Source: Alphaproteobacteria bacterium (GTDB lineage Bacteria; Pseudomonadota; Alphaproteobacteria; GCA-2731375). From it: 64,000 nt of DNA. The stretch covers positions 96,001 to 160,000 of the forward strand of contig CBDDBZ010000034.1 of NCBI GenBank assembly GCA_965225945.1, given 5' to 3'. The notes beneath the pieces are model-generated. The model did not search any database and had not been told where the DNA came from. It saw only the letters and a program-made list of their open reading frames with translations. The translations under genes were made by a program, and so were the position numbers. Shown here piece by piece: positions 1 through 64,000 of the stretch (the first letter of the stretch is position 1; every line of letters starts with the position of its first letter).

Positions 1-208
1 GGGGCGCGTCGCCCGCCTCGAGCCGCGCCCGGGTCCAGCGGACTGGTGCCGCCGGCGTGGTCGAGCGGGTCAGCGCGCCGGCGACCGTGGTGGTGGCCTC
101 GAAGGCAATCAGCATCATATCGTCGCGCGCGAGGTAGCCGGTGCCGGAGGCGGCGGTCGCCAGCAGAACGCCGTCGAGCGGCGCGATTTCGGGCAGGCTG
201 TCGGTCAC
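1..208 (-). CDS. argJ: ArgJ (glutamate N-acetyltransferase/ornithine acetyltransferase), N-terminal part, runs off window edge
   Basis: Manual translation of the minus strand from GTG at 208: [58 protein letters not shown], resembling the ArgJ N-terminus (GV.LAT...G..Y..R.D...TVAG.FTRS...APV.W). Confidence 0.7.
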
Positions 209-328
209 GGCGGAATTCTTTCCCTGGGTTGCATCGGCCCCGGCGGGCCACCCCTGAGTCTGCCCGACAGCGACGACGCTTGTCGCGGAAAAAGCGCGCG
301 GCGATGCGTTCCACCAGCCGCGCCTCGG

Positions 329-357
329 TTGACTTGGCCAGGGCCAGTCCGTATACA
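329..357 (+). promoter_or_regulatory. sigma70-type promoter of the rpmH operon
   Basis: TTGACT-17bp-TATACA about 50 bp upstream of rpmH. Confidence 0.6.
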
Positions 358-409
358 CCGGCCGCGCGTCCGCTCGCTCGGGCGCCGACCGATTTTCGGG
401 GTGAGAAGC

Positions 410-544
410 GTGAAGCGGACCTTTCAACCGAGCAAACTGGTGCGCAAGCGGCGGCACGGCTTTCGCGCCCGCATGGCCACGGTCGCGGGCCGCCGGGTGA
501 TCGCCAACCGTCGCTCCAAGGGGCGCAAGAAGCTGTCGGCCTGA
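410..544 (+). CDS. rpmH: 50S ribosomal protein L34
   Basis: [24 protein letters not shown]...KLSA, GTG start at 410. Confidence 0.97.
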
Positions 545-548
545 GGTC

Positions 549-944
549 ATGGCGGCGGCGCTCGCGCGCCTGAAGCGAAGGCGCGATTTCCTCCGCGTCC
601 AGGCTCGTGGTCGCAAGGCGGCGATGCCGGGTCTGGTGCTGCAGGCGATGGCGCGGGACGGCGCGGGCGCGATCGACCCCGAGATCGTGCGCGTCGGTTT
701 CACCGCCTCCAAGAAGGTCGGTAACGCGGTCCGGCGCAACCGGGCGAAACGGCGGCTCAAGGCTCTGGCCGAGGCGATGCTGCCGCTTTACGGGGCGCCG
801 GGCCATGATTACGTGTTGATCTGTCGCGGCGGCACCGCGGCGCGGGACTTCGTGGCGCTCGGTGGGGACTTGCGACGCGCGCTCGAGCGCGTCCAGCGGG
901 CGGGCGCCGGCGGCGCCAGGCGGGGAGGCGAAACATCCCGATGA
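549..944 (+). CDS. rnpA: Ribonuclease P protein component
   Basis: [31 protein letters not shown] motif; synteny with rpmH. Confidence 0.95.
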
Positions 945-1168
945 CGACGGCGCGCGTTCTCGGCCTTTTCATCAGGCTCTATCAATGGACCCTCTCACCG
1001 GTTCTGGGCATGTCCTGCAGATATCATCCGACCTGTTCGCAATACGCTCTCGACGCGTTGGCGGCGCACGGCGCGGGCCGGGGAAGCTGGCTCGCGTTTC
1101 GCCGGATTCTCCGCTGCAACCCCTGGGGTGGCGCCGGGCACGATCCGATCCCGCCCGGGACGAGGTGA
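941..1168 (+). CDS. yidD: Membrane protein insertion efficiency factor YidD
   Basis: [10 protein letters not shown]...RILRCNPWG motif; lies between rnpA and yidC. Confidence 0.93.
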
Positions 1169-1181
1169 GAGGCGAGAGGTC

Positions 1182-2930
1182 ATGTCCGACCAGCGCAACC
1201 TGATCCTCGCGATCGCCCTTTCCGTCCTGGTGCTGCTCGGCTTCCAGTATTTCGCGCCGAAGATCGTCGAACAGCCGGAGCAGGTGGCGGGCGATCAGGC
1301 CCCGGCGCCGGCGGACGCCGAGGAGATACCCCGGGCGCCAGGCACCCCGATGCCCGAGAGCGCGGCCGGCGTGCCGGGCCCAAAGGCGCCGCAAATGGCG
1401 CTGGCGAAGCGCGAGGCCGCGCTCGGCAAGGTCGCGCGGGCGCCGATCACCAACGATCACCTGCAGGGCTCGGTCCCGCTCGTCGGTCGGCGGATCGACG
1501 ATCTGATCCTGACCGACTACAAGGAGACGCTGGACGAAGACAGCCCCCCGATCACGCTGTTCTCTCCGGTCGGTAGCGAGGCCGCCTATTACGCCGCCTT
1601 CGGCTGGTCGCCGGCCGACGAGACGGTCGGGGTGCCGGAGGACGACACCGTCTGGAAGGCGGAAGGCAGCGGGCTCGCGCCTGGCCGACCCCTGGTTTTG
1701 CGCTGGACCAACGCTTCCGGGCTTCGCTTCACCCGGCGCTACGAGGTCGACGAGAACTATCTCTTCACCATCACCCAGAGGGTCGAGAATACCGGCAAGG
1801 GCGCCGTCGCCCTCAGCCCCTGGGGCTACGTCAACCGGGCCGGCACGCCGGATACGCTCGGTTTCTATATCCTGCACGAGGGGCCGATCGGCGTGCTCGG
1901 CGGGCAGTTGCAGGAAATCGACTACGACGATCTCGTGGGCGAGCCGGCGGTCTCGCTGCCCTCGACCGGCGGCTGGATCGGCATCACCGACAAGTATTGG
2001 CTGGCGGCCCTGATCCCCGATCAGAACAGCCGCTTCACCGGCACCTTCCGGCACTACACGCACGACGGCGAGGACCGTTATCAGGCCAACTATCTCGGCG
2101 ACACCCAGACCTTGCAGCCGGGCGAGAGCACGGAGATCACCAACCGGCTGTTCGCCGGCGCCAAGCAGGTCAGGCTGATCGACACCTATGAAGAGCATTT
2201 CGGGATCGCGCTGTTCGACCGCGCCGTCGACTTCGGGATCTTCTATTATCTGACCAAGCCGCTGTTCTACGTGATCGACTTCTTCAACCGGCTGATCGGC
2301 AACTTCGGCGTCGCGATTCTGCTGCTGACCGTCTGCATCAAGATCGTGTTCTTTCCGCTGGCCAACAAATCCTACAAGTCGATGAGCCGGATGAAGGCGT
2401 TGCAGCCGGAGATGACGAAGCTGAAGGAGCGTTTCGGCGAGGATCGCCAGAAGCTCAATCAGGAGATGATGGCCCTCTACAAGAAGGAGAAGGTCAATCC
2501 CGCCGCCGGCTGCCTGCCGATCGTGCTCCAGATCCCGGTCTTCTTCGCCCTCTACAAGGTCCTCTTCGTCACCATCGAGATGCGCCACGCGCCGTTCTAT
2601 GGCTGGATCCACGACCTCTCCGCCGCCGACCCGACCACGCTGTTCAACCTCTTCGGCCTGATCCCCTTCGATCCCCCGCAGTTTCTGATGATCGGCATCT
2701 GGCCGCTTCTGATGGGGATCTCCATGTTCCTGCAGCAGAAGCTCAATCCCCAGCCGACCGACCCCATCCAGGCCAAGGTGTTCCTCTTCATGCCGCTCAT
2801 CTTCACCTTCATCCTGGCGCCGTTCCCGGCCGGGCTGGTGATCTACTGGACCTGGAACAACCTGCTGTCGATGACCCAGCAATACATCATCATGCGACGC
2901 ATGGGAGTGCCGATCGGCGGCAAGCGTTGA
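1182..2930 (+). CDS. yidC: Membrane protein insertase YidC
   Basis: MSDQRNLILAIALS start, GWIGITDKYW, GCLPIVLQIPVFFALY, IYWTWNNLLS motifs. Confidence 0.97.
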   Translation: MSDQRNLILAIALSVLVLLGFQYFAPKIVEQPEQVAGDQAPAPADAEEIPRAPGTPMPESAAGVPGPKAPQMALAKREAALGKVARAPITNDHLQGSVPLVGRRIDDLILTDYKETLDEDSPPITLFSPVGSEAAYYAAFGWSPADETVGVPEDDTVWKAEGSGLAPGRPLVLRWTNASGLRFTRRYEVDENYLFTITQRVENTGKGAVALSPWGYVNRAGTPDTLGFYILHEGPIGVLGGQLQEIDYDDLVGEPAVSLPSTGGWIGITDKYWLAALIPDQNSRFTGTFRHYTHDGEDRYQANYLGDTQTLQPGESTEITNRLFAGAKQVRLIDTYEEHFGIALFDRAVDFGIFYYLTKPLFYVIDFFNRLIGNFGVAILLLTVCIKIVFFPLANKSYKSMSRMKALQPEMTKLKERFGEDRQKLNQEMMALYKKEKVNPAAGCLPIVLQIPVFFALYKVLFVTIEMRHAPFYGWIHDLSAADPTTLFNLFGLIPFDPPQFLMIGIWPLLMGISMFLQQKLNPQPTDPIQAKVFLFMPLIFTFILAPFPAGLVIYWTWNNLLSMTQQYIIMRRMGVPIGGKR

Positions 2931-2963
2931 GGCCCGACGTGAAAGCCCCCGAAGCCGGCCTGG

Positions 2964-3251
2964 CGGGTTCTTTGTCGCCACGCATGCGCGTGGCATGGCC
3001 CGGCCGCCGGGTTCTTTGTCGCCACGCATGCGCGTGGCATGGCCCGGCCAGCCCGCTCCCCCGCCCAACCACCCGAGCGTCCCGGCCGGGCCATGCCACT
3101 CCCGCCGGAGCTTCCCGGACCGGGCGGCGTGCCGGGGCTCCCGCTCATGGGTGGTTGGGCGGGGGAGCGGGAGGCCCGGCACGCCGCGCGAGCGGCGATT
3201 GTCAAAGACTCCGGAGGCCCGGCGGGCCGCGCGAGCGGCCATCGACAAAGA
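2964..3251. repeat. Composite palindromic intergenic repeat (REP/BIME- or MITE-like)
   Basis: Tandem unit with 44-bp period (2964, 3008) containing hairpin GCCACGC-ATGC-GCGTGGC; perfect 23-bp inverted repeat 3052-3074/3149-3171; outer TCTTTGTCG ... CGACAAAGA. Confidence 0.75.
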
Positions 3252-3270
3252 GCGGCGGGGGAGAGGGCCG

Positions 3271-3963
3271 GTGATGGCGCCGGCTCGTTCCGACACCGGG
3301 GCCACGCCGGCGGACGCGGCCGAGCTCGAGGCCGGCCGCCTGCTCTTCGCCCGGGAATGCCGCTTTCTCGCCGGCGCCGCGATCGCCGCGCAACTGCCCG
3401 CCGACAGCCTGCCCGAGATCGCCTTCGCCGGCCGCTCCAACGTCGGCAAATCGAGCCTGATCAACGCGCTGACCGGCCGCAACACGCTTGCGCGGACCTC
3501 GATCACGCCCGGCCGGACACGTCAGGTGAACTTCTTCGAGCTCGACCGCCGGCTGATGCTGGTGGACCTGCCGGGCTATGGCTATGCGCGCGCCTCCAAG
3601 GGTGAGATCAAGCGCTGGAACAGGCTGATCCACGACTATCTCAGGGGCCGCGTCAGCCTGCGGCGCGTGGTGCTGCTGATCGACGCGCGCCGGGGGTTGC
3701 GCGCGAGCGACGGCGAGGTGATGGACCGCCTGGACCAAGCCGCCGTGGTCTACCAGGCGGTGCTGACCAAGGTGGACAAGGCGCCGGCGGGCGAGCTGGA
3801 GGCGATCCAGGATGCCGTATCGCGCGAGCTCGCGCGCCGGCCCGCCGCCCACCCCGAAGTCCTCGCGACCAGCACCCGCGAAGGGCTCGGAATCGGCGAA
3901 CTGCGCGCCCGGCTCGCCGCGCTTTCGCTGGCCGATCCGCTGGGCTATAAGCCCGGCCCATGA
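3271..3963 (+). CDS. engB: Ribosome biogenesis GTP-binding protein YihA/EngB
   Basis: [19 protein letters not shown] GTPase motifs; exact start uncertain (3271 or 3274). Confidence 0.93.
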
Positions 3964-4865
3964 GCGGACCGACACGCGACGAGGACGAGGCGCGGCGGAT
4001 CGCCCGGACATTGTCCGAGGCGTTGCCCTATCTCCGCCGTTTCGCCGGCGAGACTTTCGTCGTCAAATATGGCGGCCATGCCATGGGCTCGACCGATCTC
4101 GCCGCCCGCTTCGCCCGCGACGTGGCGCTGCTGGCGCAGGTCGGCATCAATCCCGTGGTGGTGCACGGCGGCGGCCCGCAGATCGGCCGGATGCTGGAGC
4201 GGCTGAAGATCCAGAGCAGCTTCGTCGAAGGCCTTCGCGTGACCGACGCGGCGACGGTGGAGATCGTCGAGATGGTGCTCTCGGGCTCCATCAACAAACA
4301 GGTGGTGGGCGCCATCAACCAGGCCGGCGGGCGGGCGATCGGCATCTCCGGCAAGGACGGCCGGTTGATCCAGGCCCGCAAGCTCGAACGCACGACGCGC
4401 GATCCCGACAGCGCCATCGAGAGAGTGCTCGATCTCGGCTTCGTGGGCGAACCGGCGCGCATCAACGCGGCCCTGCTGGCCGATCTCGCCCGGGTCGACA
4501 TCATCCCCGTGGTGGCGCCGATCGGGATCGGGCCGGCCGGCGAGACGTACAACATCAACGCCGACACCGCCGCCGGCGCCATCGCCGCCGAGCTGAAGGC
4601 GAGCAAGCTGCTGCTGCTGACCGACGTCGCGGGCGTGCTCGACGGCGAAGGCAATCTCTTGGGCGAGCTGACGCCGGAGGATGCGCGCCGGCTGATCGAG
4701 GACGGCACGATCGCCGGCGGCATGATCCCGAAGATCGAGACCTGTCTCGACGCCATGGCCGGCGGCGTCGAGGCGGCGCAGATCGTCGACGGCCGGGTCC
4801 CCCACGTGCTGCTGATCGAGCTCTTCACCGAAGCCGGCATCGGCACCAAGATCCACCGTTTTTGA
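3960..4865 (+). CDS. argB: Acetylglutamate kinase
   Basis: [29 protein letters not shown] motifs. Confidence 0.96.
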
Positions 4866-4947
4866 ACCGCCCACCGGGCGTTTGTCGCCATCCCTCGGCA
4901 AGTACGCTAAGCTGTGGCGAGCTTCGTCAGCCTCCGAGGAGTCGATC

Positions 4948-5959
4948 GTGAACCATCAAGCCGACGCCACGACGCCGACCGCGGTCGGCGCCAAGGTCCG
5001 CTACATCAACGCGGAATGGCGGAACCGGGAGGACAGCCCGCGCATCGGCTCACGCGAGAGCCGGCGCGCCATGACCTCGTTCCAGGACGTGCTGGTGCAC
5101 GACGTCAGGGCCGAATTCCAGGCGGGCCAGATCGATCTCGACCGCCGACGCCACGACGCCGACCGCGGTCGGCGCCAAGGTCCGCTACATCAACGCGGAA
5201 TGGCGGAACCGGGAGGACAGCCCGCGCATCGGCTCACGCGAGAGCCGGCGCGCCATGACCTCGTTCCAGGACGTGCTGGTGCACGACGTCAGGGCCGAAT
5301 TCCAGGCGGGCCAGATCGATCTCGACCGCTCGGGCTTCACGCTGTGCGAGAACCTCACCGAATGCGGCGACTTCCGCGACGACGCGGTGATCGAGGCGCA
5401 ATACTATCCCGAGATGATCGACCTCGTCCGGCGGATGAGCGGCGCCGACCACGTCTTCGTCAGAGCGCACCTCGTACGCACCGAAATACCCACCGATTTC
5501 AACGACGGCTACGCGCGCTTCGTCCACTGCGACTACAACATCCGGCTGATCGAGGAATTGGCGCATGAATTGCTGGCGCGATACGACGTCGAGGCGAAGC
5601 CGAACTGGACTTACGCCTGGTACAACACCTGGCAGCCCTTCGATCATCAGGTGCAGAAAAATCCGCTCGCCGTGATCGACTGGCAAAGCCTGCCCCTCGA
5701 GGACGTGATCGACTACTATTATACTGGCCGCGGCCTCGACAGCCTGACCGCGGCGCCCGTCTACAGCCCCGACCATCGGTTCTGCTACTTCCCGGGGATG
5801 GAGACGACCGAGACACTGGTGATCAAGCAGCTCGACGCGCGGCCCGGCCGGGCGGCGTATTGCCCGCACACTTCCTTCGATCTGCCCGGCAGCGACGACT
5901 TGTTGCCCCGGCGCAGCATTGAAACTCGGTTCCTCGCCGTCTTCGAGGACGCCGCTTAA
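4948..5959 (+). pseudogene. CmcJ/NvfI-like oxidoreductase, frameshifted by an internal 184-bp tandem duplication (or assembly artefact)
   Basis: FVHCDY, YNTWQP, PLAVID, CPHTSF, RRSIETR motifs; 4960-5145 repeated at 5144-5329 (period 184, not a multiple of 3). Confidence 0.7.
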
Positions 5960-7506
5960 AACACCAGCTCCACCAGGTAGGGACCTTCGGAGCGGAGGCC
6001 GGCGTCGAAGGCGCGCCGCAGGCCGTCCAGATCGTCGGCCCGGCTCGCCTCCACCCCCATGCCTCGGGCCATTTGGACCCAATCCAGGTCCGGCCGGTCG
6101 AGGCTCAGCATGTCGATCGCGCGGGGGCCGGGATTGCGGACACCGACGTTGGTGAGCTCGCCGCGCAGGATGTCGTAGCTGCGGTTGGCGAAGATCAGCA
6201 CGGTGATGTCGAGGTTCTCGCGCGCCATGGTCCAGAGCGACTGCGGCGTGTACATGGCGCTGCCGTCGCCGATGAAGGCCAGCACCTTGCGATCGGGACA
6301 GGCGATCTGGGCGCCGATCGCCACCGGCATGCCGTAGCCGATCGCGCCGCCCCGGTTGTTGAACCAGTCGTGCGGCGGCGCGCCGGCGGTGAAGGGGAAG
6401 AAGCCCCGGCCGGAGGTCACCGATTCGTCGACCACGATGGCGCCTTCCGGCAGCAGGGAACCGATCACCTGGGCGATACCGTCGAGCGTGACGGCGCCGC
6501 TGGGCGCCTCCGGCCGGCCCGCCGGCGCGACCTGGGCCGGCGGCCTCGTGTGGGCGTCGAGCTCGCCGGCCAACGCCTCCAAGGCAGCGACGATGTCGCG
6601 CTCCACGCCGGCGAGCTCCACCACCTCGCAAGCCTCGGGCGTCAGCGCGCTGGGCTTGCCGGGATAGGCGAAGAAGGCCACGGGCGCGCGGGCGCCGACC
6701 AGCACCAGTCGCTCGACCTCGCAGAGAACCGCCAAGGCGCGCTCGACGACATAGGGAATGCGCGCCACCTGGACCCGGCCCGCGCCCCGGGCGAGCCGAG
6801 TGTTCGAGCCCTCGCTCAACAGGCCGCAGCCGGTCGCCGCCGCGATTCGTCCCGCTAGCTCCAGCCCCCTTTCGCCGAGCGCCTGGCCACCGAGGAGGAG
6901 CGTCGCCTTGCCGCCGCTGGCGCGGAGCGCCTCGGCCGAGGCGCGCACGGCGTCCTCCGAGACCGCCTGGCGCGGCGCCGGCTCGCGCGCCGTCACCACA
7001 TTCGCGGCCTCGTTCCAAGCGCTATCGGCGGGCAGGATCAGGGTCGCGATCCGGCCGGGAGCCTGGCGCGCCGCCTCGATTGCCAGGGCCCCGTCGGCGG
7101 CGATGGTGGTCGCGTCGGGCGAGGTCTTCACCCAATGGGACATCGGCCGGGCCACGCCTTCGACGTCGGAGGTCAGCGGCGCATTATGCTGGATGTGGTG
7201 GACGGCGTGGTCGCCGACGATGTTGACGATGCCCGAATTCGCCTTCTTGGCGTTATGGAGGTTGGCCAGCCCGTTGGCGAGGCCGGGTCCCAGGTGCAGC
7301 AGGGTCGAGGCCGGCCGCTCGCGCATCCGGTAGTAGCCGTCGGCGGCGCCGGTGACCACGCCCTCGAAGAGGCCCAGGACGCAGCGCATTCCCGGCACAT
7401 GGTCGAGGGCGGCGACGAAATGCATCTCCGAGGTGCCCGGATTGGCGAAGCAGATGTCGATGCCGCCGGCGAGCAGCGTGCGGACCAGGCTTTCGGCGCC
7501 GTTCAT
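5956..7506 (-). CDS. Acetolactate synthase large subunit-like TPP-dependent enzyme
   Basis: MNGAESLVRTL...CFANPGTSEMH, GDGSAMY TPP-binding motif. Confidence 0.9.
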   Translation of the reverse strand: MNGAESLVRTLLAGGIDICFANPGTSEMHFVAALDHVPGMRCVLGLFEGVVTGAADGYYRMRERPASTLLHLGPGLANGLANLHNAKKANSGIVNIVGDHAVHHIQHNAPLTSDVEGVARPMSHWVKTSPDATTIAADGALAIEAARQAPGRIATLILPADSAWNEAANVVTAREPAPRQAVSEDAVRASAEALRASGGKATLLLGGQALGERGLELAGRIAAATGCGLLSEGSNTRLARGAGRVQVARIPYVVERALAVLCEVERLVLVGARAPVAFFAYPGKPSALTPEACEVVELAGVERDIVAALEALAGELDAHTRPPAQVAPAGRPEAPSGAVTLDGIAQVIGSLLPEGAIVVDESVTSGRGFFPFTAGAPPHDWFNNRGGAIGYGMPVAIGAQIACPDRKVLAFIGDGSAMYTPQSLWTMARENLDITVLIFANRSYDILRGELTNVGVRNPGPRAIDMLSLDRPDLDWVQMARGMGVEASRADDLDGLRRAFDAGLRSEGPYLVELVF

Positions 7507-7625
7507 GTCGCCCCCTCCCGTCTCGAGCAAGGCCGCCCGGCGAGGAGCGGCGAATCGTGTCCGGCATAACCGGCGGGGCGAGAAATGCCAAGCGACAAGG
7601 GACCGATTTCGACTACCCTGCCCGC

Positions 7626-8915
7626 ATGCACAGGCTGCTCTTTCTCGATCCGGGCCACTTTCACGCCGCGCTCACGCTTCGCGCGGCCAATCCCCGGGTC
7701 GCAGACGAGATCCATCTCCATGCGCCCGAGGGGCCGGAGAGCCAGGCCTTCGTCGATCTGGTGGAAGGCTTCAACGCCCGGGCCGACGCGCCGACGGCGT
7801 GGCGCTTGGAATGCCATCTCGGTGCGAATTCGCTTCACCGGTTGATCGAGGAGCGCCGCGGCGAGATCGTGATCCTGGCCGGACGCAACGATCGCAAACT
7901 CGCCACCATCCGCCGTCTGCGGGAGGCCGAATTCCACGTCCTGGCCGACAAGCCCTGGCTTACCGGGGCGGGGGCGCTGGGGGATCTTGCCGCTGCGACC
8001 ACGCCCGGCCGGCCGCTGGCGATGGACATCATGACCAGCCGGCACATGGCGCTGGCGCGCCTGCGCCGCGCGCTCGTCGGGCAATCGGAGCTGTTCGGCG
8101 CCTTCGAGGCCGGGGGGCCCGGGCCGGCGATCGAGCAGACCTCCCGCCATCACATCCACAAGCTGGTGAACGGCCAGCCGCTCCGCCGGCCGGACTGGTA
8201 TTTCGATTGCCGGGTCCAGGGCGACGGGCTGGTCGACATCCAATCGCACCTGGTCGATCAGGCGCAGTGGTTGATCGCGACGCTGCACGGCCCGGAGGCC
8301 GAACGCGACATCGAGGTGATCCGGGCCCGGCGGTGGCCGACGCCGGTCGGCCGCGAGCTCTACGCCGAGAGCACGGGCGTCGAGGACTATCCGGAGCTGC
8401 CGGCCGGCGTGGTGGTGGACGATGTCATCCAGCTCGCCTGTAACGGCGTGATCGAATATTCGATCGGCGGCGTGAGGGTGCGCCAGCGGGCCGAATGGGG
8501 CGCCCGCGAAGCGGAAGGCGGCGGCGACCAGCAGCACGCGGTGGCGCGCGGCAGCGGTGCGCAACTCGTCCTGCGCCAGGGGCCGGAGACCAACCACGCG
8601 GCGGAGCTGCATGTGGCATCGAGCGGGGCCCGAGATTTGGAATCCCGCCTGGCCGCCGCGGTCGCGGCGCTGGCCGCCGACTTTCCCGGCCTTTCGATGG
8701 CGCCCTCGGAGCTCGGCTTCCGGCTCACCGTCGCGCCCGGGCTCGACGGCGGCCACGAGAGCCACTTTCCCCTGGTGCTCGACGAATTCTTGGATCTCTT
8801 GGACGGATCGGGCGACGGCGCGGCGCTGGCGGCGCGGATCGGTGCGCGCTACGCCCTCCTCGCCCGGGCTCGAGAAATTGCCGAGGATATCCCCCCGCCG
8901 CCCGACGCGCCCTAG
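7626..8915 (+). CDS. Putative Gfo/Idh/MocA-related oxidoreductase
   Basis: LDPGHFHAAL N-terminus, VLADKPW, RRPDWYFD, QGDGLVDIQSHLVD. Confidence 0.7.
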   Translation: MHRLLFLDPGHFHAALTLRAANPRVADEIHLHAPEGPESQAFVDLVEGFNARADAPTAWRLECHLGANSLHRLIEERRGEIVILAGRNDRKLATIRRLREAEFHVLADKPWLTGAGALGDLAAATTPGRPLAMDIMTSRHMALARLRRALVGQSELFGAFEAGGPGPAIEQTSRHHIHKLVNGQPLRRPDWYFDCRVQGDGLVDIQSHLVDQAQWLIATLHGPEAERDIEVIRARRWPTPVGRELYAESTGVEDYPELPAGVVVDDVIQLACNGVIEYSIGGVRVRQRAEWGAREAEGGGDQQHAVARGSGAQLVLRQGPETNHAAELHVASSGARDLESRLAAAVAALAADFPGLSMAPSELGFRLTVAPGLDGGHESHFPLVLDEFLDLLDGSGDGAALAARIGARYALLARAREIAEDIPPPPDAP

Positions 8916-9520
8916 AGCCCCGTGAAGCAGTCCTTCGCGTCGCTCAGGTCTTCTTGCGCCTGTAGCGGAGCCGGCGTTTCTTCCGCTTGCCTTTCCGGAT
9001 CTTGGACGAACCGGGCGCCCTGTAGCGCCACCAGGCGATCTCGTTGACCGAGAAGATCGGCCGGTAGTGCCGGATCTTGGCGGCGTCGGCGACGATGGTG
9101 ATCTGGTTGTCGAGGATCAGCGACTTGCCGTTAACCTGGACCATCAGAATCGCGTGCGGCACCCTGAGGTTCATGTCCTGGACCACCAGGATCCGCATCT
9201 TGTCCTTCGGGAAGCCGATGGCGCGGAGCGAGAGATACTTGGCGATCGCGTAGTCCTCGCAGTCGCCGTTCTTGGCGAAGAACTGGGCGGGGGTGGCCCA
9301 ATAATCCTTCTTGCCCCAATTGACGGGATCGAGGATGTATCGGGACTTATTGTGGAAATTATTGATTTTATGTAACTACCCAGGTACCCCGCTCTTGACC
9401 GCGAGAGGATGATGTAGGTGGTCGCCGGGGCCGGGTTTCCGCCGCCGCGTCGTTGATCGTCTCTTGACTCCATAGAATCGGGCGTCTATGGGTTGCGCTC
9501 TCGTGTGACGGGAGCGGCGC

Positions 9521-10186
9521 GTGGAATATTTTGGGTCGAAGGCGACGAGCGGTCTGTGCCAGGCGCTGATTGCGCTGATGCCGCCGCACAGCGTTTACAT
9601 CGAGAGCCACCTGGGGGGCGGTGCGCTGATGAAGCGCAAGCCAACGGGCGTGCGCTCGATCGGCATCGACCGCGATGCGCAGGCGCTCGAGGCCTTTGCC
9701 TGTGACTACCCGGTCGAGTTGGTGCATGGCTGTGCCCATGCCTTTTTGGCCTCGTTCCCGTTTCTGGGCCCGGAGCTGGTCTACAGCGATCCCCCCTATC
9801 TGCACGCGACCCGCCGTTCGGCACGGCGCTATCGCTTCGACTACGAGGAGGTCGACCATGTCGCGCTCCTGGACCTGCTCAAGGATCTGCCCTGCCAGGT
9901 GATGGTCTCGGGCCATCCCTCGGCGCTCTATGACGAGATGCTGGCGGGCTGGCGCAGTCTGGCGCTGCAGGTGACGACCCAGGCCCAGGTGCGGACCGAG
10001 GTCGTGTGGTTCAACTTCGCGCCCGACCGGGTGCATTGGGCGAGCTACGCAGGCCGGAACTTCACCGACCGCCAGCGCATCAAGCGTAAGGCGGCCAACT
10101 GGGGCCGGCGTTACAAGGCCTTGCCGGCGGGCGAACGCCTCGCGGTGCTGGCCGCCATGATGGCCGTCGATGCCGAGGACCCGTGA
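9521..10186 (+). CDS. DNA adenine methyltransferase (D12/Dam-like, compact)
   Basis: Motif order X (YFGSK), I (ESHLGGG), II (GIDRD), IV (YSDPPY), VI (MVSG), VIII (TEVVWFNF); 221 aa. Confidence 0.85.
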   Translation: MEYFGSKATSGLCQALIALMPPHSVYIESHLGGGALMKRKPTGVRSIGIDRDAQALEAFACDYPVELVHGCAHAFLASFPFLGPELVYSDPPYLHATRRSARRYRFDYEEVDHVALLDLLKDLPCQVMVSGHPSALYDEMLAGWRSLALQVTTQAQVRTEVVWFNFAPDRVHWASYAGRNFTDRQRIKRKAANWGRRYKALPAGERLAVLAAMMAVDAEDP

Positions 10187-11721
10187 CGCTGTCGCGCTGG
10201 CACGAGGACCTCGCCGCCCATGACGAGGCCTTCGCGTGCCTGCAAGATCTTCTTGACCCCTCATCCTTCGCAATCACAGTCGTCAAGGCCTTCCGGGAAT
10301 GGGGCCAGGGGCTGTTGCGCCTGGCCACGGCGCTCGTCCGGGAGAATGCCGCGCTCGAGCGGGAGAACGCGACCCTGCGGGACCGCATCGCCGAGCTCGA
10401 GCGGAGCGCGGCGCTTGACAGCACCACCAGCAGCAAGCCGCCCGCCAGCGACGGCCTGCGCAAGAAGAGCGGAACCCAGAGGCGCACCCGAAGCCAGCGC
10501 GGCAAGTCCGGCAGGCCAAGCGGCGGCCAGCCGGGCCACAAGGGAACGACGCTGGCGCGGACCGAGAGCCCGGACCATGTTGTGGATCATGACCCCTCCG
10601 CCTGTTCGGGCTGCGGCGCACCGCTGTCGGACGCCGACCGTCACCGCGCGCCCGTCTGTCGACAGGTCTTCGATGTGCCCGAGCCACGCCCCCTGGAGGT
10701 CACCGAACACCGCGCCCATCGCTGCCTCTGCGGCGCCTGCGCCACCGTGACAGGAGCCGTCTTCCCGGACGGCGTGACCGCCCCGGTCCAGTACGGGCCA
10801 CGCATCACCGCCTGGGTGAGCTACCTGCTGTACGCCCAGTTCGTTCCCGAGAAGCGCTTGGCCGAACTCATGAGCGACCTCTTCGCAGTGTCCATCTCCA
10901 CAGCCACGATCACCGCCATGGGCCGGCGAATCGCCAGGCGCTTCGAGCCCTTCCTCGCCCATGTCGCAGACGTGATCCGCACAGCGGTCCCGGTCAAGCA
11001 CCTCGACGAAACCGGCCTGCGGATCGCCGCCCGTACCCGCTGGCTCCACGTGCTGTGCACCCCATTCCTGACCGTCCTGCGCATCGGCGCGGGACGCGGC
11101 GATGTCGAAAAGGACCTCGAAGGCATCCTCATCCATGACGATTACGCCGCCTACTTCACCCTCAAGGGCGTGCGCCACGGCGCCTGCAACGCCCATCACC
11201 TGCGCGAACTCCAGGCCCTGATCGACATCGAGAAGGAAGACTGGGCAAAGAGCATGCACCGCCTCCTTGAGCGCGCACACAGGGCTACCCGCTTCTCCCG
11301 TGAGAACGGCCGCGACGTGCCCGCCTCCCTGGTGGCCCGGATCTCGCGGGCCTGGGCCCGCATCCTCGACCACGCCATCGCCTTCCACGAGGCGCAGCCG
11401 CCGCTCCGGACCGGCAAGCGCGGACGAAAGAAACGCCGCATCGGTCATAACCTCGCGCTCCGCCTCCGCAAGCACAAGGAGGGATGCCTGCGATTCCTCA
11501 CCGACCCGCGCACGCCGTTTACGAACAATGAGGCCGAACGTGACCTCCGAATGGCCAAGCTGCGCCAGAAGATCTCCGGTGGCTTCCGCTCCGAGAGGGG
11601 TGCCTACAACTTCGCCAGAATGCGTGCCGTCATCGCCACCGCCCGAAAGCAAGGCTGGAACGTCCTCCAGACCCTGGTGCATCCCGATCCGATGCAACTA
11701 ATCCCCCAACTGCGCCTCTGA
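10183..11721 (+). CDS. IS66 family transposase (TnpC type)
   Basis: Coiled coil, SSKPPASD, GGQPGHKG, CSGC/CLCGAC zinc ribbon, HLDETG, HDDY, CNAHHLREL, TNNEAERDLR. Confidence 0.95.
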   Translation: MTLSRWHEDLAAHDEAFACLQDLLDPSSFAITVVKAFREWGQGLLRLATALVRENAALERENATLRDRIAELERSAALDSTTSSKPPASDGLRKKSGTQRRTRSQRGKSGRPSGGQPGHKGTTLARTESPDHVVDHDPSACSGCGAPLSDADRHRAPVCRQVFDVPEPRPLEVTEHRAHRCLCGACATVTGAVFPDGVTAPVQYGPRITAWVSYLLYAQFVPEKRLAELMSDLFAVSISTATITAMGRRIARRFEPFLAHVADVIRTAVPVKHLDETGLRIAARTRWLHVLCTPFLTVLRIGAGRGDVEKDLEGILIHDDYAAYFTLKGVRHGACNAHHLRELQALIDIEKEDWAKSMHRLLERAHRATRFSRENGRDVPASLVARISRAWARILDHAIAFHEAQPPLRTGKRGRKKRRIGHNLALRLRKHKEGCLRFLTDPRTPFTNNEAERDLRMAKLRQKISGGFRSERGAYNFARMRAVIATARKQGWNVLQTLVHPDPMQLIPQLRL

Positions 11722-12380
11722 GAACACCGGCACCGCTACCAGCCCGGACCCCCACGATCCCTCACATACAAACGCTCGGGCCAATCAGACCTGGGTAGTT
11801 ACGATTTTATTGAGTTTACGAATGGTTCGCTCGGTTTTGACGCTTTCCAGGAAGGCCACCCAGGCCTTGTACTCGGCCTCGGTCTTGCCGCGTTCCCTGG
11901 CATAGCGCTCGAGCGTGCCCGTCCACTTCGGAAAGGCCTTCAAGCCTTCCTTGCGGGTCTCCATATAGCCGAAGACGCCCGGTTTGCCCTTGGCCGCTAG
12001 CGCCGGGGCGGGGGCAAGAGCGAGGCAGACCAGCGCCAGCGCCGCCGCCAGAAGTGGGCCGCCACGGCGCCGCGTCGAAGTCGACCGATCAGGCATGCTT
12101 GCCATATTACGCGCCGGGGCCCGAGAACCAAGTGACGACGCGCACGCACCCGTTCGCGGGCCGCCATGGCGGCCTCGGGCGCCTCGATTGAAGGCAATTT
12201 CGCGATATTGCGACTTTTTCCTCGGAATTCACCTCCTCCGACCCTATATTGGAGACTGGGTGAGGGCGAACCCGCCATGACCCAGCAGCAGTATTTCCCT
12301 GCTCCTCCCGGAGCCAAAAATAATATTTCCGGGGGAGCAGGGATTTTTCTTGCCCGTGTGTGGCCATGCGCCCCGTGCCG

Positions 12381-12935
12381 TCATGGCTTCGCCTTGCCGA
12401 GGGCACCCAGGAGCATGGACCGAACACCATCGCGATGTCGCCGCGCCAGCGCCTCGGGCGCGATGAAGCGGACGAACACCCTACCCGCCTCGCCGCTCAG
12501 GATGGCGCCGATGAAGGTGTGTCCCGCCAGCTCCCGCTTGGGCCCGCCCGGTCGGCCGGCGAGGAAGGTACCGCTCGCCTCGAACAGGTGGAGCGTGCGT
12601 CCGGCCTCGACGAAATGCTCGATCAGCACTTCCGGCGCCTCGACGAACTGCCGCCGCCAGCGTTCGAGGTTGGCCTCGATAGCACCGCCCGCGCCCGGCT
12701 TGAAATGATACACCACGGCGTGGCCGTTCCTGGGGCCGTCAGTGGCATCCGTGCCCGCCACGAAGAATTCCGCCGTGCGGAACCGCGAGCCGGGCGGCAC
12801 CCGGCGCCACCCCGGCGGGGGCCGCAGGACGAAGCCGCCGACCCGCAGGCTTTCCTCGGCCGCGCCCAGCGGCGCCGCCAGCGCGAGCAGCGGTACGGCC
12901 AGGACCATCCGCCGCGTGACGCCGCTCGCCATCAT
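12381..12935 (-). CDS. Hypothetical exported protein (possible Tat signal TRR)
   Basis: MMASGVTRRMVLAVPLLALA..., GGAIEANLERWRRQF; GC3-biased frame. Confidence 0.6.
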   Translation of the reverse strand: MMASGVTRRMVLAVPLLALAAPLGAAEESLRVGGFVLRPPPGWRRVPPGSRFRTAEFFVAGTDATDGPRNGHAVVYHFKPGAGGAIEANLERWRRQFVEAPEVLIEHFVEAGRTLHLFEASGTFLAGRPGGPKRELAGHTFIGAILSGEAGRVFVRFIAPEALARRHRDGVRSMLLGALGKAKP

Positions 12936-13082
12936 ATTGGGCCCCGATGTTCGACCATGGGACGCATTATCGCGCGCTGGTGGCGGTGGCATCGCTCGAA
13001 TCGCGGGATCGTGAGACGAAGTGAGCCGGCGCCGGCCGACTTTGATCCCATATCGAGGCGAGGAGTGCGGAGAACTTCGTCG

Positions 13083-13603
13083 ATGCGTCTCTATTCCTTT
13101 CGCCCTGGTCTCGCCGCCGCCCTGTTCGCCGTGGCGATGAGCGCACTGACCGCGATGCCCGCGCAGGCCGACTTCGACGCGGGCCTCGACGCCTACGACG
13201 GCGGACGCTACGCGGACGCGGTGGCTCATTGGGAGCCCCTGGCGGCAAACGGTCACGCGGACGCCCAACTGGCGCTCGCCGGTCTCTACCGCCACGGGCT
13301 CGGGGTCCCGGCCGATGCCGCGCGGGCCGCCAGATTCCTTTCGCCCTGGTCTCGCCGCCGCGGCTCTATCGCATGGCGGCGGAACGGGGGCTGGCCGTGG
13401 CCCAGCTCAATTTGGGCGAGATGTATGCCCGCGGCGAGGGCGTGGCCCGCGATTCGGTCCAAGCCTTTGTCTGGTACCGGCGCGCGGCGGCGCTCGGTAA
13501 CGCCTGGGCCGTGCGCGCGGCGGCGGCCGTCGCCGCCCGCCTTACCCCGGCGGAGCGCGAACGGGCGATGCGTGAACTCGCGGCGGACCCATCGTCGCGC
13601 TGA
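13083..13603 (+). pseudogene. Secreted Sel1-repeat protein, frameshifted
   Basis: Signal peptide, ADFDAGLDAY, AQLALAGLYRHGLGV, then AQLNLGEMYARGEGV in another frame; a 28-bp copy of 13093-13120 sits at 13334-13361. Confidence 0.75.
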
Positions 13604-13616
13604 GCCTCGACCCCGA

Positions 13617-14498
13617 TCAATCCTCCAGGCGAAACTCGACGACCGCGCCGAAGGCGGCCTCGGGCCCGACGCGCAAGCAATCCTCGACGCGGGCGTACGC
13701 CACCGCGCCGCCATCGAGACAGCCGGCCACGCGCGCCAGATCGGCGCAGGCGAGCGTCATCGCGACGATCGCCGGGCGCGCCGCCGGCACGGGCACGTCG
13801 AGGCCTGGAAAGCGTGCCTCGATCTCCTCCGGCGGCAGCACCACGATCCGGCCTCGGCCGGTCTCGACCAGCAGGCGCCGGCCCTCGCCATGCACCGCGT
13901 TCGGCGCCACCAGGGCCACGTAGTAGGGCGTCAGGTCGGCCGGCCGATCGGCGACCAGCACCACCTCCGTGATCCCTCGGGCGCCGTTGGGGTGGGCCTG
14001 ATATTCGCCATGCCAGAAGTATTCGGGCGTGTGCTGCTGGCAGACGAAATGTGGCGCGTCGGCGGCCTCGGGCGGCAGGGCGAAGACGATGGAAAAGGAC
14101 ACGGTCGCCTCGCCCCCGCCCGGTTGAGCGGCGGCGCGGGAAAAGTCCACCGGCTCGTACGTGTCGAGACCGGCTTCCCGAAAGCGGCGATGATCGGCCC
14201 GCGCGTCGCTCGAGGAGAGCACCACGAAGGCGAGGCCCTCGCGACGGGCGAGGAAATCGTCCAAGTGCGCGCCCAGGCTGTAGCGCTCGGCGCTGGCTGA
14301 GGGAAAGCGCTCGGGCGCGGCGACGCCCAGCAGCTCGATGAAATTGCCGTCGAGGATCGCCAGCTGATTGGCGGTACCGAAGGGATGCTCGGCCCGGGGC
14401 GTGAGCGTGAAGCCCATGCGCTCGAAGCGCGCACCGACCGCGCCGAGGTCGCGGGCGCCGAGCACCAAATGGTCGAGACCGGGTATGTCCTGGAGCAT
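13617..14498 (-). CDS. VOC/glyoxalase-like family protein
   Basis: GLDHLVL, HPFGTANQL, FIELL, HPNGA motifs; ATG at 14498 preceded by GGAGG. Confidence 0.8.
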   Translation of the reverse strand: MLQDIPGLDHLVLGARDLGAVGARFERMGFTLTPRAEHPFGTANQLAILDGNFIELLGVAAPERFPSASAERYSLGAHLDDFLARREGLAFVVLSSSDARADHRRFREAGLDTYEPVDFSRAAAQPGGGEATVSFSIVFALPPEAADAPHFVCQQHTPEYFWHGEYQAHPNGARGITEVVLVADRPADLTPYYVALVAPNAVHGEGRRLLVETGRGRIVVLPPEEIEARFPGLDVPVPAARPAIVAMTLACADLARVAGCLDGGAVAYARVEDCLRVGPEAAFGAVVEFRLED

Positions 14499-14813
14499 CC
14501 TTGCCTCCCGAAGTCCGGCATGATCCGCATTCGCGGAATCGGATAATGCGTCGACACCCCGTTGTAGCACGCCGCCCCGGCGATGATGGGCGACCACGCC
14601 GAGGCTCGGATAGCGCGGCCGGACCTGGGTCCGCCGGGCGCCACAGGCGGCGCAGCGCATCCGCCGGCCGACGGCGGTGATCGGCGTCGCCGCGCCGAGC
14701 TTGGCGATCAGCAGGGCCAACGGCGGCTCCCGGTAGCGCCCGCAGCTCTCGCACCAGGCGGAAAGGGCGATGCCGCGGCGCGCCAGCTCGCCCAAGGTCA
14801 CGGTCCCCGCCAT
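14499..14813 (-). CDS. Small CxxC...CxxC zinc-ribbon protein, in frame with the downstream VOC gene with no stop between them
   Basis: MAGTVTLGELARRGIALSAWCESC...RMRCAACGAR. Confidence 0.55.
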
Positions 14814-14851
14814 CGTCCACCCGCCGCCCTGCGGTTGCCTTGCCAATATAG

Positions 14852-14866
14852 GAACAACACAGGAAC
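14852..14866 (-). promoter_or_regulatory. Alphaproteobacterial LexA (SOS) box
   Basis: GAAC-AACACAG-GAAC (= GTTC-N7-GTTC on the minus strand) about 40 bp upstream of the zinc-ribbon ORF. Confidence 0.7.
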
Positions 14867-15148
14867 ATATGGCGGTATGTCAAGCGCGTCATTTTGGTGG
14901 CGGCACGCGGTCTTGGTCCGTCCGGCACCGACCCCCAACGTCCGCACCATCGAGATCGGTGGCGGATCGGGGCGCGGCGCCGCCGGCAAGACCATCGATC
15001 TCGAGCGCGCGTGAACGTCGGCGCCAGCTCGCGAACGGATATGGAGCCGGTTCCCGGTCGAAACGTTTCTCGCTTCGCTCAGTGTCCTTGCTTTGAAATG
15101 CCCCCGAGGCCTGCAAAAATCGCCGCTGGCGACGTTTCGCTCGGACCC

Positions 15149-15853
15149 TCAGCCGCCGAGGAAGATTCGTTTCACGCCGTCGCTCGCCAAGAGTTCCTCC
15201 GCCGTGCCCTCCAGCACCACGCGGCCGCTTTCCAGGACATATCCGCGATGTGCCAGGCTGAGCGCGGTTTGCACGTTCTGCTCGATGAACAGGATGGCGA
15301 CGCCGCTCTCGTTGATGCGCCGGAGCACCGCCATGGTGCGCTCGGCGACGGCGGGCGCGAGGCCGAGCAGTGGCTCGTCGACCAAAAGCAGTTCCGGTTT
15401 CGACATCAGCCCCCGGCCGAGTGCCAGCATCTGCTGCTCGCCGCCGCTCAGCGAATGGGCCATCTGCTCGGCGCGCTCTTCCAGCCGGGGGAAGAGATCG
15501 TAGACATAGGCGAGTGTTTCGGCCCGCGCGGCCCGGGCGGTCGGGTTGTAGCCGCCGAGCCAGAGGTTCTTGCGCACCGACATGTAGGGGAAGACCCGCC
15601 GGCGCTCCATGATATGGGAGAGGCGGCGACGGACGATCAGTTGCGGCGCCAAGCCGTCGATCCGCTCGCCTTTGAACTCGATGCGGCCCGCCTTGGCCGG
15701 CCTGAGGCCGGATATCGCGTTCAGCATCGTGCTCTTGCCGGCACCGTTGGGGCCGAGGACGGCGACGATCTCGCCCGCCCGGACCTCGAGGCTGACACCC
15801 CAGATCACCTGGAAATCGCCGTAGCTGACTTCCAGGTCGGTGACGCTAAGCAT
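15149..15853 (-). CDS. Branched-chain amino acid-type ABC transporter ATPase (LivF-like)
   Basis: GPNGAGKS, LSGGEQQML, LLVDEP. Confidence 0.92.
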   Translation of the reverse strand: MLSVTDLEVSYGDFQVIWGVSLEVRAGEIVAVLGPNGAGKSTMLNAISGLRPAKAGRIEFKGERIDGLAPQLIVRRRLSHIMERRRVFPYMSVRKNLWLGGYNPTARAARAETLAYVYDLFPRLEERAEQMAHSLSGGEQQMLALGRGLMSKPELLLVDEPLLGLAPAVAERTMAVLRRINESGVAILFIEQNVQTALSLAHRGYVLESGRVVLEGTAEELLASDGVKRIFLGG

Positions 15854-15870
15854 AGGCGACGCCCAGAACG

Positions 15871-16584
15871 CTACGCATAGGCGACGCCAAGATAGGACTC
15901 GATGACCCGGGAATCGCCCTGGATCTCGGCTGGGCTGCCCTCGGCGATCTTGGCACCCAGGTGCAGCGCCAGCACCCGGTCCGCCAGGCTCATCAGCACC
16001 GCCATGTTGTGCTCGATCACGACGACGGCGACACCGTCCTCGCGCAGCCGGCGCACCAAGTCGATCAGGCCCGGGATGCTGCGTTGATCGACCCCGCCCG
16101 TGACCTCGTCCAGCAGCAGGAACCTGGGCCGCGTGGCCATCGCCCGGGCCATCTCCAGGCGCTTGCGCTGTCCGGTGGAGAGCACGTTGGCGAAGGCGCG
16201 GCGCCTGTCGAGGAGACCGACGAAGTCGAGCGCGGCGAGCGCGTGGCCGCGCGCCTGGCGCATGTCGGCGGTGTGCTGCATGACGCCCACCATCACGTTC
16301 TCCTCGACCGACATCTTCTGGAACGGCTTCAGTTTCTGGAAGGTGCGGGCGATGCCCAGGCGGTTGATCTGGTCGCTTCTGAGCGAGAGCAGCGAGCGGC
16401 CGTCGAGGCGAATGTCGCCTTCGTCGGGCTTCAGGTAGCCGCTGATCAGCTCGAACAGCGTCGACTTGCCGGCGCCGTTCGGACCGATGACGCCGAGGAT
16501 CTCGCCCGCCTGGACCGAGAAGGTGATCCGATCGTTCGCCACCAGGCCACCGAAGCGCTTGGTCAGATCCTGGACCTCAAGCAT
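15871..16584 (-). CDS. Branched-chain amino acid-type ABC transporter ATPase (LivG-like)
   Basis: GPNGAGKS, IARTFQ, LLLDE, IEHNM, VIESYLG. Confidence 0.92.
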   Translation of the reverse strand: MLEVQDLTKRFGGLVANDRITFSVQAGEILGVIGPNGAGKSTLFELISGYLKPDEGDIRLDGRSLLSLRSDQINRLGIARTFQKLKPFQKMSVEENVMVGVMQHTADMRQARGHALAALDFVGLLDRRRAFANVLSTGQRKRLEMARAMATRPRFLLLDEVTGGVDQRSIPGLIDLVRRLREDGVAVVVIEHNMAVLMSLADRVLALHLGAKIAEGSPAEIQGDSRVIESYLGVAYA

Positions 16585-17632
16585 CGCTTGGCCTGTGCAG
16601 GATCTTGCGCACCAAGCCGATCAGGCCCTGGGGATAGAGCAGCGAGATGGCGACGATCATGGCGCCGTAGATCATCAGGTCCTCGGCGCCGCCGGTGCCG
16701 CCGACGTAGACGCGGGTCAGCTCCGAGAGCGGGAACAGGATGGCGGCGCCGATGATCGGCCCCCAGAGCGTGCCCAGCCCGCCCAGCATGGTCATCAGCA
16801 CGACCAGGATCGAGAGCAGGAGCGGGAACACGGTTTCCGGATCGATCACCAGGACGTACTGCGCGAACTGGGTGCCGGCGATCGAGGTGAAGGCGGCCGA
16901 GAGCATGATGGCCAACAGCTTGTAGCGAGTCAGGGGGACGCCGAGGCTGCTGGCCGCGTCGGGCTCCTCGCGGATCGCCCGGAAGTAGAGGCCGGCCTTG
17001 GAGCGTTCCAGCCAGGCCACCAGGGCGCAGGCGGCCACCAGGAAGGCCAGCGCGATATAGTAGTTCGGCAGCTTGTTGTCGTGGAACTGGTAGCTGAACC
17101 AGGGCTGCTCGCGATGGATCGGAATCCAGATCCCGGTGGCGCCGCCGAAATGCTCCCAGTTGATCGCGATGGTCCGAACGATTTCGCCGATCACCAAGGT
17201 GGAGATGGCAAAATAGTGGCCGCGCAAGCGGAAGGTCGGCAGCCCCATGAGGAGCGCCAGGATCATCGAGACCACGACCCCGACCCCCATCCCGATCCAC
17301 GGCGAGATTCCGAAGAAGGTGTAAAGATAGGCGGCGGCGTAGGCGCCGATGCCGAAGAAGATCGCCTGGCCGAGAGAGATCTGGCCGCAATAGCCGGCGA
17401 GCAGGTTCCAGCCCTGGGCCATCAGGCCATAGATGAAGATCATCACCACGATGTGACGCTGGTAGGGCTGTTCGAGGATCAGGGGATAGAGCAGCGCCGC
17501 AAGCGCGACCACCACCAGGGCCACCAGTTGGCGCCGGCCGAGGGCCGGGCGCGCCGGCTCGGCCAGGGCCGCTTCCAGCTCGTCCTCGTCCCGGCTGCCG
17601 ATGGCTCGGCTGGAGATCGTCGAATTGGCCAT
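16577..17632 (-). CDS. Branched-chain amino acid-type ABC permease (LivM-like)
   Basis: WNLLAGYCGQISLGQ, RLRGHYFAI, AIREEPDAA, LGGLGTLWGP. Confidence 0.9.
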   Translation of the reverse strand: MANSTISSRAIGSRDEDELEAALAEPARPALGRRQLVALVVVALAALLYPLILEQPYQRHIVVMIFIYGLMAQGWNLLAGYCGQISLGQAIFFGIGAYAAAYLYTFFGISPWIGMGVGVVVSMILALLMGLPTFRLRGHYFAISTLVIGEIVRTIAINWEHFGGATGIWIPIHREQPWFSYQFHDNKLPNYYIALAFLVAACALVAWLERSKAGLYFRAIREEPDAASSLGVPLTRYKLLAIMLSAAFTSIAGTQFAQYVLVIDPETVFPLLLSILVVLMTMLGGLGTLWGPIIGAAILFPLSELTRVYVGGTGGAEDLMIYGAMIVAISLLYPQGLIGLVRKILHRPSDA

Positions 17633-18498
17633 CAGAACTTCCCGAAGAGGCCGGCCGGACGGGTCAGGACGACGAGCAGGTACATGCCGAAAACGATGGC
17701 GTATTTGTAGGCCGGCTCGAACAGCAGGCCGCCGACGGCTTCCACCAGCCCGATCAGCAGGCCGGCGACCAGGGCGCCGAGCAGGCTGCCGAAGCCCCCC
17801 ATGGCCACGGTCACATAAGCGATCAGCGCGAACAGCAAACCGATCTCCGGCTCGATCGGGTAATAGTTCGCCAGCAACACGCCGGCGACCGCCACGCAGG
17901 AGGCGCCGACGCCCCAGCCGAGCGCATACATCCGCTGGGTGTGGATGCCCATGAGGCTGGCCGCCTCGCGGTCCTGCGCCGTGGCCTCGAGCGCGACGCC
18001 GGTCTCGGTATGATTGATGAAGAGATAGAGGAAGCCGAAGGCCAGCACGCAGCCGAACGCGGCGACCATCTGCGGCACGCCCAGGTACATCCCCGCGATC
18101 TCCACCCGGCCGCTGACGATCGGCTCCAGGATCATACGAAAATCGGCCGTCCACAGGAACTGGGCCAGGCTGCGCAGGAAGATCGACAGGCCGAAGGTGG
18201 CGGTGATCTGCACCAGCATCGGCGCGTGCAGGATATGGCGGATGATGCCGTAGTGGGTCGCGACGCCCAGCATGAACAGCATCACGATGCAGGCCGGCAG
18301 AGAAAACAAGGGATCGATGCCGAAGGCGATGTAAAACCAGAAGGCCGCGTACATCGACAGCATCAGGAATTCGCCATGGGCGAAGTTGACGATTTCCATC
18401 AGGCCGAAGATCAGGCTGAGCCCGGCGGCGACCAGGGCGTAGATGAAGCCCAGCAGCAGACCGCTGATCACCGTCTGCAGGACGATCTCCGCGGTCAT
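17632..18498 (-). CDS. Branched-chain amino acid-type ABC permease (LivH-like)
   Basis: YALVAAGLSLIFG, VNFAHGEF, RPAGLFG. Confidence 0.92.
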   Translation of the reverse strand: MTAEIVLQTVISGLLLGFIYALVAAGLSLIFGLMEIVNFAHGEFLMLSMYAAFWFYIAFGIDPLFSLPACIVMLFMLGVATHYGIIRHILHAPMLVQITATFGLSIFLRSLAQFLWTADFRMILEPIVSGRVEIAGMYLGVPQMVAAFGCVLAFGFLYLFINHTETGVALEATAQDREAASLMGIHTQRMYALGWGVGASCVAVAGVLLANYYPIEPEIGLLFALIAYVTVAMGGFGSLLGALVAGLLIGLVEAVGGLLFEPAYKYAIVFGMYLLVVLTRPAGLFGKF

Positions 18499-18864
18499 GG
18501 CGACCGGCGGGCCGTCGGCGGCGTTCCGCCCGGGGACCGCGCGCCGGGTGGGTATGGGTGAGAATAGGCCATGGCATCGATCTTAGGCAAGCGGGCGAGG
18601 GATTGTCCATGATCCCGGCCCCGGAAAACCACCCGAACGCGAGACGGCTCGCCTAAACCGGTCGGAGGGGCTACACTCACCTGGTGAAGTGGACCAAGGC
18701 CGATCGGAGGTGGCTCCGATCGGGGCCGGCGCGGACTCGGTTGCGATCGATTGCGCGCGGACGGTTCGGCTTCGTCGGAAGGCGCCTCGCCCGGCGGACG
18801 GATTTGCCGGAATCATGCGCCTCCGTCACTCGGCGATGAGCCGGAAAGAGGGAGGGAGACGGCC

Positions 18865-20130
18865 ATGAAAGTCATGCAGTATGCGGCCATCGCGGTGGGC
18901 GGCCTGCTCGCGGCGAGCGTGATGGGGCAGGTGAGCGAGCTCGCCGCGCAACCCAAGGAAGTTCGAATCGGGGTGCTCTACCCCCTGACCGGCGCGGTGG
19001 CGAAGGCCGGCAACGACGTGCTGGCCGCCGCCAAGACCGCGCTCGACATCGTCAACAACAAGCACGATCTGGATCTGCTGCTGGCCCGCACCGAGGGCCT
19101 GCCGAACCTGGGCGGCGCCAAGGTGCGCTTCATCATCGCCGACCATCAGGGCAAGCCCGAGATCGGCCGCGCCGAGGCCGAGCGGCTGATCACCCAGGAG
19201 AAGGTGGTGGCGCTCTACGGCGCCTATCATTCCAGCGTCTCGGCCGCCGCCAGCAACGTCGCGGAGCGGATGCAAATCCCCTTCCTCACCGGTGAATCCT
19301 CCTCGCCCAAGCTGCACCGGCGGGGCTTCAAGTGGTTCTTCCGGGCCGGCCCGCACGACGGCCACTACACCAAGACCATGTTCGACTTCATGCGCGACTT
19401 CGCCAAGAAGAAGGGCATCGAAATCAAATCCGTCGCGATCATGCACGAGGACACACAGTTCGGCGTCGATAGCGCCCGGGTGCAGGAGGAGCTCGCCAAG
19501 GAAGCCGGCTTGGAGGTCAAGTTGAAGATGGCGTACCGCTCCAAGACGACCTCGCTGGTCGCCGAGATACAAAAGCTGAAGGCGGCCAACGCCGACGTCT
19601 TCATGCCGACCTCCTATACCACGGACGCGCTGTTGTTCATGCGCACGGCGAAGGAGCTGAACTATCTGCCCAAGCTGATCATCGCCCAGAATGCCGGCTT
19701 CTCCGACAACTCCTTCATGGAGATCATGGGCAAGCGGGCGAACGGCATCATCTCGCGCTCGCCCTTCTCGGTCGACATGGTCGAGAAGCTCCCGGTGCTG
19801 AAGAAGGTGAACGAGATCTATCACAAGTATTCCGGTGGGCACGATATCTACGAGCCGATCCGCAGTTTCGTCGGCGCCTGGATCCTGATGGAGGCGATCA
19901 ACCGGGCGGGCTCCGCCGATCCGCGCAAGATCCGCGATGCCCTGCGCGCGACCGACATGGCCGAGGGCGACGTGCCGATGCCCTGGAAGGGCGTCAAGTT
20001 CGGGGCCGACGGCCAGAACAACCTGGTCAGCACGGTGATGATTCAGGTGCACGACGGCGCCTATCAGTCGATCTACCCGTTCAACGTGGCGGCGAAGGAC
20101 GTGATCTACCCCTTCCCCGCCTGGGAATAG
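18865..20130 (+). CDS. ABC transporter substrate-binding protein (LivJ/K-like), divergent from the permeases
   Basis: Signal peptide, IGVLYPLTG, GAYHSSV, WFFR. Confidence 0.9.
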   Translation: MKVMQYAAIAVGGLLAASVMGQVSELAAQPKEVRIGVLYPLTGAVAKAGNDVLAAAKTALDIVNNKHDLDLLLARTEGLPNLGGAKVRFIIADHQGKPEIGRAEAERLITQEKVVALYGAYHSSVSAAASNVAERMQIPFLTGESSSPKLHRRGFKWFFRAGPHDGHYTKTMFDFMRDFAKKKGIEIKSVAIMHEDTQFGVDSARVQEELAKEAGLEVKLKMAYRSKTTSLVAEIQKLKAANADVFMPTSYTTDALLFMRTAKELNYLPKLIIAQNAGFSDNSFMEIMGKRANGIISRSPFSVDMVEKLPVLKKVNEIYHKYSGGHDIYEPIRSFVGAWILMEAINRAGSADPRKIRDALRATDMAEGDVPMPWKGVKFGADGQNNLVSTVMIQVHDGAYQSIYPFNVAAKDVIYPFPAWE

Positions 20131-20225
20131 CGCGCGCGGATCGTAACTCCGAGTGTGTCGGGAGGGCGGGATCGCCGGATTCCGCCCCCTCGATTTCCGG
20201 CTTCGTAAAGTCGATCCTTGGCGGA

Positions 20226-21833
<1,608 letters not shown>

Positions 21834-22026
21834 TGTCGCTTCCTCCCCGCCGAAGGGGTCGCGCGCGAACGTGACGGACGCTTATACGTCGACCGAGGTG
21901 TACGGCCAGCGTCCCCCCAACTGCCTCACCCGTTCTATACGTGAGCGATGTCGGACTGACAACACTTCGGCGTCAAATCGGCCGTCGACGGTGGCGGCCT
22001 ACCGCCCGTGGGCGGCGTAAACGCTC

Positions 22027-22770
22027 TCAATTCATCGCCGAATTCCGCGCTCGCCGTGTCAGCCGCACCAATTGGCGCCGAGCCTCCTCGGCGTCCCTTG
22101 CCTCGGCCTCGAAGGTGAGCCTCGCCACCTCGCCGCCGCGCCGGAGATCGCAGCCGACCGAATCGCAGCCGGTCATGGACCACCCCTCGCCAACGAGGCC
22201 GAGTAGACGCTCGGCACATAGGTCGATGGCGTGGCCATGATCCTCGTTCATGTGGGCGACGATTGCCCCCTCGGCCTCGACGAGGGGGGCTTCCAGCGCC
22301 GCCGGGACGAGCAGCTCGCCGGCCTCGATCGAGTTGATGCGACCGAATCCAGCGACCAGATGGGCGCGCTCCACGACCAAGCGATAGAAGGCGAAGTCGG
22401 CGAAGTCGGCATAGCCGGCGGCGTCGGGATGGCGGGCGAGGAAGCGGGCGCGGTGGCGCGCCGCCTCGCTCACGCGGGCGCGCGCGTGGACGCTCAGACG
22501 CGGCCCGCTCAGACGGCTCTCGAGGCCCGGCGTGCCGTCTAGCAGCAAGCAGACCCGGTCGTCCGCCGCGATGTTTCGCGTGTGCTCCGCCAGCTCGGAC
22601 AGCAGCAGGAGGGGTGAGAGATCGTGATCGACGGCGAGCAGGACGAGCGAGGCGTTGGGTCCGCCATCGTCGCGCCGAAGCGTCGCCAGGGAGGCCACCT
22701 CGCGGCTGCGCAACAGCGCGCGTGCCGCCTGGATCGCGACCGCGCGGTCCTTGGCCCCCTCCCGGCTCAC
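22027..22770 (-). CDS. HugZ-like pyridoxamine 5'-phosphate oxidase family protein
   Basis: LSELAEHTRNI, FLARHP, HLVAGFG, HMNEDH; start estimated. Confidence 0.85.
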   Translation of the reverse strand: MSREGAKDRAVAIQAARALLRSREVASLATLRRDDGGPNASLVLLAVDHDLSPLLLLSELAEHTRNIAADDRVCLLLDGTPGLESRLSGPRLSVHARARVSEAARHRARFLARHPDAAGYADFADFAFYRLVVERAHLVAGFGRINSIEAGELLVPAALEAPLVEAEGAIVAHMNEDHGHAIDLCAERLLGLVGEGWSMTGCDSVGCDLRRGGEVARLTFEAEARDAEEARRQLVRLTRRARNSAMN

Positions 22771-22785
22771 GACTATGGTCCCGCC

Positions 22786-24165
22786 ATGATCGAGAGCGAC
22801 GGCAAATTCGAAGCCCCCGGACGGGCTCCGCAGACGCCGTGGCGGGCGCAGTTCGGGCGCCTGGCGCGGCTCGCCACGCCCATCGCCCTCTCTCGCCTCG
22901 CGATGCTGCTCATCGTCATCGAGGATATCGTCTTTCTCGGCCACGTCGACAGTCTCGAGCTCGCGCATTACGGCATCGCCAACGCGGTCTTCATGGTCCT
23001 GTTGCTGAGCGGCGTGGGCATGTCGATCGGCGTCGTCGTGCTGACCTCGCAGACGCTCGGCGCCGGCGAGGGCGAGACGGCGGTCACGGTGTTCGGTGTC
23101 GGCATGGCGCACGCGGTGCTAATGGGCGCGGCGGCCGTCCTGCTGGCCTTCGCCGGCGAGCGAATTTTCCTAGCGATCGGCCACGCCCCGGAACTCGCCG
23201 CCGGCTCCGGGCGGGCCCTCGAGGTGTTGGCGTTCGGTATTCCGGGCGCCTTGATCTTCACCGTCGCCACCTTGTTCCTGGAAGCCTTCGGGCGTCCCCA
23301 TGCCGGTGTCGTGGTGATGATCGCCGCCAATCTCGTCAACATCGCGCTCAACGTCTGGCTGCTGGACTCAGGCCCGGACCTCGGGCTGGACCCGGCCGAG
23401 GCGGTGGCGCTGGCCTCGACGATCGCGCGGGTCGCGATGGCGCTCGCCATGGTGGTTCATGTCCTGGCACGGGCCGCGCGGATGACGATCGGTTCCTTCG
23501 ATCTGAACGCCGTGCTGGCGGTCAGCCGCAAGCTCAGGCGCATCGGTTATGCGATGGGTCTCGCCCAGGGCCTCGAATCGCTGGCCTTCGCCAGCCTTAC
23601 GATCGTCTCCGGCTACCTCGGCGCAACCGCGGTCGCGGCCTTCCAGGTGATCATGCAGTTCATGGCCTTCGCCTTCATGGGCGCGGTCGGGGTAGCCACG
23701 GCGACGGCGGTCGAGGTCGGACGCGCCGTCGGGCGCGGCGATCGGCTCGGGATCCGACGCGCCGGTTGGTGCGGGCTCGGCGTCATTACGTTTTACATGG
23801 GGGCCGTGACGCTTCTCTTGGTGCTCGCGCCCGAGGCCTTGACCCAGGCGCTCACCTCCGATCGGGAGGTCGTGGCGCTCGCGCTGCCGGCCCTCTTCGT
23901 CGTCGCCTTCATGCTGATCCCGGACGGCGCCCAGGGTGTCTTGATGGGCGCGCTGCGCGGCACCGGCGATGCCTGGGTGCCGACGGTGATGCACCTCTTC
24001 GCCTTCCTGGTGGTCATGGTGCCGGCGGCCAGGCTGCTGGCGATCGAGGCGGGCCTGGGCGTCGGCGGGCTGATCGGCGGGACGCTGTTGGGGGTCTCCC
24101 TCGCCACGGTGCTGCTGGCGGCGCGGTTCTGGGTGATAAGCGGGCGCGATGTCCGCCCGCTCTGA
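22786..24165 (+). CDS. MATE family efflux transporter
   Basis: About 12 hydrophobic segments, LATPIAL, DGAQGVLMGALRGTGD. Confidence 0.88.
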   Translation: MIESDGKFEAPGRAPQTPWRAQFGRLARLATPIALSRLAMLLIVIEDIVFLGHVDSLELAHYGIANAVFMVLLLSGVGMSIGVVVLTSQTLGAGEGETAVTVFGVGMAHAVLMGAAAVLLAFAGERIFLAIGHAPELAAGSGRALEVLAFGIPGALIFTVATLFLEAFGRPHAGVVVMIAANLVNIALNVWLLDSGPDLGLDPAEAVALASTIARVAMALAMVVHVLARAARMTIGSFDLNAVLAVSRKLRRIGYAMGLAQGLESLAFASLTIVSGYLGATAVAAFQVIMQFMAFAFMGAVGVATATAVEVGRAVGRGDRLGIRRAGWCGLGVITFYMGAVTLLLVLAPEALTQALTSDREVVALALPALFVVAFMLIPDGAQGVLMGALRGTGDAWVPTVMHLFAFLVVMVPAARLLAIEAGLGVGGLIGGTLLGVSLATVLLAARFWVISGRDVRPL

Positions 24166-24339
24166 GGGGGAGCGGGGCGGGCGAGGACCATGTTCGTTGG
24201 CATGGCTCCCCTTCCCTGGACAAGGCCCGAGACCGCCTCGAATCGGCCCCCTGGCGGCCACGAAAGCGCCATATTGCCGGGTGAGGCTGAAATCGACCAT
24301 CGCCGGCCCTACATAATGCGAGGTCAAGGGGGAGAACCG

Positions 24340-25041
24340 ATGGCGACAACGATCGCGCTCGTCGACGACGACCAAAACATTCTCGCTTCGGTCTCGATGG
24401 CGCTCGAAGCGGAAGGCTTCAAGGTCAGAACCTACAGCGACGGCGCCAGCGCGCTGCGCGAGTTGAGCCAGCGCCCGGCCGACCTCGGCGTCTTCGACAT
24501 CAAGATGCCCGGGCTGGACGGCATGGACCTGCTCGCCCGATTGCGTCGCGACAGCACCATGCCGGTGATCTTCCTCACCTCGAAGGACGACGAGACCGAC
24601 GAGGTGCTGGGCTTGAAGATGGGCGCCGACGACTACATCCGGAAGCCCTTCTCCCAGCGCCTGCTGATCGAACGCATCCGGGCGGTACTGCGGCGCAGCG
24701 AGGAATTGGGCCCGGCCGGCGCGAGCGGCGAGGCCGCCAAGGCGATCCGGCGGGGCGAGCTCAGCCTCGATCCTGTGCGCCACGTCTGCACCTGGAAGGG
24801 CGAGACGCTTCAGCTCACCGTCACCGAGTTCCTGATCCTGCAGTCGCTGGTGCTCCATCCGGGCCACGTGAAGACGCGCGATCAGTTGATGGACGCCGCC
24901 TACGACGACAACGTCTATGTCGACGACCGGACCATCGACAGCCACATCAAACGCCTCAGGCGCAAGTTCAAGGAGGCGGATCCCGAGTTCGGCGCCATCA
25001 CGACGCTTTACGGCCTCGGGTACCGCTTTCAGGTGGAATAG
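24340..25041 (+). CDS. chvI: Two-component response regulator ChvI
   Basis: [34 protein letters not shown]; synteny with pckA and chvG. Confidence 0.92.
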
Positions 25042-25043
25042 CG

Positions 25044-26714
25044 ATGGAAGGAGCGTCGAGAGTGGCGTTCGGCGGGCCCGGACCGAGGCCAACGGCCATC
25101 GCGGCGCCCCCGCTCTCCCGTGGCGCCGCCGACCGCAAGCGCCGCTTCAGCTCGCTCACGCTCCGTATCCTGGCGCCAAACGTCTTGGCGCTGGCGATCC
25201 TGGTGGGTGGTGTCTTCTATCTCGATCACTATCGCGGCGGCCTGCTGGACGCGAAGATCGCCTCGTTGCAGACCCAGGCCGAAGTGTTGGCCAGCGCGGT
25301 GGCGGAAAGCGCCCTCACGGGCCCGCCGGAAGCCCGCGTCGTCGATGCCGTCGCCGCCGGCCGCATCCTCAGCCGCCTGATCGTGCCGACGGGAACGCGC
25401 GCGCGCCTCTTCCATCGCGACGGCCGCCTGATCGCCGACAGCCGCCTCCTCGTCTCCGCCGGGCGGGACGTCCAGCTCAAGTTCCTGGCCCCGCGCGAGG
25501 ACGGCGATCTCGCCACCGAGCTCTTGTCGGAGCTCTACGACTGGGTCCTGCCCAGGCTGCCGAGCCGGGGCAGCTTCCCGCCTTACCGCGAACGGATCGA
25601 CCAGCGGGCGGGCGATTATGGCGAGACGGCGGGCGCGCTCGCCGGCGAGATCGGCGGCGCCATCCGCCAGGACGAGGAGGGCGGGCTGATCCTCTCCGTC
25701 GCCGCGCCGGTGCGCGAGCTCCATGGCGTGCTCGGCGCCCTGATGCTGACCGCGGACGGACGCGACATCGCCGAAAACGTGCGGCGGGTCCGCGTCGGGG
25801 TCCTGGAGGTCTTCGCGGTCAGCCTCGCCATCACGGTGCTGTTGTCGATGTTCCTCGCCGGCACCATCGCTCGGCCGGTCCGCCGCCTCGCCCGGGCCGC
25901 TGATCAAGTGCGCCGCTGGCGCGGGCAGCGGGTGGTGATCCCCGACCTGCGCAACCGCAAGGACGAAATCGGCGATCTCTCGGCGGCGCTCGGTGCCATG
26001 ACCGAGGCGCTCTACGCCCGGCTCGACGCGATCGACGCCTTCGCCGCCGACGTCGCGCACGAGCTGAGGAATCCCCTGAGCTCGCTACGCAGTGCGGTGG
26101 AGACGCTCTCGGCCACCGCCACGCCCGAACAGCGCCAGCGCCTCTTCGAGATCATCAAGCAGGACATCGACCGCCTCGACCGGCTGATCAGCGAGATCTC
26201 CGACGCCAGCCGCATCGACGCCGAGATGTCGCGGGCCGAGGCCGAGCCGTTCGACCTGACGGAACTGCTGGCGGCGCTGGCCGATGTGTATCGCGCGCGG
26301 CACGGCGAGACGGGCCCGGAATTCCGCCTGGAGCTGGCGGCTAGCGGGCCCCTGGTGATCGAGGGGTTGTCGAATCGCCTCGCGCAGGCGGTCGAGAACC
26401 TGTTGTCGAACGCCTATTCCTTCAGCCCGCGGGGCGGCGTGGTTCGGCTGTCGCTCAGCCGCGAGGCCGGCTTGGCCGTACTGGTGGTCGACGACGACGG
26501 CCCCGGCGTACCCGAGCGGGGCGCCGAGCGGATCTTCGAGCGCTTCTACAGCGCGCGCCCCAAGGGCGAGAGCTTCGGCCGCCATTCCGGCCTCGGCCTC
26601 TCCATCGCCAAGCAGATCGTGGAGGCGCACGGTGGCACCATCGAGGCCGGCAATCGCCACGACGAGAGCGGCACGATACTGGGCGCGCGCTTCGTGGTCC
26701 GGTTGCCGATCTGA
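25044..26714 (+). CDS. chvG: Sensor histidine kinase ChvG
   Basis: SSLTLRIL, HAMP, DVAHELRNPLSSLRSAVE, FGRHSGLGLSI. Confidence 0.92.
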   Translation: MEGASRVAFGGPGPRPTAIAAPPLSRGAADRKRRFSSLTLRILAPNVLALAILVGGVFYLDHYRGGLLDAKIASLQTQAEVLASAVAESALTGPPEARVVDAVAAGRILSRLIVPTGTRARLFHRDGRLIADSRLLVSAGRDVQLKFLAPREDGDLATELLSELYDWVLPRLPSRGSFPPYRERIDQRAGDYGETAGALAGEIGGAIRQDEEGGLILSVAAPVRELHGVLGALMLTADGRDIAENVRRVRVGVLEVFAVSLAITVLLSMFLAGTIARPVRRLARAADQVRRWRGQRVVIPDLRNRKDEIGDLSAALGAMTEALYARLDAIDAFAADVAHELRNPLSSLRSAVETLSATATPEQRQRLFEIIKQDIDRLDRLISEISDASRIDAEMSRAEAEPFDLTELLAALADVYRARHGETGPEFRLELAASGPLVIEGLSNRLAQAVENLLSNAYSFSPRGGVVRLSLSREAGLAVLVVDDDGPGVPERGAERIFERFYSARPKGESFGRHSGLGLSIAKQIVEAHGGTIEAGNRHDESGTILGARFVVRLPI

Positions 26715-26782
26715 GGTCCGCCACCCGTCGCCGCGCCCGTCGTCGTTGACGCCGCCCGATCGGCCTTGCAGGCTCGGCCCCG

Positions 26783-27232
26783 ATGACATTGATCCACGCC
26801 ACCTGCGTCGAGTTCGAGGGCACGGGCGTGCTGCTCCGGGGGCCCAGCGGCGCCGGCAAGTCCGACCTCGCGCTCCGCATGATCGACGCCGGCTGGGCGC
26901 TGGTGTCGGACGATCAGGTCGATTTGGCGGTGCTCGGGCGCCGCCTCGAGGCGGCGCCGCCCCAGGCGCTGGCCGGTCTGCTGGAAGTCCGGGGCATCGG
27001 CCTGGTCCGCTTGCCCCATCGGGACCGAAGCTTCGTCGGCCTGGTCGCCGAGTTGGATCCGGCGGCGCCGATCGAGCGCATGCCGACCGCCCGCGATATC
27101 GAAATTCTCGGCGTGACCGTGGCGCTGGTCGCGCTCCGCGCCTTCGAGGCGTCCGCCCCGGCCAAGCTGCGGCTTGTCGCGCGCGGCCTCGACTTGCATA
27201 GTTGCGCGGAGCCAAAGCCCTACCGTCGATGA
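26783..27232 (+). CDS. hprK: HPr kinase/phosphorylase (short alphaproteobacterial form)
   Basis: HATCV, GPSGAGKSDLAL, LVSDD, LLEVRGIG. Confidence 0.88.
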   Translation: MTLIHATCVEFEGTGVLLRGPSGAGKSDLALRMIDAGWALVSDDQVDLAVLGRRLEAAPPQALAGLLEVRGIGLVRLPHRDRSFVGLVAELDPAAPIERMPTARDIEILGVTVALVALRAFEASAPAKLRLVARGLDLHSCAEPKPYRR

Positions 27233-28155
27233 CAGCCGAGATGAGCCCCTGCCGCGAGACCGCCGAGCCTTTTCGCGTCCTCCTGGTGACGGGCATGTCC
27301 GGCGCCGGCAAGACCGCCGCGCTGAAGAGCCTCGAGGATCTCGGCTACGAGGTCGTCGACAACCTGCCCCTCAACCTGGTCGGCCGCCTGGTCGACCCGG
27401 CCAGCATCCGCGCCGGCGGCCACGAGGCGATCGCCATCGGCGTCGATTTTCGCACCCGGGGGTTCGAGGCGGAAATTTTCGCCCGGATCCTGGCACCACT
27501 CCGCGCCCGCGCGGACGTGCGTCTCGGCGTGTTGTTCCTCGATTGCGACGACGAGATCCTGGCCCGCCGCTTCGCGGAAACACGCCACCGCCACCCGCTG
27601 GGAGACGACCGGCCGGTCGCCGACTCCATCCGTCAGGAACGCCGGGCGATGCGCCCGATCATCGAACTGGCCGACGTCGTGGTCGACACCTCGCCGCTCA
27701 CCATCCACGATCTGAAGCGGCGCCTGGAGGCGGAATATCGGCTCGACTCGACGCGCCCGATGGCCGTGCAGATCCTGTCCTTCTCCTACCGCTTCGGCGT
27801 GCCGAGGGAAGCCGATCTCGTGTTCGATGCCCGCTTCCTCGCCAATCCCCATTACGACGAGACGCTCAGGCCGTTGGACGGCCGCGACCCCCCGGTGGCG
27901 CGGCACATCGAGGCGGACCCGGCCTACGCGCCCTTTTTCGACAAGGTGGCGGACCTGCTGCGGATGGTCCTGCCGTTGCACCGGCGGGAAGGAAAGAGCT
28001 ATTTGACGATCGCGATCGGCTGTACCGGCGGGCGACACCGCTCGGTCTTCCTTTGCGAGAGCATTGCGCACGCGCTCGGCGCGGACGGTAACGAGGTCGA
28101 GATTCGCCATCGCGACCTGGCGGTCGGCGAGAAGGAGGGGGCGAGGCGGGCATGA
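27229..28155 (+). CDS. rapZ: RNase adapter RapZ (YvcJ family P-loop protein)
   Basis: TGMSGAGK, VDNLP, FDARFLANP, GCTGGRHRSV. Confidence 0.92.
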   Translation: MTAEMSPCRETAEPFRVLLVTGMSGAGKTAALKSLEDLGYEVVDNLPLNLVGRLVDPASIRAGGHEAIAIGVDFRTRGFEAEIFARILAPLRARADVRLGVLFLDCDDEILARRFAETRHRHPLGDDRPVADSIRQERRAMRPIIELADVVVDTSPLTIHDLKRRLEAEYRLDSTRPMAVQILSFSYRFGVPREADLVFDARFLANPHYDETLRPLDGRDPPVARHIEADPAYAPFFDKVADLLRMVLPLHRREGKSYLTIAIGCTGGRHRSVFLCESIAHALGADGNEVEIRHRDLAVGEKEGARRA

Positions 28156-28559
28156 TCGGCATCGTACTGGTGACCCACGGCCGCTTGGCCGAAGAGTTCG
28201 TGGCCGCGCTGGAACATGTGGTCGGTCCGCAGGAGGCGATCCGAACCGTGTGCATCGGCCCCGACGACGACATGGAGGCGCGCCGCCGCGAGATCCTCGA
28301 CGCGGTGCGGGAGGTCGATCAGGGCGACGGCGTCATCCTGCTCACCGACATGTTCGGCGGCACGCCGTCGAACCTGGCGATCAGCATGTTGGATCACGGC
28401 AAGGTCGAGGTCGTCGCCGGCATGAACCTGCCGATGCTGATCAAGCTGACCAGCGTCAGGACCACGTCGAATTTGCCGGCGGCCGTGGAACAGGCGCAAG
28501 AGTCCGGGCGCAAGTACATCAACGTCGCCTCGAAGCTTCTGTCGGGCGACGACATTTGA
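28152..28559 (+). CDS. PTS EIIA component, mannose/fructose family
   Basis: MIGIVLVTHG, DMFGGTPSN, GMNLPML. Confidence 0.93.
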   Translation: MIGIVLVTHGRLAEEFVAALEHVVGPQEAIRTVCIGPDDDMEARRREILDAVREVDQGDGVILLTDMFGGTPSNLAISMLDHGKVEVVAGMNLPMLIKLTSVRTTSNLPAAVEQAQESGRKYINVASKLLSGDDI

Positions 28560-28849
28560 CGCCGGAAGGGGACGCGGCGGTCACCTTGCGAAGCGTGCTG
28601 ACCATCGTCAACGAGCGCGGCTTGCACGCGCGTGCCGCCGCCAAATTCGTCGAGTGCGCCGAGGCGCACGGCGCGGAGATCTGGGTCTCTCGCCTCGACA
28701 TGCGGGTGTCCGGCCGCTCGATTATGGGCCTGATGATGCTGGCGGCCGGGCTCGGCTGCGAGATCGTGGTGGAGGCGAACGGCGCCGGCGCGGCGGCCGC
28801 GATGGCGGCCATTACCGCCCTCGTCGGCGGCGGATTCGAAGAGGTATGA
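28556..28849 (+). CDS. ptsH: HPr family phosphocarrier protein
   Basis: IVNERGLHARAAAKF, SIMGLMML; start uncertain (TTG). Confidence 0.88.
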   Translation: MTPEGDAAVTLRSVLTIVNERGLHARAAAKFVECAEAHGAEIWVSRLDMRVSGRSIMGLMMLAAGLGCEIVVEANGAGAAAAMAAITALVGGGFEEV

Positions 28850-28884
28850 GCGCAGTGCCGAAATGCGGTCGCGCGCGAGCCGAT

Positions 28885-29313
28885 CTAACTCGAGCCCGTG
28901 AACGGGTTGCGGATCTCCACCCCGCCCAGCTTGCGTCCAGGCTGCATGTCTTCAGATAGGATGACGGCGCAGCCCGCCTCTCTGGCGGTGGCCCAGAGCA
29001 TGGCGTCCCAGAAAGATAGGCCGTGGTCGCGCATGGCCTCCGTGGCGGCATCGTAGTCGGCTCGGGTCGCCGCCGTGATGGGGAACAGGATTTGCCACGC
29101 GGTCGTGTATTCGATCGCCTCCGCGACGGTGGCGATGCTCTTGCGTGTCACGGCGTGGAAGAATTCACCGAGCGCCTGAACCGTCAGCCAGGCATCCCGT
29201 TCGGCGGACTCGAGGATAAGGTCACGGGCGAGGGTACGTTTTTCCCCAGCGTCCAGATCGACGGCGTAGATCAGGATGTTGGTGTCGAGCGTAAAACGGC
29301 CCTCAACGATCAT
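28885..29313 (-). CDS. vapC: PIN-domain toxin (VapC family)
   Basis: FTLDTNILIY, QALGEF, LSFWDAMLWA, LSEDM. Confidence 0.88.
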   Translation of the reverse strand: MIVEGRFTLDTNILIYAVDLDAGEKRTLARDLILESAERDAWLTVQALGEFFHAVTRKSIATVAEAIEYTTAWQILFPITAATRADYDAATEAMRDHGLSFWDAMLWATAREAGCAVILSEDMQPGRKLGGVEIRNPFTGSS

Positions 29314-29551
29314 GGAGCGCGTCCCGATCGACCCCACGACCGCCCAGATGGAAGCCGTTCTCCAACAGCGTTTTCATGCGTGCGTAGGCCGCATGCCACT
29401 CCGGTTCCGCCGTCCGATCCACGTCATGGCGCACCAGCCGGGCGACCGGGCGACCGTGTCGGGTAATCAGATATTCCTCACCGGTTTCCTCCAATTCCCG
29501 CACCAGCTTGGACAGGTCTTGGTTGGCTTCGCGCAGCGATACGGTTTTCAT
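29303..29551 (-). CDS. Phd/YefM family antitoxin
   Basis: MKTVSLREANQDLSKLV...ITRHGRPVARL; overlaps the PIN gene. Confidence 0.88.
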   Translation of the reverse strand: MKTVSLREANQDLSKLVRELEETGEEYLITRHGRPVARLVRHDVDRTAEPEWHAAYARMKTLLENGFHLGGRGVDRDALHDR

Positions 29552-29573
29552 TGCATAACTTTAATGTAGGAAT

Positions 29574-30691
29574 CTTGCCTATCCGGTTAACGCCCATGAC
29601 CGCTACATGTAGGGTGCCGCCACTCTCCCGAGTAAAGCTCGGCATAGGTTGGAGCAGAGGTGTCGCCCGCGATGCCGAGCAATGAGCGGAAGGCGTTGAA
29701 CGGGTAGAACCGCCTGTTGAAGCGGAAGGTGAACTCGTTGAGGTAGGCTTGTAGGTGCTGGTGGCTAACGCCGTGGTGGATACCGATCAGCCACGTCTTC
29801 AGGTTGGCGAAAACCAGATGGATGATCGGCAGGTATTGCTCGGCAACCTCTGGATCACCACCTCATCGCCATGAACTCGGCAACAGCGAAGTGCTCATAG
29901 CCGCGCTTACCGAGGCCAGCATAGCCGCTCCAATCGTCAGTAACGATCAGCGATCCCGGCGCGACGGTGCTCTCGACGAACCCACAGAGCGACTCGGCGC
30001 TACGGTCGAGCACGACGGCGAGCCGAACGCGTCCGGCATAGCGTCCGTCTTTCCGGTTGTCGAGCTTGGTGCCCGGCTTTCGATGACGCACCTCGATGGC
30101 ACAGGAGACGAGAACCTTGTGGTGAACACCACGGCCTTCCCCACGCGTTCGCCCGCCAACCCAGGTTTCGTCCACCTCAACATGGTTCTTGGGCTGTCCA
30201 CCGATCCTGTCTTGGTTGGGCCGCACCATGCCCGAGCGGAGCTTGTGGAGAATTTGAAAGGCCGTCTCGTAGCGCGAAAGACCAAGTTGCCGCTGAAACT
30301 GCACGGCGGACATGCCGGGCGTCTGACTGGCGACCAGATAAGCGGCCCAGAACCAGACGTTCAGCGGAGTGTGGCTACGCTCCATCACTGTTCCCACCGT
30401 CAGCCCGGTGTTCTGGCGGCACTTGCGGCAGCGCAGGACGCCAGGGCGGTTTTCAAAGTGGCACGGCTCTCCCGCCGTGCCGCAGTGCGGGCAGGCAAAG
30501 CCGTCTCCCCAGCGGGCTTTCTCCAGGTAGGCGGCGCAGGCCGCATCATCGGGGAAAAGTCGCTGGAACTCGGGTAGCGAATGCGGGAATGGGAGATCGG
30601 CGCGGTCGAGAACATCCATGGCGCGCTCCCCTATATCCGGTTTGCGCCCATTCTAGCCCTAGTGGGTGTGGGTGTAAACCGGATAGGCAAG
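29574..30691 (-). mobile_element. IS1595-family element (ISSod11-like ends)
   Basis: 15-bp TIR CTTGCCTATCCGGTT; 8-bp TSD GTAGGAAT (29566-29573 / 30692-30699). Confidence 0.92.
29587..30619 (-). pseudogene. IS1595 transposase, frameshifted near 29860-29880
   Basis: CPHC...CRKC zinc ribbon, VEVDET, VTDDW; C-terminal NLKTWL...HHGVS...YLNEFTFRFNRR continues in another frame. Confidence 0.85.
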
Positions 30692-30761
30692 GTAGGAATA
30701 TCCTACATATAGGGACAATGGTTTCCGGCGTCAATGCGCGGGCGGCCTCGGGACGTTAACG

Positions 30762-30781
30762 ATATAAAGATTTCCTTATGC
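30762..30781 (+). promoter_or_regulatory. Putative SahR-type operator upstream of ahcY
   Basis: Imperfect palindrome ATATAAAG-ATTT-CCTTATGC, resembling the ATAAAG-N4-CTTTAT type site known upstream of alphaproteobacterial SAM-cycle genes. Confidence 0.55.
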
Positions 30782-30873
30782 TTGCTATGTCGCCGTGGCG
30801 TTGCTATGTCCCCGGGCGTCGGCCGTGGCGCGCGACGCGACGCTAAAACGACGCCTCAATTCAGGAGTAGACC

Positions 30874-32172
30874 ATGAGCAGCGCGGGAGACGACTATAAG
30901 GTCGCCGATATTGGCCTGGCCGACTGGGGCCGCCGCGAGATCGCCATCGCCGAGACGGAAATGCCCGGGCTGATGGCCCTTCGCGAAGAGCACGGCGCCT
31001 CGCGTCCGCTCGCCGGCGCGCGCATCATCGGCTGCCTCCACATGACGATTCAGACGGCGGTCCTGATCGAGACCCTGACCGCGCTCGGCGCCGAGGTGCG
31101 CTGGTCCTCCTGCAACGTGTTCTCGACCCAGGATCATGCCGCCGCCGCGATCGCCGCCAGCGGCGTGCCCATCTTCGCCTGGAAGGGCGAGACGGAGGAG
31201 GAATATTGGTGGTGCGTCGACCAGAGCATCGTCGGCGACCCCGACTGGCGGCCCAATTTGCTGCTCGACGACGGCGGCGACCTGACCGTGGTGATGCACG
31301 AGAAGTATCCCGAATTGATGGTCGACGTGCGCGGCCTCTCGGAGGAGACCACGACCGGCGTGCATCGGCTCTACGAGATGGCCAAGGCAGGCACCCTCCA
31401 GGTGCCGGCGATAAACGTCAACGACTCGGTCACCAAATCCAAGTTCGACAATCTCTACGGCTGCCGCGAGAGCCTGGTCGACGGGATCAAGCGGGCCACC
31501 GACGTCATGCTGGCCGGCAAGGTGGCGGTGATCTGCGGCTATGGCGACGTCGGCAAGGGCTGCGCCGCCAGCCTCGGGGGCCAGGGGGCTCGGGTGGTGG
31601 TGACCGAGATCGACCCGATCTGCGCGCTGCAGGCGGCGATGGAAGGCTATCAGGTGGCGACGATGGAGGAGATGGCCGCCGTCGGCGACGTCTTCGTCAC
31701 CGCCACCGGCAACCGGGACATCATCACCATCGACCACATGCGCCGGATGAAGGACCGCGCGATCGTCTGCAACATCGGCCATTTCGACGCCGAAATCGAC
31801 GTCGCCTCGTTGCGCAACCTCACCTGGCACAACGTCAAGCCGCAGGTCGACGAGATCGAGTTTCCCGACGGCAAGCGGTTGATCCTGCTGGCCGAGGGCC
31901 GGCTGGTCAACCTCGGCTGCGCCACCGGTCATCCGAGCTTCGTGATGAGCACCTCCTTCACCAACCAGGTGCTGGCGCAGCTCGAACTGTGGCGGCGCGG
32001 CGAGGATTACGATACCGACGTGCACACCTTGCCCAAGCACCTCGACGAAAAGGTCGCCCACCTCCATCTGCGAAAGCTCGGCGTGCAATTGACTGAGTTG
32101 ACCGCGGTCCAGGCCGAATACATCGGCGTTGCGCCCCAGGGTCCCTTCAAGCCGGAGCACTATCGCTACTAG
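30874..32172 (+). CDS. ahcY: Adenosylhomocysteinase
   Basis: [45 protein letters not shown]. Confidence 0.98.
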
Positions 32173-32441
32173 AGCGCTCCGGGTTCGAAGCGAACCGCCG
32201 GGCCGCCCCGCTTTCCCTCCGGGCCACCCAGGAATGGTGCCCTCGCGGCTTGGAAAGGGCGCGAGGCGGTCGCGATTTATCTCGATCACCATAACCTCCG
32301 AGCCCGCGCCCGGCCCGTCGTCGCTGGCGGCGAGGTCGGCGGAACGCTTGTTAACCATCCCATTCGTTGCTTAGATCCCCCGGGTCCCCGTCGGCCGGGC
32401 GCAAGCGCGCGCTGTCGGCCGTGGGGTCGGAGAGGTTCGCC

Positions 32442-34874
32442 ATGACCATGCTCAGATCATCGACCGTCGCCGTCGGCTGCGTCTTGCTCGGTGCCTCGCC
32501 CGCGCTTGCCGCCTACGGGCCCTACGAAGCACCCGTGTTTTTCACCATGGCGACGGTGATGCTGCTGGGGCTGGCGGCGCCGCTATTGTGGTGGCACGGA
32601 CGGGTCTCGTTGCGCCGCGCCGTCGCCACCATCGAGACGCTCGGACGGCGGCTCGACGCCTGGCCCGACGGTGGCATTCGGCTTGAGGCGGACGGCGGTC
32701 GCGTCTACGGCCGTCTCGGCGCGGTGCTCGGCGACGACGATCCCGAAGCGAGGCCGAAGGCGCTTCATGAATTGCTGGCCCCGCTGTCGGACGCGGATCG
32801 CGAGGCGGTGCTGTCGGCCGTCGCCGCGTTGGACGGCGGCGAGGCGCCGCGCCTCACCGTCGAGACGGAGGAAGCCGATCGCTGTTACGATATCCTCGGC
32901 GTGACCGGCGGCGACGAGCGGATCCTCGCCTTCCGCGACGTCACCGCGTGCCATACCCGCGGCCGCGAGGCGGAAGCCCGCGCCGCGCGGGCCGAGGCCG
33001 AGGCCCGTCGCATCGGCGAGATCGTCGAGGTGGTGGCGATACCGCTCTGGCGGCGCGACGCCGAGCAACGGATCCAGTGGTGCAACAGGGAATACGCGCG
33101 GGTCGTCGGCGTCGAGGCCGAGGAGATCTCGCGGCGGAGTGGTGTCGAGATCGAACCTTCGATCATGGCCGGCGATGCCATCCGGCTCGCCCAGGGCGCG
33201 CTCGCGCGCGGGGAGGCGGCGATCGCGGAGCGACATTTCGTCGTCGGCGAACAGCGCCGCGTGTTCGAGATCACGGAAAGCATCGATCATTCCGGCACTG
33301 GCACGATCGGCTGCGCGGTCGACGTGACGGATCGCCATGAGATTCGCGTCGACCATCGTCGTTTCGTCGAGGCCACCAGCGACGTTCTCAACAACCTCAA
33401 CTCCGCCATCTCCATATTTGGCGCGGATCGGAGATTGGCGTTCTTCAACGACGCGTACGCCCTGCTCTGGCAGCTCGACGTCGAGTGGCTGTCCGCCGCT
33501 CCGAGCCACGCCGAACTGCTGGATGCGATCCTCGAACGCAGGCTCCTGCCCGAGCAGGCCGATTTCCCCGCCTATAAGGCACGGGTCATGGCGCTCTACA
33601 CCAATCTGCTGGGCACGTCGGAGGAGTTCGACTATCTGCCGGACGGCAGGACGCTCCGCTCGCTCACGGCGCCCTATCCCCTGGGTGGCTTGCTGTTGGT
33701 CCACGAGGACGTGACCGATCGCCTGCGGCTCGAACGCTCCTACAACACCCTGATCGCGGTGCAGCGGGAGACGCTCGACAATCTGCATGAAAGCGTCGCC
33801 GTCTTCGGTAGCGACAGCCGATTGAAACTCTATAACCCCCAGTTTTCCGAAATGTGGCGCCTGACGGAGCGAAATCTCGGCGGAGAGCCCCACATCAGCG
33901 AAATCATCGAGGCGGCGATCGAAGCCTTCGGGCGCCCGAGCGAATGGATCGAGCAGTTGCCGCGTTTCGCCGATCTCATCGCCGAACAGCGGGCCGTCAG
34001 CCGGCGCATGGAGCGCCCCGACGGCAGCGTCATCGACTTCACCACGATGCCGCTGCCCGACGGCAACCTGTTGGTGACCTATCTCGACGTCACCGACGGG
34101 GTACGCATCGAACGTGCGCTCAGGGAGCGTAACGAGGCCCTGCAAACGGCGGATCGCCTGAAGACCGAGTTCATCGCCAACATGTCATACGAGCTGCGTT
34201 CGCCGCTCAACGTGATCCTCGGCTTCGTCGAGATCCTGGACCAGGAATACTTCGGCCAACTCAACGAAAAGCAGAGAGAATACTGCGCCGGAATCATCGA
34301 GTCCTCGCATCGTCTGCTGGCCCTGGTGAACGATATCCTCGATCTCGCCAGCGTCGAGGCAGGACAACTCGAGCTCGACCTCTCCACCTTCGATGTCGCC
34401 ACCCTGTTGGCGGGGGTCATCGATCTGACCCGCGAACACGCCCGCTCGCGCGGCATCGTCCTGGAGCTGGAATGCCTGCCCGAACTCGGCGAAATCACCG
34501 GTGATGCCCGCCGCCTTCGTCAGGTGATGATGAACCTGTTGAGCAATGCGTTCCAATACAGCCATCAGGGCAGTCGGGTCGTCGTCCTCGCCGGGCGCGC
34601 GGAAGACGGCGTCGCCATCACCGTCGTCGACGAGGGCATCGGCATCGAGGCCGAGCACCAGAATTGCGTTTTCGAGCGCTTCGACAGGGGCGGGCGGACG
34701 CGGAGCGGCTACGGCGCCGGATTGGGATTGGCCTTGGTGAAGAGCTTCGTCGAGCTGCACGGCGGCCTGGTCGCATTGGAGAGCGACGTCGACATCGGAA
34801 CCAAAGTGACGGTCTCGCTGCCCTCGGTGCCCCGGACCGAGACGCCGGAGGACGAGGTTCGCTTGGAGGCCTGA
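32442..34874 (+). CDS. divL: PAS-domain sensor pseudokinase DivL-like (Tyr at the phospho-His position)
   Basis: Multiple PAS-like segments, H-box reads ANMSYELRSPL; directly downstream of ahcY. Confidence 0.75.
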   Translation: MTMLRSSTVAVGCVLLGASPALAAYGPYEAPVFFTMATVMLLGLAAPLLWWHGRVSLRRAVATIETLGRRLDAWPDGGIRLEADGGRVYGRLGAVLGDDDPEARPKALHELLAPLSDADREAVLSAVAALDGGEAPRLTVETEEADRCYDILGVTGGDERILAFRDVTACHTRGREAEARAARAEAEARRIGEIVEVVAIPLWRRDAEQRIQWCNREYARVVGVEAEEISRRSGVEIEPSIMAGDAIRLAQGALARGEAAIAERHFVVGEQRRVFEITESIDHSGTGTIGCAVDVTDRHEIRVDHRRFVEATSDVLNNLNSAISIFGADRRLAFFNDAYALLWQLDVEWLSAAPSHAELLDAILERRLLPEQADFPAYKARVMALYTNLLGTSEEFDYLPDGRTLRSLTAPYPLGGLLLVHEDVTDRLRLERSYNTLIAVQRETLDNLHESVAVFGSDSRLKLYNPQFSEMWRLTERNLGGEPHISEIIEAAIEAFGRPSEWIEQLPRFADLIAEQRAVSRRMERPDGSVIDFTTMPLPDGNLLVTYLDVTDGVRIERALRERNEALQTADRLKTEFIANMSYELRSPLNVILGFVEILDQEYFGQLNEKQREYCAGIIESSHRLLALVNDILDLASVEAGQLELDLSTFDVATLLAGVIDLTREHARSRGIVLELECLPELGEITGDARRLRQVMMNLLSNAFQYSHQGSRVVVLAGRAEDGVAITVVDEGIGIEAEHQNCVFERFDRGGRTRSGYGAGLGLALVKSFVELHGGLVALESDVDIGTKVTVSLPSVPRTETPEDEVRLEA

Positions 34875-35046
34875 AAGTCCGGTCGGAACCGTTGTACGCT
34901 TCGCTCGGAATAGGCCGACGGAGATAATTCGCCGATCTCGCCATGACCCGACCGTTTGGCGCACGAGCGTAACGGCGGGACAGGGGACGGCTTTCTCGCG
35001 ATCGCCCTTCCGCGCGAGCGGCCGATGGTGGTAAAAGCCCGCCACC

Positions 35047-36846
<1,800 letters not shown>

Positions 36847-36978
36847 TACCAAGCGCCATAAATGGCGATGCCCCGACCGCCATCAAGATCGCCAACCGCC
36901 GCCGCCTGTGGACCGCTTGCGTGAGAATTTTCAGGCGATGACGGCGGCGGCGAGATATTCCATGGTCGCGCCCCCCGC

Positions 36979-38038
36979 CTACGGCTTCAGCACCACGCGT
37001 CCCAGCACGTTGCCCGCCGTCAGGTCGTCCAGCGCGCTGTTGACGGCCTCCAGCGGCCGGGCCTCGATCGGGATCGGCGATACCCGGCCGGCCGGCCTTC
37101 ACCAGCTCCATCAACTCGCGCATCTCGTTCAGGTTGCCGACGTAGGAGCCGATCATGGAGAGCATCTTCAGCGGGAAGAAGGGCAGCGGGACTTGGCTTT
37201 TATCGCCGTAGAGCCCGACCTGGACCTGCCGCCCGCCCTTCCTGAGGCACTCGACGCCGAAGCGCGAGGTCTCCGGCCGGCCGACGAAATCGATCGTCGC
37301 GGCGGCCCCGCCACCGGTCATTTCCAGCACCTTTTGAATCGCGTCGGGCTCGCTGTTGTCGATGGTCTCGTGGGCGCCGACCTGGCGCGCGGCGGCCCGC
37401 TTGGTGCCGTCGACATCGGCGCAGATCACCTTGGCCGGGGTCACGGCGGAGGCGAAGTGCACGGCGCTCAAGCCGACCCCGCCGGCGCCGATCGTCATCA
37501 GATAGTCGTCCGCGCCCAAGTCGCCGATCTTGCGCAGCGCGCTGTAGGCGGTCAGGCCCGAACAGGCATAGGTGCAGGCGAGGTTCTGCTCGATCCCGGT
37601 GTAGTCGATCAGATACTTGGCGTCCGGCACGATCACATAGTCGGCATAGCCGCCGTCGACCCGGGTGCCGATGACCCTGGGGGTGGCGCAGAGCAACTCG
37701 GTCTCGGCATCCTGGCAGTGCACGCAATTGCCACAGCCGATCCAGGGATAGACGATGTAGGAGGCGCCGAGTTCCACGCCCTCGGCCTCCGGGCCCAGCT
37801 TCTCGACCGTGCCCAGCGGCTCGTGCCCCATGGTGAAGGGCGGGTGCACGCCGCGATCCTCGACCCGGATAAATTCGCCGTCGCCCAGATCGAAGCCGCC
37901 GGACCAGATGTGCAGGTCGGAGTGGCAGACGCCGCAGGCGGTGACCCGGACCAGCACCTCCTTGCCCACGGGCTCCGGCGTCGGAAACTCGCGCAGCTCC
38001 AACGGCTTGCCCCATTCAATGACTTGCATGGCGCGCAT
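36979..38038 (-). pseudogene. Zn-dependent alcohol dehydrogenase with a C-terminal frameshift
   Basis: CGVCHSDLH, GHE, CGNCVHC, GAGGVG; an extra GGCC at about 37086-37097 shifts the frame; native tail VSPIPIEARPLEAVNSALDDLTAGNVLGRVVLKP ends at 36979. Confidence 0.75.
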
Positions 38039-38142
38039 GGTCCCGTCCTCCCGCTCGACTCGGATAATCACGAGCCGGCATCATAGCCGCGTCGATGCTC
38101 GGGCGTCACCCCGTTACGCGCGGCCCGCGAGCGGGCTCGGGC

Positions 38143-38475
38143 TCAGCCGCCGGGAGGTGTGTAGTCGCCCGCCTTCTCCGCCGCCCGCGCGAAGATCGGG
38201 ACCGCGTCGGCGGCGCGAATCAGAGGCGTCGTCTTCAGCCCCGAGACCGCGCCGCTGCCGGCCACCGACAGCAGGATCGCCATCGCCGTCTCGGTGTCGG
38301 GCGCCTCGATGATCGCCATCACGTCGTGCTCGCCCATGGTGAAGAAATAGTCGTGCAGCTTGCCGCCGTGCGCCTCGCAGAGCTTGCCGACCGCCGCCGA
38401 GCGGTCCTGTGGATTGGCCAGCAGCGCCCGCCAGGCCTCCGCGCCGATGCGCGCCTGGGTCATGAACATCGCCAT
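38143..38475 (-). CDS. GYD-domain protein
   Basis: NPQDRSAAV...GGKLHDYFFTMGEHDV...KTTPL. Confidence 0.75.
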   Translation of the reverse strand: MAMFMTQARIGAEAWRALLANPQDRSAAVGKLCEAHGGKLHDYFFTMGEHDVMAIIEAPDTETAMAILLSVAGSGAVSGLKTTPLIRAADAVPIFARAAEKAGDYTPPGG

Positions 38476-38561
38476 TGGTTTTCCTCCCTTTGCTTGCCGC
38501 AGCGAAGCCGGAAGGATAGCGCCCCGGCGGCGGCGGCGCTAGGGCGACGCCGGAAGCCACC

Positions 38562-38963
38562 GTGAGAGCCTATTTCCGCGCCATGCGCGCGCGCAACGAC
38601 AATCCGAACCTGGCGCTCTATTCCCGGGCGAGCCGCGCCATGCTGGCCCACTGGACGGTGACGCCGGCACAGATGGACAACATCGCCAAGACCTACCGCG
38701 GCTGTGGCGCGGAGCCCGCGCGCATCGCGCCCTCGGGCGATCTCGCCGTGGTCCGCTACCCACCGGCGGCGCGGGCCTGCGCGCCCTGGTTCCTGGTCCG
38801 CGAGGGCGGCCTCTGGCGGCTCGACCTGACGATGATGCAGGGCGCGCTCCGCTTCGGCCGGACGAACGCCTGGCGGCTCGACCCCGGCGCCTCGCACCCC
38901 TATGGCTTCGCCTTCGCCGACTGGCGCTTCGACCGCCACGGCTTCCCCAGGGTGGCGAAATAG
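38562..38963 (+). CDS. Hypothetical protein, possibly a C-terminal remnant
   Basis: GC3-biased ORF lacking an obvious RBS; PWFLVREGGLWRLD, HPYGFAF. Confidence 0.4.
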   Translation: MRAYFRAMRARNDNPNLALYSRASRAMLAHWTVTPAQMDNIAKTYRGCGAEPARIAPSGDLAVVRYPPAARACAPWFLVREGGLWRLDLTMMQGALRFGRTNAWRLDPGASHPYGFAFADWRFDRHGFPRVAK

Positions 38964-39102
38964 CGCGCCCGCTTGGGCCGCCGATCAGCCGAACGAGGCG
39001 GAGAAGGTTTGGCGGGCGTTTGGGGGTGAGGGTGCCAGACTAGCGCTCCCCCCTCGCTGCCGCTATCTTTCGGCGCGATCGAGGCGCGGGGAGAGGGGCG
39101 GC

Positions 39103-39612
39103 GTGGGCGACGGGGGCGGCAAGGTCTCTTACAGGCCGACGGTGCACGCGGTGGGGCTGGCCGTGGCGCTGGCCGTCGTCTGGTTGCTACTCTCGAGCCA
39201 CGACGAGGCGCTGATCCTGGGCTTCGGCCTCGCCTCGGTGGCACTCTGCGTCACGATCGCCATGCGGATGGACCTGGTCGACCACGAGGGCGCGCCGATC
39301 CATCTGACTTTGCGCTTCGTCGCCTACCTGCCGTGGCTGGCCCGCGAGGTGGTCAAGGCCAACATCGACGTCGCTGGCCGTGTGATCCAGCCCGTCCCCG
39401 ATATCAGCCCCGAGCTGTTCGACGCGCCGGCGAGCCAGCGGACGGATCTCGGCCAGGTAATCTACGCCAACTCCATCACGCTGACGCCGGGCACCGTCTC
39501 GGTCGATCTCGATCCGGGCGTGATCCGGGTCCATGCCTTGAGCCGCGAGGGCGCCGACGGGCTGCGGGAGGGGGAGATGGACCGCCGCGCCCGCGCCGTC
39601 GAGGGCAACTAG
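39103..39612 (+). CDS. mnhE: Mrp/Mnh Na+/H+ antiporter subunit E
   Basis: EVVKANIDVA, YANSITLTPGT, VHAL. Confidence 0.9.
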   Translation: MGDGGGKVSYRPTVHAVGLAVALAVVWLLLSSHDEALILGFGLASVALCVTIAMRMDLVDHEGAPIHLTLRFVAYLPWLAREVVKANIDVAGRVIQPVPDISPELFDAPASQRTDLGQVIYANSITLTPGTVSVDLDPGVIRVHALSREGADGLREGEMDRRARAVEGN

Positions 39613-39629
39613 TCGACACGGGTCAGCAC

Positions 39630-39929
39630 ATGTTCCTCCTCGCCACCATCGCCATCCTGATCGCCATGGCGCTCGCCTTGGCCCGAGCCTGCCTCGGGCC
39701 GACGATCTTCGACCGCATCCTGGCGGTGAACAGCTTCGGCACCAAGACCGTGCTGCTGGTCGCCGCGCTCGGTTTCTTGATGGGCCGGCCCGACTTCCTC
39801 GATATCGCCCTGGTCTACGCGCTGATCAACTTCATCGGCACGGTGGCGGCGCTGAAATACGTGAAATACGGCGATTTGGCGCTGCTGAGCAAGGATCCGG
39901 CGCGTTCCCGTGAGGAGGGCCGAGGATGA
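39630..39929 (+). CDS. mnhF: Mrp/Mnh antiporter subunit F
   Basis: GPTIFDRILA, DIALVYALINF. Confidence 0.9.
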   Translation: MFLLATIAILIAMALALARACLGPTIFDRILAVNSFGTKTVLLVAALGFLMGRPDFLDIALVYALINFIGTVAALKYVKYGDLALLSKDPARSREEGRG

Positions 39930-40249
39930 GCCTGCTGGTCGAGGGCTCGAGCTGGATCCTGATTGTCGCCGGCGCCCTCTTCGTCGTCATCGGCGCAGTC
40001 GGCCTGGTCCGCCTGCCCGACTTTTACACCCGGCTGCACCCCGCGGGCGTCACCGATACTCTCGGCGCCGGGCTGCTGCTGGCCGGCATGGCGCTACAGG
40101 CGGGCTGGAGCCTGGTGGCAGTGAAGCTGGGGTTGATCTTCCTCTTCCTGATGCTGACCAGCCCGACCGCGAGCCACGCCACCGCGCGGGCGGCGCTGGC
40201 GGCCGACTTGGCGCCCTGGCTCGGCCCGCGTGAGGATGAGGGAGGCTAG
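39926..40249 (+). CDS. mnhG: Mrp/Mnh antiporter subunit G
   Basis: GLVRLPDFYTRLH, TSPTASHA. Confidence 0.9.
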   Translation: MSLLVEGSSWILIVAGALFVVIGAVGLVRLPDFYTRLHPAGVTDTLGAGLLLAGMALQAGWSLVAVKLGLIFLFLMLTSPTASHATARAALAADLAPWLGPREDEGG

Positions 40250-40251
40250 AA

Positions 40252-40827
40252 ATCGAGACCTTCGTCAACATCGTCCTGCTGGCCTTCCTCGGCGTCACCG
40301 CGATCGCCATCCTGAGGCTCCGCGACCTCTTCGCGGTGGTGATGCTGTCGGGCATCTACAGCCTGCTGTCGGCCTCGATCTTCGTGGTGCTGGACGCGGT
40401 CGATGTCGCCTTCACCGAGGCCGCGGTCGGCGCCGGCATCACCACGGTGCTGATGCTGGGCACGCTGGCGCTGACCCGCGGCCGCGAGAAGATCCCGGTA
40501 CACACGCCCCTGCTGCCGCTGGCGGTGGTGGCAATCACCGGCGCGGTGCTGATCTACGGCACCGCCGACATGCCGGCGTTCGGCGATCCCCAAGCGCCGG
40601 CGCAGCAGCACGTTGCGCCCAGATACCTGAGCGAATCGCCGAGGGAGACCGGCATTCCCAACGTCGTGACCTCGGTGCTGGCGAGCTACCGGGGCTACGA
40701 CACGCTGGGCGAGACGGTGGTGATCTTCACCGCCGGCGTCGCGGTGCTGATGCTCTTGGGCGGCGTCCGCCGCCGTCGCCGGCCGGAGGACGAGGGTGAA
40801 GGTGAAGGCGGGGGGCAAGCGCCATGA
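40252..40827 (+). CDS. Mrp antiporter DUF4040/MnhB-related subunit (stand-alone MrpA C-terminal module)
   Basis: DAVDVAFTEAAVGAG, PNVVTSVLASYRGYDTLGE; frame is open from ATC at 40252 behind GGAGG. Confidence 0.82.
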   Translation: METFVNIVLLAFLGVTAIAILRLRDLFAVVMLSGIYSLLSASIFVVLDAVDVAFTEAAVGAGITTVLMLGTLALTRGREKIPVHTPLLPLAVVAITGAVLIYGTADMPAFGDPQAPAQQHVAPRYLSESPRETGIPNVVTSVLASYRGYDTLGETVVIFTAGVAVLMLLGGVRRRRRPEDEGEGEGGGQAP

Positions 40828-41258
40828 GGCATCACCGGGTGCTGCGCATAGTCACCAAGCTGTTGATCCCCTTCATCCTGCTGTTCGCGCTCTATGTCCA
40901 GTTCCACGGCGACTTCGGACCGGGCGGCGGCTTCCAGGCGGGGGTGATCTTCGGCGCCGCCTTCATCCTCCATGCGCTGGTCTTCGGGCTGGAGAGCACC
41001 AGGCGGGTCGCCCCCCCGGCGCTGGTGATCCGGCTGATGGCGCTCGGCGTCGTGCTTTACGCCGGCGTCGGCCTGGTCGCCTTGCCGCTCGGCGGCAACT
41101 ATCTCGACTATAACGTGCTGGCGGGCGAGCCGGCGGCCGGCCAGCATCTCGGCATCCTGCTGGTCGAGCTCGGCGTCGGCATCACCGTCGCTGCGACCAT
41201 GATCACGATCTTCTTCCTCTTCGCCGGCCGCTCGGGCGAGCGGGAGGCTGAGGAATGA
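40824..41258 (+). CDS. mnhB: Mrp/Mnh antiporter subunit B
   Basis: HGDFGPGGGFQAG, ELGVGITV. Confidence 0.9.
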   Translation: MRHHRVLRIVTKLLIPFILLFALYVQFHGDFGPGGGFQAGVIFGAAFILHALVFGLESTRRVAPPALVIRLMALGVVLYAGVGLVALPLGGNYLDYNVLAGEPAAGQHLGILLVELGVGITVAATMITIFFLFAGRSGEREAEE

Positions 41259-41608
41259 ATTTCCTCGCGCACTACAACTATTGGATCGTCATCCTGTTGA
41301 TGATGATCGGCCTCTATATCGTCGTCAGCCGCGGCAACCTGGTCAAGAAGATCGTCGGCCTCAACGTCTTCCAGACCTCGGTCTTCGTGCTCTACATCTC
41401 GATCGGCAAGGTCGAGGGCGGCACCGCGCCGATCATCGAGGCGGCCTATACCACCTACTCGAACCCGCTCCCCCATGTCCTGATCCTGACCGCCATCGTC
41501 GTCGGGGTCGCCACCTCGGCGCTCGGCCTGGCGCTCGTGGTCCGGATCCGCGAGGCCTACGGCACGATCGAGGAGGACGAGATCGACCACCGGGACGACG
41601 ACGGGTGA
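41255..41608 (+). CDS. mnhC: Mrp/Mnh antiporter subunit C
   Basis: NPLPHVLILTAIVVG. Confidence 0.92.
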   Translation: MNFLAHYNYWIVILLMMIGLYIVVSRGNLVKKIVGLNVFQTSVFVLYISIGKVEGGTAPIIEAAYTTYSNPLPHVLILTAIVVGVATSALGLALVVRIREAYGTIEEDEIDHRDDDG

Positions 41609-43086
41609 TCGTCCCCCACTTGCCGGCATTGCAGGTTGTGCTGCCGCTGATCGCGGCGCCGATTTGCGTGCTCCTCGGCAACGCCCGGCTGGCTTGGGGC
41701 CTCGCAGTGGCGGTGAGCTGGGCGGCGCTGGCGATCTCCATCGCGCTACTGGTCCAAACGCTCGAAGGCGGCGATATCTCCTATCTCCTGGGCTCCTGGC
41801 CCGCGCCCTGGGGGATCGAGTACAGAATCGACGTGCTGAACTCACTTGTGCTGCTGCTGGTCAGCGGCACGGCCGCGGTGGTGCTGCCCTTCGCCAGGCG
41901 CAGCGCGGCAATCGAGATCGCGCCGCACCTGCAGCACTACTTCTACTGCATGATGCTGCTGTGCCTGGCGGGACTCTTGGGCATCGCGATCACCGGCGAT
42001 GCCTTCAACGTCTTCGTCTTCCTGGAGATCAGCTCGCTCTCGACCTACGCGCTGGTCGCGATGGGGCGGAATCGCAAGGCGCTGACCGCCGCGTTTCAGT
42101 ATCTGGTGATGGGGACGATCGGGGCGACCTTCTTCCTGATCGGCGTCGGCCTGCTGTACATGATGACCGGCACCCTCAACATGGCGGACCTGAGCGTCCG
42201 GCTGGAGCCCTTGCACCAGACCCGCCCGGTGCTCGCGGCCTATGCCTTCATCGTCGTCGGCATGGCCTTGAAGCTGGCGCTGTTTCCCCTCCATCTCTGG
42301 CTCCCCAACGCCTATACCTACGCGCCCAGCGTGGTCAGCGCCTTCCTCGCGGCGACGGCGACGAAGGTTGCGATCTACGTCCTGCTGCGCTTCACCTTCA
42401 CCATCTTCGGCGCCGATTTCGCCTTCGGCGTCCAGCCGATGAGCCTGATGCTCTTCGTGCCCGCCCTGCTCGCCATCTTCGCCGGCTCCCTCGTCGCGAT
42501 CTTCCAGGAGAACACGAAGCGCCTGCTGGCCTATTCCTCCGTCGCGCAGATCGGCTACATCGTGCTCGCCATCGCGCTGGCGACGGCGGCGGGCCTCGAA
42601 GCCGGCCTGGTGCACCTGTTCAACCACGCGGTTATGAAGGGGGCGCTGTTTTTGGCGCTGGGCTGCGTGTTTTATCGGATCGGCTCGGTCGCGCTGGCCG
42701 ACATGGCCGGCTTGGGCAAGGAGATGCCGTTCACCATGGCGGCCTTCGTGATGGCGGGCTTGAGCCTGATCGGCGTGCCGCTGACCGCCGGCTTCATCTC
42801 CAAGTGGCTGCTGCTGCAAGCGGTCCTCGACCTCGGGTTGTGGTGGCTGGCGCTTCTGATCCTGCTCTCCAGCCTGCTGGCGATCATCTATATCTGGCGG
42901 GTGATCGAGGTCGCCTATTTCCAGCCGGCGCCCCCGCGCCGCGTCGCCGCGCGCGAGGCACCGCTCTCGCTGCTGCTGCCGACCTGGACGCTGGCGCTCG
43001 CCAACCTCTATTTCGGCATCGAGACCTCGCTGCCGATCGGCCTTGCGCGACGGGCGGCAGCCACGCTGGTCGGAGCTTCGTCGTGA
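41605..43086 (+). CDS. mnhD: Mrp/Mnh antiporter subunit D family protein (1)
   Basis: GDAFNVFVFLEI, KLALFPLHLWLP, KRLLAYSS. Confidence 0.9.
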   Translation: MIVPHLPALQVVLPLIAAPICVLLGNARLAWGLAVAVSWAALAISIALLVQTLEGGDISYLLGSWPAPWGIEYRIDVLNSLVLLLVSGTAAVVLPFARRSAAIEIAPHLQHYFYCMMLLCLAGLLGIAITGDAFNVFVFLEISSLSTYALVAMGRNRKALTAAFQYLVMGTIGATFFLIGVGLLYMMTGTLNMADLSVRLEPLHQTRPVLAAYAFIVVGMALKLALFPLHLWLPNAYTYAPSVVSAFLAATATKVAIYVLLRFTFTIFGADFAFGVQPMSLMLFVPALLAIFAGSLVAIFQENTKRLLAYSSVAQIGYIVLAIALATAAGLEAGLVHLFNHAVMKGALFLALGCVFYRIGSVALADMAGLGKEMPFTMAAFVMAGLSLIGVPLTAGFISKWLLLQAVLDLGLWWLALLILLSSLLAIIYIWRVIEVAYFQPAPPRRVAAREAPLSLLLPTWTLALANLYFGIETSLPIGLARRAAATLVGASS

Positions 43087-44546
43087 GCGGCGCGGCGCTG
43101 ATCGGGCTGGCGCTCGCGCTCCCGCTGGTGGGCGCGGTGGGCATCGCGCTCAGCAACCGGATCGAGAATCTGCGCGAGAGCGTGACGCTGGCGACGGCGG
43201 CTGCGCTGTTCGCGTGCGTGGTGGCAATCTATCACCGGGTCGCGGCCGGCGAGGAGGTGGCGCTGATCCTGCTGCCGATGCTGCCGGACGTGCCGCTCGC
43301 CTTCCGGGTCGAGCCCTTGGGGATGATTTTCGCCCTCGTCGCCTCGGGCCTCTGGATCATCACCTCGATCTATTCGATCGGCTACATGCGCGCCAACAGG
43401 GAGCATGCGCAGACCCGCTTCTATATCTGCTTCGCGATCGCGCTGGGCAGCACCATCGGCGTCGCCTTCGCCGACAACCTGCTGACGCTGTTCGTCTTCT
43501 ACGAGGCGCTGTCGCTCTCGACCTATCCGCTGGTGGCCCACCGGGAGGACGGCGAGGCCAAACGGGGCGGGCGGACCTACATCGGTCTGCTGCTGGCGAC
43601 TTCGATCGGCCTGCTGCTGTTCGCGATCCTGGTGACGCTCGTCGAGGCGGGGACGCTCGACTTCCGCCCGGGCGGGATCATGGCCGGCCGCGTGTCGGAG
43701 GGGCTGGCGGCGGTTTTGCTGGTCATCTACATGTACGGCATCGGCAAGGCCGCCCTGATGCCGCTGCATCGCTGGCTGCCGGCGGCGATGGTGGCGCCGA
43801 CCCCGGTCTCGGCCTTGCTGCACGCGGTGGCGGTGGTGAAGGCCGGCGTCTTCACCGTGGTCAAGGTCGCGGTCTATACTTTCGGCATCGACTATCTCCA
43901 AGTGTTGCCGACCAGCGACCTGATCTTGGGGCTAGCCGGCTTCACGGTGATCACCGCCTCGATCATCGCGCTCAGGCAGGACAACCTGAAGGCCCGCCTC
44001 GCCTATTCGACGGTGAGCCAGCTATCCTACGTGGTGCTGGCGACATTTATCCTGGCGCCGCTTTCGGTGATGGGCGCCGCGCTGCACATCGCGGCGCACG
44101 CCCTCGGCAAGATCACCCTGTTCTTCGCCGCCGGCTCGATCCATACCGCCGCGCACAAGACCGAGATCAGCCAGCTCGACGGCATCGGCCGACGCATGCC
44201 CTGGACCATGGGCGCCTTCGCGCTCGGTGCGCTCTCGATGATCGGGGTGCCGCCGGCGGTGGGTTTCCTCTCGAAGTGGTACATGCTGGTGGGGGCGCAC
44301 GCGGCGGGCCAATGGTTCGCAATCGCCGTCATCGTCGCCTCGACGCTGTTGAACGCGGCCTATTACCTGCCCATCGTGCACCGGGCGTTCCTGAAACCGC
44401 TCGAGCCCGAGGACGAGGCGCGGCCCCACGGCGAGGCGCCGCTCTCCATCGTCATCGCGGTGGTGGCGACGGCGGCGCTGACGATCCTGCTGTTCTTCTG
44501 GTCAGGCCCGGTCACCGGCCTGGCCCGGGCGCTCTCGGGGGCTTGA
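43083..44546 (+). CDS. Mrp/Mnh antiporter subunit D family protein (2)
   Basis: FVFYEALS, KAALMPLHRWLP, LLHAVAVVKAG, LKARLAYST. Confidence 0.9.
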   Translation: MSGAALIGLALALPLVGAVGIALSNRIENLRESVTLATAAALFACVVAIYHRVAAGEEVALILLPMLPDVPLAFRVEPLGMIFALVASGLWIITSIYSIGYMRANREHAQTRFYICFAIALGSTIGVAFADNLLTLFVFYEALSLSTYPLVAHREDGEAKRGGRTYIGLLLATSIGLLLFAILVTLVEAGTLDFRPGGIMAGRVSEGLAAVLLVIYMYGIGKAALMPLHRWLPAAMVAPTPVSALLHAVAVVKAGVFTVVKVAVYTFGIDYLQVLPTSDLILGLAGFTVITASIIALRQDNLKARLAYSTVSQLSYVVLATFILAPLSVMGAALHIAAHALGKITLFFAAGSIHTAAHKTEISQLDGIGRRMPWTMGAFALGALSMIGVPPAVGFLSKWYMLVGAHAAGQWFAIAVIVASTLLNAAYYLPIVHRAFLKPLEPEDEARPHGEAPLSIVIAVVATAALTILLFFWSGPVTGLARALSGA

Positions 44547-44556
44547 GGAGGGGGCG

Positions 44557-44832
44557 ATGGACGACGATAGGCATTGGCTCGAGCGGCCGCGCACCATCAC
44601 CTGGCTGTGGCGCGGCGGGATCGCGATCCTGGTCCTCACGGTGCTGGCTGATCTGCTTTACGAGCCGCATCCCTATTTCGTCGTCGACGGCTGGTTCGGC
44701 TTCCACGCGGCATTCGGCTTTCTCGCCTGTCTCGCCATGGTGTTGTTCGCCAAGCTCCTGGGCCTCTGGGTGAAGCGCCCCGACAGCTTCTACCTCGACG
44801 AGGACGGCAGCGACGACGACGGCGGCGGGTAG
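44557..44832 (+). CDS. Small two-TM hypothetical protein within the mrp operon
   Basis: WLERP, GFHAAFGF, KRPDSFY; RBS GAGGAG. Confidence 0.7.
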   Translation: MDDDRHWLERPRTITWLWRGGIAILVLTVLADLLYEPHPYFVVDGWFGFHAAFGFLACLAMVLFAKLLGLWVKRPDSFYLDEDGSDDDGGG

Positions 44833-44836
44833 CGCC

Positions 44837-46516
44837 ATGGTCCTGCCACCCGCCCTGATCATGTTCGTGGGCGCGGCGTTGATCGCCGGGCTCCGGGGCC
44901 GCGCGCGCGACGTGGCGGTGCTGGTGGTGCCGCTGGTGACGCTGTTCTTCATCTGGCTTGTGCCGGACGGGGCGGCGGTGGCGGTGCCCTTCCTCGGCCA
45001 CGAGCTGGTGCCGCTCGAGGGGAGCGCGCTCTCGCGTCTCTTCGCCACGATCTTCGCCGTCATGGCCTTCACCGGCGGGCTCTTCGCCTTGAAGCAACCC
45101 AATCGGCTGGAGCTGCCGGCGGCGACCGTCTATGGCGGCGCGGCCATCGGCGTCTGCTTCGCGGGCGATCTCGTCACCCTCTTCGTCTTTTGGGAGGTGA
45201 TGGCCCTCGCCTCGCTCGCGGTGATCTGGTCGGCCGGCACGGCCACCGCCTACGGCGCCTCCATGCGCTATGTGCTGGTGCATTTCCTCGGCGGCATGAT
45301 CCTGCTGGTCGGCATCGTCGCCTATGTCGGCGAAACCGGGTCGCTCGCCTTCGTGGCGATGCGCCCGGAAAGCCCGGCGACCTGGCTGATCCTCGGCGGT
45401 TTCCTGCTCAACGCGGGCGCGCCGCCGGTTTCCGCCTGGCTGTCCGACGCCTATCCCGAGGCCTCCTTCTCCGGCACCGTCTTTCTCTCGGGCTTCACCA
45501 CCAAGACGGCGGTTTACGTCCTGCTGCGCGGCTTTCCCGGCGCCGAGATCCTGATTCCGATCGGCTGCTACATGATCTTCCACGGCATCATCTATGCGCT
45601 GCTGGAGAACGACATGCGGCGCATCCTGGCCTATTCGATCATCAATCAGGTGGGCTTCATGGTGGTCGGCGCCGGCATCGGCACCGAGATGGCGGTGAAT
45701 GGTGCGGCCGCGCATGCCTTCACCCACATCATTTATAAGGCGCTGCTGTTGATGTCGGCGGGCTCGGTGCTGCTGATGAACGGGGGCAGGCGCAAGTGCA
45801 CCGATCTCGGCGGCCTGTTCAAGTCCATGCCCTATACGGCGGCGATGGGGATCGTCGGCGCGCTCGCCATCTCCTCCTTCCCGCTGACCTCCGGCTTCAT
45901 CTCGAAGTCGATGATCAGCCAGGGTGCGGCGGACCTGCAGCTGACCTGGCTCTGGCTGGGGCTCGCGGCGGCCTCGGCCGGGGTCTTTTTGCATGCCGGC
46001 ATCAAGTTTCCCTGGTTCGTCTTCTTTCAGAAGGATTCCGGGCGCCGGCCGGCCGAGCCGCCGCTCAATATGGAGCTCGCCATGGGCCTCTTCGCCTTCC
46101 TCTGCATCGCGCTCGGGGTCTATCCGGACCCGCTCTACGCGCTGTTGCCCTATCCCGTAGACTACGTGCCCTACACCACCGGCCACGTGGTGGCGATGCT
46201 GCAGTTGCTGCTGTTCTCGGGGCTCGCCTTCTTCTTGCTGCTGGGGCTGATGAGGCGCAGCCTCACCGTCAGCCTCGACCTCGACTGGTTCTATCGGCGC
46301 GCCGGACCTTGGGCTTGGCACGGGATCGAGACGGTGGCCGTCGCCTGCCACGGGGCGCTCTGGCGCGGCATGGAGGACGGCCTGGCGCTGACGATCCGTG
46401 CCCTCCAACGCCACCACGGACCCCGCGGCATCCTGGCCCGGACCTGGCCCACCGGCTCGATGGCAATCTGGGCGGCGGCGCTGCTGGGCGGCGCGCTGCT
46501 GGTCTATTTCCGCTGA
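44837..46516 (+). CDS. Na+/H+ antiporter subunit D family protein (3)
   Basis: FVFWEVM, WLSDAYPEA, RRILAYS, HIIYKALL. Confidence 0.9.
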   Translation: MVLPPALIMFVGAALIAGLRGRARDVAVLVVPLVTLFFIWLVPDGAAVAVPFLGHELVPLEGSALSRLFATIFAVMAFTGGLFALKQPNRLELPAATVYGGAAIGVCFAGDLVTLFVFWEVMALASLAVIWSAGTATAYGASMRYVLVHFLGGMILLVGIVAYVGETGSLAFVAMRPESPATWLILGGFLLNAGAPPVSAWLSDAYPEASFSGTVFLSGFTTKTAVYVLLRGFPGAEILIPIGCYMIFHGIIYALLENDMRRILAYSIINQVGFMVVGAGIGTEMAVNGAAAHAFTHIIYKALLLMSAGSVLLMNGGRRKCTDLGGLFKSMPYTAAMGIVGALAISSFPLTSGFISKSMISQGAADLQLTWLWLGLAAASAGVFLHAGIKFPWFVFFQKDSGRRPAEPPLNMELAMGLFAFLCIALGVYPDPLYALLPYPVDYVPYTTGHVVAMLQLLLFSGLAFFLLLGLMRRSLTVSLDLDWFYRRAGPWAWHGIETVAVACHGALWRGMEDGLALTIRALQRHHGPRGILARTWPTGSMAIWAAALLGGALLVYFR

Positions 46517-46636
46517 CGCGGGCGCCGGATCGCGGCGCGTGAGCGCGGAGCGAAACCGAAGCAGAAGGCCGCCGGTTCGGGTCGAGTGCACTGTCACTAT
46601 CGTCCCTATCTGGTTAAAGCAGGATGGGCTCCGAAT

Positions 46637-46651
46637 GTTCTTGATATGTTC
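46637..46651 (+). promoter_or_regulatory. LexA box inside the IS, upstream of the transposase
   Basis: GTTC-TTGATAT-GTTC, exact GTTC-N7-GTTC, ending 54 bp before the ATG at 46705. Confidence 0.7.
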
Positions 46652-46704
46652 TCCATAGAGGTGTAGGCTGATCGCATCGGCTGGAGCTTTTGGAGGACTA
46701 TTCG

Positions 46705-47673
46705 ATGAGCGGGATATTGGAGTTCCTCGAACGCCATGGATCGGAGGCGGACTGCATCGAGGCGCTGGCTCGGCTGCGCTGGCCGCAAGGCTACGTCTGC
46801 GCGCGTTGCGGCGAGAGGCGGAACTACCAATTGAAGACGCGGCCGCGGGTCTTCGAATGCGCCGGTTGCGGCCATCAGGAATCGGTGACCGCGGGCACGG
46901 TCTTCCACCGCACCCGCACACCGTTGCGCAAATGGTTCCTGGCGGCGTGGTGGATGGGGCGCGACAAGCGCGGGGTCTCGGCGCTGTTTCTGTCGCGAGA
47001 GTTGAGCCTGCGCTACGACACCGCCTGGCTGATGGCCCACAAGCTGCGCCATGCCCTGACGGAGCGCCCGGAGTTCCCGCTGGAGGGCTTGGTCGAGGTC
47101 GACGAGAGCTATTACGGCGGGCGGGGCAAGCCGGAGAGCCGGGGGCGCGGGCTTTCCAACCCGAACAAGAGCCTGTTGGTGATGGCGGTCGAGAAGTGGC
47201 CGGTCGGGTCGGGCAAGGGCATCAAGGGGAGCGGCTTCGCCGCCGGCGCCGCGCGGCTCGCCATCCTGCCCGAGGCCACCGCCCGTGAGTTGGGCGACTT
47301 CGTGCGCGCCTCGGTGAAGCCGGGAAGCCGCCTCGACAGCGACGCTTTCAAGAGTTACGCCAAGCTTGGCGATACTTATCGCCACCAGCCCGTCGTTCAA
47401 GGCCAAGGCAAGAACGCCGAGCAGCTCATGCCGGTCGTCCATGTCCTGTTTTCCAACGTGAAGACGTGGCTCAACGGAACCTACCACGGGGTGAGCGCCA
47501 AGCATTTGCCGCGCTACGTCCGGGAATGGAACTACCGCTTCAACCGGCGCAAACGCATCTTCGACCTTGCCGATTTCGTGTTGCACCGCGCCATGACCCG
47601 ACCGACCATCACCTACAGGGAACTGGTCGACGGTATACAATCGCAGGGAGCGCTGCCTGCCTTAACCGGATAG
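46705..47673 (+). CDS. IS1595 family transposase
   Basis: CARC...CAGC zinc ribbon, VEVDESY, SDA, NVKTWLNGTYHGVS, EWNYRFNRR. Confidence 0.94.
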   Translation: MSGILEFLERHGSEADCIEALARLRWPQGYVCARCGERRNYQLKTRPRVFECAGCGHQESVTAGTVFHRTRTPLRKWFLAAWWMGRDKRGVSALFLSRELSLRYDTAWLMAHKLRHALTERPEFPLEGLVEVDESYYGGRGKPESRGRGLSNPNKSLLVMAVEKWPVGSGKGIKGSGFAAGAARLAILPEATARELGDFVRASVKPGSRLDSDAFKSYAKLGDTYRHQPVVQGQGKNAEQLMPVVHVLFSNVKTWLNGTYHGVSAKHLPRYVREWNYRFNRRKRIFDLADFVLHRAMTRPTITYRELVDGIQSQGALPALTG

Positions 47674-47999
47674 GGACGGTCACTATAATTGCACTGTAAT
47701 TGGGCTAAAATGCGCCGAATTGCCGCGCGTCATCCCGGATGGCGACGTTTTCGAGCGCGTTTATAATACGATCCGAATATTCCAAATACCATCAAGATAT
47801 TGAAATTCAACGCCGTTCCAGCTTCGCCGCGGCCCGGCCGAATGTCGTTCTGCAAAAAACGCCTCTCGGGCCTGAAAAACCATAATGCCGCATATATAGA
47901 AATAAGTATTTTCCGCTGCTACGGTTGTATTTTGACACTAGATTTCCTACCTGGGGGATTATTGCCGCGATCGAAATTTCTTATCGGCGAGTCCAGCCC

Positions 48000-48791
48000 T
48001 TGTCCGAGCCATTGCCCTGCGAGCCGAGCCCACCCGTGCCCCGGCGGCTGAACGCGACGCGCCACGGTCTCGCCGGCGCCGCGCCGGTGCTGCCCTGGGA
48101 GAACGCGGAGCAGCGCGCCCGGCTCCTGGAGCAGCTTCGTGGCGAGCACGCCCCCGCCGGAGGGACGGAAAGCCATCTGGTCGAGGAGCTGGCGGACATC
48201 CTCTGGCGCCGCCGCCGGCTGCGCCGCGCGGAGCACGCGGCGCACCACGACTGCCTGCGGCGGATCACTTCGGACGGGGCCTCCCACGTCAGCTCCGGCG
48301 AGTCGGCCTGGCTGGCGACGCCGCTGCTCCTGGTCTCGGACACCTCCCGCGTCGCGCCGGGCGCCGTGCGCGACGTCCTGCGCCTGGACCAGGCGGCGCG
48401 ACGCGACGCGCTGGGCGCGCTCGACGCCCGGCTCGAGGCGGCGCGCGCGGCCGGGCGCTACGCCGAGGGCGCGCGGGCCACCGAGGGCGGCATCGAGCGG
48501 CGTCTCGATCGGGCCTCGCGCGAGGCCTGGTATCGGGCGGCGGCGGAGACCCCGTGCGACCCTGGGGCCGAGCCGTCGCTCTTCGCGTGGCTGCACGAGA
48601 CGCTCCTGCCGGCGCTCGAAGCCCGCCGCGCCGTGCTGGTGCATGGCGATCTGATCCGCGACCACCTCTTCGCCAGCGCCCTCGACGAGGCGGCGCTGGA
48701 ACGGCTGCAGCGCCATGACGCCGCTCTCGACCGCAGGTTCGAGCGCACGCTCTCCATGCTGGTCAAGCTGAAGGCGCTGCGCGAGGCGTAG
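48000..48791 (+). CDS. Hypothetical helical protein with NATRHGL motif
   Basis: NATRHGL...VLPWE...LVEELADILWRRRRLRRAE...LDRRFERTLSML; start uncertain. Confidence 0.6.
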   Translation: MSEPLPCEPSPPVPRRLNATRHGLAGAAPVLPWENAEQRARLLEQLRGEHAPAGGTESHLVEELADILWRRRRLRRAEHAAHHDCLRRITSDGASHVSSGESAWLATPLLLVSDTSRVAPGAVRDVLRLDQAARRDALGALDARLEAARAAGRYAEGARATEGGIERRLDRASREAWYRAAAETPCDPGAEPSLFAWLHETLLPALEARRAVLVHGDLIRDHLFASALDEAALERLQRHDAALDRRFERTLSMLVKLKALREA

Positions 48792-48944
48792 ACTCCATCC
48801 GGGGTCAGGGAATCGGTTCCGAGCGCGCTCGAGCGGGTCGGCGCCTGCGATTCGACGTTCGAGACCTGGGACCCCAGTCTTGGATGCCCAAGAAAAGGGG
48901 TCATTCTGCTTTTGTTCCGCTCCAGCGAATAAAGTACAACCTGA

Positions 48945-49892
48945 TTACGCACTAACCTCAGCCAACTTCAGGAGCCGATATGGCATGGGCGGCGTATGCA
49001 GGGCATCGCGGCCGAGGGCTTCGATCATGTCGGCGAGCCGGTAGCGGCGGTTGTATCGGTACTGGAACGCCGCCAGGTAGCGCGGCACATGCTTGGGTCG
49101 GATCGCATGGTAGGTACCGCGCAGGGTGTTTTTGAGGTTGCCGAGGGTGGTGTTGACCCATTTGAAGGCGGGCACGGCGACGGCCCCGGGTCCGGAGCCG
49201 GTGGATATCGGATGATGCGCACAGCCCCGCGTGGTGACGGCGGTGAAGCAGTTGAGCCCGTCGCTGAAAACGCTCGCCCCAGGGCTCAGGTCGCGCTTGG
49301 CCATCTTGGCGATCTCGCTCTTGCGGAAGCCCTTGACGCGGCGCAGCTTGATGCGCACGGGCTGGCCCTCCGCCGTGGTCTGGACGGCGGCGACGAACGG
49401 CGTCTTGCCCGGCGCGCCCCGGCCGCGCTTGGCCCCGGAACGCCGGCCGCCGAGGTAGGCATCGTCCATCTCCACCCGCCCGGTGAGCGGCAATTTGGCA
49501 TCGCGCTCGAGCATGGACTGCATCAGTTTCTGCTTGATCTTCCAGGCCGTGGTCTGGGTGACGCCGAGCCGCCGGCCGAGTTCGAGGGAGGAGATCCCTT
49601 TCTTCGATTGGGTCATGTGATAGATCGCCGAGAACCACAGGGTCAGCGCCAGCTTGGTCGCGTGGAAGAGCGTGCCGGCGGTCAGCGAAACTTGATGACG
49701 GCAGGCGGCGCATTGGTAGAGTTTTCGCCCGGCGATCTCGCAATGGCGCGTGGCGCCACATCGGGGGCAGGCGAACCCCTCCGGCCAGCGCCAGCGGAAC
49801 AGGGCCTCGCGACACTGCTGCTCGGTACCGTACAACTCACGAAAACGCGGCTCGCTGAGCCCCTTCTGGAACTGAACCTTGTTGCGTGGCAT
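48945..49892 (-). CDS. IS1595 family transposase
   Basis: MPRNKVQFQKGLS, CPRC...CAAC, VEMDDAYLGG, SDG, NLKNTLRGTYHA, YRYNRRY. Confidence 0.94.
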   Translation of the reverse strand: MPRNKVQFQKGLSEPRFRELYGTEQQCREALFRWRWPEGFACPRCGATRHCEIAGRKLYQCAACRHQVSLTAGTLFHATKLALTLWFSAIYHMTQSKKGISSLELGRRLGVTQTTAWKIKQKLMQSMLERDAKLPLTGRVEMDDAYLGGRRSGAKRGRGAPGKTPFVAAVQTTAEGQPVRIKLRRVKGFRKSEIAKMAKRDLSPGASVFSDGLNCFTAVTTRGCAHHPISTGSGPGAVAVPAFKWVNTTLGNLKNTLRGTYHAIRPKHVPRYLAAFQYRYNRRYRLADMIEALGRDALHTPPMPYRLLKLAEVSA

Positions 49893-49958
49893 CGTGAATC
49901 TCCTGTAAAACCACCAAATGTTCACGATTTGTACCACATCAATCCGGCTGAGTAAAGT

Positions 49959-50012
49959 GACCACCTCACATACATCCTCTCGCGGTCAGGAGCGGGGTAC
50001 CTGGGTAGTTAC
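49959..50012 (-). mobile_element. Isolated left-end fragment of the IS66-MTase element
   Basis: Reverse complement GTAACTACCCAGGTACCCCGCTCCTGACCGCGAGAGGATGTATGTGAGGTGGTC is near-identical to 9372-9423. Confidence 0.85.
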
Positions 50013-50178
50013 AAATGTTCACGATTTGTACCACATCAATCCGGCGTAAAGTGCGTAATCAGGAAGTACAGTGACCCCTTTTTTGCGTGTGTGACCCCTC
50101 GTGTGTGGTGATTCTCTCGCTGCTATCGGCTGCCTATCGCATCCGCGCCCGGCCGCTGGCACTGTCTTCATGTCGTCT

Positions 50179-51732
50179 CTAATGACCGATCCAATCGGAC
50201 TCGAAACGTGCGTAACAGTCACGCTCGCCCGGCATCTTCAGCCACCCCGCCAGCAACCGAACGGTCGCGAGCAGCAGCCGGTCGCGCAGATGGGTCGAAT
50301 TATGGCCATATTCTTCGTAGGTCGAATGTGTGATCTTCTGATTATGCGGGTCGTTCTGAAACTTGCATGCGGTCACCGCCACCGAAGACAGGTACGGCTT
50401 GCGATCGGCCCCGGATTGCAGATAAGCGTGCGCCAGCGCCGTGGCACGTGGGAAGTCGAGTGAGAGAATCGTCTCGTCGAGTTCCTTTAGCAGAGTCGCG
50501 TCGTCCCTTCGGGAAACATCGTGCGCCAAGAGCTCTTGTTCGACGACCGGCTCGAACAGCTTATTAGAGCGGGCCACGTCGTTGACGAAATTGGCCATCA
50601 AGTAAAGCACACGCGGCTGGTAGGGATTGTCGCTCGTGCGGAACCAATCGTTCGCCGTGTTGCAGTAGTCGAGGGCATGCTGACCATCGGTGAAGCTTCT
50701 GGGTACGGTGGTCCGCAAGATCAGCTCGGCGGCGGCGACCTGGATGGTGTCGCCGAGGCTCTTGATCGACTTGCCGCCCTGAAGCCGCTCGGTGATGCGC
50801 TCGAACAGGGTTTCCTGATCCGCGGTCATCAGTAGCGCAACCATCTCCTCGACCTCTTCGTCGCTGAGCGCGCTCCGGTTCGCCTGCTCGAGACTCTTGC
50901 CACCGTCGTCGGGGAAGGCGTCGGCGAACATGACGCACACCGAATCGTAGAGCGAGTAGTACAGCGGCCCGATCGCCATGTCCGGCACCCCCATGTAGAA
51001 TACCCCATGGGCCTTCTCCCAACCGATGTAATCGGCCAGATCGGTAATGGCCCGGGCGCGAATCGACTTGTGCCCGGTGTTTCTCGCCTTGCGCCCGATG
51101 ATCGTTTCCTGCATGTCGATGACCCCGAGGAAGCGGATCTGATCACGCAACCGGGCGCGCGCGCTTTCGTCCGCGGCCAGACCCAGGAACAGCCCGTAGG
51201 AGCGTTTGGCGTCGCCGCTGATGGTCGCGACCATGTGCTCATGCAGGCGCTCCTCGACCGTTCCCTCGGTGACGATCGGGCTCTGCTCGGGGTTCCACAC
51301 CACCGGGCCGTAGTCCGGCGGCGGCACGTCCATGCCTTTCATCAAGGCGTAGCGCCCGGGGTAGCGGCCCAGCAGCTGATTCCAGATGTCGAGACCGGCC
51401 GGCACATACCAGATGCTCTGCAACAGGGGTAGGAGGCGATACGCTTCGGGCATGAACGGCATCAGGCTGACCGAGGCACGCAAGCCGAGCAGGGTGTGGT
51501 CATTGTTGACCAGGGTGATGTTGCCATCGCGCATATTGATGTGGCTGTGAACCTGTACGTACGGCGCCTCGGCGGCCACGACGATGCTCAGCGCATCGCC
51601 CACGGAGCGCCCCTGGTGGACCACCATCCGGTGGAAGATGTCGGCCGTGCGGGGTTGATCGCGCTCCAGGATCGCCTGGTTCAAGGCATCGAAATTCTCG
51701 TCCTGGGATATCTGCTCTCGGGTCACCAGCAT
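50179..51732 (-). CDS. Hypothetical alpha-helical protein (517 aa) with four spaced His motifs
   Basis: Long ORF with ATG at 51732 after GGAG; NDHTL, GHKSI, QHAL, DPHNQK. Confidence 0.75.
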   Translation of the reverse strand: MLVTREQISQDENFDALNQAILERDQPRTADIFHRMVVHQGRSVGDALSIVVAAEAPYVQVHSHINMRDGNITLVNNDHTLLGLRASVSLMPFMPEAYRLLPLLQSIWYVPAGLDIWNQLLGRYPGRYALMKGMDVPPPDYGPVVWNPEQSPIVTEGTVEERLHEHMVATISGDAKRSYGLFLGLAADESARARLRDQIRFLGVIDMQETIIGRKARNTGHKSIRARAITDLADYIGWEKAHGVFYMGVPDMAIGPLYYSLYDSVCVMFADAFPDDGGKSLEQANRSALSDEEVEEMVALLMTADQETLFERITERLQGGKSIKSLGDTIQVAAAELILRTTVPRSFTDGQHALDYCNTANDWFRTSDNPYQPRVLYLMANFVNDVARSNKLFEPVVEQELLAHDVSRRDDATLLKELDETILSLDFPRATALAHAYLQSGADRKPYLSSVAVTACKFQNDPHNQKITHSTYEEYGHNSTHLRDRLLLATVRLLAGWLKMPGERDCYARFESDWIGH

Positions 51733-51772
51733 CGCTGTTCTCCACGCAACCGTTTTCTTTGGATCATCGAGT

Positions 51773-52140
51773 TCAGGTCCTCGTCGGAGCCGAGTACCCG
51801 GGCCGCCGTCCCCGTTCCCAGACATGGGCGCGGGCCACGTCTTCGTTCAAATCACCACCCCAGCCCGGGCGGTTTGGGATGATCACATCGCCGTTCACGA
51901 TCTCGAGCTTTGCCGTCAGAAGATCATCTTTCCACGGCACGTCATCGATGTCGATTTCCGAGATGCGAACATTGCCCACCGACGCGCAGAGATGCACCGA
52001 GTGAAGGGTGGACAGATGGCTGTAGTAGTTGTGCGGTGCGATGTTGATGTCGAAGCTCTCCGCCATGTCCGCGACCTTCTTTGCTTGCGTGAAGCCGTTC
52101 CACGGCAGGTCGACCATGCAGACGTCCATGGCCCGGGCTT
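51773..52140 (-). pseudogene. Mandelate racemase/muconate lactonizing enzyme family, 5'-truncated
   Basis: Only the C-terminal EARAMDVCMVDLPWNG...IAPHNYYSH...EIDIDDVPW...PGWG part remains; ends at hairpin copy 2. Confidence 0.8.
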
Positions 52141-52195
52141 CGCCGGAGAAAAGGGGTCATTCTGCTTTTGTTCCGCTCCAGCGAATAAAGTACAA

Positions 52196-53220
52196 GGCTC
52201 AATTCGTGAATTGTATGCATTAGTGATAGAGTGCCCGGAACGTCAGGAGGTTGGGTTATGGACGGCAAGGGTTTCCAGGTGTGGCTTTCGGCGGCGCGCG
52301 GGCTGACGCGCGCGCAGCGGCGCGAGGCGCTCGCGGTGCTGTCGGGCCGGAGCGAGGGCGAGGCATCGAAGGCCGCGATCGAGCTTGGTGTGGACGAGGC
52401 CCGGCGCTGTCCGCACTGCGCGAGCGAAGGGGCGGTTTCGCGCGGTATGGCGCGGGGTCTGCGGCGCTACCAGTGCAAGGGCTGCGGCAGGACCTTCAAC
52501 GCGCTGAGCGGTACGCCGCTGTCGGGCTTGCACCACAAGGAACGCTGGCTGTCGTTCGGGGCGTCGCTGGCGAAGGGGGAGACGGTGAAGGCCTCGGCGG
52601 CGCGCTGCGACGTGGCGGTGAGCACGGCGTTCCGCTGGCGTCACCGGTTTCTGGCGGCGGCGCGGAGCGATTCGGAGGTGCTCAAGGGGATCGTGGAAGC
52701 GGACGAGACCTACGTCCTGGAGAGCCGGAAGGGCGCGCGCGGGCTGGGGCGCAAGGCACGGCGGCGGGGCGGCAAGGCGAAGAAGCGCGGCCTCTCGCGC
52801 GAGCAGGTACCGGTTCTCATGGCGGCGGACCGGAGCGGAACGACGGTCAGCGCGGTGCTGCCCAGGGTCGATGCGGCGGCGCTCACGGCTGCCCTCGACC
52901 CGGTGGTCGCGAAGGACGCCCTGCTGGTCTCCGACGGCGGCGCGAGCTACCCACCGTGCGCCGCCGCGCTCGGGGTGAGCCACGAAGCACTCAACCGCTC
53001 GATGGGGGAACGGGTTCGGGGCGATCTGCATGTGCAGACGGTGAACAGCCGCCACAGCCGGTTGAAGGACTTCCTGCGTCCCCGCCGCGGCATCGCCACC
53101 CGCTATCTGGACAACTACCTGAGCTGGTTCCACCTCGTCGGCCTCGCCCCCGGCGCCAATGACCGAGCCTGCCTCGCCGCCGCCGTAACAAGGTGACGCA
53201 TACAATTCACGAATTGAGCC
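52196..53220 (+). mobile_element. IS1595-family element (ISPna2-like GGC ends)
   Basis: Perfect 23-bp TIR GGCTCAATTCGTGAATTGTATGC; 8-bp TSD AAGTACAA (52188-52195 / 53221-53228). Confidence 0.95.
52258..53196 (+). CDS. IS1595 family transposase
   Basis: CPHC...CKGC, IVEADETY, SDG, HVQTVNSRHSRLK, GIATRYLDNYL. Confidence 0.94.
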   Translation: MDGKGFQVWLSAARGLTRAQRREALAVLSGRSEGEASKAAIELGVDEARRCPHCASEGAVSRGMARGLRRYQCKGCGRTFNALSGTPLSGLHHKERWLSFGASLAKGETVKASAARCDVAVSTAFRWRHRFLAAARSDSEVLKGIVEADETYVLESRKGARGLGRKARRRGGKAKKRGLSREQVPVLMAADRSGTTVSAVLPRVDAAALTAALDPVVAKDALLVSDGGASYPPCAAALGVSHEALNRSMGERVRGDLHVQTVNSRHSRLKDFLRPRRGIATRYLDNYLSWFHLVGLAPGANDRACLAAAVTR

Positions 53221-53283
53221 AAGTACAATGACCCCTTTTTTCTTTTTTTGCTTTCTCGATATGAGCTAAGTCATTGAAAAAAT

Positions 53284-53359
<76 letters not shown>

Positions 53360-53581
53360 GTCGGCCACGCTCCAGACACGAGGCGGCCCGAAACGGCGAC
53401 AGCGGCCGCGAACCGAACACCCGCCCGAAGACGCGCCCGCCGCAGCCAGGCGCCCAGATAGCCGAGATCGCGAATGAGATCAAGCGCACATCCCCGCCGC
53501 CCCCGCCGGGCGCGCGAACCCCGCCGGGCTGGCGCCCCGCGCGCCGACGCGCCATCATGGCGGCGGAGATAAGGAGAGCCC

Positions 53582-54559
53582 ATGACCCCGACACCGGAAA
53601 TGCAACGCGACATGCTGCGCCGGATGCAGACCATCCGCCGCTTCGAGGAACGCGCCTCCGAGGATTACCTCGCCGGTAACATCTACGGCGTGGTGCATTG
53701 CTACATCGGCGAGGAGGCGGTCGCCGTCGGCGTCTGCGCCGCGCTGGAGCAACGCGACCAGATCATCTCCACCCACCGGGGCCACGGCCACTGCATCGCC
53801 AAGGGCGCCGACCTGAACCGCATGATGGCCGAGCTCTGGGGCCGCGAGGCCGGCTACTGCAAGGGCAAGGGCGGCTCCATGCACATCGCCGATTTCGCCA
53901 TCGGCATGCTGGGCGCCAACGGCATCGTCGCCGGCGGCATCCCGATCGTCACCGGCGCCGGGCTCGCGGCCCAGCTCGAGGGCGAGGGCCGGGTCGCCGT
54001 CAGCTTCTTCGGCGACGGCGCCGCCAACGCCGGGCCGTTCCACGAATCGATCAACATCGCGGCGGCCTGGAAGCTGCCGATGCTCTACGTCTGCGAAAAC
54101 AATCTCTGGGCCGCAGCCACAGCGGCGGCCGATACGCTGGCGCACCAGGACGTGGCGGCGCGTGCCGCCGGCTACGCCATCCCCGGCGTGGTGGTCGACG
54201 GCAACGACGCCCTGGCGGTCCACGCGGCCGCGGCCGAAGCCGTGGCCCGCGCGCGGGCCGGCGAGGGGCCGAGCTTGATCGAATGCAAGACCTATCGCTG
54301 GCGCCTCCATACCGAGCGGCCGGGCCAGGTCGACTACCGCCCGGAGGCGGAAATCGCCGTGTGGCGGGAACGCGATCCGATCAAACGCCTGGCCGAGCAC
54401 CTGCAACAACAGCAGGGCCAGCTCACCGAGGAGGAATGGCAGGCAATGGACAGAGAGATCCTGGCCGCCGTCCAGGCCGCGGTCGAGTTCGCCGAGGCGA
54501 GCCCTTTCCCGGCGCCGGAGGCGGCGCTGGAAGACGTTTTCGCGGCCACGGGGAACTGA
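53582..54559 (+). CDS. TPP-dependent dehydrogenase E1 alpha subunit (acetoin/pyruvate dehydrogenase family)
   Basis: STHRGHGH, GKGGSMH, FFGDGA, CENN. Confidence 0.92.
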   Translation: MTPTPEMQRDMLRRMQTIRRFEERASEDYLAGNIYGVVHCYIGEEAVAVGVCAALEQRDQIISTHRGHGHCIAKGADLNRMMAELWGREAGYCKGKGGSMHIADFAIGMLGANGIVAGGIPIVTGAGLAAQLEGEGRVAVSFFGDGAANAGPFHESINIAAAWKLPMLYVCENNLWAAATAAADTLAHQDVAARAAGYAIPGVVVDGNDALAVHAAAAEAVARARAGEGPSLIECKTYRWRLHTERPGQVDYRPEAEIAVWRERDPIKRLAEHLQQQQGQLTEEEWQAMDREILAAVQAAVEFAEASPFPAPEAALEDVFAATGN

Positions 54560-54562
54560 GCC

Positions 54563-55522
54563 ATGGCGCGGATCACCTATGCCCAGGCCGGGCTCGACGC
54601 GCTGGCCGAGGAAATGCGCCGCGACCCGAAGATCTTCCACCTCTCGACCGACGCCAATCGCGATTTGGTGGCGGAATTCGGCGCTTCACGCGTGCGCGGC
54701 ACGCCGATCGCCGAGGCCGCCTTGACCGGCATCGGCCTCGGCGCCGCCGGCTCCGGCTTCCGCCCGATCGTCGATTGGCGGATGGTCACCTTCTGCTTCG
54801 TCGCCATGGACCAGATCGTCAATCAGGCCTCGAAGATCCATTACATGTTCGGCGGCCAGACGACCTTTCCGGTGACCTTCCGCGCCTCCGTCGGCGGCGG
54901 CACCCGCCTCGCGGCGCAGCATTCCCAGAGCCCCTATTCCATGTTCATGAACCTGGCCGGGCTGAAGCTGGTGCTGCCGTCCACGCCTTACGACTTGAAA
55001 GGCCTCTTGAAATCGCTGATCCGCGACGACAATCCCGTGATCAGCTTCGAATCGACCCGGCTGATGGGCCTGGAAGGCGAGGTCCCGGAGGAAGACTACA
55101 CGATTCCCATCGGCCTCGCCGAGGTGAAGCGGGAAGGCTCCGACGTCACCGTCATCGCGCTCGCCTGGCTGGTGCACGAGGCGCTTGCCGCGGCCGAAAC
55201 GCTCGAGCGCGAAGGCGTCTCCGTCGAGGTGGTCGACCCCCGCACGCTGGTGCCGATGGACGCCCCGAGCTTGCGCGCCTCGGCCCGCAAGACCGGTCGC
55301 GTGGTGATCGCCGACGAGGCCGGCCCGACCGCCGGCGCCTCGGCCGAGATCGCGGCGCTGTTGAGCGAGGATGCGGCGACCTTCGCCGCGCTGAAGGCGC
55401 CGCTCAGGCGGGTCTGCGCGTTGCAGGTGCCGATCCCCTACAGCCCCGGACTGGAGGACCACGTCTTCCCCGACCGGCATGGAATCGCCGACGCCGTCCG
55501 CGAGCTGATGGAGCTCGGCTGA
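54563..55522 (+). CDS. TPP-dependent dehydrogenase E1 beta subunit
   Basis: [28 protein letters not shown]. Confidence 0.92.
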
Positions 55523-55571
55523 TGAAGGGGGGGCTGATGAATGCGGGGCTGACGGAAGGGGGGCGGTTGGC

Positions 55572-56021
55572 ATGAGCGACGACGCGGCCAAGCCCTTCTG
55601 GCGCCGGAAGTCGCTCGAGGAGATGACGGCGACGGAGTGGGAATCGCTTTGCGACGGTTGCGGCAAGTGCTGCCTCAACAAGATCGAGGACGTGGATACG
55701 GGCGAGATCCTGCCGACCCGGGTCGCCTGCCGGCTGTTGGACCTCGGGAGCTGCCGCTGCACCGATTATGGCCGCCGCACCCGGCTGGTGCCCGACTGCG
55801 TCGTGCTGACGCCCGCCAACGTCGCCACGATCCCCTGGATGCCCGCGAGCTGTGCCTACCGGCGCCTCGCCGAGGGCCGGGATCTCGCCTGGTGGCATCC
55901 CCTGGTCTCGGGCGATCCCGAGACCGTGCACCAGGCCGGCATCTCGGTCCGCGGCCGGGTGATCTCCGAGCGCCGCCTGCGCCGGCCGCTGGAGGATTAC
56001 GTGGTCGACGGGGAATTCTGA
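55572..56021 (+). CDS. YcgN family (UPF0260) cysteine cluster protein
   Basis: PFW.....[30 protein letters not shown]. Confidence 0.92.
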
Positions 56022-56100
56022 GAGCGGGCCGGAGTGTCACGCCGCCCCCGAGCGAGGCGATCGCCGCCGTCACCTACGCCGGCCCGACCCGGCGCCGCCC

Positions 56101-56862
56101 TCAGATTCGCTTGCCCGCCGTCCAGCCGCCGTCGACCAGCAGCGTGGTGCCGGTGATGAAGCTGGCGTCGTCGGAGGCGAGGAAGAGGATCGCCTTGGCG
56201 ATCTCCGCCGGCTCGCCCCAGCGGCCCATGGCGTGGAGGTTGCGAATTCGCTCCACCGTCTCGGCGTCCTGGAAATAGCGCTCGGTCAAGGGCGTGCGGG
56301 TGACGCCGGGGCCGACCGCGTTGACCCGGATGTTGTGCTCGGCGAGCTCCATTCCCATCGCCTTGGTGATGCCAACCACCGCGTGCTTGGAGGCGGTGTA
56401 GGCCACCCGACTGGGCGCGGCCTGGACGCCCAAGGTCGAGGCCAGGTTGACGATGGCGCCGGCGCCGCCGGCCTCGACCACGGCTTTCGCGAAGGCCTGC
56501 GAGCAGAGAAAGACGCCCGAGGCGTTCACCTGCAGGACCCGATTCCATTCCTCGAAGGAAAGCTCCAGCACCGGGGCGATCTCGCGGATGCCGGCGCTGT
56601 TGACCAGGACGTCGAGACGGCCGATCGCTTGGCCGGCGGCGTCGACGAAATGGCCTGCGGCTTCCGCACTGGTGACGTCGAGGGCGAAGGCATGGCCCCG
56701 GCCGCCCTCGCCGGCGATATCCGCGATCGTGCGATCCGCCATCTCGACGTCGATGTCGCCGACGGCGAGAATTGCGCCCTCGCGCGCCGCGTGCAGCGCC
56801 ACCTCGCGGCCGATGCCGCTGCCGCCGCCGGTCACCAAGACCGCCCGATCCTCGAATCGCAT
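56101..56862 (-). CDS. SDR family oxidoreductase
   Basis: TGGGSGIG, NSAG, YTASK, VDGG. Confidence 0.92.
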   Translation of the reverse strand: MRFEDRAVLVTGGGSGIGREVALHAAREGAILAVGDIDVEMADRTIADIAGEGGRGHAFALDVTSAEAAGHFVDAAGQAIGRLDVLVNSAGIREIAPVLELSFEEWNRVLQVNASGVFLCSQAFAKAVVEAGGAGAIVNLASTLGVQAAPSRVAYTASKHAVVGITKAMGMELAEHNIRVNAVGPGVTRTPLTERYFQDAETVERIRNLHAMGRWGEPAEIAKAILFLASDDASFITGTTLLVDGGWTAGKRI

Positions 56863-56925
56863 GCCTCAATCCTCCCTCGCGTCCCAAGGCGAAGCTTGCG
56901 ACGGCGACAGCCCGCTGACAAGCCA

Positions 56926-56962
56926 GTCCCTGATAGGCTGGTCCCTGATAGGCTGGTCCCTG
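56926..56962. repeat. 15-bp tandem repeat GTCCCTGATAGGCTG (about 2.5 copies)
   Basis: gtccctgataggctg gtccctgataggctg gtccctg, in the intergenic region upstream of the SDR gene. Confidence 0.8.
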
Positions 56963-57019
56963 TCAAAAAGTCCTTCGTTTCGAAGCGGCCGTGGCCCCGA
57001 TGCGCGACCACCTCGCACT

Positions 57020-58234
57020 CTAGATAATACCGTCCTCGGCGAGGCGCTCGCGGGCCTCGGCGTCGAGGCCGAGGGCGCCGAGGATTTCCGCGTTGTGCTG
57101 GCCGACCTCGGGGGCGGCGTAGCGGATCGCCCCGGGCGTGGCCGAGAGCCTGGCCGAGATCCCGTGCATGGCCAGGCTGTCCATCTCCTCGTCGGGAAAC
57201 TCCAGCAGAATGCCGCGCTCGATCATGAAGGGGTGGTCGAAGAGGTCCGAAATGTCGGCGACAGGCCCGACCGTGACTCCCAAAGCGGAAAAATGCGCGA
57301 GGTTTTCCTCCAGCGTTCTGGCACCGATGAACTCCGCGACCATGGCGTCCAGGATATCGCTGTTCAGAACCCGATTCTCGTTGGCGAGAAAACGCGGGTC
57401 GTCAATCGTCTCGGCCCGCCCGATGGCGCGCATCAGCCGCTCGAACATGCCCTGCGTCGAGGCGGAGAGCGCGGCGAAGCCGCCGTCCAAGGTTGGGTAA
57501 ACGTTGCGGGGCGCCGTGGTGTTGGAGCGGCTGCCGGTGCGGGGCGGCACCTCGCCGGTCAGCTGGTAGTTGGCCGCCAGCGGCCCGAGGATCGAGAACA
57601 ACGGATCGAACAGCGGCAGGTCGATCACCTGGCCGCGCCCACCGCGCACCTCGACCTCGCGGAGCGCCACCATGAAGGCGGCGGCGCCATGGAGCCCGGC
57701 GACCTGATCGGCCAGCGCCAGCGGCGGCAGCACCGGCTCGCGGTCGGCGAAGCCGGTCATCGCCGCGAAACCACTCATCGCCTCGACCAGGCTGCCGAAG
57801 CCGGGGTTTTCGGCCAAGGGACCGTCCTGGCCCCAGCCGGTGACCCGGACCACGACGAGTTTCGGATTGACCTCGAGGAGCCGTTCCGGCGCCAGGCCCA
57901 TCGCCTCCAGCCGGCCCGGGCGAAAGTTCTCGACGAGGGCGTCGGCGTTCGCCACCAGATCGAGCAGGATCTCCCGCGCCCGGTCCTCGCGCAGATTGAG
58001 GCTGACGCTCTTCTTGTTGCGGGCGTAGGCCTTCCAGTAGGTCGAGACGCCGGCGACCCGCCAGTTGCGCAAATCGTCGCCGCTGCCCGGCCGCTCGATC
58101 TTGATCACCTCGGCGCCGAAGTCGGCGAGGAAGGCGGTCAGCGCGTTGCCGGCGACGACACGGCTGAGATCGAGGATCCTGAGCCCGTCCAGCGGGCAGG
58201 CCGCGTCGGCTCGGTAGTCGGTCTTCCTGGGCAC
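57020..58234 (-). CDS. CaiB/BaiF family CoA-transferase
   Basis: PLDGLRILDLS, GAEVIKIE, ARNKKS, VENFRPG. Confidence 0.93.
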   Translation of the reverse strand: MPRKTDYRADAACPLDGLRILDLSRVVAGNALTAFLADFGAEVIKIERPGSGDDLRNWRVAGVSTYWKAYARNKKSVSLNLREDRAREILLDLVANADALVENFRPGRLEAMGLAPERLLEVNPKLVVVRVTGWGQDGPLAENPGFGSLVEAMSGFAAMTGFADREPVLPPLALADQVAGLHGAAAFMVALREVEVRGGRGQVIDLPLFDPLFSILGPLAANYQLTGEVPPRTGSRSNTTAPRNVYPTLDGGFAALSASTQGMFERLMRAIGRAETIDDPRFLANENRVLNSDILDAMVAEFIGARTLEENLAHFSALGVTVGPVADISDLFDHPFMIERGILLEFPDEEMDSLAMHGISARLSATPGAIRYAAPEVGQHNAEILGALGLDAEARERLAEDGII

Positions 58235-58258
58235 GCCGCCGCTCCGCCATCCACTCGC

Positions 58259-59041
58259 TCAGTTGCGGACCGCGCGGGCGGAGTTGCCGCCGTCGATGGT
58301 AATGACGGTGCCGGAAATGTAGGAGGCCCGCTCGGAGGCGAGGAAGACCACCAGATCGGCCACCTCTTCCGCGGTGCCGGGGCGGCCGAAGGGCAGACCC
58401 CTCATGTCCTCGCGCCAGGTCTCCGGATCGCGGCCGCCGTCGCTAGCGCGCTGCTTGGCGAGGGTCACCAGCCGCTCGGTCTCCGTGGCGCCGGGATTGA
58501 CGGCGACCACGCGAATTCGATTGTCGGCGCTCTGGCTGCCCAGCGCGCGGGTGAAGGCCATCAGGCCGGCGTTGCCGGCGCTGCCGGCGATGTAGTTGAA
58601 GTCCTGCCGCTCGCCCGCCGCGCCGATGACGTTGACGATGGCGCCGCCGCCGCCAGCCTTCATCTGGGCGTAGACGGCGCGGGTCAGGTTGACGTAGCCG
58701 AAGACCTTGAGGTCCCAAGCGGCGCGCCAGGTCGCCTCGTCGATTTTTTCGATCGAGCCGCCGGGAATGGCGCCGGCGTTGTTCACCAGGATGTCGACCG
58801 GCCCGACCGTCGCCGCCAGCGCGTCGGCCTCGCCCGGCTGGGACAGGTCCATCGGGTGGATGGTGATGGCGACCTGATGCTCGGCCATGATGCGGTGGCG
58901 CGCCGCCTCCAGGTCCGCCTCCGTGCGGGCGACAATGTGGACGGCGCAGCCTTCCGCCGCCAAACCCTCGGCCACCGCGAGACCGATCCCCTTGGAGCCG
59001 CCGGTAACGATCGCCGTCTTGCCTTGGAGCCCGAGTTCCAT
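58259..59041 (-). CDS. SDR family oxidoreductase
   Basis: MELGLQGKTAIVTGGSKGIG, NNAGAIPGG, WDLKVFGY. Confidence 0.9.
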   Translation of the reverse strand: MELGLQGKTAIVTGGSKGIGLAVAEGLAAEGCAVHIVARTEADLEAARHRIMAEHQVAITIHPMDLSQPGEADALAATVGPVDILVNNAGAIPGGSIEKIDEATWRAAWDLKVFGYVNLTRAVYAQMKAGGGGAIVNVIGAAGERQDFNYIAGSAGNAGLMAFTRALGSQSADNRIRVVAVNPGATETERLVTLAKQRASDGGRDPETWREDMRGLPFGRPGTAEEVADLVVFLASERASYISGTVITIDGGNSARAVRN

Positions 59042-59161
59042 CCCCTTCTCCCTCCCCCTCGTCCGACCCCGAACCTCACAGCCCGGCCCGGGCATTGCAA
59101 GCGCGGAGTTGGCACCCTCGAGATTGCCTCTCGCCTTCGGCACCGGTTTTGTGGGATTTTG

Positions 59162-60384
59162 CATGGTACACGACGGCATTTACGTAGGACGTTGAAAAGG
59201 TTGTAGGATTCCCGATTCACTCCACGACGAGTCAAGAGGGAAATCATGCGAGACAACCCGATCAACGCCCTGCGTGAGACGCTACGATGCGGCTTCGCCT
59301 TTCGCAAGAGCCGTCTGGAGAGCCTTTGCGTCTTGGTCTTCGGCGTGTTCGTCGCCCGGACGGTGAACCTCTCTCACTTGGCCTGCCACTTTCCGGGGCG
59401 CGCGCGATCCAGCTCCAACTATCGGCGCCTGCAACGGTTTTTCGAGCAAGTCGATTTCGATTACGATCGCCTCGCCGAGTTCCTGGTCGCGATGATGGGG
59501 CTCCAGGCGGGGCCGTGGCGGCTGACCATGGACCGGACCAACTGGCGGCTGGGTCGCCGCGACGTCAACATCTTGATGATCGGCATCGTCAACCGCGCCA
59601 TCGCCATTCCCGTGTGCTGGCGGGTGCTCGACAAGGCGGGCAATTCCAATACCAAGGAGCGGATCGCGATCCTCGAACACGTCCTCCGGCTCTTCGGGGT
59701 CGACAAGATCGCCAGCCTCCTGGCCGACCGGGAATTCATCGGCGACGCCTGGCTGGCATGGTTGCAGGAAAAGGCCATCCCCTTTCACATCCGCATCCGA
59801 TCCAACATCAAGATCGCCAACACGCGTGGTCGCATGGTCAAGGCGAGGGAGCTGTTTCGCGACCTCAAACCCGGGGAAAGCCGCATCCTCTCCAACGCCA
59901 GGCGCCTCTCGGAGGCCAGAAAACCCAAGGCCAGGCCCGTCTTCGTCGCCGCGCTCCATCTCAAGACCGGCGAACTGTTGATCGTCGTGACCAACGACGC
60001 GCCCGAGGAGGCCTTGGCCATCTACGCCCAGCGCTGGCAAATCAAGACCCTCTTCGCCGCCTTGAAAACCCGTGGCTTCAACCTCGAAGACACCCACATG
60101 ACCGACCCGGAGCGCATCTCCAAGCTCACCGCCGTCCTTTCCATCACCTTCTGCTGGGCGCACAAAGTCGGCGATTGGCTCCACGAGGCCGAGCCGATCC
60201 GCCTCAAAACCCACAAAAGGATGGCAAAATCCATCTTCCGATACGGTTTCGAGTGGATAAGGCGACAGCTCGTCAATCCTATCGACAGGCGTCAAGCCAT
60301 TGAGCTGATTCGTTTCCTCGTCCCCGGAAAACCACCAGTCCAGGTGCCCAGGCCAAAGCCAGCATGAACGAGTCGTGTACTGTG
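59162..60384 (+). mobile_element. IS4-family element (ISAba1-like)
   Basis: Ends CATGGTACACGAC / CACAGTACACGAC; 9-bp TSD GGGATTTTG (59153-59161 / 60385-60393). Confidence 0.9.
59246..60367 (+). CDS. IS4 family transposase (ISAba1-like); catalytic Glu apparently replaced by Lys
   Basis: MDRTNW, LADREFIG, YAQRWQIKTLF (expected Y..RW.IE.LF). Confidence 0.9.
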   Translation: MRDNPINALRETLRCGFAFRKSRLESLCVLVFGVFVARTVNLSHLACHFPGRARSSSNYRRLQRFFEQVDFDYDRLAEFLVAMMGLQAGPWRLTMDRTNWRLGRRDVNILMIGIVNRAIAIPVCWRVLDKAGNSNTKERIAILEHVLRLFGVDKIASLLADREFIGDAWLAWLQEKAIPFHIRIRSNIKIANTRGRMVKARELFRDLKPGESRILSNARRLSEARKPKARPVFVAALHLKTGELLIVVTNDAPEEALAIYAQRWQIKTLFAALKTRGFNLEDTHMTDPERISKLTAVLSITFCWAHKVGDWLHEAEPIRLKTHKRMAKSIFRYGFEWIRRQLVNPIDRRQAIELIRFLVPGKPPVQVPRPKPA

Positions 60385-60428
60385 GGGATTTTGGTACATC
60401 GTCGAACATCGGAGGGGAGAGAGTCGAG

Positions 60429-60887
60429 ATGCTGAAGGTCGCCAATCCGCAAGCCATGAAAGACCACATCGGCGAGGAGCTGGGTATCAGTTCCTGGATC
60501 ACCGTCGATCAGGACACCATCGATCGTTTCGCCGACGCCACCGGCGATCACCAGTGGATCCACGTTGACGTGGCCCGCGCGAAGGCCGAGATGCCGGGCG
60601 GCAAGACCATCGCGCACGGCTATCTGACGCTCTCGCTGGTGCCGCGCATGATGCACGAGATCTACGAGATCGAGCAAAAGAGCCACGGCCTCAACTACGG
60701 CTCCAACAAGATTCGGTTCACCAGCCCGGTGCCGGCCGGCAGCCGGGTGCGCGGCCGCGCGAGGCTGAAGGCGTGCGAGGACGTCAAGGGCAACGGGGTG
60801 CGCATCATCAACGAATTCACCGTCGAGATCGAAGGCCAGGAGCGCCCGGCACTGTTCGCCGAGGTGATCAGCCTGATGTACGCCTGA
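60429..60887 (+). CDS. MaoC family dehydratase
   Basis: FADATGDHQWIHVD, TIAHGYLTLSL, NYG..K.RF. Confidence 0.92.
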   Translation: MLKVANPQAMKDHIGEELGISSWITVDQDTIDRFADATGDHQWIHVDVARAKAEMPGGKTIAHGYLTLSLVPRMMHEIYEIEQKSHGLNYGSNKIRFTSPVPAGSRVRGRARLKACEDVKGNGVRIINEFTVEIEGQERPALFAEVISLMYA

Positions 60888-60908
60888 AGGGGGGGGGGGA
60901 ACGAGCGC

Positions 60909-62015
60909 ATGAGCGATGTCTTGGAGGCGCCGGCGCCGCTGGCGCGGGGCCGAGCCGCCGCGCTCGGCATGGACGCGGGCCGGCTGGCCGAGGCGACCCG
61001 CTTCGCCGAGGCGAACGAGACGCCCTGGCCGCGCGAGCTGGACAAGCGTCTGCGCGACGGCGAGTTCGAGCCGCCGCCCTATAACGCGCCCTTGGGGCCC
61101 CTCTTCGATCGGGGCGGGCCGGCGGGCTTGGTGCTGAGGCGCGGCCAGGTGGCCAGCGAATGGGGCGAGACGCGCCGCGCCGACCTCACATTTTCCGTCG
61201 CCAAGAGCTATCTCGCCGTTCTCGCCGGGATCGCCCATGACGATGGGTTGATCGACGAATTGGACGCAGCCGTCGGCGAGAGCGTGGCCGACGGCGGGTT
61301 CGAGTCCGACCAGAACCGCGATATCACGTGGCGCCACCTGCTGCATCAAACAGCCGAGTGGGAAGGCACGCTGTTCGATCGGCCCGACTGGATCGACCGC
61401 AACCGCGGCGTCGGGCCCGGCTCCGACAACAGCCGCAAGGGCCAGCCCCGGACGCTCGGCCGGCCGGGGAGCTTTTGGGAATACAACGACGTCCGGGTCA
61501 ACCGGTTGAGCCTGGCGCTGCTGCGGATTTTCCGCCGGCCGCTGCCGGAGGTGTTGAAAGAGCGGATCATGGATCCGATCGGCGCCGGCGAGGACTGGCG
61601 CTGGCATGCTTACGACAATGCCGAGGTCGAGGTGGACGGCCGGCGCCTATGGTCGGTGCCCGGCGGCACGCACTGGGGTGGCGGGCTGCGGATCGGGGCC
61701 GAGGATCAAGCCAGGCTGGGCCTCCTGATCGCCGCCGGTGGCGTCTGGCGCGGGCGGCGGCTGCTCTCTGAGGCCTGGATCGCGGAGATGCTCGCACCCT
61801 GTCCGGTCAAGCCGATTTACGGTTTTCTCTGGTGGCTGAATACAGGCCGCGGCTATCGCCCGGCGGCGCCGGAGACCAGCGTCTTCGCTTCGGGCGCTGG
61901 CGGTAACGTGATCTGGGTCGATTCCGCGCTCGAACTGGTCGCCGTCGCCCGCTGGCTCGACCCCGAAGCGGCCAACGGCTGGACAGAGCGGGTGATCGCG
62001 GCGATCGATGGGTAA
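60909..62015 (+). CDS. Serine hydrolase, beta-lactamase (NylB-like) family
   Basis: FSVAKS (SxxK), WEYND, HWGGG, YGFLWW. Confidence 0.88.
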   Translation: MSDVLEAPAPLARGRAAALGMDAGRLAEATRFAEANETPWPRELDKRLRDGEFEPPPYNAPLGPLFDRGGPAGLVLRRGQVASEWGETRRADLTFSVAKSYLAVLAGIAHDDGLIDELDAAVGESVADGGFESDQNRDITWRHLLHQTAEWEGTLFDRPDWIDRNRGVGPGSDNSRKGQPRTLGRPGSFWEYNDVRVNRLSLALLRIFRRPLPEVLKERIMDPIGAGEDWRWHAYDNAEVEVDGRRLWSVPGGTHWGGGLRIGAEDQARLGLLIAAGGVWRGRRLLSEAWIAEMLAPCPVKPIYGFLWWLNTGRGYRPAAPETSVFASGAGGNVIWVDSALELVAVARWLDPEAANGWTERVIAAIDG

Positions 62016-62033
62016 GGCGCGAGGAAACGCGAC

Positions 62034-62486
62034 ATGGATTTGACCCTCCGTCCCGAGGACCAGGCCTTCCAGGACGAGGTCAGAGCCTTCATCGCCGACA
62101 GCCTGAGCGACGACATGGTCGAGGCGAACCGGCTCACCAGCGGCATCTTCGCCGAGATCGAGATCCGCGCCATCGACGCCACCGAGCAGCGGCTGATGAG
62201 CGAGATGAGCCAGGGGCAGAACCCGGGCGCCGCCTCGTCCATGGTGAAGACCCTCGGCTCGGAGGTGAACCAGCGGGTGAGCGAGCTCGGCATCGAGGCG
62301 ATCGCCCATTACGGCTTCCCCCACCAGCCCGAGGCCCGCGTTCCCGGCGGCAACGTCGAGCCGATCGGGCCCGACCACGCGGTACCGGCCATGGCGCGCT
62401 ATCTGAACACGCGCGCGCATTCGATCTATGCCGGCTCCAACGAGATCCAGCGCAACATCATGGCCAAGCTGGTCCTGGGTCTGTGA
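62034..62486 (+). pseudogene. Acyl-CoA dehydrogenase with a large in-frame internal deletion
   Basis: N-terminal MDL...FQDEVRAF joined directly to the C-terminal ...SIYAGSNEIQRNIMAK; 150 aa versus about 400 expected. Confidence 0.8.
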
Positions 62487-63901
62487 GCCTCGAGATGTCG
62501 AACCGCGCCGCCGCTATTCGCTGGATCGAGGCCTATTTCGACGACGGCCGCTTCGTCGAGGATCTGGCCCGCCGGGTGGCGATCCCCACGAGCGCGCAGG
62601 TGCCGGAGCACCGCCCCGATCTCTATCGCTATCTGGGCGAGGAGATCGCGCCGACGCTTCGTACCATGGGCTACGCGACCGAGGTGCTGGACAACCCGGT
62701 GGCCGCGGGCGGCCCCTTCCTGATTGCCGAGCGGCACGAGGGGGAGGACCTGCCGACGGTGCTGACCTACGGCCACGGCGACGTGGTCCGGGGCCTGGAG
62801 GGGGAGTGGCGCGCTGGGCTGGAGCCCTGGACGCTGATCCGCGAGGGCGACCGCCTCTACGGTCGCGGCACTGCCGACAACAAGGGCCAGCACAGCATAA
62901 ACATCGCCGCCCTCCAGGCCGTGCTGGCGACCCGAGGCCGCCTCGGCTTCAACTCCCGTATCCTGCTGGAGTGTTCGGAGGAGCTGGGCTCGCCCGGCCT
63001 CGACGCCTTTGCCGAGAGCCATCGCGATTCGCTGGCCGCCGATGTTCTGATCGGCTCCGACGGGCCGCGCCTCAAGCCGGAGGTGCCGACGTTGTTCATG
63101 GGCACGCGGGGTGCCATGAACTTCGAGCTGGTGGTGAACTTGCGCGAGGGCGCGCATCACTCGGGCAACTGGGGCGGGCTGATTTCCAACGCCGGGACGC
63201 GCCTCGCCAACGCGCTCGCCACCCTGGTCGGGCCCAAGGGCGAGATCCTGCTGGAGGATCTGAAGCCGGAAGCGATCCCGAATTCGGTCCGCGTGGCGCT
63301 GGCCGATTGCGAGGTCGACGGCGGCGAGGACGGGCCGGCGGTCGAGCCCGATTGGGGCGAGCCCGGCCTGACGCCACAGGAGCGGGTGTTCGGCTGGAAC
63401 GCCTTCGAGATCCTGGCCTTCAAGGCCGGCAACCCCGATCGCGTGGTGAACGCGATCCCGCCCCGTGCGACGGCCTGGTGCCAGATCCGCTTCACCGTCG
63501 ACCGCGATTCCGAGAGCTTCCTGCCGGCGATCCGCCGCCATCTCGATGCCGAGGGTTACGGCGACGTGGGGGTGGAGCAGGGCATGCGCTCGTTCTACAT
63601 GAAGGCGACGCGGCTGCTGCCCGACCACCCCTGGGTGCAATGGACCGTGGGCTCGCTCGAGCGCACGCTCGCTCGCCGCCCGATGATCGTGCCGAACCTG
63701 GGCGGCTCGCTGCCCAACGACGTCTTCGCCCAGACCATCGGTATGCCGACCATCTGGGTCCCGCACTCCTATGCGTCGTGTTCCCAGCACGCGCCGAACG
63801 AACACCTGCTCGCCTCCGTCGCGCGCGAGGGATTGCAGATAATGACAGGTATATTTTGGGACTTGGGCGAGGGCGGGACGCCGGGCCGCGAGACGGCGTG
63901 A
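62483..63901 (+). CDS. M20 family metallopeptidase
   Basis: YGHGDVV, GRGTADNKGQH, EELGS, SDGP, QHAPNE. Confidence 0.92.
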   Translation: MSLEMSNRAAAIRWIEAYFDDGRFVEDLARRVAIPTSAQVPEHRPDLYRYLGEEIAPTLRTMGYATEVLDNPVAAGGPFLIAERHEGEDLPTVLTYGHGDVVRGLEGEWRAGLEPWTLIREGDRLYGRGTADNKGQHSINIAALQAVLATRGRLGFNSRILLECSEELGSPGLDAFAESHRDSLAADVLIGSDGPRLKPEVPTLFMGTRGAMNFELVVNLREGAHHSGNWGGLISNAGTRLANALATLVGPKGEILLEDLKPEAIPNSVRVALADCEVDGGEDGPAVEPDWGEPGLTPQERVFGWNAFEILAFKAGNPDRVVNAIPPRATAWCQIRFTVDRDSESFLPAIRRHLDAEGYGDVGVEQGMRSFYMKATRLLPDHPWVQWTVGSLERTLARRPMIVPNLGGSLPNDVFAQTIGMPTIWVPHSYASCSQHAPNEHLLASVAREGLQIMTGIFWDLGEGGTPGRETA

Positions 63902-63917
63902 GGGATCGGCGGAGCCT

Positions 63918-64000
63918 GTGAAGCTCGGCGGTTTCGACGCCATCCGGCGCACCCTCGGGCATCGCGACTACGGCCTCTACAGCGCCGGCAACGCGGTCTC
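63918..64000 (+). CDS. Probable MFS transporter, N-terminus (runs off window)
   Basis: GTG...RTLGHRDYGLYSAGNAVS resembles an MFS first-helix motif. Confidence 0.5.
   Translation, partial: MKLGGFDAIRRTLGHRDYGLYSAGNAV

What the first reader, a model, noticed from the sequence alone, without database searches (positions are those of the whole stretch)
9372..11802. IS66-family transposon that carries its own compact DNA adenine methyltransferase
Seen: a 14-bp TIR and an 8-bp TSD delimit a 2431-bp element with exactly two genes, an N6-adenine MTase (YFGSK, ESHLGGG, DPPY) and the IS66 transposase. The two overlap by GTGA (10183-10186), which suggests translational coupling. The flanks rejoin into an intact lapG-like gene, so the MTase moved as part of the element. 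Known: IS66 elements normally carry tnpA-tnpB-tnpC, or tnpC alone (ISBst12 group); here the MTase occupies the accessory-gene slot. In Dam-type (alpha) MTases the target recognition domain lies between motifs I-III and IV; here only about 55 aa separate motif I from DPPY, leaving little room for one. Inference: the enzyme has relaxed specificity or relies on its basic C-terminal tail (RQRIKRKAANWGRRY). It could protect transposing DNA from restriction (as Mu Mom does), regulate its own transposition by methylating the ends, or rewrite the host epigenome. This is my best candidate for an undescribed system in the window; I cannot confirm novelty without a search.
Basis: partly seen in the sequence, partly recalled or inferred. 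Interest (0 to 1): 0.85.

Follow-up and report, generated by a model that had tools for sequence, protein, structure and literature searches.

The report
Insertion sequence carrying a mini DNA methylase
This is an active jumping gene whose transposase sits behind a stripped-down DNA adenine methylase gene, and the same conserved methylase cassette also sits inside two other, unrelated kinds of jumping gene, which suggests it does something useful for transposons in general.

Summary
Window 9372-11802 is a 2431-bp IS66-family element with a perfect 14-bp TIR and an 8-bp TSD. It lies inside a LapG-like (PF06035) gene. It has two genes that overlap at GTGA: a 221-aa methylase and a 512-aa TnpC.

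The genome holds 16 near-identical copies, all with the methylase; 10 show a perfect TSD.

The methylase is a D12/Dam-class catalytic domain without the DNA-recognition domain, plus a conserved two-helix C-terminus.

The interpretation needs widening. Of 80 related loci, 47 carry an IS66 TnpC motif downstream. A further 19 carry an IS4-superfamily transposase instead (own TIR, 9-bp TSDs, the same GTGA overlap). Six carry IS701-type transposases; the four aligned have 5-bp CTNAG TSDs.

All contexts share an upstream −35 box and a CATAG-N10-CTATG palindrome. In this genome the palindrome occurs only in the 16 copies.

Relatives at 43-55% identity sit on conjugative plasmids and P2-like phages.

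My best reading (inferred) is a self-regulated methylase-transposase operon. The main rival is an anti-restriction passenger.

ISs carrying methylases are already known, so I rate this a new variant of a known kind. ISfinder and REBASE could not be consulted.

The parts
9364..9371 (.). Left copy of the 8-bp target-site duplication, GATTTTAT
9372..9385 (+). Left terminal inverted repeat, GTAACTACCCAGGT
   Evidence: pair I9 (14 nt, 100% complementary). Contigs of the public runs X1, X5 and X18 diverge from the window's flank exactly here.
9464..9492 (+). Promoter-like cassette head. It holds the −35 box TTGACT (9464-9469), the palindrome CATAG (9471-9475) - N10 - CTATG (9486-9490), and the −10-like TATGGG (9487-9492).
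   Evidence: Conserved in 14 of 14 aligned loci from three transposase contexts. The strict pattern is found in 53 of 80 foreign loci and 24 of 24 own-genome loci. In this genome the palindrome occurs only in the 16 copies, against 2 hits for the control pattern. The consensus promoter scan did not call a promoter here, so the promoter role is inferred.
9521..10186 (+). 221-aa N6-adenine methylase of the D12 class that lacks the recognition domain. Motif I is ESHLGGG (residues 28-34) and motif IV is DPPY (residues 90-93). The C-terminus forms two conserved helices (residues 181-219).
10183..11721 (+). 512-aa IS66-family DDE transposase TnpC (DUF6444 + zf-IS66 + DDE_Tnp_IS66). Its GTG start overlaps the methylase stop codon at GTGA.
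   Evidence: The nearest plasmid-borne relatives are below 50% identity and include Geobacillus and Deinococcus elements.
11789..11802 (+). Right terminal inverted repeat, ACCTGGGTAGTTAC
   Evidence: pair I9.
11803..11810 (.). Right copy of the target-site duplication, GATTTTAT
8944..9371 (-). 3' part of the disrupted host gene, a BTLCP/LapG-like transglutaminase-like cysteine peptidase
   Evidence: open frame from 9363. (PF06035, 4.2e-16).
11803..12105 (-). 5' part of the same disrupted gene: 101 codons with a signal-peptide-like N-terminus
   Evidence: There is no Pfam hit for this part alone.

Best explanation
SHOWN: this is an active IS66-family insertion sequence with a single transposition gene, tnpC. 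Between its left end and tnpC it carries a self-contained cassette: a promoter-like region with a CATAG-N10-CTATG palindrome, followed by the gene for a 221-aa D12/Dam-class adenine methylase. The methylase consists of the catalytic Rossmann domain without the DNA-recognition domain, plus a basic two-helix C-terminus. The same cassette has been taken up by at least three unrelated transposase families (IS66, an IS4-superfamily type, and IS701). Its more distant relatives are orphan methylases of conjugative plasmids and P2-like phages.

INFERRED mechanism: the methylase and transposase are made from one transcript that starts at the cassette promoter, with the transposase translationally coupled through the GTGA overlap. 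The methylase, the only protein common to all contexts, feeds back on its own promoter through the two CATAG half-sites. One lies just after the −35 box and the other overlaps the −10 box. The feedback would work by methylating the sites or by binding them. Transposase is then produced mainly while the promoter is unmodified or hemimodified, that is, just after arrival in a naive cell or after a replication fork has passed, and it is throttled at steady state. This would be a portable, host-independent version of the Dam control known for IS10 and IS50.
For: Structure of the element:
- TIR, TSD and the two overlapping ORFs.
- 16 copies at >=99.9% identity, all with the methylase. Ten of 16 have a perfect 8-bp TSD: 9 found by script, plus the one copy that is split by another insertion, read by eye.

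Recurrence. In the 80 best of 404 genomic loci:
- 47 have the IS66 NNxAER motif on the same strand 1.2-1.35 kb after the methylase gene; Pfam confirmed IS66 in 5 of 5 loci checked.
- 19 have the WKIENE motif of a DDE_Tnp_1 transposase (Pfam).
- 4 have an IS701 motif (NF049999, 307 bits against a cut-off of 170), and 2 more are IS701-like.

The methylase lies inside the ends of the other IS types:
- The IS4-like element has the TIR CAGCAGTTCTCATTTTG and a different 9-bp TSD in each of 4 copies.
- The IS701 element has 5-bp CTNAG TSDs in 4 copies.
- The IS4-like element has the same GTGA overlap.

Selection on the methylase:
- It is 72-74% identical between elements whose IS66 TnpCs are only 30-35% identical.
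- D90, P91 and P92 are invariant and Y93, G32, G34 and E28 are >=90% conserved across 50 sequences that go down to 38% identity.

Cis element:
- TTGAC-NN-CATAG-N10-CTATG is conserved in 14 of 14 aligned loci of all three contexts.
- The strict pattern is in 53 of 80 foreign loci.
- Two of 2 plasmid homologs examined have CATAG-N10-CTATG or CATAG-N10-CTATA.
- In this genome the palindrome occurs 16 times, only in the copies, against 2 for the control.

Fold: AF2 gives pLDDT 91.3, and the best PDB matches are DpnM, E. coli Dam and McbE1.

Dam control of IS10/IS50 is recalled from the literature, not read here.
Against: - No methylation data exist, so neither the enzyme's activity nor its target is known.
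- The consensus promoter scan found no sigma-70 promoter in 9300-11900. The window's −10 box is the weak TATGGG.
- A 5-bp specificity is hard to reconcile with the lack of a recognition domain.
- Two of 2 P2-like phage homologs lack the CATAG palindrome and show CAGTG repeats instead.
- The overlap is not universal. In other IS66-type loci the gap between the two genes is 4-36 bp, and in the IS701 type it is 67 bp.
- The element is present in RNA libraries of 3 studies, but as contigs that span it from end to end. These cannot show a transcript start and may be DNA carry-over.
- A sister IS66 without a methylase has 20 or more partial matches in the same genome, so the methylase is not needed for proliferation.
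Confidence: 0.4

Rival explanations
1. The methylase is an anti-restriction or host-protective passenger. It is an orphan, low-specificity enzyme like those of plasmid leading regions and phages. It pre-methylates the DNA of the cell and of any plasmid or phage carrying the IS, so that the DNA survives restriction in the next host. Its link to the transposase only serves co-mobility.
For: - Relatives at 45-55% identity occur on 189 plasmid records, 134 of them conjugative, and lie beside transfer and stability genes.
- Relatives also occur in P2-like phages.
- Orphan methylases are a prominent leading-region function thought to counter restriction (PMC11541004, passages read).
- A promiscuous plasmid methylase, M.EcoGIX, protects entering DNA (PMC7736820, abstract and passages).
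- A missing recognition domain fits relaxed specificity.
- PADLOC MTase_II matches at 7.4e-22.
- The element is 99-100% identical in a genome of another family, but was not found in 18 same-family genomes. It therefore travels horizontally.
Against: - An IS is not itself the transfer vehicle and gains only indirectly.
- This reading does not explain why three unrelated transposases all sit immediately downstream in the same orientation, twice with a GTGA overlap.
- It does not explain why the palindrome in the promoter is conserved.
Confidence: 0.3
2. The methylase acts on transposition intermediates. It would be a single-strand or replication-associated methylase that marks or protects newly synthesised IS copies, or marks the donor and target to time cleavage.
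For: - Methylases with relaxed specificity that act on single strands exist (M.EcoGIX and M.BceJIII, SAY context; PMC7736820).
- The catalytic-domain-only architecture is compatible with this.
Against: - The three transposase families are unrelated, and IS4- and IS66-type elements are thought to use different chemistries (recalled). A shared intermediate is therefore unlikely.
- The TIRs of the three elements share no motif and contain no CATAG.
- M.EcoGIX belongs to the beta class, whereas here motif I precedes motif IV.
Confidence: 0.12
3. The protein is a repurposed, non-methylating DNA-binding accessory factor that serves only as a repressor or transposition cofactor, or the gene is a neutral hitchhiker.
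For: - The window protein misses the Pfam and NCBIfam thresholds.
- The recognition domain is missing.
Against: - The catalytic DPP(Y) and the SAM-binding glycines are invariant or nearly so across 50 sequences, and also across the 22 close homologs.
- 3793 homologs at E<=1e-3 were found, and the best 120 are >=70% identical.
- The methylase is far more conserved than the linked transposases.
Confidence: 0.06

Closest known systems
ISBst12 group of the IS66 family (single-tnpC elements such as ISBst12 and ISDge4)
   Same: - The TnpC has the DUF6444, zf-IS66 and DDE_Tnp_IS66 domains.
- The ends begin GTAAC and the TSD is 8 bp. ISDge4 has the TIRs GTGACTACTCAGCA / GTAACTGCTCAGCA and an 8-bp direct repeat (PMC12898284, passages read).
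- There is no tnpA or tnpB.
- The nearest plasmid-borne TnpCs include Geobacillus and Deinococcus elements.
   Different: - A second gene, the methylase with its own promoter-like region, lies between the left end and tnpC and overlaps its start.
- A sister IS in the same genome, with the TIR GTAACTGCCCAGGTA and a TnpC 54% identical, lacks it.
Transporter ISs (tIS) with methyltransferase passengers, for example IS220 of the IS1380 family
   Same: A gene other than the transposase lies inside the IS ends and moves with the element. The category, and methyltransferases as passengers, are stated in PMC11891212, which cites Siguier et al. (passage read).
   Different: - Here one conserved cassette recurs in three transposase families, always upstream of and co-oriented with the transposase, and twice overlapping it.
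- I could not see IS220 or ISfinder, so I cannot say whether its methylase is related.
D12-class (alpha-type) adenine methylases: E. coli Dam, DpnM (M.DpnIIA), T4 Dam
   Same: - N-terminal xxGxK motif, motif I, and DPPY, with motif I before motif IV.
- The profile hits DpnM at 1.3e-9 and Dam at about 5e-6.
- They are the top Foldseek matches.
- 41 of 50 family members hit PF02086.
   Different: - The whole DNA-recognition domain is absent, about 105 aa of DpnM and about 86 aa of Dam.
- There is an extra conserved C-terminal helix pair.
- TM-scores are only about 0.5.
- The window protein is below the curated thresholds.
Orphan methylases of conjugative-plasmid leading regions and of phages, including the functionally characterised M.EcoGIX and M.BceJIII
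   Same: - They are carried by mobile elements, have no partner restriction enzyme, and are small.
- True homologs (43-55% identity) are annotated 'DNA adenine methylase' on plasmids and P2-like phages.
   Different: - M.EcoGIX and M.BceJIII are beta-class enzymes and are not homologous in motif order.
- The IS clade (>=70% identity) was not found in 72,556 plasmid records or 50,697 phage records, where the best identities are 55% and 48%.
Dam regulation of IS10/Tn10 and IS50/Tn5
   Same: Methylation sites in the transposase promoter couple transposase expression to the methylation state. This is the logic I propose here.
   Different: There the methylase is the host's and the site is GATC. 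Here the IS would bring its own enzyme and its own sites. This is untested.

Membership tests
IS66 family | DDE transposase TnpC of the IS66 type | tested here: met
   NF033517 scores 290.7 bits (cut-off 180). PF03050 matches at 3.9e-41.
IS66 family | Terminal inverted repeats beginning GTAA and an 8-bp target duplication (family features recalled; ISDge4 example read) | tested here: met
   The TIR is GTAACTACCCAGGT. Ten of 16 copies have a perfect 8-bp TSD.
IS66 family (canonical) | Accessory genes tnpA and tnpB upstream of tnpC | tested here: not met
   Only two ORFs fill the element. The upstream one is a methylase.
ISBst12 group | A single ORF (tnpC) within the IS | tested here: not met
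   There are two ORFs. tnpC is the only recognisable transposition gene. The TnpC's nearest plasmid relatives are in Geobacillus and Deinococcus.
D12-class N6-adenine DNA methylase (PF02086 / TIGR00571) | Score above the curated family threshold | tested here: not met
   There is no Pfam hit at E<=0.01. TIGR00571 scores 24.2 bits against a cut-off of 114.85. Among relatives, 41 of 50 hit PF02086 at E<=0.01.
D12-class N6-adenine DNA methylase | SAM-binding motif I followed by the catalytic DPPY motif IV, on a Rossmann fold | tested here: met
   ESHLGGG lies at residues 28-34 and DPPY at 90-93. These residues are invariant or nearly so. The AF2 model has pLDDT 91.3, and the top PDB matches are DpnM and Dam.
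D12-class N6-adenine DNA methylase | DNA-recognition (TRD) domain inserted between motifs I-III and motif IV | tested here: not met
   DpnM residues 78-182 and Dam residues 69-154 have no counterpart.
D12-class N6-adenine DNA methylase | m6A methyltransferase activity on DNA | not testable with these tools
   No kinetic or nanopore signal data were available.
Transporter IS (tIS) | A passenger gene inside the IS ends that moves with the element | tested here: met
   All 16 copies carry it. The same holds in the IS4-like and IS701 elements.
Transporter IS (tIS) | The passenger is not involved in transposition | not testable with these tools
   The operon arrangement suggests the opposite, but no assay was possible.
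M.EcoGIX/M.BceJIII single-strand-specific plasmid methylases | Beta-class motif order (PMC7736820) | tested here: not met
   Here motif I precedes motif IV, and the homology is to D12/alpha enzymes.

The most novel reading that the evidence does not exclude
The promoter-palindrome-methylase unit is a portable epigenetic switch that unrelated transposases (IS66, IS4-like, IS701) have each placed themselves behind. The IS writes m6A on its own promoter. Transposase is therefore made in a burst only when the element enters an unmethylated cell or is freshly replicated, and it is silenced afterwards. This would be a self-contained, host-independent equivalent of Dam control of IS10, and an IS counterpart of the entry-expressed genes of plasmid leading regions.
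Probability: 0.25. Interest if true: 0.8.

Novelty: new variant of a known kind. Interest (0 to 1): 0.6.

Why it matters
ISs are usually described as carrying only what they need to move. Here one very conserved mini-methylase cassette sits upstream of the transposase in three unrelated IS families.

The cassette is widespread. There are 3793 homologs, and they occur in many copies per genome across Alpha-, Beta- and Gammaproteobacteria and in MAGs labelled Tectimicrobiota, Binatia, Caldilineaceae, Blastopirellula, Bacillota, Thermodesulfobacteriota and Acidobacteria.

It is also far more conserved than the transposases it accompanies. That pattern argues that it performs a function for transposons as such.

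If that function is self-methylation control, it would be the first transposon-encoded epigenetic throttle. If it is anti-restriction, ISs would join plasmids and phages as carriers of counter-defence.

Either way, the enzyme is a natural catalytic-domain-only Dam. That makes it a useful object for asking how adenine methylases find their targets without a recognition domain.

Tried and rejected
- **Scripted tally and tree.** The scripted neighbour tally and methylase tree were not done because the script machine was lost. I replaced the tally with degenerate-motif scans over the loci and with pairwise BLASTP. No tree or reconciliation was made.
- **Homodimer prediction.** The methylase homodimer job gave no verdict: scores 0.31 and 0.24 against a mark of 0.42. 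I use it neither for nor against binding.
- **Recent cassette exchange.** I tested whether the cassette was recently exchanged between different IS types living in one genome. It is not supported. L043 against L079 is 71% identical and L068 against L094 is 78%, no closer than same-type pairs in different genomes, where L043 against L088 is 79%.
- **L077 as a fourth transposase partner.** Rejected. The IS1634-family gene there has its own perfect 18-bp TIRs that exclude the methylase, so it is a separate insertion. L057 (Transposase_29, opposite strand, at a contig end) was treated the same way.
- **RNA evidence.** Eight RNA-library rows from 3 studies hold the element. The laid contigs run from end to end and cannot show transcription or a start site.
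- **CATAG as a wider regulon.** Rejected for this genome. There is no copy of the palindrome outside the 16 elements.
- **Literature.** Nine searches found no description of this methylase-IS linkage. Supplementary files were not consulted.
- **Names from sources.** Six NCBI/ENA clusters carry no name. JGI and NCBI names seen are only 'DNA adenine methylase', 'DNA methylase' or 'hypothetical protein'.


Full report
**1. The observation**

Window 9372-11802 is bounded by a perfect 14-nt inverted repeat, GTAACTACCCAGGT / ACCTGGGTAGTTAC (pair I9). It is flanked by the direct repeat GATTTTAT at 9364-9371 and 11803-11810.

It holds two long co-oriented ORFs. The first is 9521-10186 (221 aa, GTG start, preceded by GGGAG). 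The second is 10183-11721 (512 aa, GTG start). They share the tetranucleotide GTGA at 10183-10186.

The 512-aa protein is an IS66-family TnpC. It scores 290.7 bits against NF033517 (cut-off 180) and matches PF03050 at 3.9e-41, together with DUF6444 and a weak zf-IS66.

The flanks are one gene on the minus strand. The stretch 12105->11803 is exactly 101 codons, and the frame continues open from 9363 to the stop at 8944. The C-terminal part matches PF06035, the BTLCP/LapG peptidase family, at 4.2e-16.

**2. The element is mobile, and the methylase belongs to it**

The genome (39 contigs, 6.27 Mb) holds 16 copies at >=99.9% identity, and all 16 encode the 221-aa protein unchanged. The TSD evidence per copy is:
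- Nine copies show a perfect 8-bp TSD by script.
- A tenth copy (C38:239517-243982) is itself split by a 2-kb insertion but has matching outer flanks.
- Two copies match 7 of 8 and one matches 6 of 8.
- Two copies show no TSD.
- One copy could not be scored, because the alignment starts at base 5.
- Two copies (C37:248802 and C33:300329) share identical flanks, so they may be one insertion counted twice.

Contigs from four public runs diverge from the window's flanks at or within 3 bases of the ends. The loose end before the element is at 9372 in X1, X5 and X18. The loose end behind it is at 11802 in X1, X5 and X2, and at 11804/11805 in X18. This independently fixes the ends.

Among 30 relatives, the protein was found in only one: a genome of a different family in the same class, with 4 copies at 99-100% identity. 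It was not found in 2 same-genus or 16 other same-family genomes. The element therefore arrived by horizontal transfer.

**3. What the 221-aa protein is**

On its own it has no Pfam match at E<=0.01. It has a sub-threshold TIGR00571 (Dam) match around DPPY (24 bits). PADLOC MTase_II matches at 7.4e-22 and phrog_56 'DNA methyltransferase' at 1.1e-19.

It has 3793 homologs at E<=1e-3 in the 5.8-billion-protein set. The best 120 are all >=70% identical and about 220 aa long. In the 50%-clustered library, 5554 clusters match at E<=1e-3 and 521 at <=1e-30.

I built a 50-sequence alignment reaching down to 38% identity. In it:
- D90, P91, P92, G5, H23, H113 and S130 are invariant.
- K7, E28, G32, G34 and Y93 are >=90% conserved.
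- 41 of the 50 members hit PF02086 (D12 class).

The profile finds DpnM at 1.3e-9 and E. coli Dam at about 5e-6. It aligns in two pieces: query 3-65 to DpnM 17-77, and query 81-159 to DpnM 183-266 (for Dam, 11-68 and 155-242). About 105 aa of DpnM and 86 aa of Dam therefore have no counterpart. From memory, that stretch is the helical DNA-recognition domain with its beta-hairpin.

The AlphaFold model is confident (pLDDT 91.3, pTM 0.85). It shows a Rossmann fold followed by two long helices at residues 181-199 and 203-219, which carry the conserved basic stretch. Foldseek ranks DpnM, Dam and McbE1 first, with TM-scores of about 0.5.

Motif I precedes motif IV, so the enzyme is not of the beta class.

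In short, it is a catalytic-domain-only D12 methylase with a family-specific C-terminal helix pair.

**4. Linkage to transposases elsewhere**

A scan of one genome per species returned 404 confirmed stretches, and the 80 best were kept. They come from MAGs labelled Alpha-, Beta- and Gammaproteobacteria, Tectimicrobiota, Binatia, Caldilineaceae, Blastopirellula, Bacillota, Thermodesulfobacteriota and Acidobacteria. Many genomes hold multiple copies.

The 80 loci sort as follows:
- **47 loci:** the IS66 NNxAER motif lies on the same strand 1.2-1.35 kb beyond the methylase. Pfam confirmed IS66 in 5 of 5 loci checked.
- **19 loci, from 5 records:** the WKIENE motif of a DDE_Tnp_1 transposase lies about 1 kb downstream. 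Pfam gives DDE_Tnp_1 at 27 bits (cut-off 23) and DDE_Tnp_1_assoc at 27-30 bits (below its cut-off of 32.3). NCBIfam gives only a weak IS4 match.
- **4 loci:** an IS701 motif. NF049999 scores 307 bits against a cut-off of 170.
- **2 loci (L068, L070):** IS701-like.
- **3 loci (L027, L085, L087):** degraded IS66.
- **1 locus (L077):** a separate IS1634-family IS with its own perfect TIRs, inserted behind the methylase.
- **1 locus (L057):** an opposite-strand Transposase_29 at a contig end.
- **1 locus (L042):** only a 128-aa fragment with no family match.
- **1 locus (L056):** the locus ends 49 bp after the methylase gene.
- **1 locus (L102):** no transposase.

**5. The methylase lies inside the ends of the other IS types too**

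The IS4-like element is bounded by CAGCAGTTCTCATTTTG and its reverse complement. Four copies in one genome have four different 9-bp duplications: GTCGTCGGC, ACTTAGACC, GCGCGCCTC and TATACCGAA. Its transposase GTG overlaps the methylase TGA in the same GTGA arrangement as in the window.

The IS701 element is bounded by CTCGACTTTGTACAT and its complement. Its 5-bp duplications are CTTAG, CTCAG, CTAAG and CTAAG in four copies.

Three unrelated transposition systems therefore carry the same gene in the same place.

**6. Conservation pattern**

The methylases of the window and of the Caldilineaceae and Bacillota elements are 74% and 72% identical. Their IS66 TnpCs are only 35% and 30% identical.

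Across transposase types the methylases are 70-79% identical. Pairs living in the same genome but in different IS types are no closer than pairs from different genomes (71% and 78%, against 79% for a same-type pair). I therefore see no sign of very recent swapping.

Without a tree I cannot count capture events. What is clear is very strong purifying selection on the methylase.

**7. A conserved cis element**

I aligned the region upstream of the methylase from 14 loci of all three contexts. It shows TTGAC(A/T)-N-CATAG-N10-CTATG-(G/C)T in all of them, with small deviations in three.

The strict pattern TTGACNNCATAG-N9-13-CTATG is present in 53 of the 80 foreign loci and in 24 of 24 own-genome loci.

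In the window:
- TTGACT lies at 9464-9469.
- CATAG lies at 9471-9475.
- CTATG lies at 9486-9490.
- TATGGG lies at 9487-9492, which leaves a 17-nt spacer.

The consensus scan does not call a promoter here. In most other loci the −10 box is TATGGT or TATGCT.

In this genome CATAG-N10-CTATG occurs 16 times, all in the copies, against 2 hits for the control pattern.

Two of 2 plasmid homologs examined carry CATAG-N10-CTATG or CATAG-N10-CTATA. Two of 2 P2-like phage homologs do not; they show repeated CAGTG instead.

The methylase is the only protein common to all these contexts. It is therefore the most economical candidate for the factor that reads the palindrome, whether by methylating it or by binding it. 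This is inference.

**8. Wider family**

At 45-55% identity, homologs annotated 'DNA adenine methylase' (about 218-224 aa) occur on 189 plasmid records, 134 of them conjugative. Examples lie beside traD/stbB/CcgAII on a Xanthomonas oryzae plasmid and beside radC on an IncP Photobacterium plasmid.

At 43-48% identity, homologs occur in P2-like Salmonella phages, downstream of the replication nickase gene.

The IS clade (>=70% identity) was not found in either collection.

Orphan methylases are a prominent function of plasmid leading regions (PMC11541004, passages read). The characterised M.EcoGIX and M.BceJIII methylate single strands promiscuously (SAY context) and protect entering plasmids, but they are beta-class enzymes (PMC7736820, abstract and passages).

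**9. Mechanism**

*Shown:* the architecture, the mobility, the recurrence, the conserved catalytic residues, the missing recognition domain and the conserved palindrome.

*Inferred (my best reading, about 0.4):*
- One transcript starts at the cassette promoter.
- The transposase is translationally coupled to the methylase.
- The methylase feeds back on the promoter through the two half-sites next to the −35 box and over the −10 box.
- Transposase is therefore made mainly from unmodified or hemimodified copies, that is, in a new host or just after replication.
- This matches the logic of Dam control of IS10 and IS50, which I recall but did not read here.

*Main rival (about 0.3):* an anti-restriction passenger like its plasmid and phage cousins.

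*Lesser rivals:* action on transposition intermediates (about 0.12), and a non-catalytic accessory factor or neutral hitchhiker (about 0.06).

*Against my reading:*
- There are no methylation data.
- The −10 box in this copy is weak.
- The overlap is not universal.
- The phage homologs lack the palindrome.
- A methylase-free sister IS66 is at least as numerous in the same genome.

**10. Novelty**

ISs with passenger methyltransferases are a recognised category: tIS, for example IS220 of the IS1380 family (PMC11891212, passage read). Orphan methylases on mobile elements are also well known.

What I did not find in nine literature searches is this TRD-less D12 cassette, its recurrence upstream of three unrelated transposases, or its conserved palindrome.

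I rate it a new variant of a known kind, with interest 0.6.

Noticed in passing
L107 (own genome C35:216500-221000), element at 999-3366: A sister IS66 element has nearly the same TIR (GTAACTGCCCAGGTA), a TnpC 54% identical to the window's, and no methylase. It gives 20 or more partial matches in the genome. In the copy examined, tnpC is interrupted after ...SSDGLN by a 757-bp segment bounded by perfect 44-bp inverted repeats (1295-1338 / 2008-2051). That segment holds a 102-aa minus-strand ORF with a leucine-rich-repeat-variant domain (PF25591, 2.5e-8). Whether all copies carry this insert was not checked.
   Followed up: partly
L040 about 3447-3960 (also L038, L039, L041): The IS701-type methylase element is about 2.78 kb. 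It carries an extra conserved segment of about 450 bp to the left of the methylase promoter, with what looks like a small divergent ORF of about 95 aa. My coordinates for that ORF gave stop codons, and it was not characterised.
   Followed up: no
own genome C38:239517-243982: One copy of the element is itself split by a foreign insertion of about 2 kb. Query positions 2273-2287 are duplicated at the junction, and the outer 8-bp TSD, CATCGAGG, is intact.
   Followed up: no
own genome C37:248802-251232 and C33:300329-302759: Two copies have identical flanks and the same TSD (AAATATTC). This suggests a duplicated segment or assembly redundancy; the genome's contamination estimate is 5.58%.
   Followed up: no
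L108 1370-1500 and L109 1400-1500 (P2-like Salmonella phages): The phage homologs of the methylase lack the CATAG palindrome. Instead they have three or four copies of a CAGTG(C/T)T motif upstream. The unit ...TGCTGCAGG is shared with the Xanthomonas plasmid homolog (L105, 5930-5980).
   Followed up: no
L077 4826-6704; L057 5089-6231: In one betaproteobacterial MAG, the DNA just downstream of the methylase has been hit by other ISs. One is an IS1634-family element with perfect 18-bp TIRs. The other is a Transposase_29 gene on the opposite strand.
   Followed up: partly
G023 (a genome of another family in the same class), C1:1630566, 2585504, 3749325, 4381245: Four copies of the methylase gene lie at 99-100% protein identity to the window's. 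The gene was not found in 18 genomes of the window's own family. This points to recent transfer between distantly related hosts.
   Followed up: partly

Follow-up and report, generated by a model that had tools for sequence, protein, structure and literature searches.

In the 64,000-nt stretch of an alphaproteobacterial genome analysed here (the window; contig CBDDBZ010000034.1, assembly GCA_965225945.1), two insertion sequences, IS_A and IS_B, split two copies of one hairpin at the same base (Table 1). This raises the question of whether the structure of the hairpin, its sequence or selection on the DNA between the two insertions accounts for the coincidence. We consider it likely that the hairpin is a recurrent landing site because one of its arms matches a target consensus that is common to both elements.

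Table 1. Features in and around the two interrupted hairpins (positions in the window)
Feature	Position	Strand	Remarks
IS_D, third IS1595-family element	46598..47678	+	~17 full copies; outside any hairpin
Repeated 1.2-kb unit	47702..48892	+	5-6 copies (BLAST against the genome); carries ORF 47925..48791
REPIN-like hairpin copy 1	48893..48939	.	Outer arm, loop, inner part of target arm
Hairpin copy 1, left 8-mer copy	48932-48939		AAGTACAA
IS_A, IS1595 family, 1124 bp	48940..50063	-	Perfect 14-nt inverted ends CCTGATTACGCACT
IS_A transposase ORF, 339 aa	48945..49964	-	Pfam and NCBIfam profiles
Solo end of another IS, 53 bp, within IS_A	49960..50012	.	End GTAACTACCCAGGTACC
Hairpin copy 1, rest of target arm	50064..50084	.	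8-mer AAGTACAG (50064-50071), then TGACCCCTTTTTT
ORF, 548 aa, single copy in genome	50179..51825	-	Without family match (Pfam, NCBIfam)
Enolase-superfamily gene, C-terminal fragment	51773..52129	-	Pfam MR_MLE_C, profile positions 120-219 of 219
Hairpin copy 2	52146..52195	.	Outer arm, loop, left 8-mer AAGTACAA (52188-52195)
IS_B, IS1595 family, 1025 bp	52196..53220	+	Perfect 23-nt inverted ends GGCTCAATTCGTGAATTGTATGC
IS_B transposase ORF, 321 aa	52231..53196	+	Pfam and NCBIfam profiles
Hairpin copy 2, rest of target arm	53221..53241	.	Right 8-mer AAGTACAA (53221-53228), then TGACCCCTTTTTT
tRNA-Phe (GAA)	53284..53359	-	

Inverted repeats at the ends, together with a target duplication of 8 bp, define the IS1595 family, and IS_A and IS_B are two different members of it, as had been noted initially. 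The IS_A transposase matches Pfam DDE_Tnp_IS1595 with 120.8 bits (cut-off 27), NCBIfam transpos_IS1595 with 192.7 bits (cut-off 75) and, in its zinc ribbon, Pfam Zn_ribbon_IS1595 with 59.6 bits (cut-off 25.4). The IS_B transposase reaches 60.1 and 167 bits with the first two profiles, and its zinc ribbon is recognised by NCBIfam IS1_IS1595_Zn (38.5 bits, cut-off 28), with Pfam Zn_ribbon_IS1595 at 21.4 bits and under its cut-off of 25.4. The two transposases are 26% identical across 158 alignable residues. A tblastn search of plasmids gave a best match with 64.6% identity, whose annotation, 'IS1595 family transposase', provides no ISfinder name. The expected 8-bp duplications are perfect in 22/27 paired IS_A copies and 46/54 paired IS_B copies genome-wide. 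In the window, the statement of the initial annotation that both elements duplicate the same 8-mer holds fully for IS_B, which has AAGTACAA on both sides, and for seven of eight positions for IS_A, whose left copy is AAGTACAA and whose right copy is AAGTACAG. IS_A copies diverge from their own consensus by 1.2-6.1%, whereas the IS_B median is 0.1% and the window copy lies 0.10% from the family consensus; IS_B is a recent burst and IS_A is older. That both elements used the same base of the same hairpin is borne out by the flanks: identity is 96% over 54 nt between the left halves (48886-48939 and 52142-52195) and 95% over 21 nt between the right halves (50064-50084 and 53221-53241), and the 8-mer adjoins TGACCCC.

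The hairpin has more copies than the two in the window. We counted 95 arms of this REPIN-like palindromic repeat genome-wide, spread over at least 20 contigs, and an intact copy folds with -16.3 kcal/mol (z = -4.9). Two full-length elements carry a 220-aa ORF between inverted arms (L001:193-855), which matches Pfam Y1_Tnp (E 5.9e-15, 55.9 bits, cut-off 23) and falls just under the cut-off of NCBIfam REP_Tyr_transpos (E 3e-22, 79.1 bits, cut-off 80). The hairpin is no cassette site and appears to be a member of a dispersed REPIN-like family that goes with a RAYT gene, which encodes a Y1 tyrosine transposase. As in known REPIN-RAYT systems (Bertels & Rainey 2011, PMC3116915; Ton-Hoang 2012, PMC3333891), a many-copy palindrome is combined with a Y1 gene between inverted arms; unlike in those systems, the RAYT gene occurs here in two near-identical full copies, alongside derivatives with internal deletions. 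The arms of the seven long elements, which are either RAYT-bearing or internally deleted, are spaced 130-720 nt apart. REPs are described as having a conserved tetranucleotide, GTAG (or CGTC), on the 5' side of the foot of the hairpin (PMC3333891, PMC3733652). Unlike in E. coli, GTAG or GTAC lies within the stem here (AAGTAGAA, AAGTACAA), 2 nt from the TGACCCC foot and within the 8-mer targeted by the insertion sequences. The arm type that receives insertions reads GGTCA-TT(G/C)TACTT-TA (hyphens enclose the duplicated positions). Both hairpin copies in the window are extragenic, one about 100 nt past a stop codon and the other about 43 nt downstream of the 3' end of the tRNA-Phe gene. The arm motif was found in 0/35 other genomes searched, two of the same genus among them.

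The same position of the repeat is occupied at further loci as well. Genome-wide, 12 IS1595-family insertions lie in REPIN-like arms, all of them at one identical position, so that 12/53 susceptible arms (~23%) are occupied. Ten of the 12 are IS_A, one is IS_B and one is a third element with 69% nucleotide identity to IS_A and the duplication AAGTATAA. Of the distinct IS_A events, 10/23 lie in the repeat, as against 1/46 distinct IS_B sites (1/54 paired copies). The hairpin is a real recurrent target, as had been proposed, with ten loci taken by IS_A and one by the third element; for IS_B, special targeting of the hairpin is not supported. A site classifier had placed three IS_B sites in the REPIN class; two of these were chance matches to short strings, and the junction listings leave one. 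The hairpin-borne IS_A copies are independent events: among the seven that could be oriented, four lie as in the window and three the opposite way, and the seven hairpin-borne IS_A rows require seven label changes on the IS_A tree, where well-supported branches make at least five of them necessary. This tree rules out both a subclade of IS_A that specialises in hairpins and the spread of copies between hairpins. The IS_A-arm junction was found in 0/60 other genomes searched.

Outside the REPIN-like repeats, IS_A and IS_B share the target consensus CA-WWNNNNWW-TG, to which the occupied arm conforms. At 13 IS_A sites, C at -2 and G at +2 are each found in 81% and A at -1 and T at +1 each in 88%; 43 IS_B sites have the same CA/TG flank pattern at 57-60%. 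The duplicated positions 1, 2, 7 and 8 are A/T in 96-100% of IS_A and 100% of IS_B sites. The two elements also share hot sites elsewhere. The site TTCTTGTT, which lies in a gene for an IS91-type transposase and has 19 copies, has received IS_A in seven cases and IS_B in two, and a second hairpin repeat, Y (GCATTCATTTT-N6-AAAATGAATGC, about nine copies), IS_B in four and IS_A in one. As a counterpoint to a view based on sequence preference, this second hot repeat is also a hairpin. Among relatives of IS_A in other genomes, 18 loci were found and 12 examined, and three with clean CCTGAT-type ends and a perfect duplication were kept, all of which have xA-N8-TG flanks (3/3) and none of which lies in a hairpin (0/3), numbers that give a hint at most; the remaining inverted-repeat calls look spurious and were discarded.

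The choice of arm follows the same consensus. Arms with TTCTACTT are occupied in 6/14 cases when TA follows and in 0/16 when TT follows (Fisher p = 0.005), and T at +2 is absent from the other IS_A sites. In our preferred reading, the transposase would cut such a site with an 8-bp stagger, resulting in the 8-bp duplication. Consensus sites would be scarce at a G+C content of 66%, and because the repeat supplies about 50 dispensable ones, it would become a recurrent landing pad with a fixed base. On this view, IS_A and IS_B reached their window sites independently of each other and without any relation to the 2-kb segment between them. The AT-rich target preference that had been offered as a simpler contributor provides much of the explanation, in the form of the common consensus and a genome with 66% G+C overall (64-68% by contig, rather than the roughly 70% first estimated). 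Coincidence, a possibility raised at the outset, is contradicted by the single position that all 12 insertions in the repeat share and, for IS_A, by ten insertions in the repeat where 0.07-0.54 would be expected.

Sequence preference of the transposase appears to be the main cause, although it does not account for the full number of IS_A insertions. A position-weight model with a 14-nt core, built on the 13 IS_A sites outside the repeat, predicts 0.07 of 23 events in the repeat, and a uniform model, given 2056 genome positions that score at least as high as the arm, predicts 0.54 of 23, compared with the ten observed. The excess over such short-range sequence models is about 18- to 140-fold. 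As the model under-predicts the observed insertions, some factor outside the 14-nt core must act. We infer that the extra IS_A insertions stem from longer-range recognition, local DNA properties or better survival in dispensable DNA. The single IS_B insertion in the repeat is consistent with the general IS_B preference (p about 0.07-0.4).

One might speculate that extrusion of the hairpin or a cruciform attracts the transposase, or that a protein bound to the repeat (RAYT or a nucleoid protein) does so, and that the sequence sets only the exact base. The size of the IS_A excess would fit this, as would the Y hairpin repeat being hot for IS_B (4/46 distinct sites), and targeting of REPs is established for other families (PMC1525189). 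Arm occupancy also differs between long elements, with distant arms (0/7), and short ones (12/~46), a weak hint that pairing of the arms could matter. However, where the two arms carry the same 8-mer and outer flank, only one arm type is occupied (6/14 against 0/16), which argues against a symmetric structure, since this should treat both arms alike. The hot site in the IS91-type gene has no palindrome, and the folding energies of its rebuilt empty site (-13.4 and -13.5 kcal/mol) differ by less than one sd from those of controls (mean -10.4, sd 4.2). Likewise, the hairpin propensity of the other insertion sites does not differ from that of 400 A/T-matched controls (Mann-Whitney p = 0.56, 0.65), and none of the three cleanly bounded IS_A relatives in other genomes lies in a hairpin. 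We therefore regard a role of structure or bound protein in attracting the transposase as improbable, and purely structure-directed targeting, as first suggested, as unlikely. A related and even more doubtful idea is that REPIN-type hairpins serve both transposases, despite 26% identity, as dedicated landing pads recognised by more than the short consensus; candidate cues would be the extruded structure, bound RAYT or another protein of the host. If this were true, each insertion would disable a REPIN, as the arm is split within the 8-mer that bears GTAG or GTAC, the tetranucleotide that RAYT needs in E. coli REPs; two kinds of selfish DNA would then be in conflict, and roughly one in four susceptible arms would already have been knocked out. 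A possible though not favoured explanation is that any consensus site is used and that only insertions in dispensable DNA (the hairpin repeats, other insertion sequences and the Y repeat) last, so that the older IS_A seems hairpin-specific. All three hot sites do lie within repeated, probably dispensable DNA, and the two elements differ in the expected direction, with IS_A (1.2-6.1% divergence) in the repeat in 10/23 events and the recent IS_B in 1/46. On the other hand, hairpin-borne IS_A copies are not more diverged (1.55-4.95%) than the others (1.17-6.12%), 13 other IS_A site types are still present, and an excess of at least 18-fold by selection alone would need more than 90% of equally good sites to be lethal.

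The initial annotation had also suggested that both hairpins were inactivated by selection, freezing the cassette between them. The layout, with two split copies of one hairpin subtype around 50064-52195, is what speaks for this. Against it, the hairpins are 95 dispersed arms tied to a RAYT gene, and with ~23% of the susceptible arms (12/53) interrupted, two given arms would be jointly occupied in about 5% of cases by chance. The segment itself is single copy and contains one ORF of no known family and a truncated gene fragment, and Pfam scans of eight ORFs around the insertions found no recombinase. We consider such freezing extremely improbable. The same holds for the notion that chimeric assembly at repeats created the junctions. 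The large number of IS copies and the repeated nature of the hairpin speak for it, and none of the assembled contigs of four sequencing runs bridges either junction with 31 nt on each side; these contigs end in repeats, as expected, so that the absence of bridging neither confirms nor refutes the junctions. An 8-bp duplication surrounds each element, the flanks rejoin into a complete family member, and the same architecture recurs at ten other loci with different flanking DNA. In addition, contigs from three runs start 9-18 nt inside the right end of IS_A and extend 1.9-2.1 kb over the junction into unique DNA.

Insertion sequences landing in REP-type repeats are already known, and the IS1595-family case described here is an addition to that class. 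The known REP-targeting elements include IS1397 and ISKpn1 (IS3), IS621, ISPpu9, ISPpu10 and ISPa11 (IS110) and ISRm22 (IS4) (Tobes & Pareja 2006, PMC1525189), and IS_A resembles these in that it has repeatedly entered a palindrome at one set position, at numerous loci within a single genome. The families named in the accessible part of that study are IS3, IS110, IS4, IS256 and IS5; the name IS1595 does not appear in that part, and IS1016 is listed in its table with 2/17 only. In contrast to ISRm22, for which 9/9 in REP are given there, selectivity is partial for both IS_A and IS_B, and unlike for the REP-targeting elements as portrayed in that part, a general target consensus accounts for the arm and base chosen. 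In the literature searched, we found no paper that connects IS1595-family elements with REP or REPIN targets. For the IS1595-family element ISEc69 (Tn7052), the consulted part of an experimental study in E. coli describes 8-bp duplications and a target profile in which positions 1, 2, 7 and 8 of the duplication are 100% A/T, which IS_A and IS_B resemble; it reports no palindromic hot spot and does not state the CA...TG flank preference seen here (PMC7835479).

The genome offers a natural data set, in which two divergent transposases share one consensus and three hot sites and 12/~53 arms are occupied at one base. With it, one could test how far a weak sequence preference in a G+C-rich background mimics site-specific targeting, and whether hairpin structure adds to it. 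Such insertions can erode a REPIN population, and they call for caution, as paired insertions at identical bases need not imply selection on the DNA between them. The IS1111-attC group of the IS110 family reportedly targets integron attC hairpins, and landing in a hairpin is a likeness to the present case; unlike there, no integron is present, the hairpins are not cassette boundaries, and the elements have a DDE transposase of the IS1595 family with an 8-bp duplication.

The window copy of IS_A is longer than a typical copy (1029-1031 bp), and the solo IS end within it is flanked by a direct repeat of IS_A sequence (49915-49948 and 50012-50045). The 5' part of the enolase-superfamily gene is gone, and the break adjoins hairpin copy 2. 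IS_D contains an ORF (46690..47673) that matches Pfam DDE_Tnp_IS1595 with 100.7 bits. The ORF of the repeated 1.2-kb unit has no match in Pfam or NCBIfam, and the hairpin subtype of copy 1 follows three copies of this unit.

IS_A and IS_B, the two IS1595-family insertion sequences that split hairpin copy 1 and hairpin copy 2, respectively, have proteins that match the Pfam model DDE_Tnp_IS1595 with 120.8 and 60.1 bits and the NCBIfam model transpos_IS1595 with 192.7 and 167 bits. As the transposases share only 26% identity across 158 aligned residues, the description of two divergent members of this family in the initial annotation is borne out. The left halves of the two split repeats are 96% identical over 54 nt and the right halves 95% identical over 21 nt. 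The target duplication of IS_B is perfect, with AAGTACAA on each side, whereas the left and right flanks of IS_A read AAGTACAA and AAGTACAG, respectively (7/8 matches); the earlier observation that both elements duplicate the same 8-mer is therefore correct but for one base.

Positions of the elements, repeats and neighbouring features in the window (bare coordinates) and on numbered contigs of the genome (C)
Feature	Position	Strand	Details
IS_A	48940-50063	ORF on minus	339 aa; perfect inverted ends, 14 nt (CCTGATTACGCACT)
IS_B	52196-53220	ORF on plus	321 aa; perfect inverted ends, 23 nt (GGCTCAATTCGTGAATTGTATGC)
IS_D, third IS1595-family element of the window	46598-47678	plus	
Hairpin copy 1, left and right halves	48886-48939, 50064-50084		end of a 1.2-kb unit repeated 5-6 times
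Hairpin copy 2, left and right halves	52142-52195, 53221-53241		43 nt downstream of tRNA-Phe
DNA between the hairpins	50064-52195		ORF of 548 aa without a family match; enolase-superfamily gene, C-terminal third only (Pfam MR_MLE_C, positions 120-219 of the 219 in the profile)
Additional sequence in IS_A	49915-50053		
Two of the longest REPIN-like elements	C35:366145-366862, C22:27662-28379		220-aa ORF between the arms
IS_A-related element in a hairpin arm	C36:82204-83229		
Hairpin with displaced insertion	C27:65049-69484		
Paired hairpins around partial IS_D copy	C10:27732-28502		
IS91-type element (example)	C9:33114-34328 (L025:1315-2529)		
GCATTCATTTT-N6-AAAATGAATGC repeat (examples)	C36:208154-208229 (L026:255-330), C34:390608		second example on the window contig
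IS_A copies with full 2.4-kb insertion	C33:300275-303743, C37:247818-251286		
Interrupted IS_A on C38	ends at 530102		

With the insertion sequence taken out, the hairpin reads AAAAGGGGTCATTCTGCTTTTGTTCCGCTCCAGCGAATAAAGTACAATGACCCCTTTT, a long palindrome with imperfections. For an intact copy of this subtype at another genomic locus, folding of the single strand gave -16.3 kcal/mol (z = -4.9), and none of 200 shuffled sequences folded as well. The repeat is not limited to the two copies of the window: searching the 6.27-Mb genome with a pattern gave 103 matches, which correspond to 95 arms of one family after exclusion of eight matches belonging to an unrelated repeat. Its elements are short (~58 nt), long (~96 nt) or, in a few cases, 150-720 nt in length. 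Two of the longest carry between their arms an ORF of 220 aa, which matches Pfam Y1_Tnp above the cut-off (E 5.9e-15) and, just below its cut-off of 80 bits, the NCBIfam model of tyrosine transposases associated with REPs (79.1 bits, E 3e-22); remnants of the same gene lie inside shorter elements with the same arms. The many dispersed arms and the Y1 transposase ORF between them mark the family, on sequence grounds, as a REPIN-like repeat with its own predicted RAYT gene. A search of 35 other genomes, including two of the same genus, did not find the arm motif.

IS_A is present in the genome as 27 paired copies and eight unpaired ends, and IS_B as 54 paired copies and nine unpaired ends. At ten loci IS_A adjoins an arm of the family, with the duplicated 8-mer (AAGTACAA or AAGTAGAA) always beside TGACCCC, and an independent pattern search of the whole genome recovered the identical ten junctions. 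These events are independent of one another: the loci differ in flanking DNA and hairpin subtype, the seven orientable full-length copies lie four in the orientation seen in the window and three in the opposite one, and a maximum-likelihood tree of 24 IS_A copies requires seven label changes for seven hairpin-borne rows, of which at least five are forced by well-supported branches. A third IS1595-type element on contig C36, 69% identical to IS_A over 835 nt, occupies the same arm position with a perfect AAGTATAA duplication, and IS_B is found within the family at the window locus only. Overall, insertions occupy 12 of the ~53 susceptible arms, each of them at the same base. Two other arrangements were observed at hairpins. 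On C27, a copy is interrupted 5 nt nearer the loop (duplication GAATAAAG) by an element with GTAACTGCCCAGGTA ends and ~25 copies, which likewise prefers A/T-rich 8-mers, and on C10 two identical copies with identical flanks surround a 613-bp partial copy of IS_D, which looks like a local duplication.

A family-level target preference common to both elements, together with the G+C-rich genome, probably explains most of the pattern, so that the A/T-rich preference put forward earlier as a contributor holds. Counting only sites outside the REPIN-like repeat with a duplication match of at least 7/8, and each site type once, the 13 IS_A and 43 IS_B sites share C at -2 (81% and 60%, respectively), A at -1 (88% and 57%), A/T at duplicated positions 1, 2, 7 and 8 (96-100% and 100%), T at +1 (88% and 57%) and G at +2 (81% and 60%). 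A/T at these four positions has been measured experimentally for ISEc69 of the same family (PMC7835479). Of the six features of flank and edge, the hit arm, GGTCA-TTGTACTT-TA, has five. The elements also coincide at TTCTTGTT in a transposase gene of the IS91 type (229 bits for Pfam Y2_Tnp), where IS_A occupies seven and IS_B two of 19 copies and four IS_A copies need four changes on the tree, and in the GCATTCATTTT-N6-AAAATGAATGC repeat (~9 copies), a hot spot mainly of IS_B (four copies, against one for IS_A). These two different IS1595 elements thus share insertion bases as a general habit, and the window is not peculiar in this respect. In the IS91-type element (~19 copies), the Y2 transposase gene lies beside a phage-integrase-family gene; the GCATTCATTTT-N6-AAAATGAATGC repeat has a perfect 11-bp stem and is part of a larger conserved unit with many GCATTCAT motifs.

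Targeting directed by the structure of the hairpin or by a bound protein had also been proposed. Three results favour sequence. In long elements, both arms share the 8-mer TTCTACTT and the outer flank and differ on the loop side alone; such arms are occupied in 6/14 cases when followed by TA and in 0/16 when followed by TT (Fisher p = 0.005), and T at +2 is never present among the other IS_A sites. Empty sites reconstructed at other insertion loci showed no stronger folding than 400 controls with a matching A/T-rich 8-mer (Mann-Whitney p = 0.56 and 0.65 for IS_A and IS_B, respectively). Among 18 IS_A-related loci in public genomes, of which 12 were examined, the three with clean ends and perfect duplications all have xA-N8-TG flanks, and none lies in a hairpin. 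The number of IS_A hits speaks against short-range sequence as the sole cause. By a weight matrix from 13 IS_A sites, ~2056 genome positions score equal to or above the arm, and the number of hairpin hits expected from 23 distinct events is 0.07 by weights, or 0.54 with a uniform spread over these positions; the ten observed (p = 5e-20 and 4e-11, respectively) therefore constitute a real, well-replicated hot spot, whose size the 14-nt core does not fully account for. For IS_B, one hit among 46 sites, with 0.07 to 0.47 expected (p = 0.07 to 0.38), is compatible with chance.

The remaining IS_A excess may reflect recognition over a longer range, the structure of the DNA, proteins bound to it, or a better survival of those insertions that fall in dispensable DNA. 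Such survivorship has some support, as the three hot sites all fall within repeated DNA and IS_A is the older family (1.2-6.1% from consensus, against a median of 0.1% for IS_B), but divergence is no higher in hairpin-borne IS_A copies than in the others. The near-identity of the IS_B copies suggests that they spread in a recent burst. Insertion into REP sequences is established for the IS3, IS110, IS4, IS256 and IS5 families (Tobes & Pareja, PMC1525189); that survey does not name IS1595 and tabulates IS1016 with 2/17 copies. Our literature search found no paper linking IS1595 to repetitive extragenic palindromic sequences and none containing both 'IS1595' and 'REPIN'.

The DNA between the hairpins has no second copy in the genome. 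Of its enolase-superfamily gene (51773-52141), the missing 5' part adjoins the outer edge of hairpin copy 2, and this truncation therefore points to a deletion or rearrangement that broke at that edge. The idea that the double insertion was selected for freezing a cassette finds no support, with no functional link between the two insertions and a ~5% chance, from 12/53, that two given susceptible arms are both occupied. In the region 53221-53359, hairpin copy 2 was followed by a T-run before the insertion of IS_B, and the two may have formed the terminator of tRNA-Phe; now that the hairpin is split, read-through from tRNA-Phe would enter the IS_B transposase gene antisense.

A chimeric assembly at the junctions is very unlikely, given the target duplications, the palindromes restored by removing the elements, and the ten loci with parallel structure. 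Among public assembled contigs of the sequencing runs, none bridges either junction by 31 nt per side, and contigs from three runs begin 9-18 nt within the right end of IS_A and extend 1.9-2.1 kb into unique DNA. Insertion sequences are very abundant in this genome, with at least five families of 17-60 copies each inside contigs. The usual length of IS_A is 1030 bp; the window copy exceeds it by 94 bp and contains a solo end, 53 bp long, of a different insertion sequence (end GTAACTACCCAGGTACC), bordered by a direct repeat of at least 34 bp of IS_A sequence. Full copies of this 2.4-kb element sit at the same place in the IS_A copies on C33 and C37, and an end of it also lies within the interrupted IS_A on C38.
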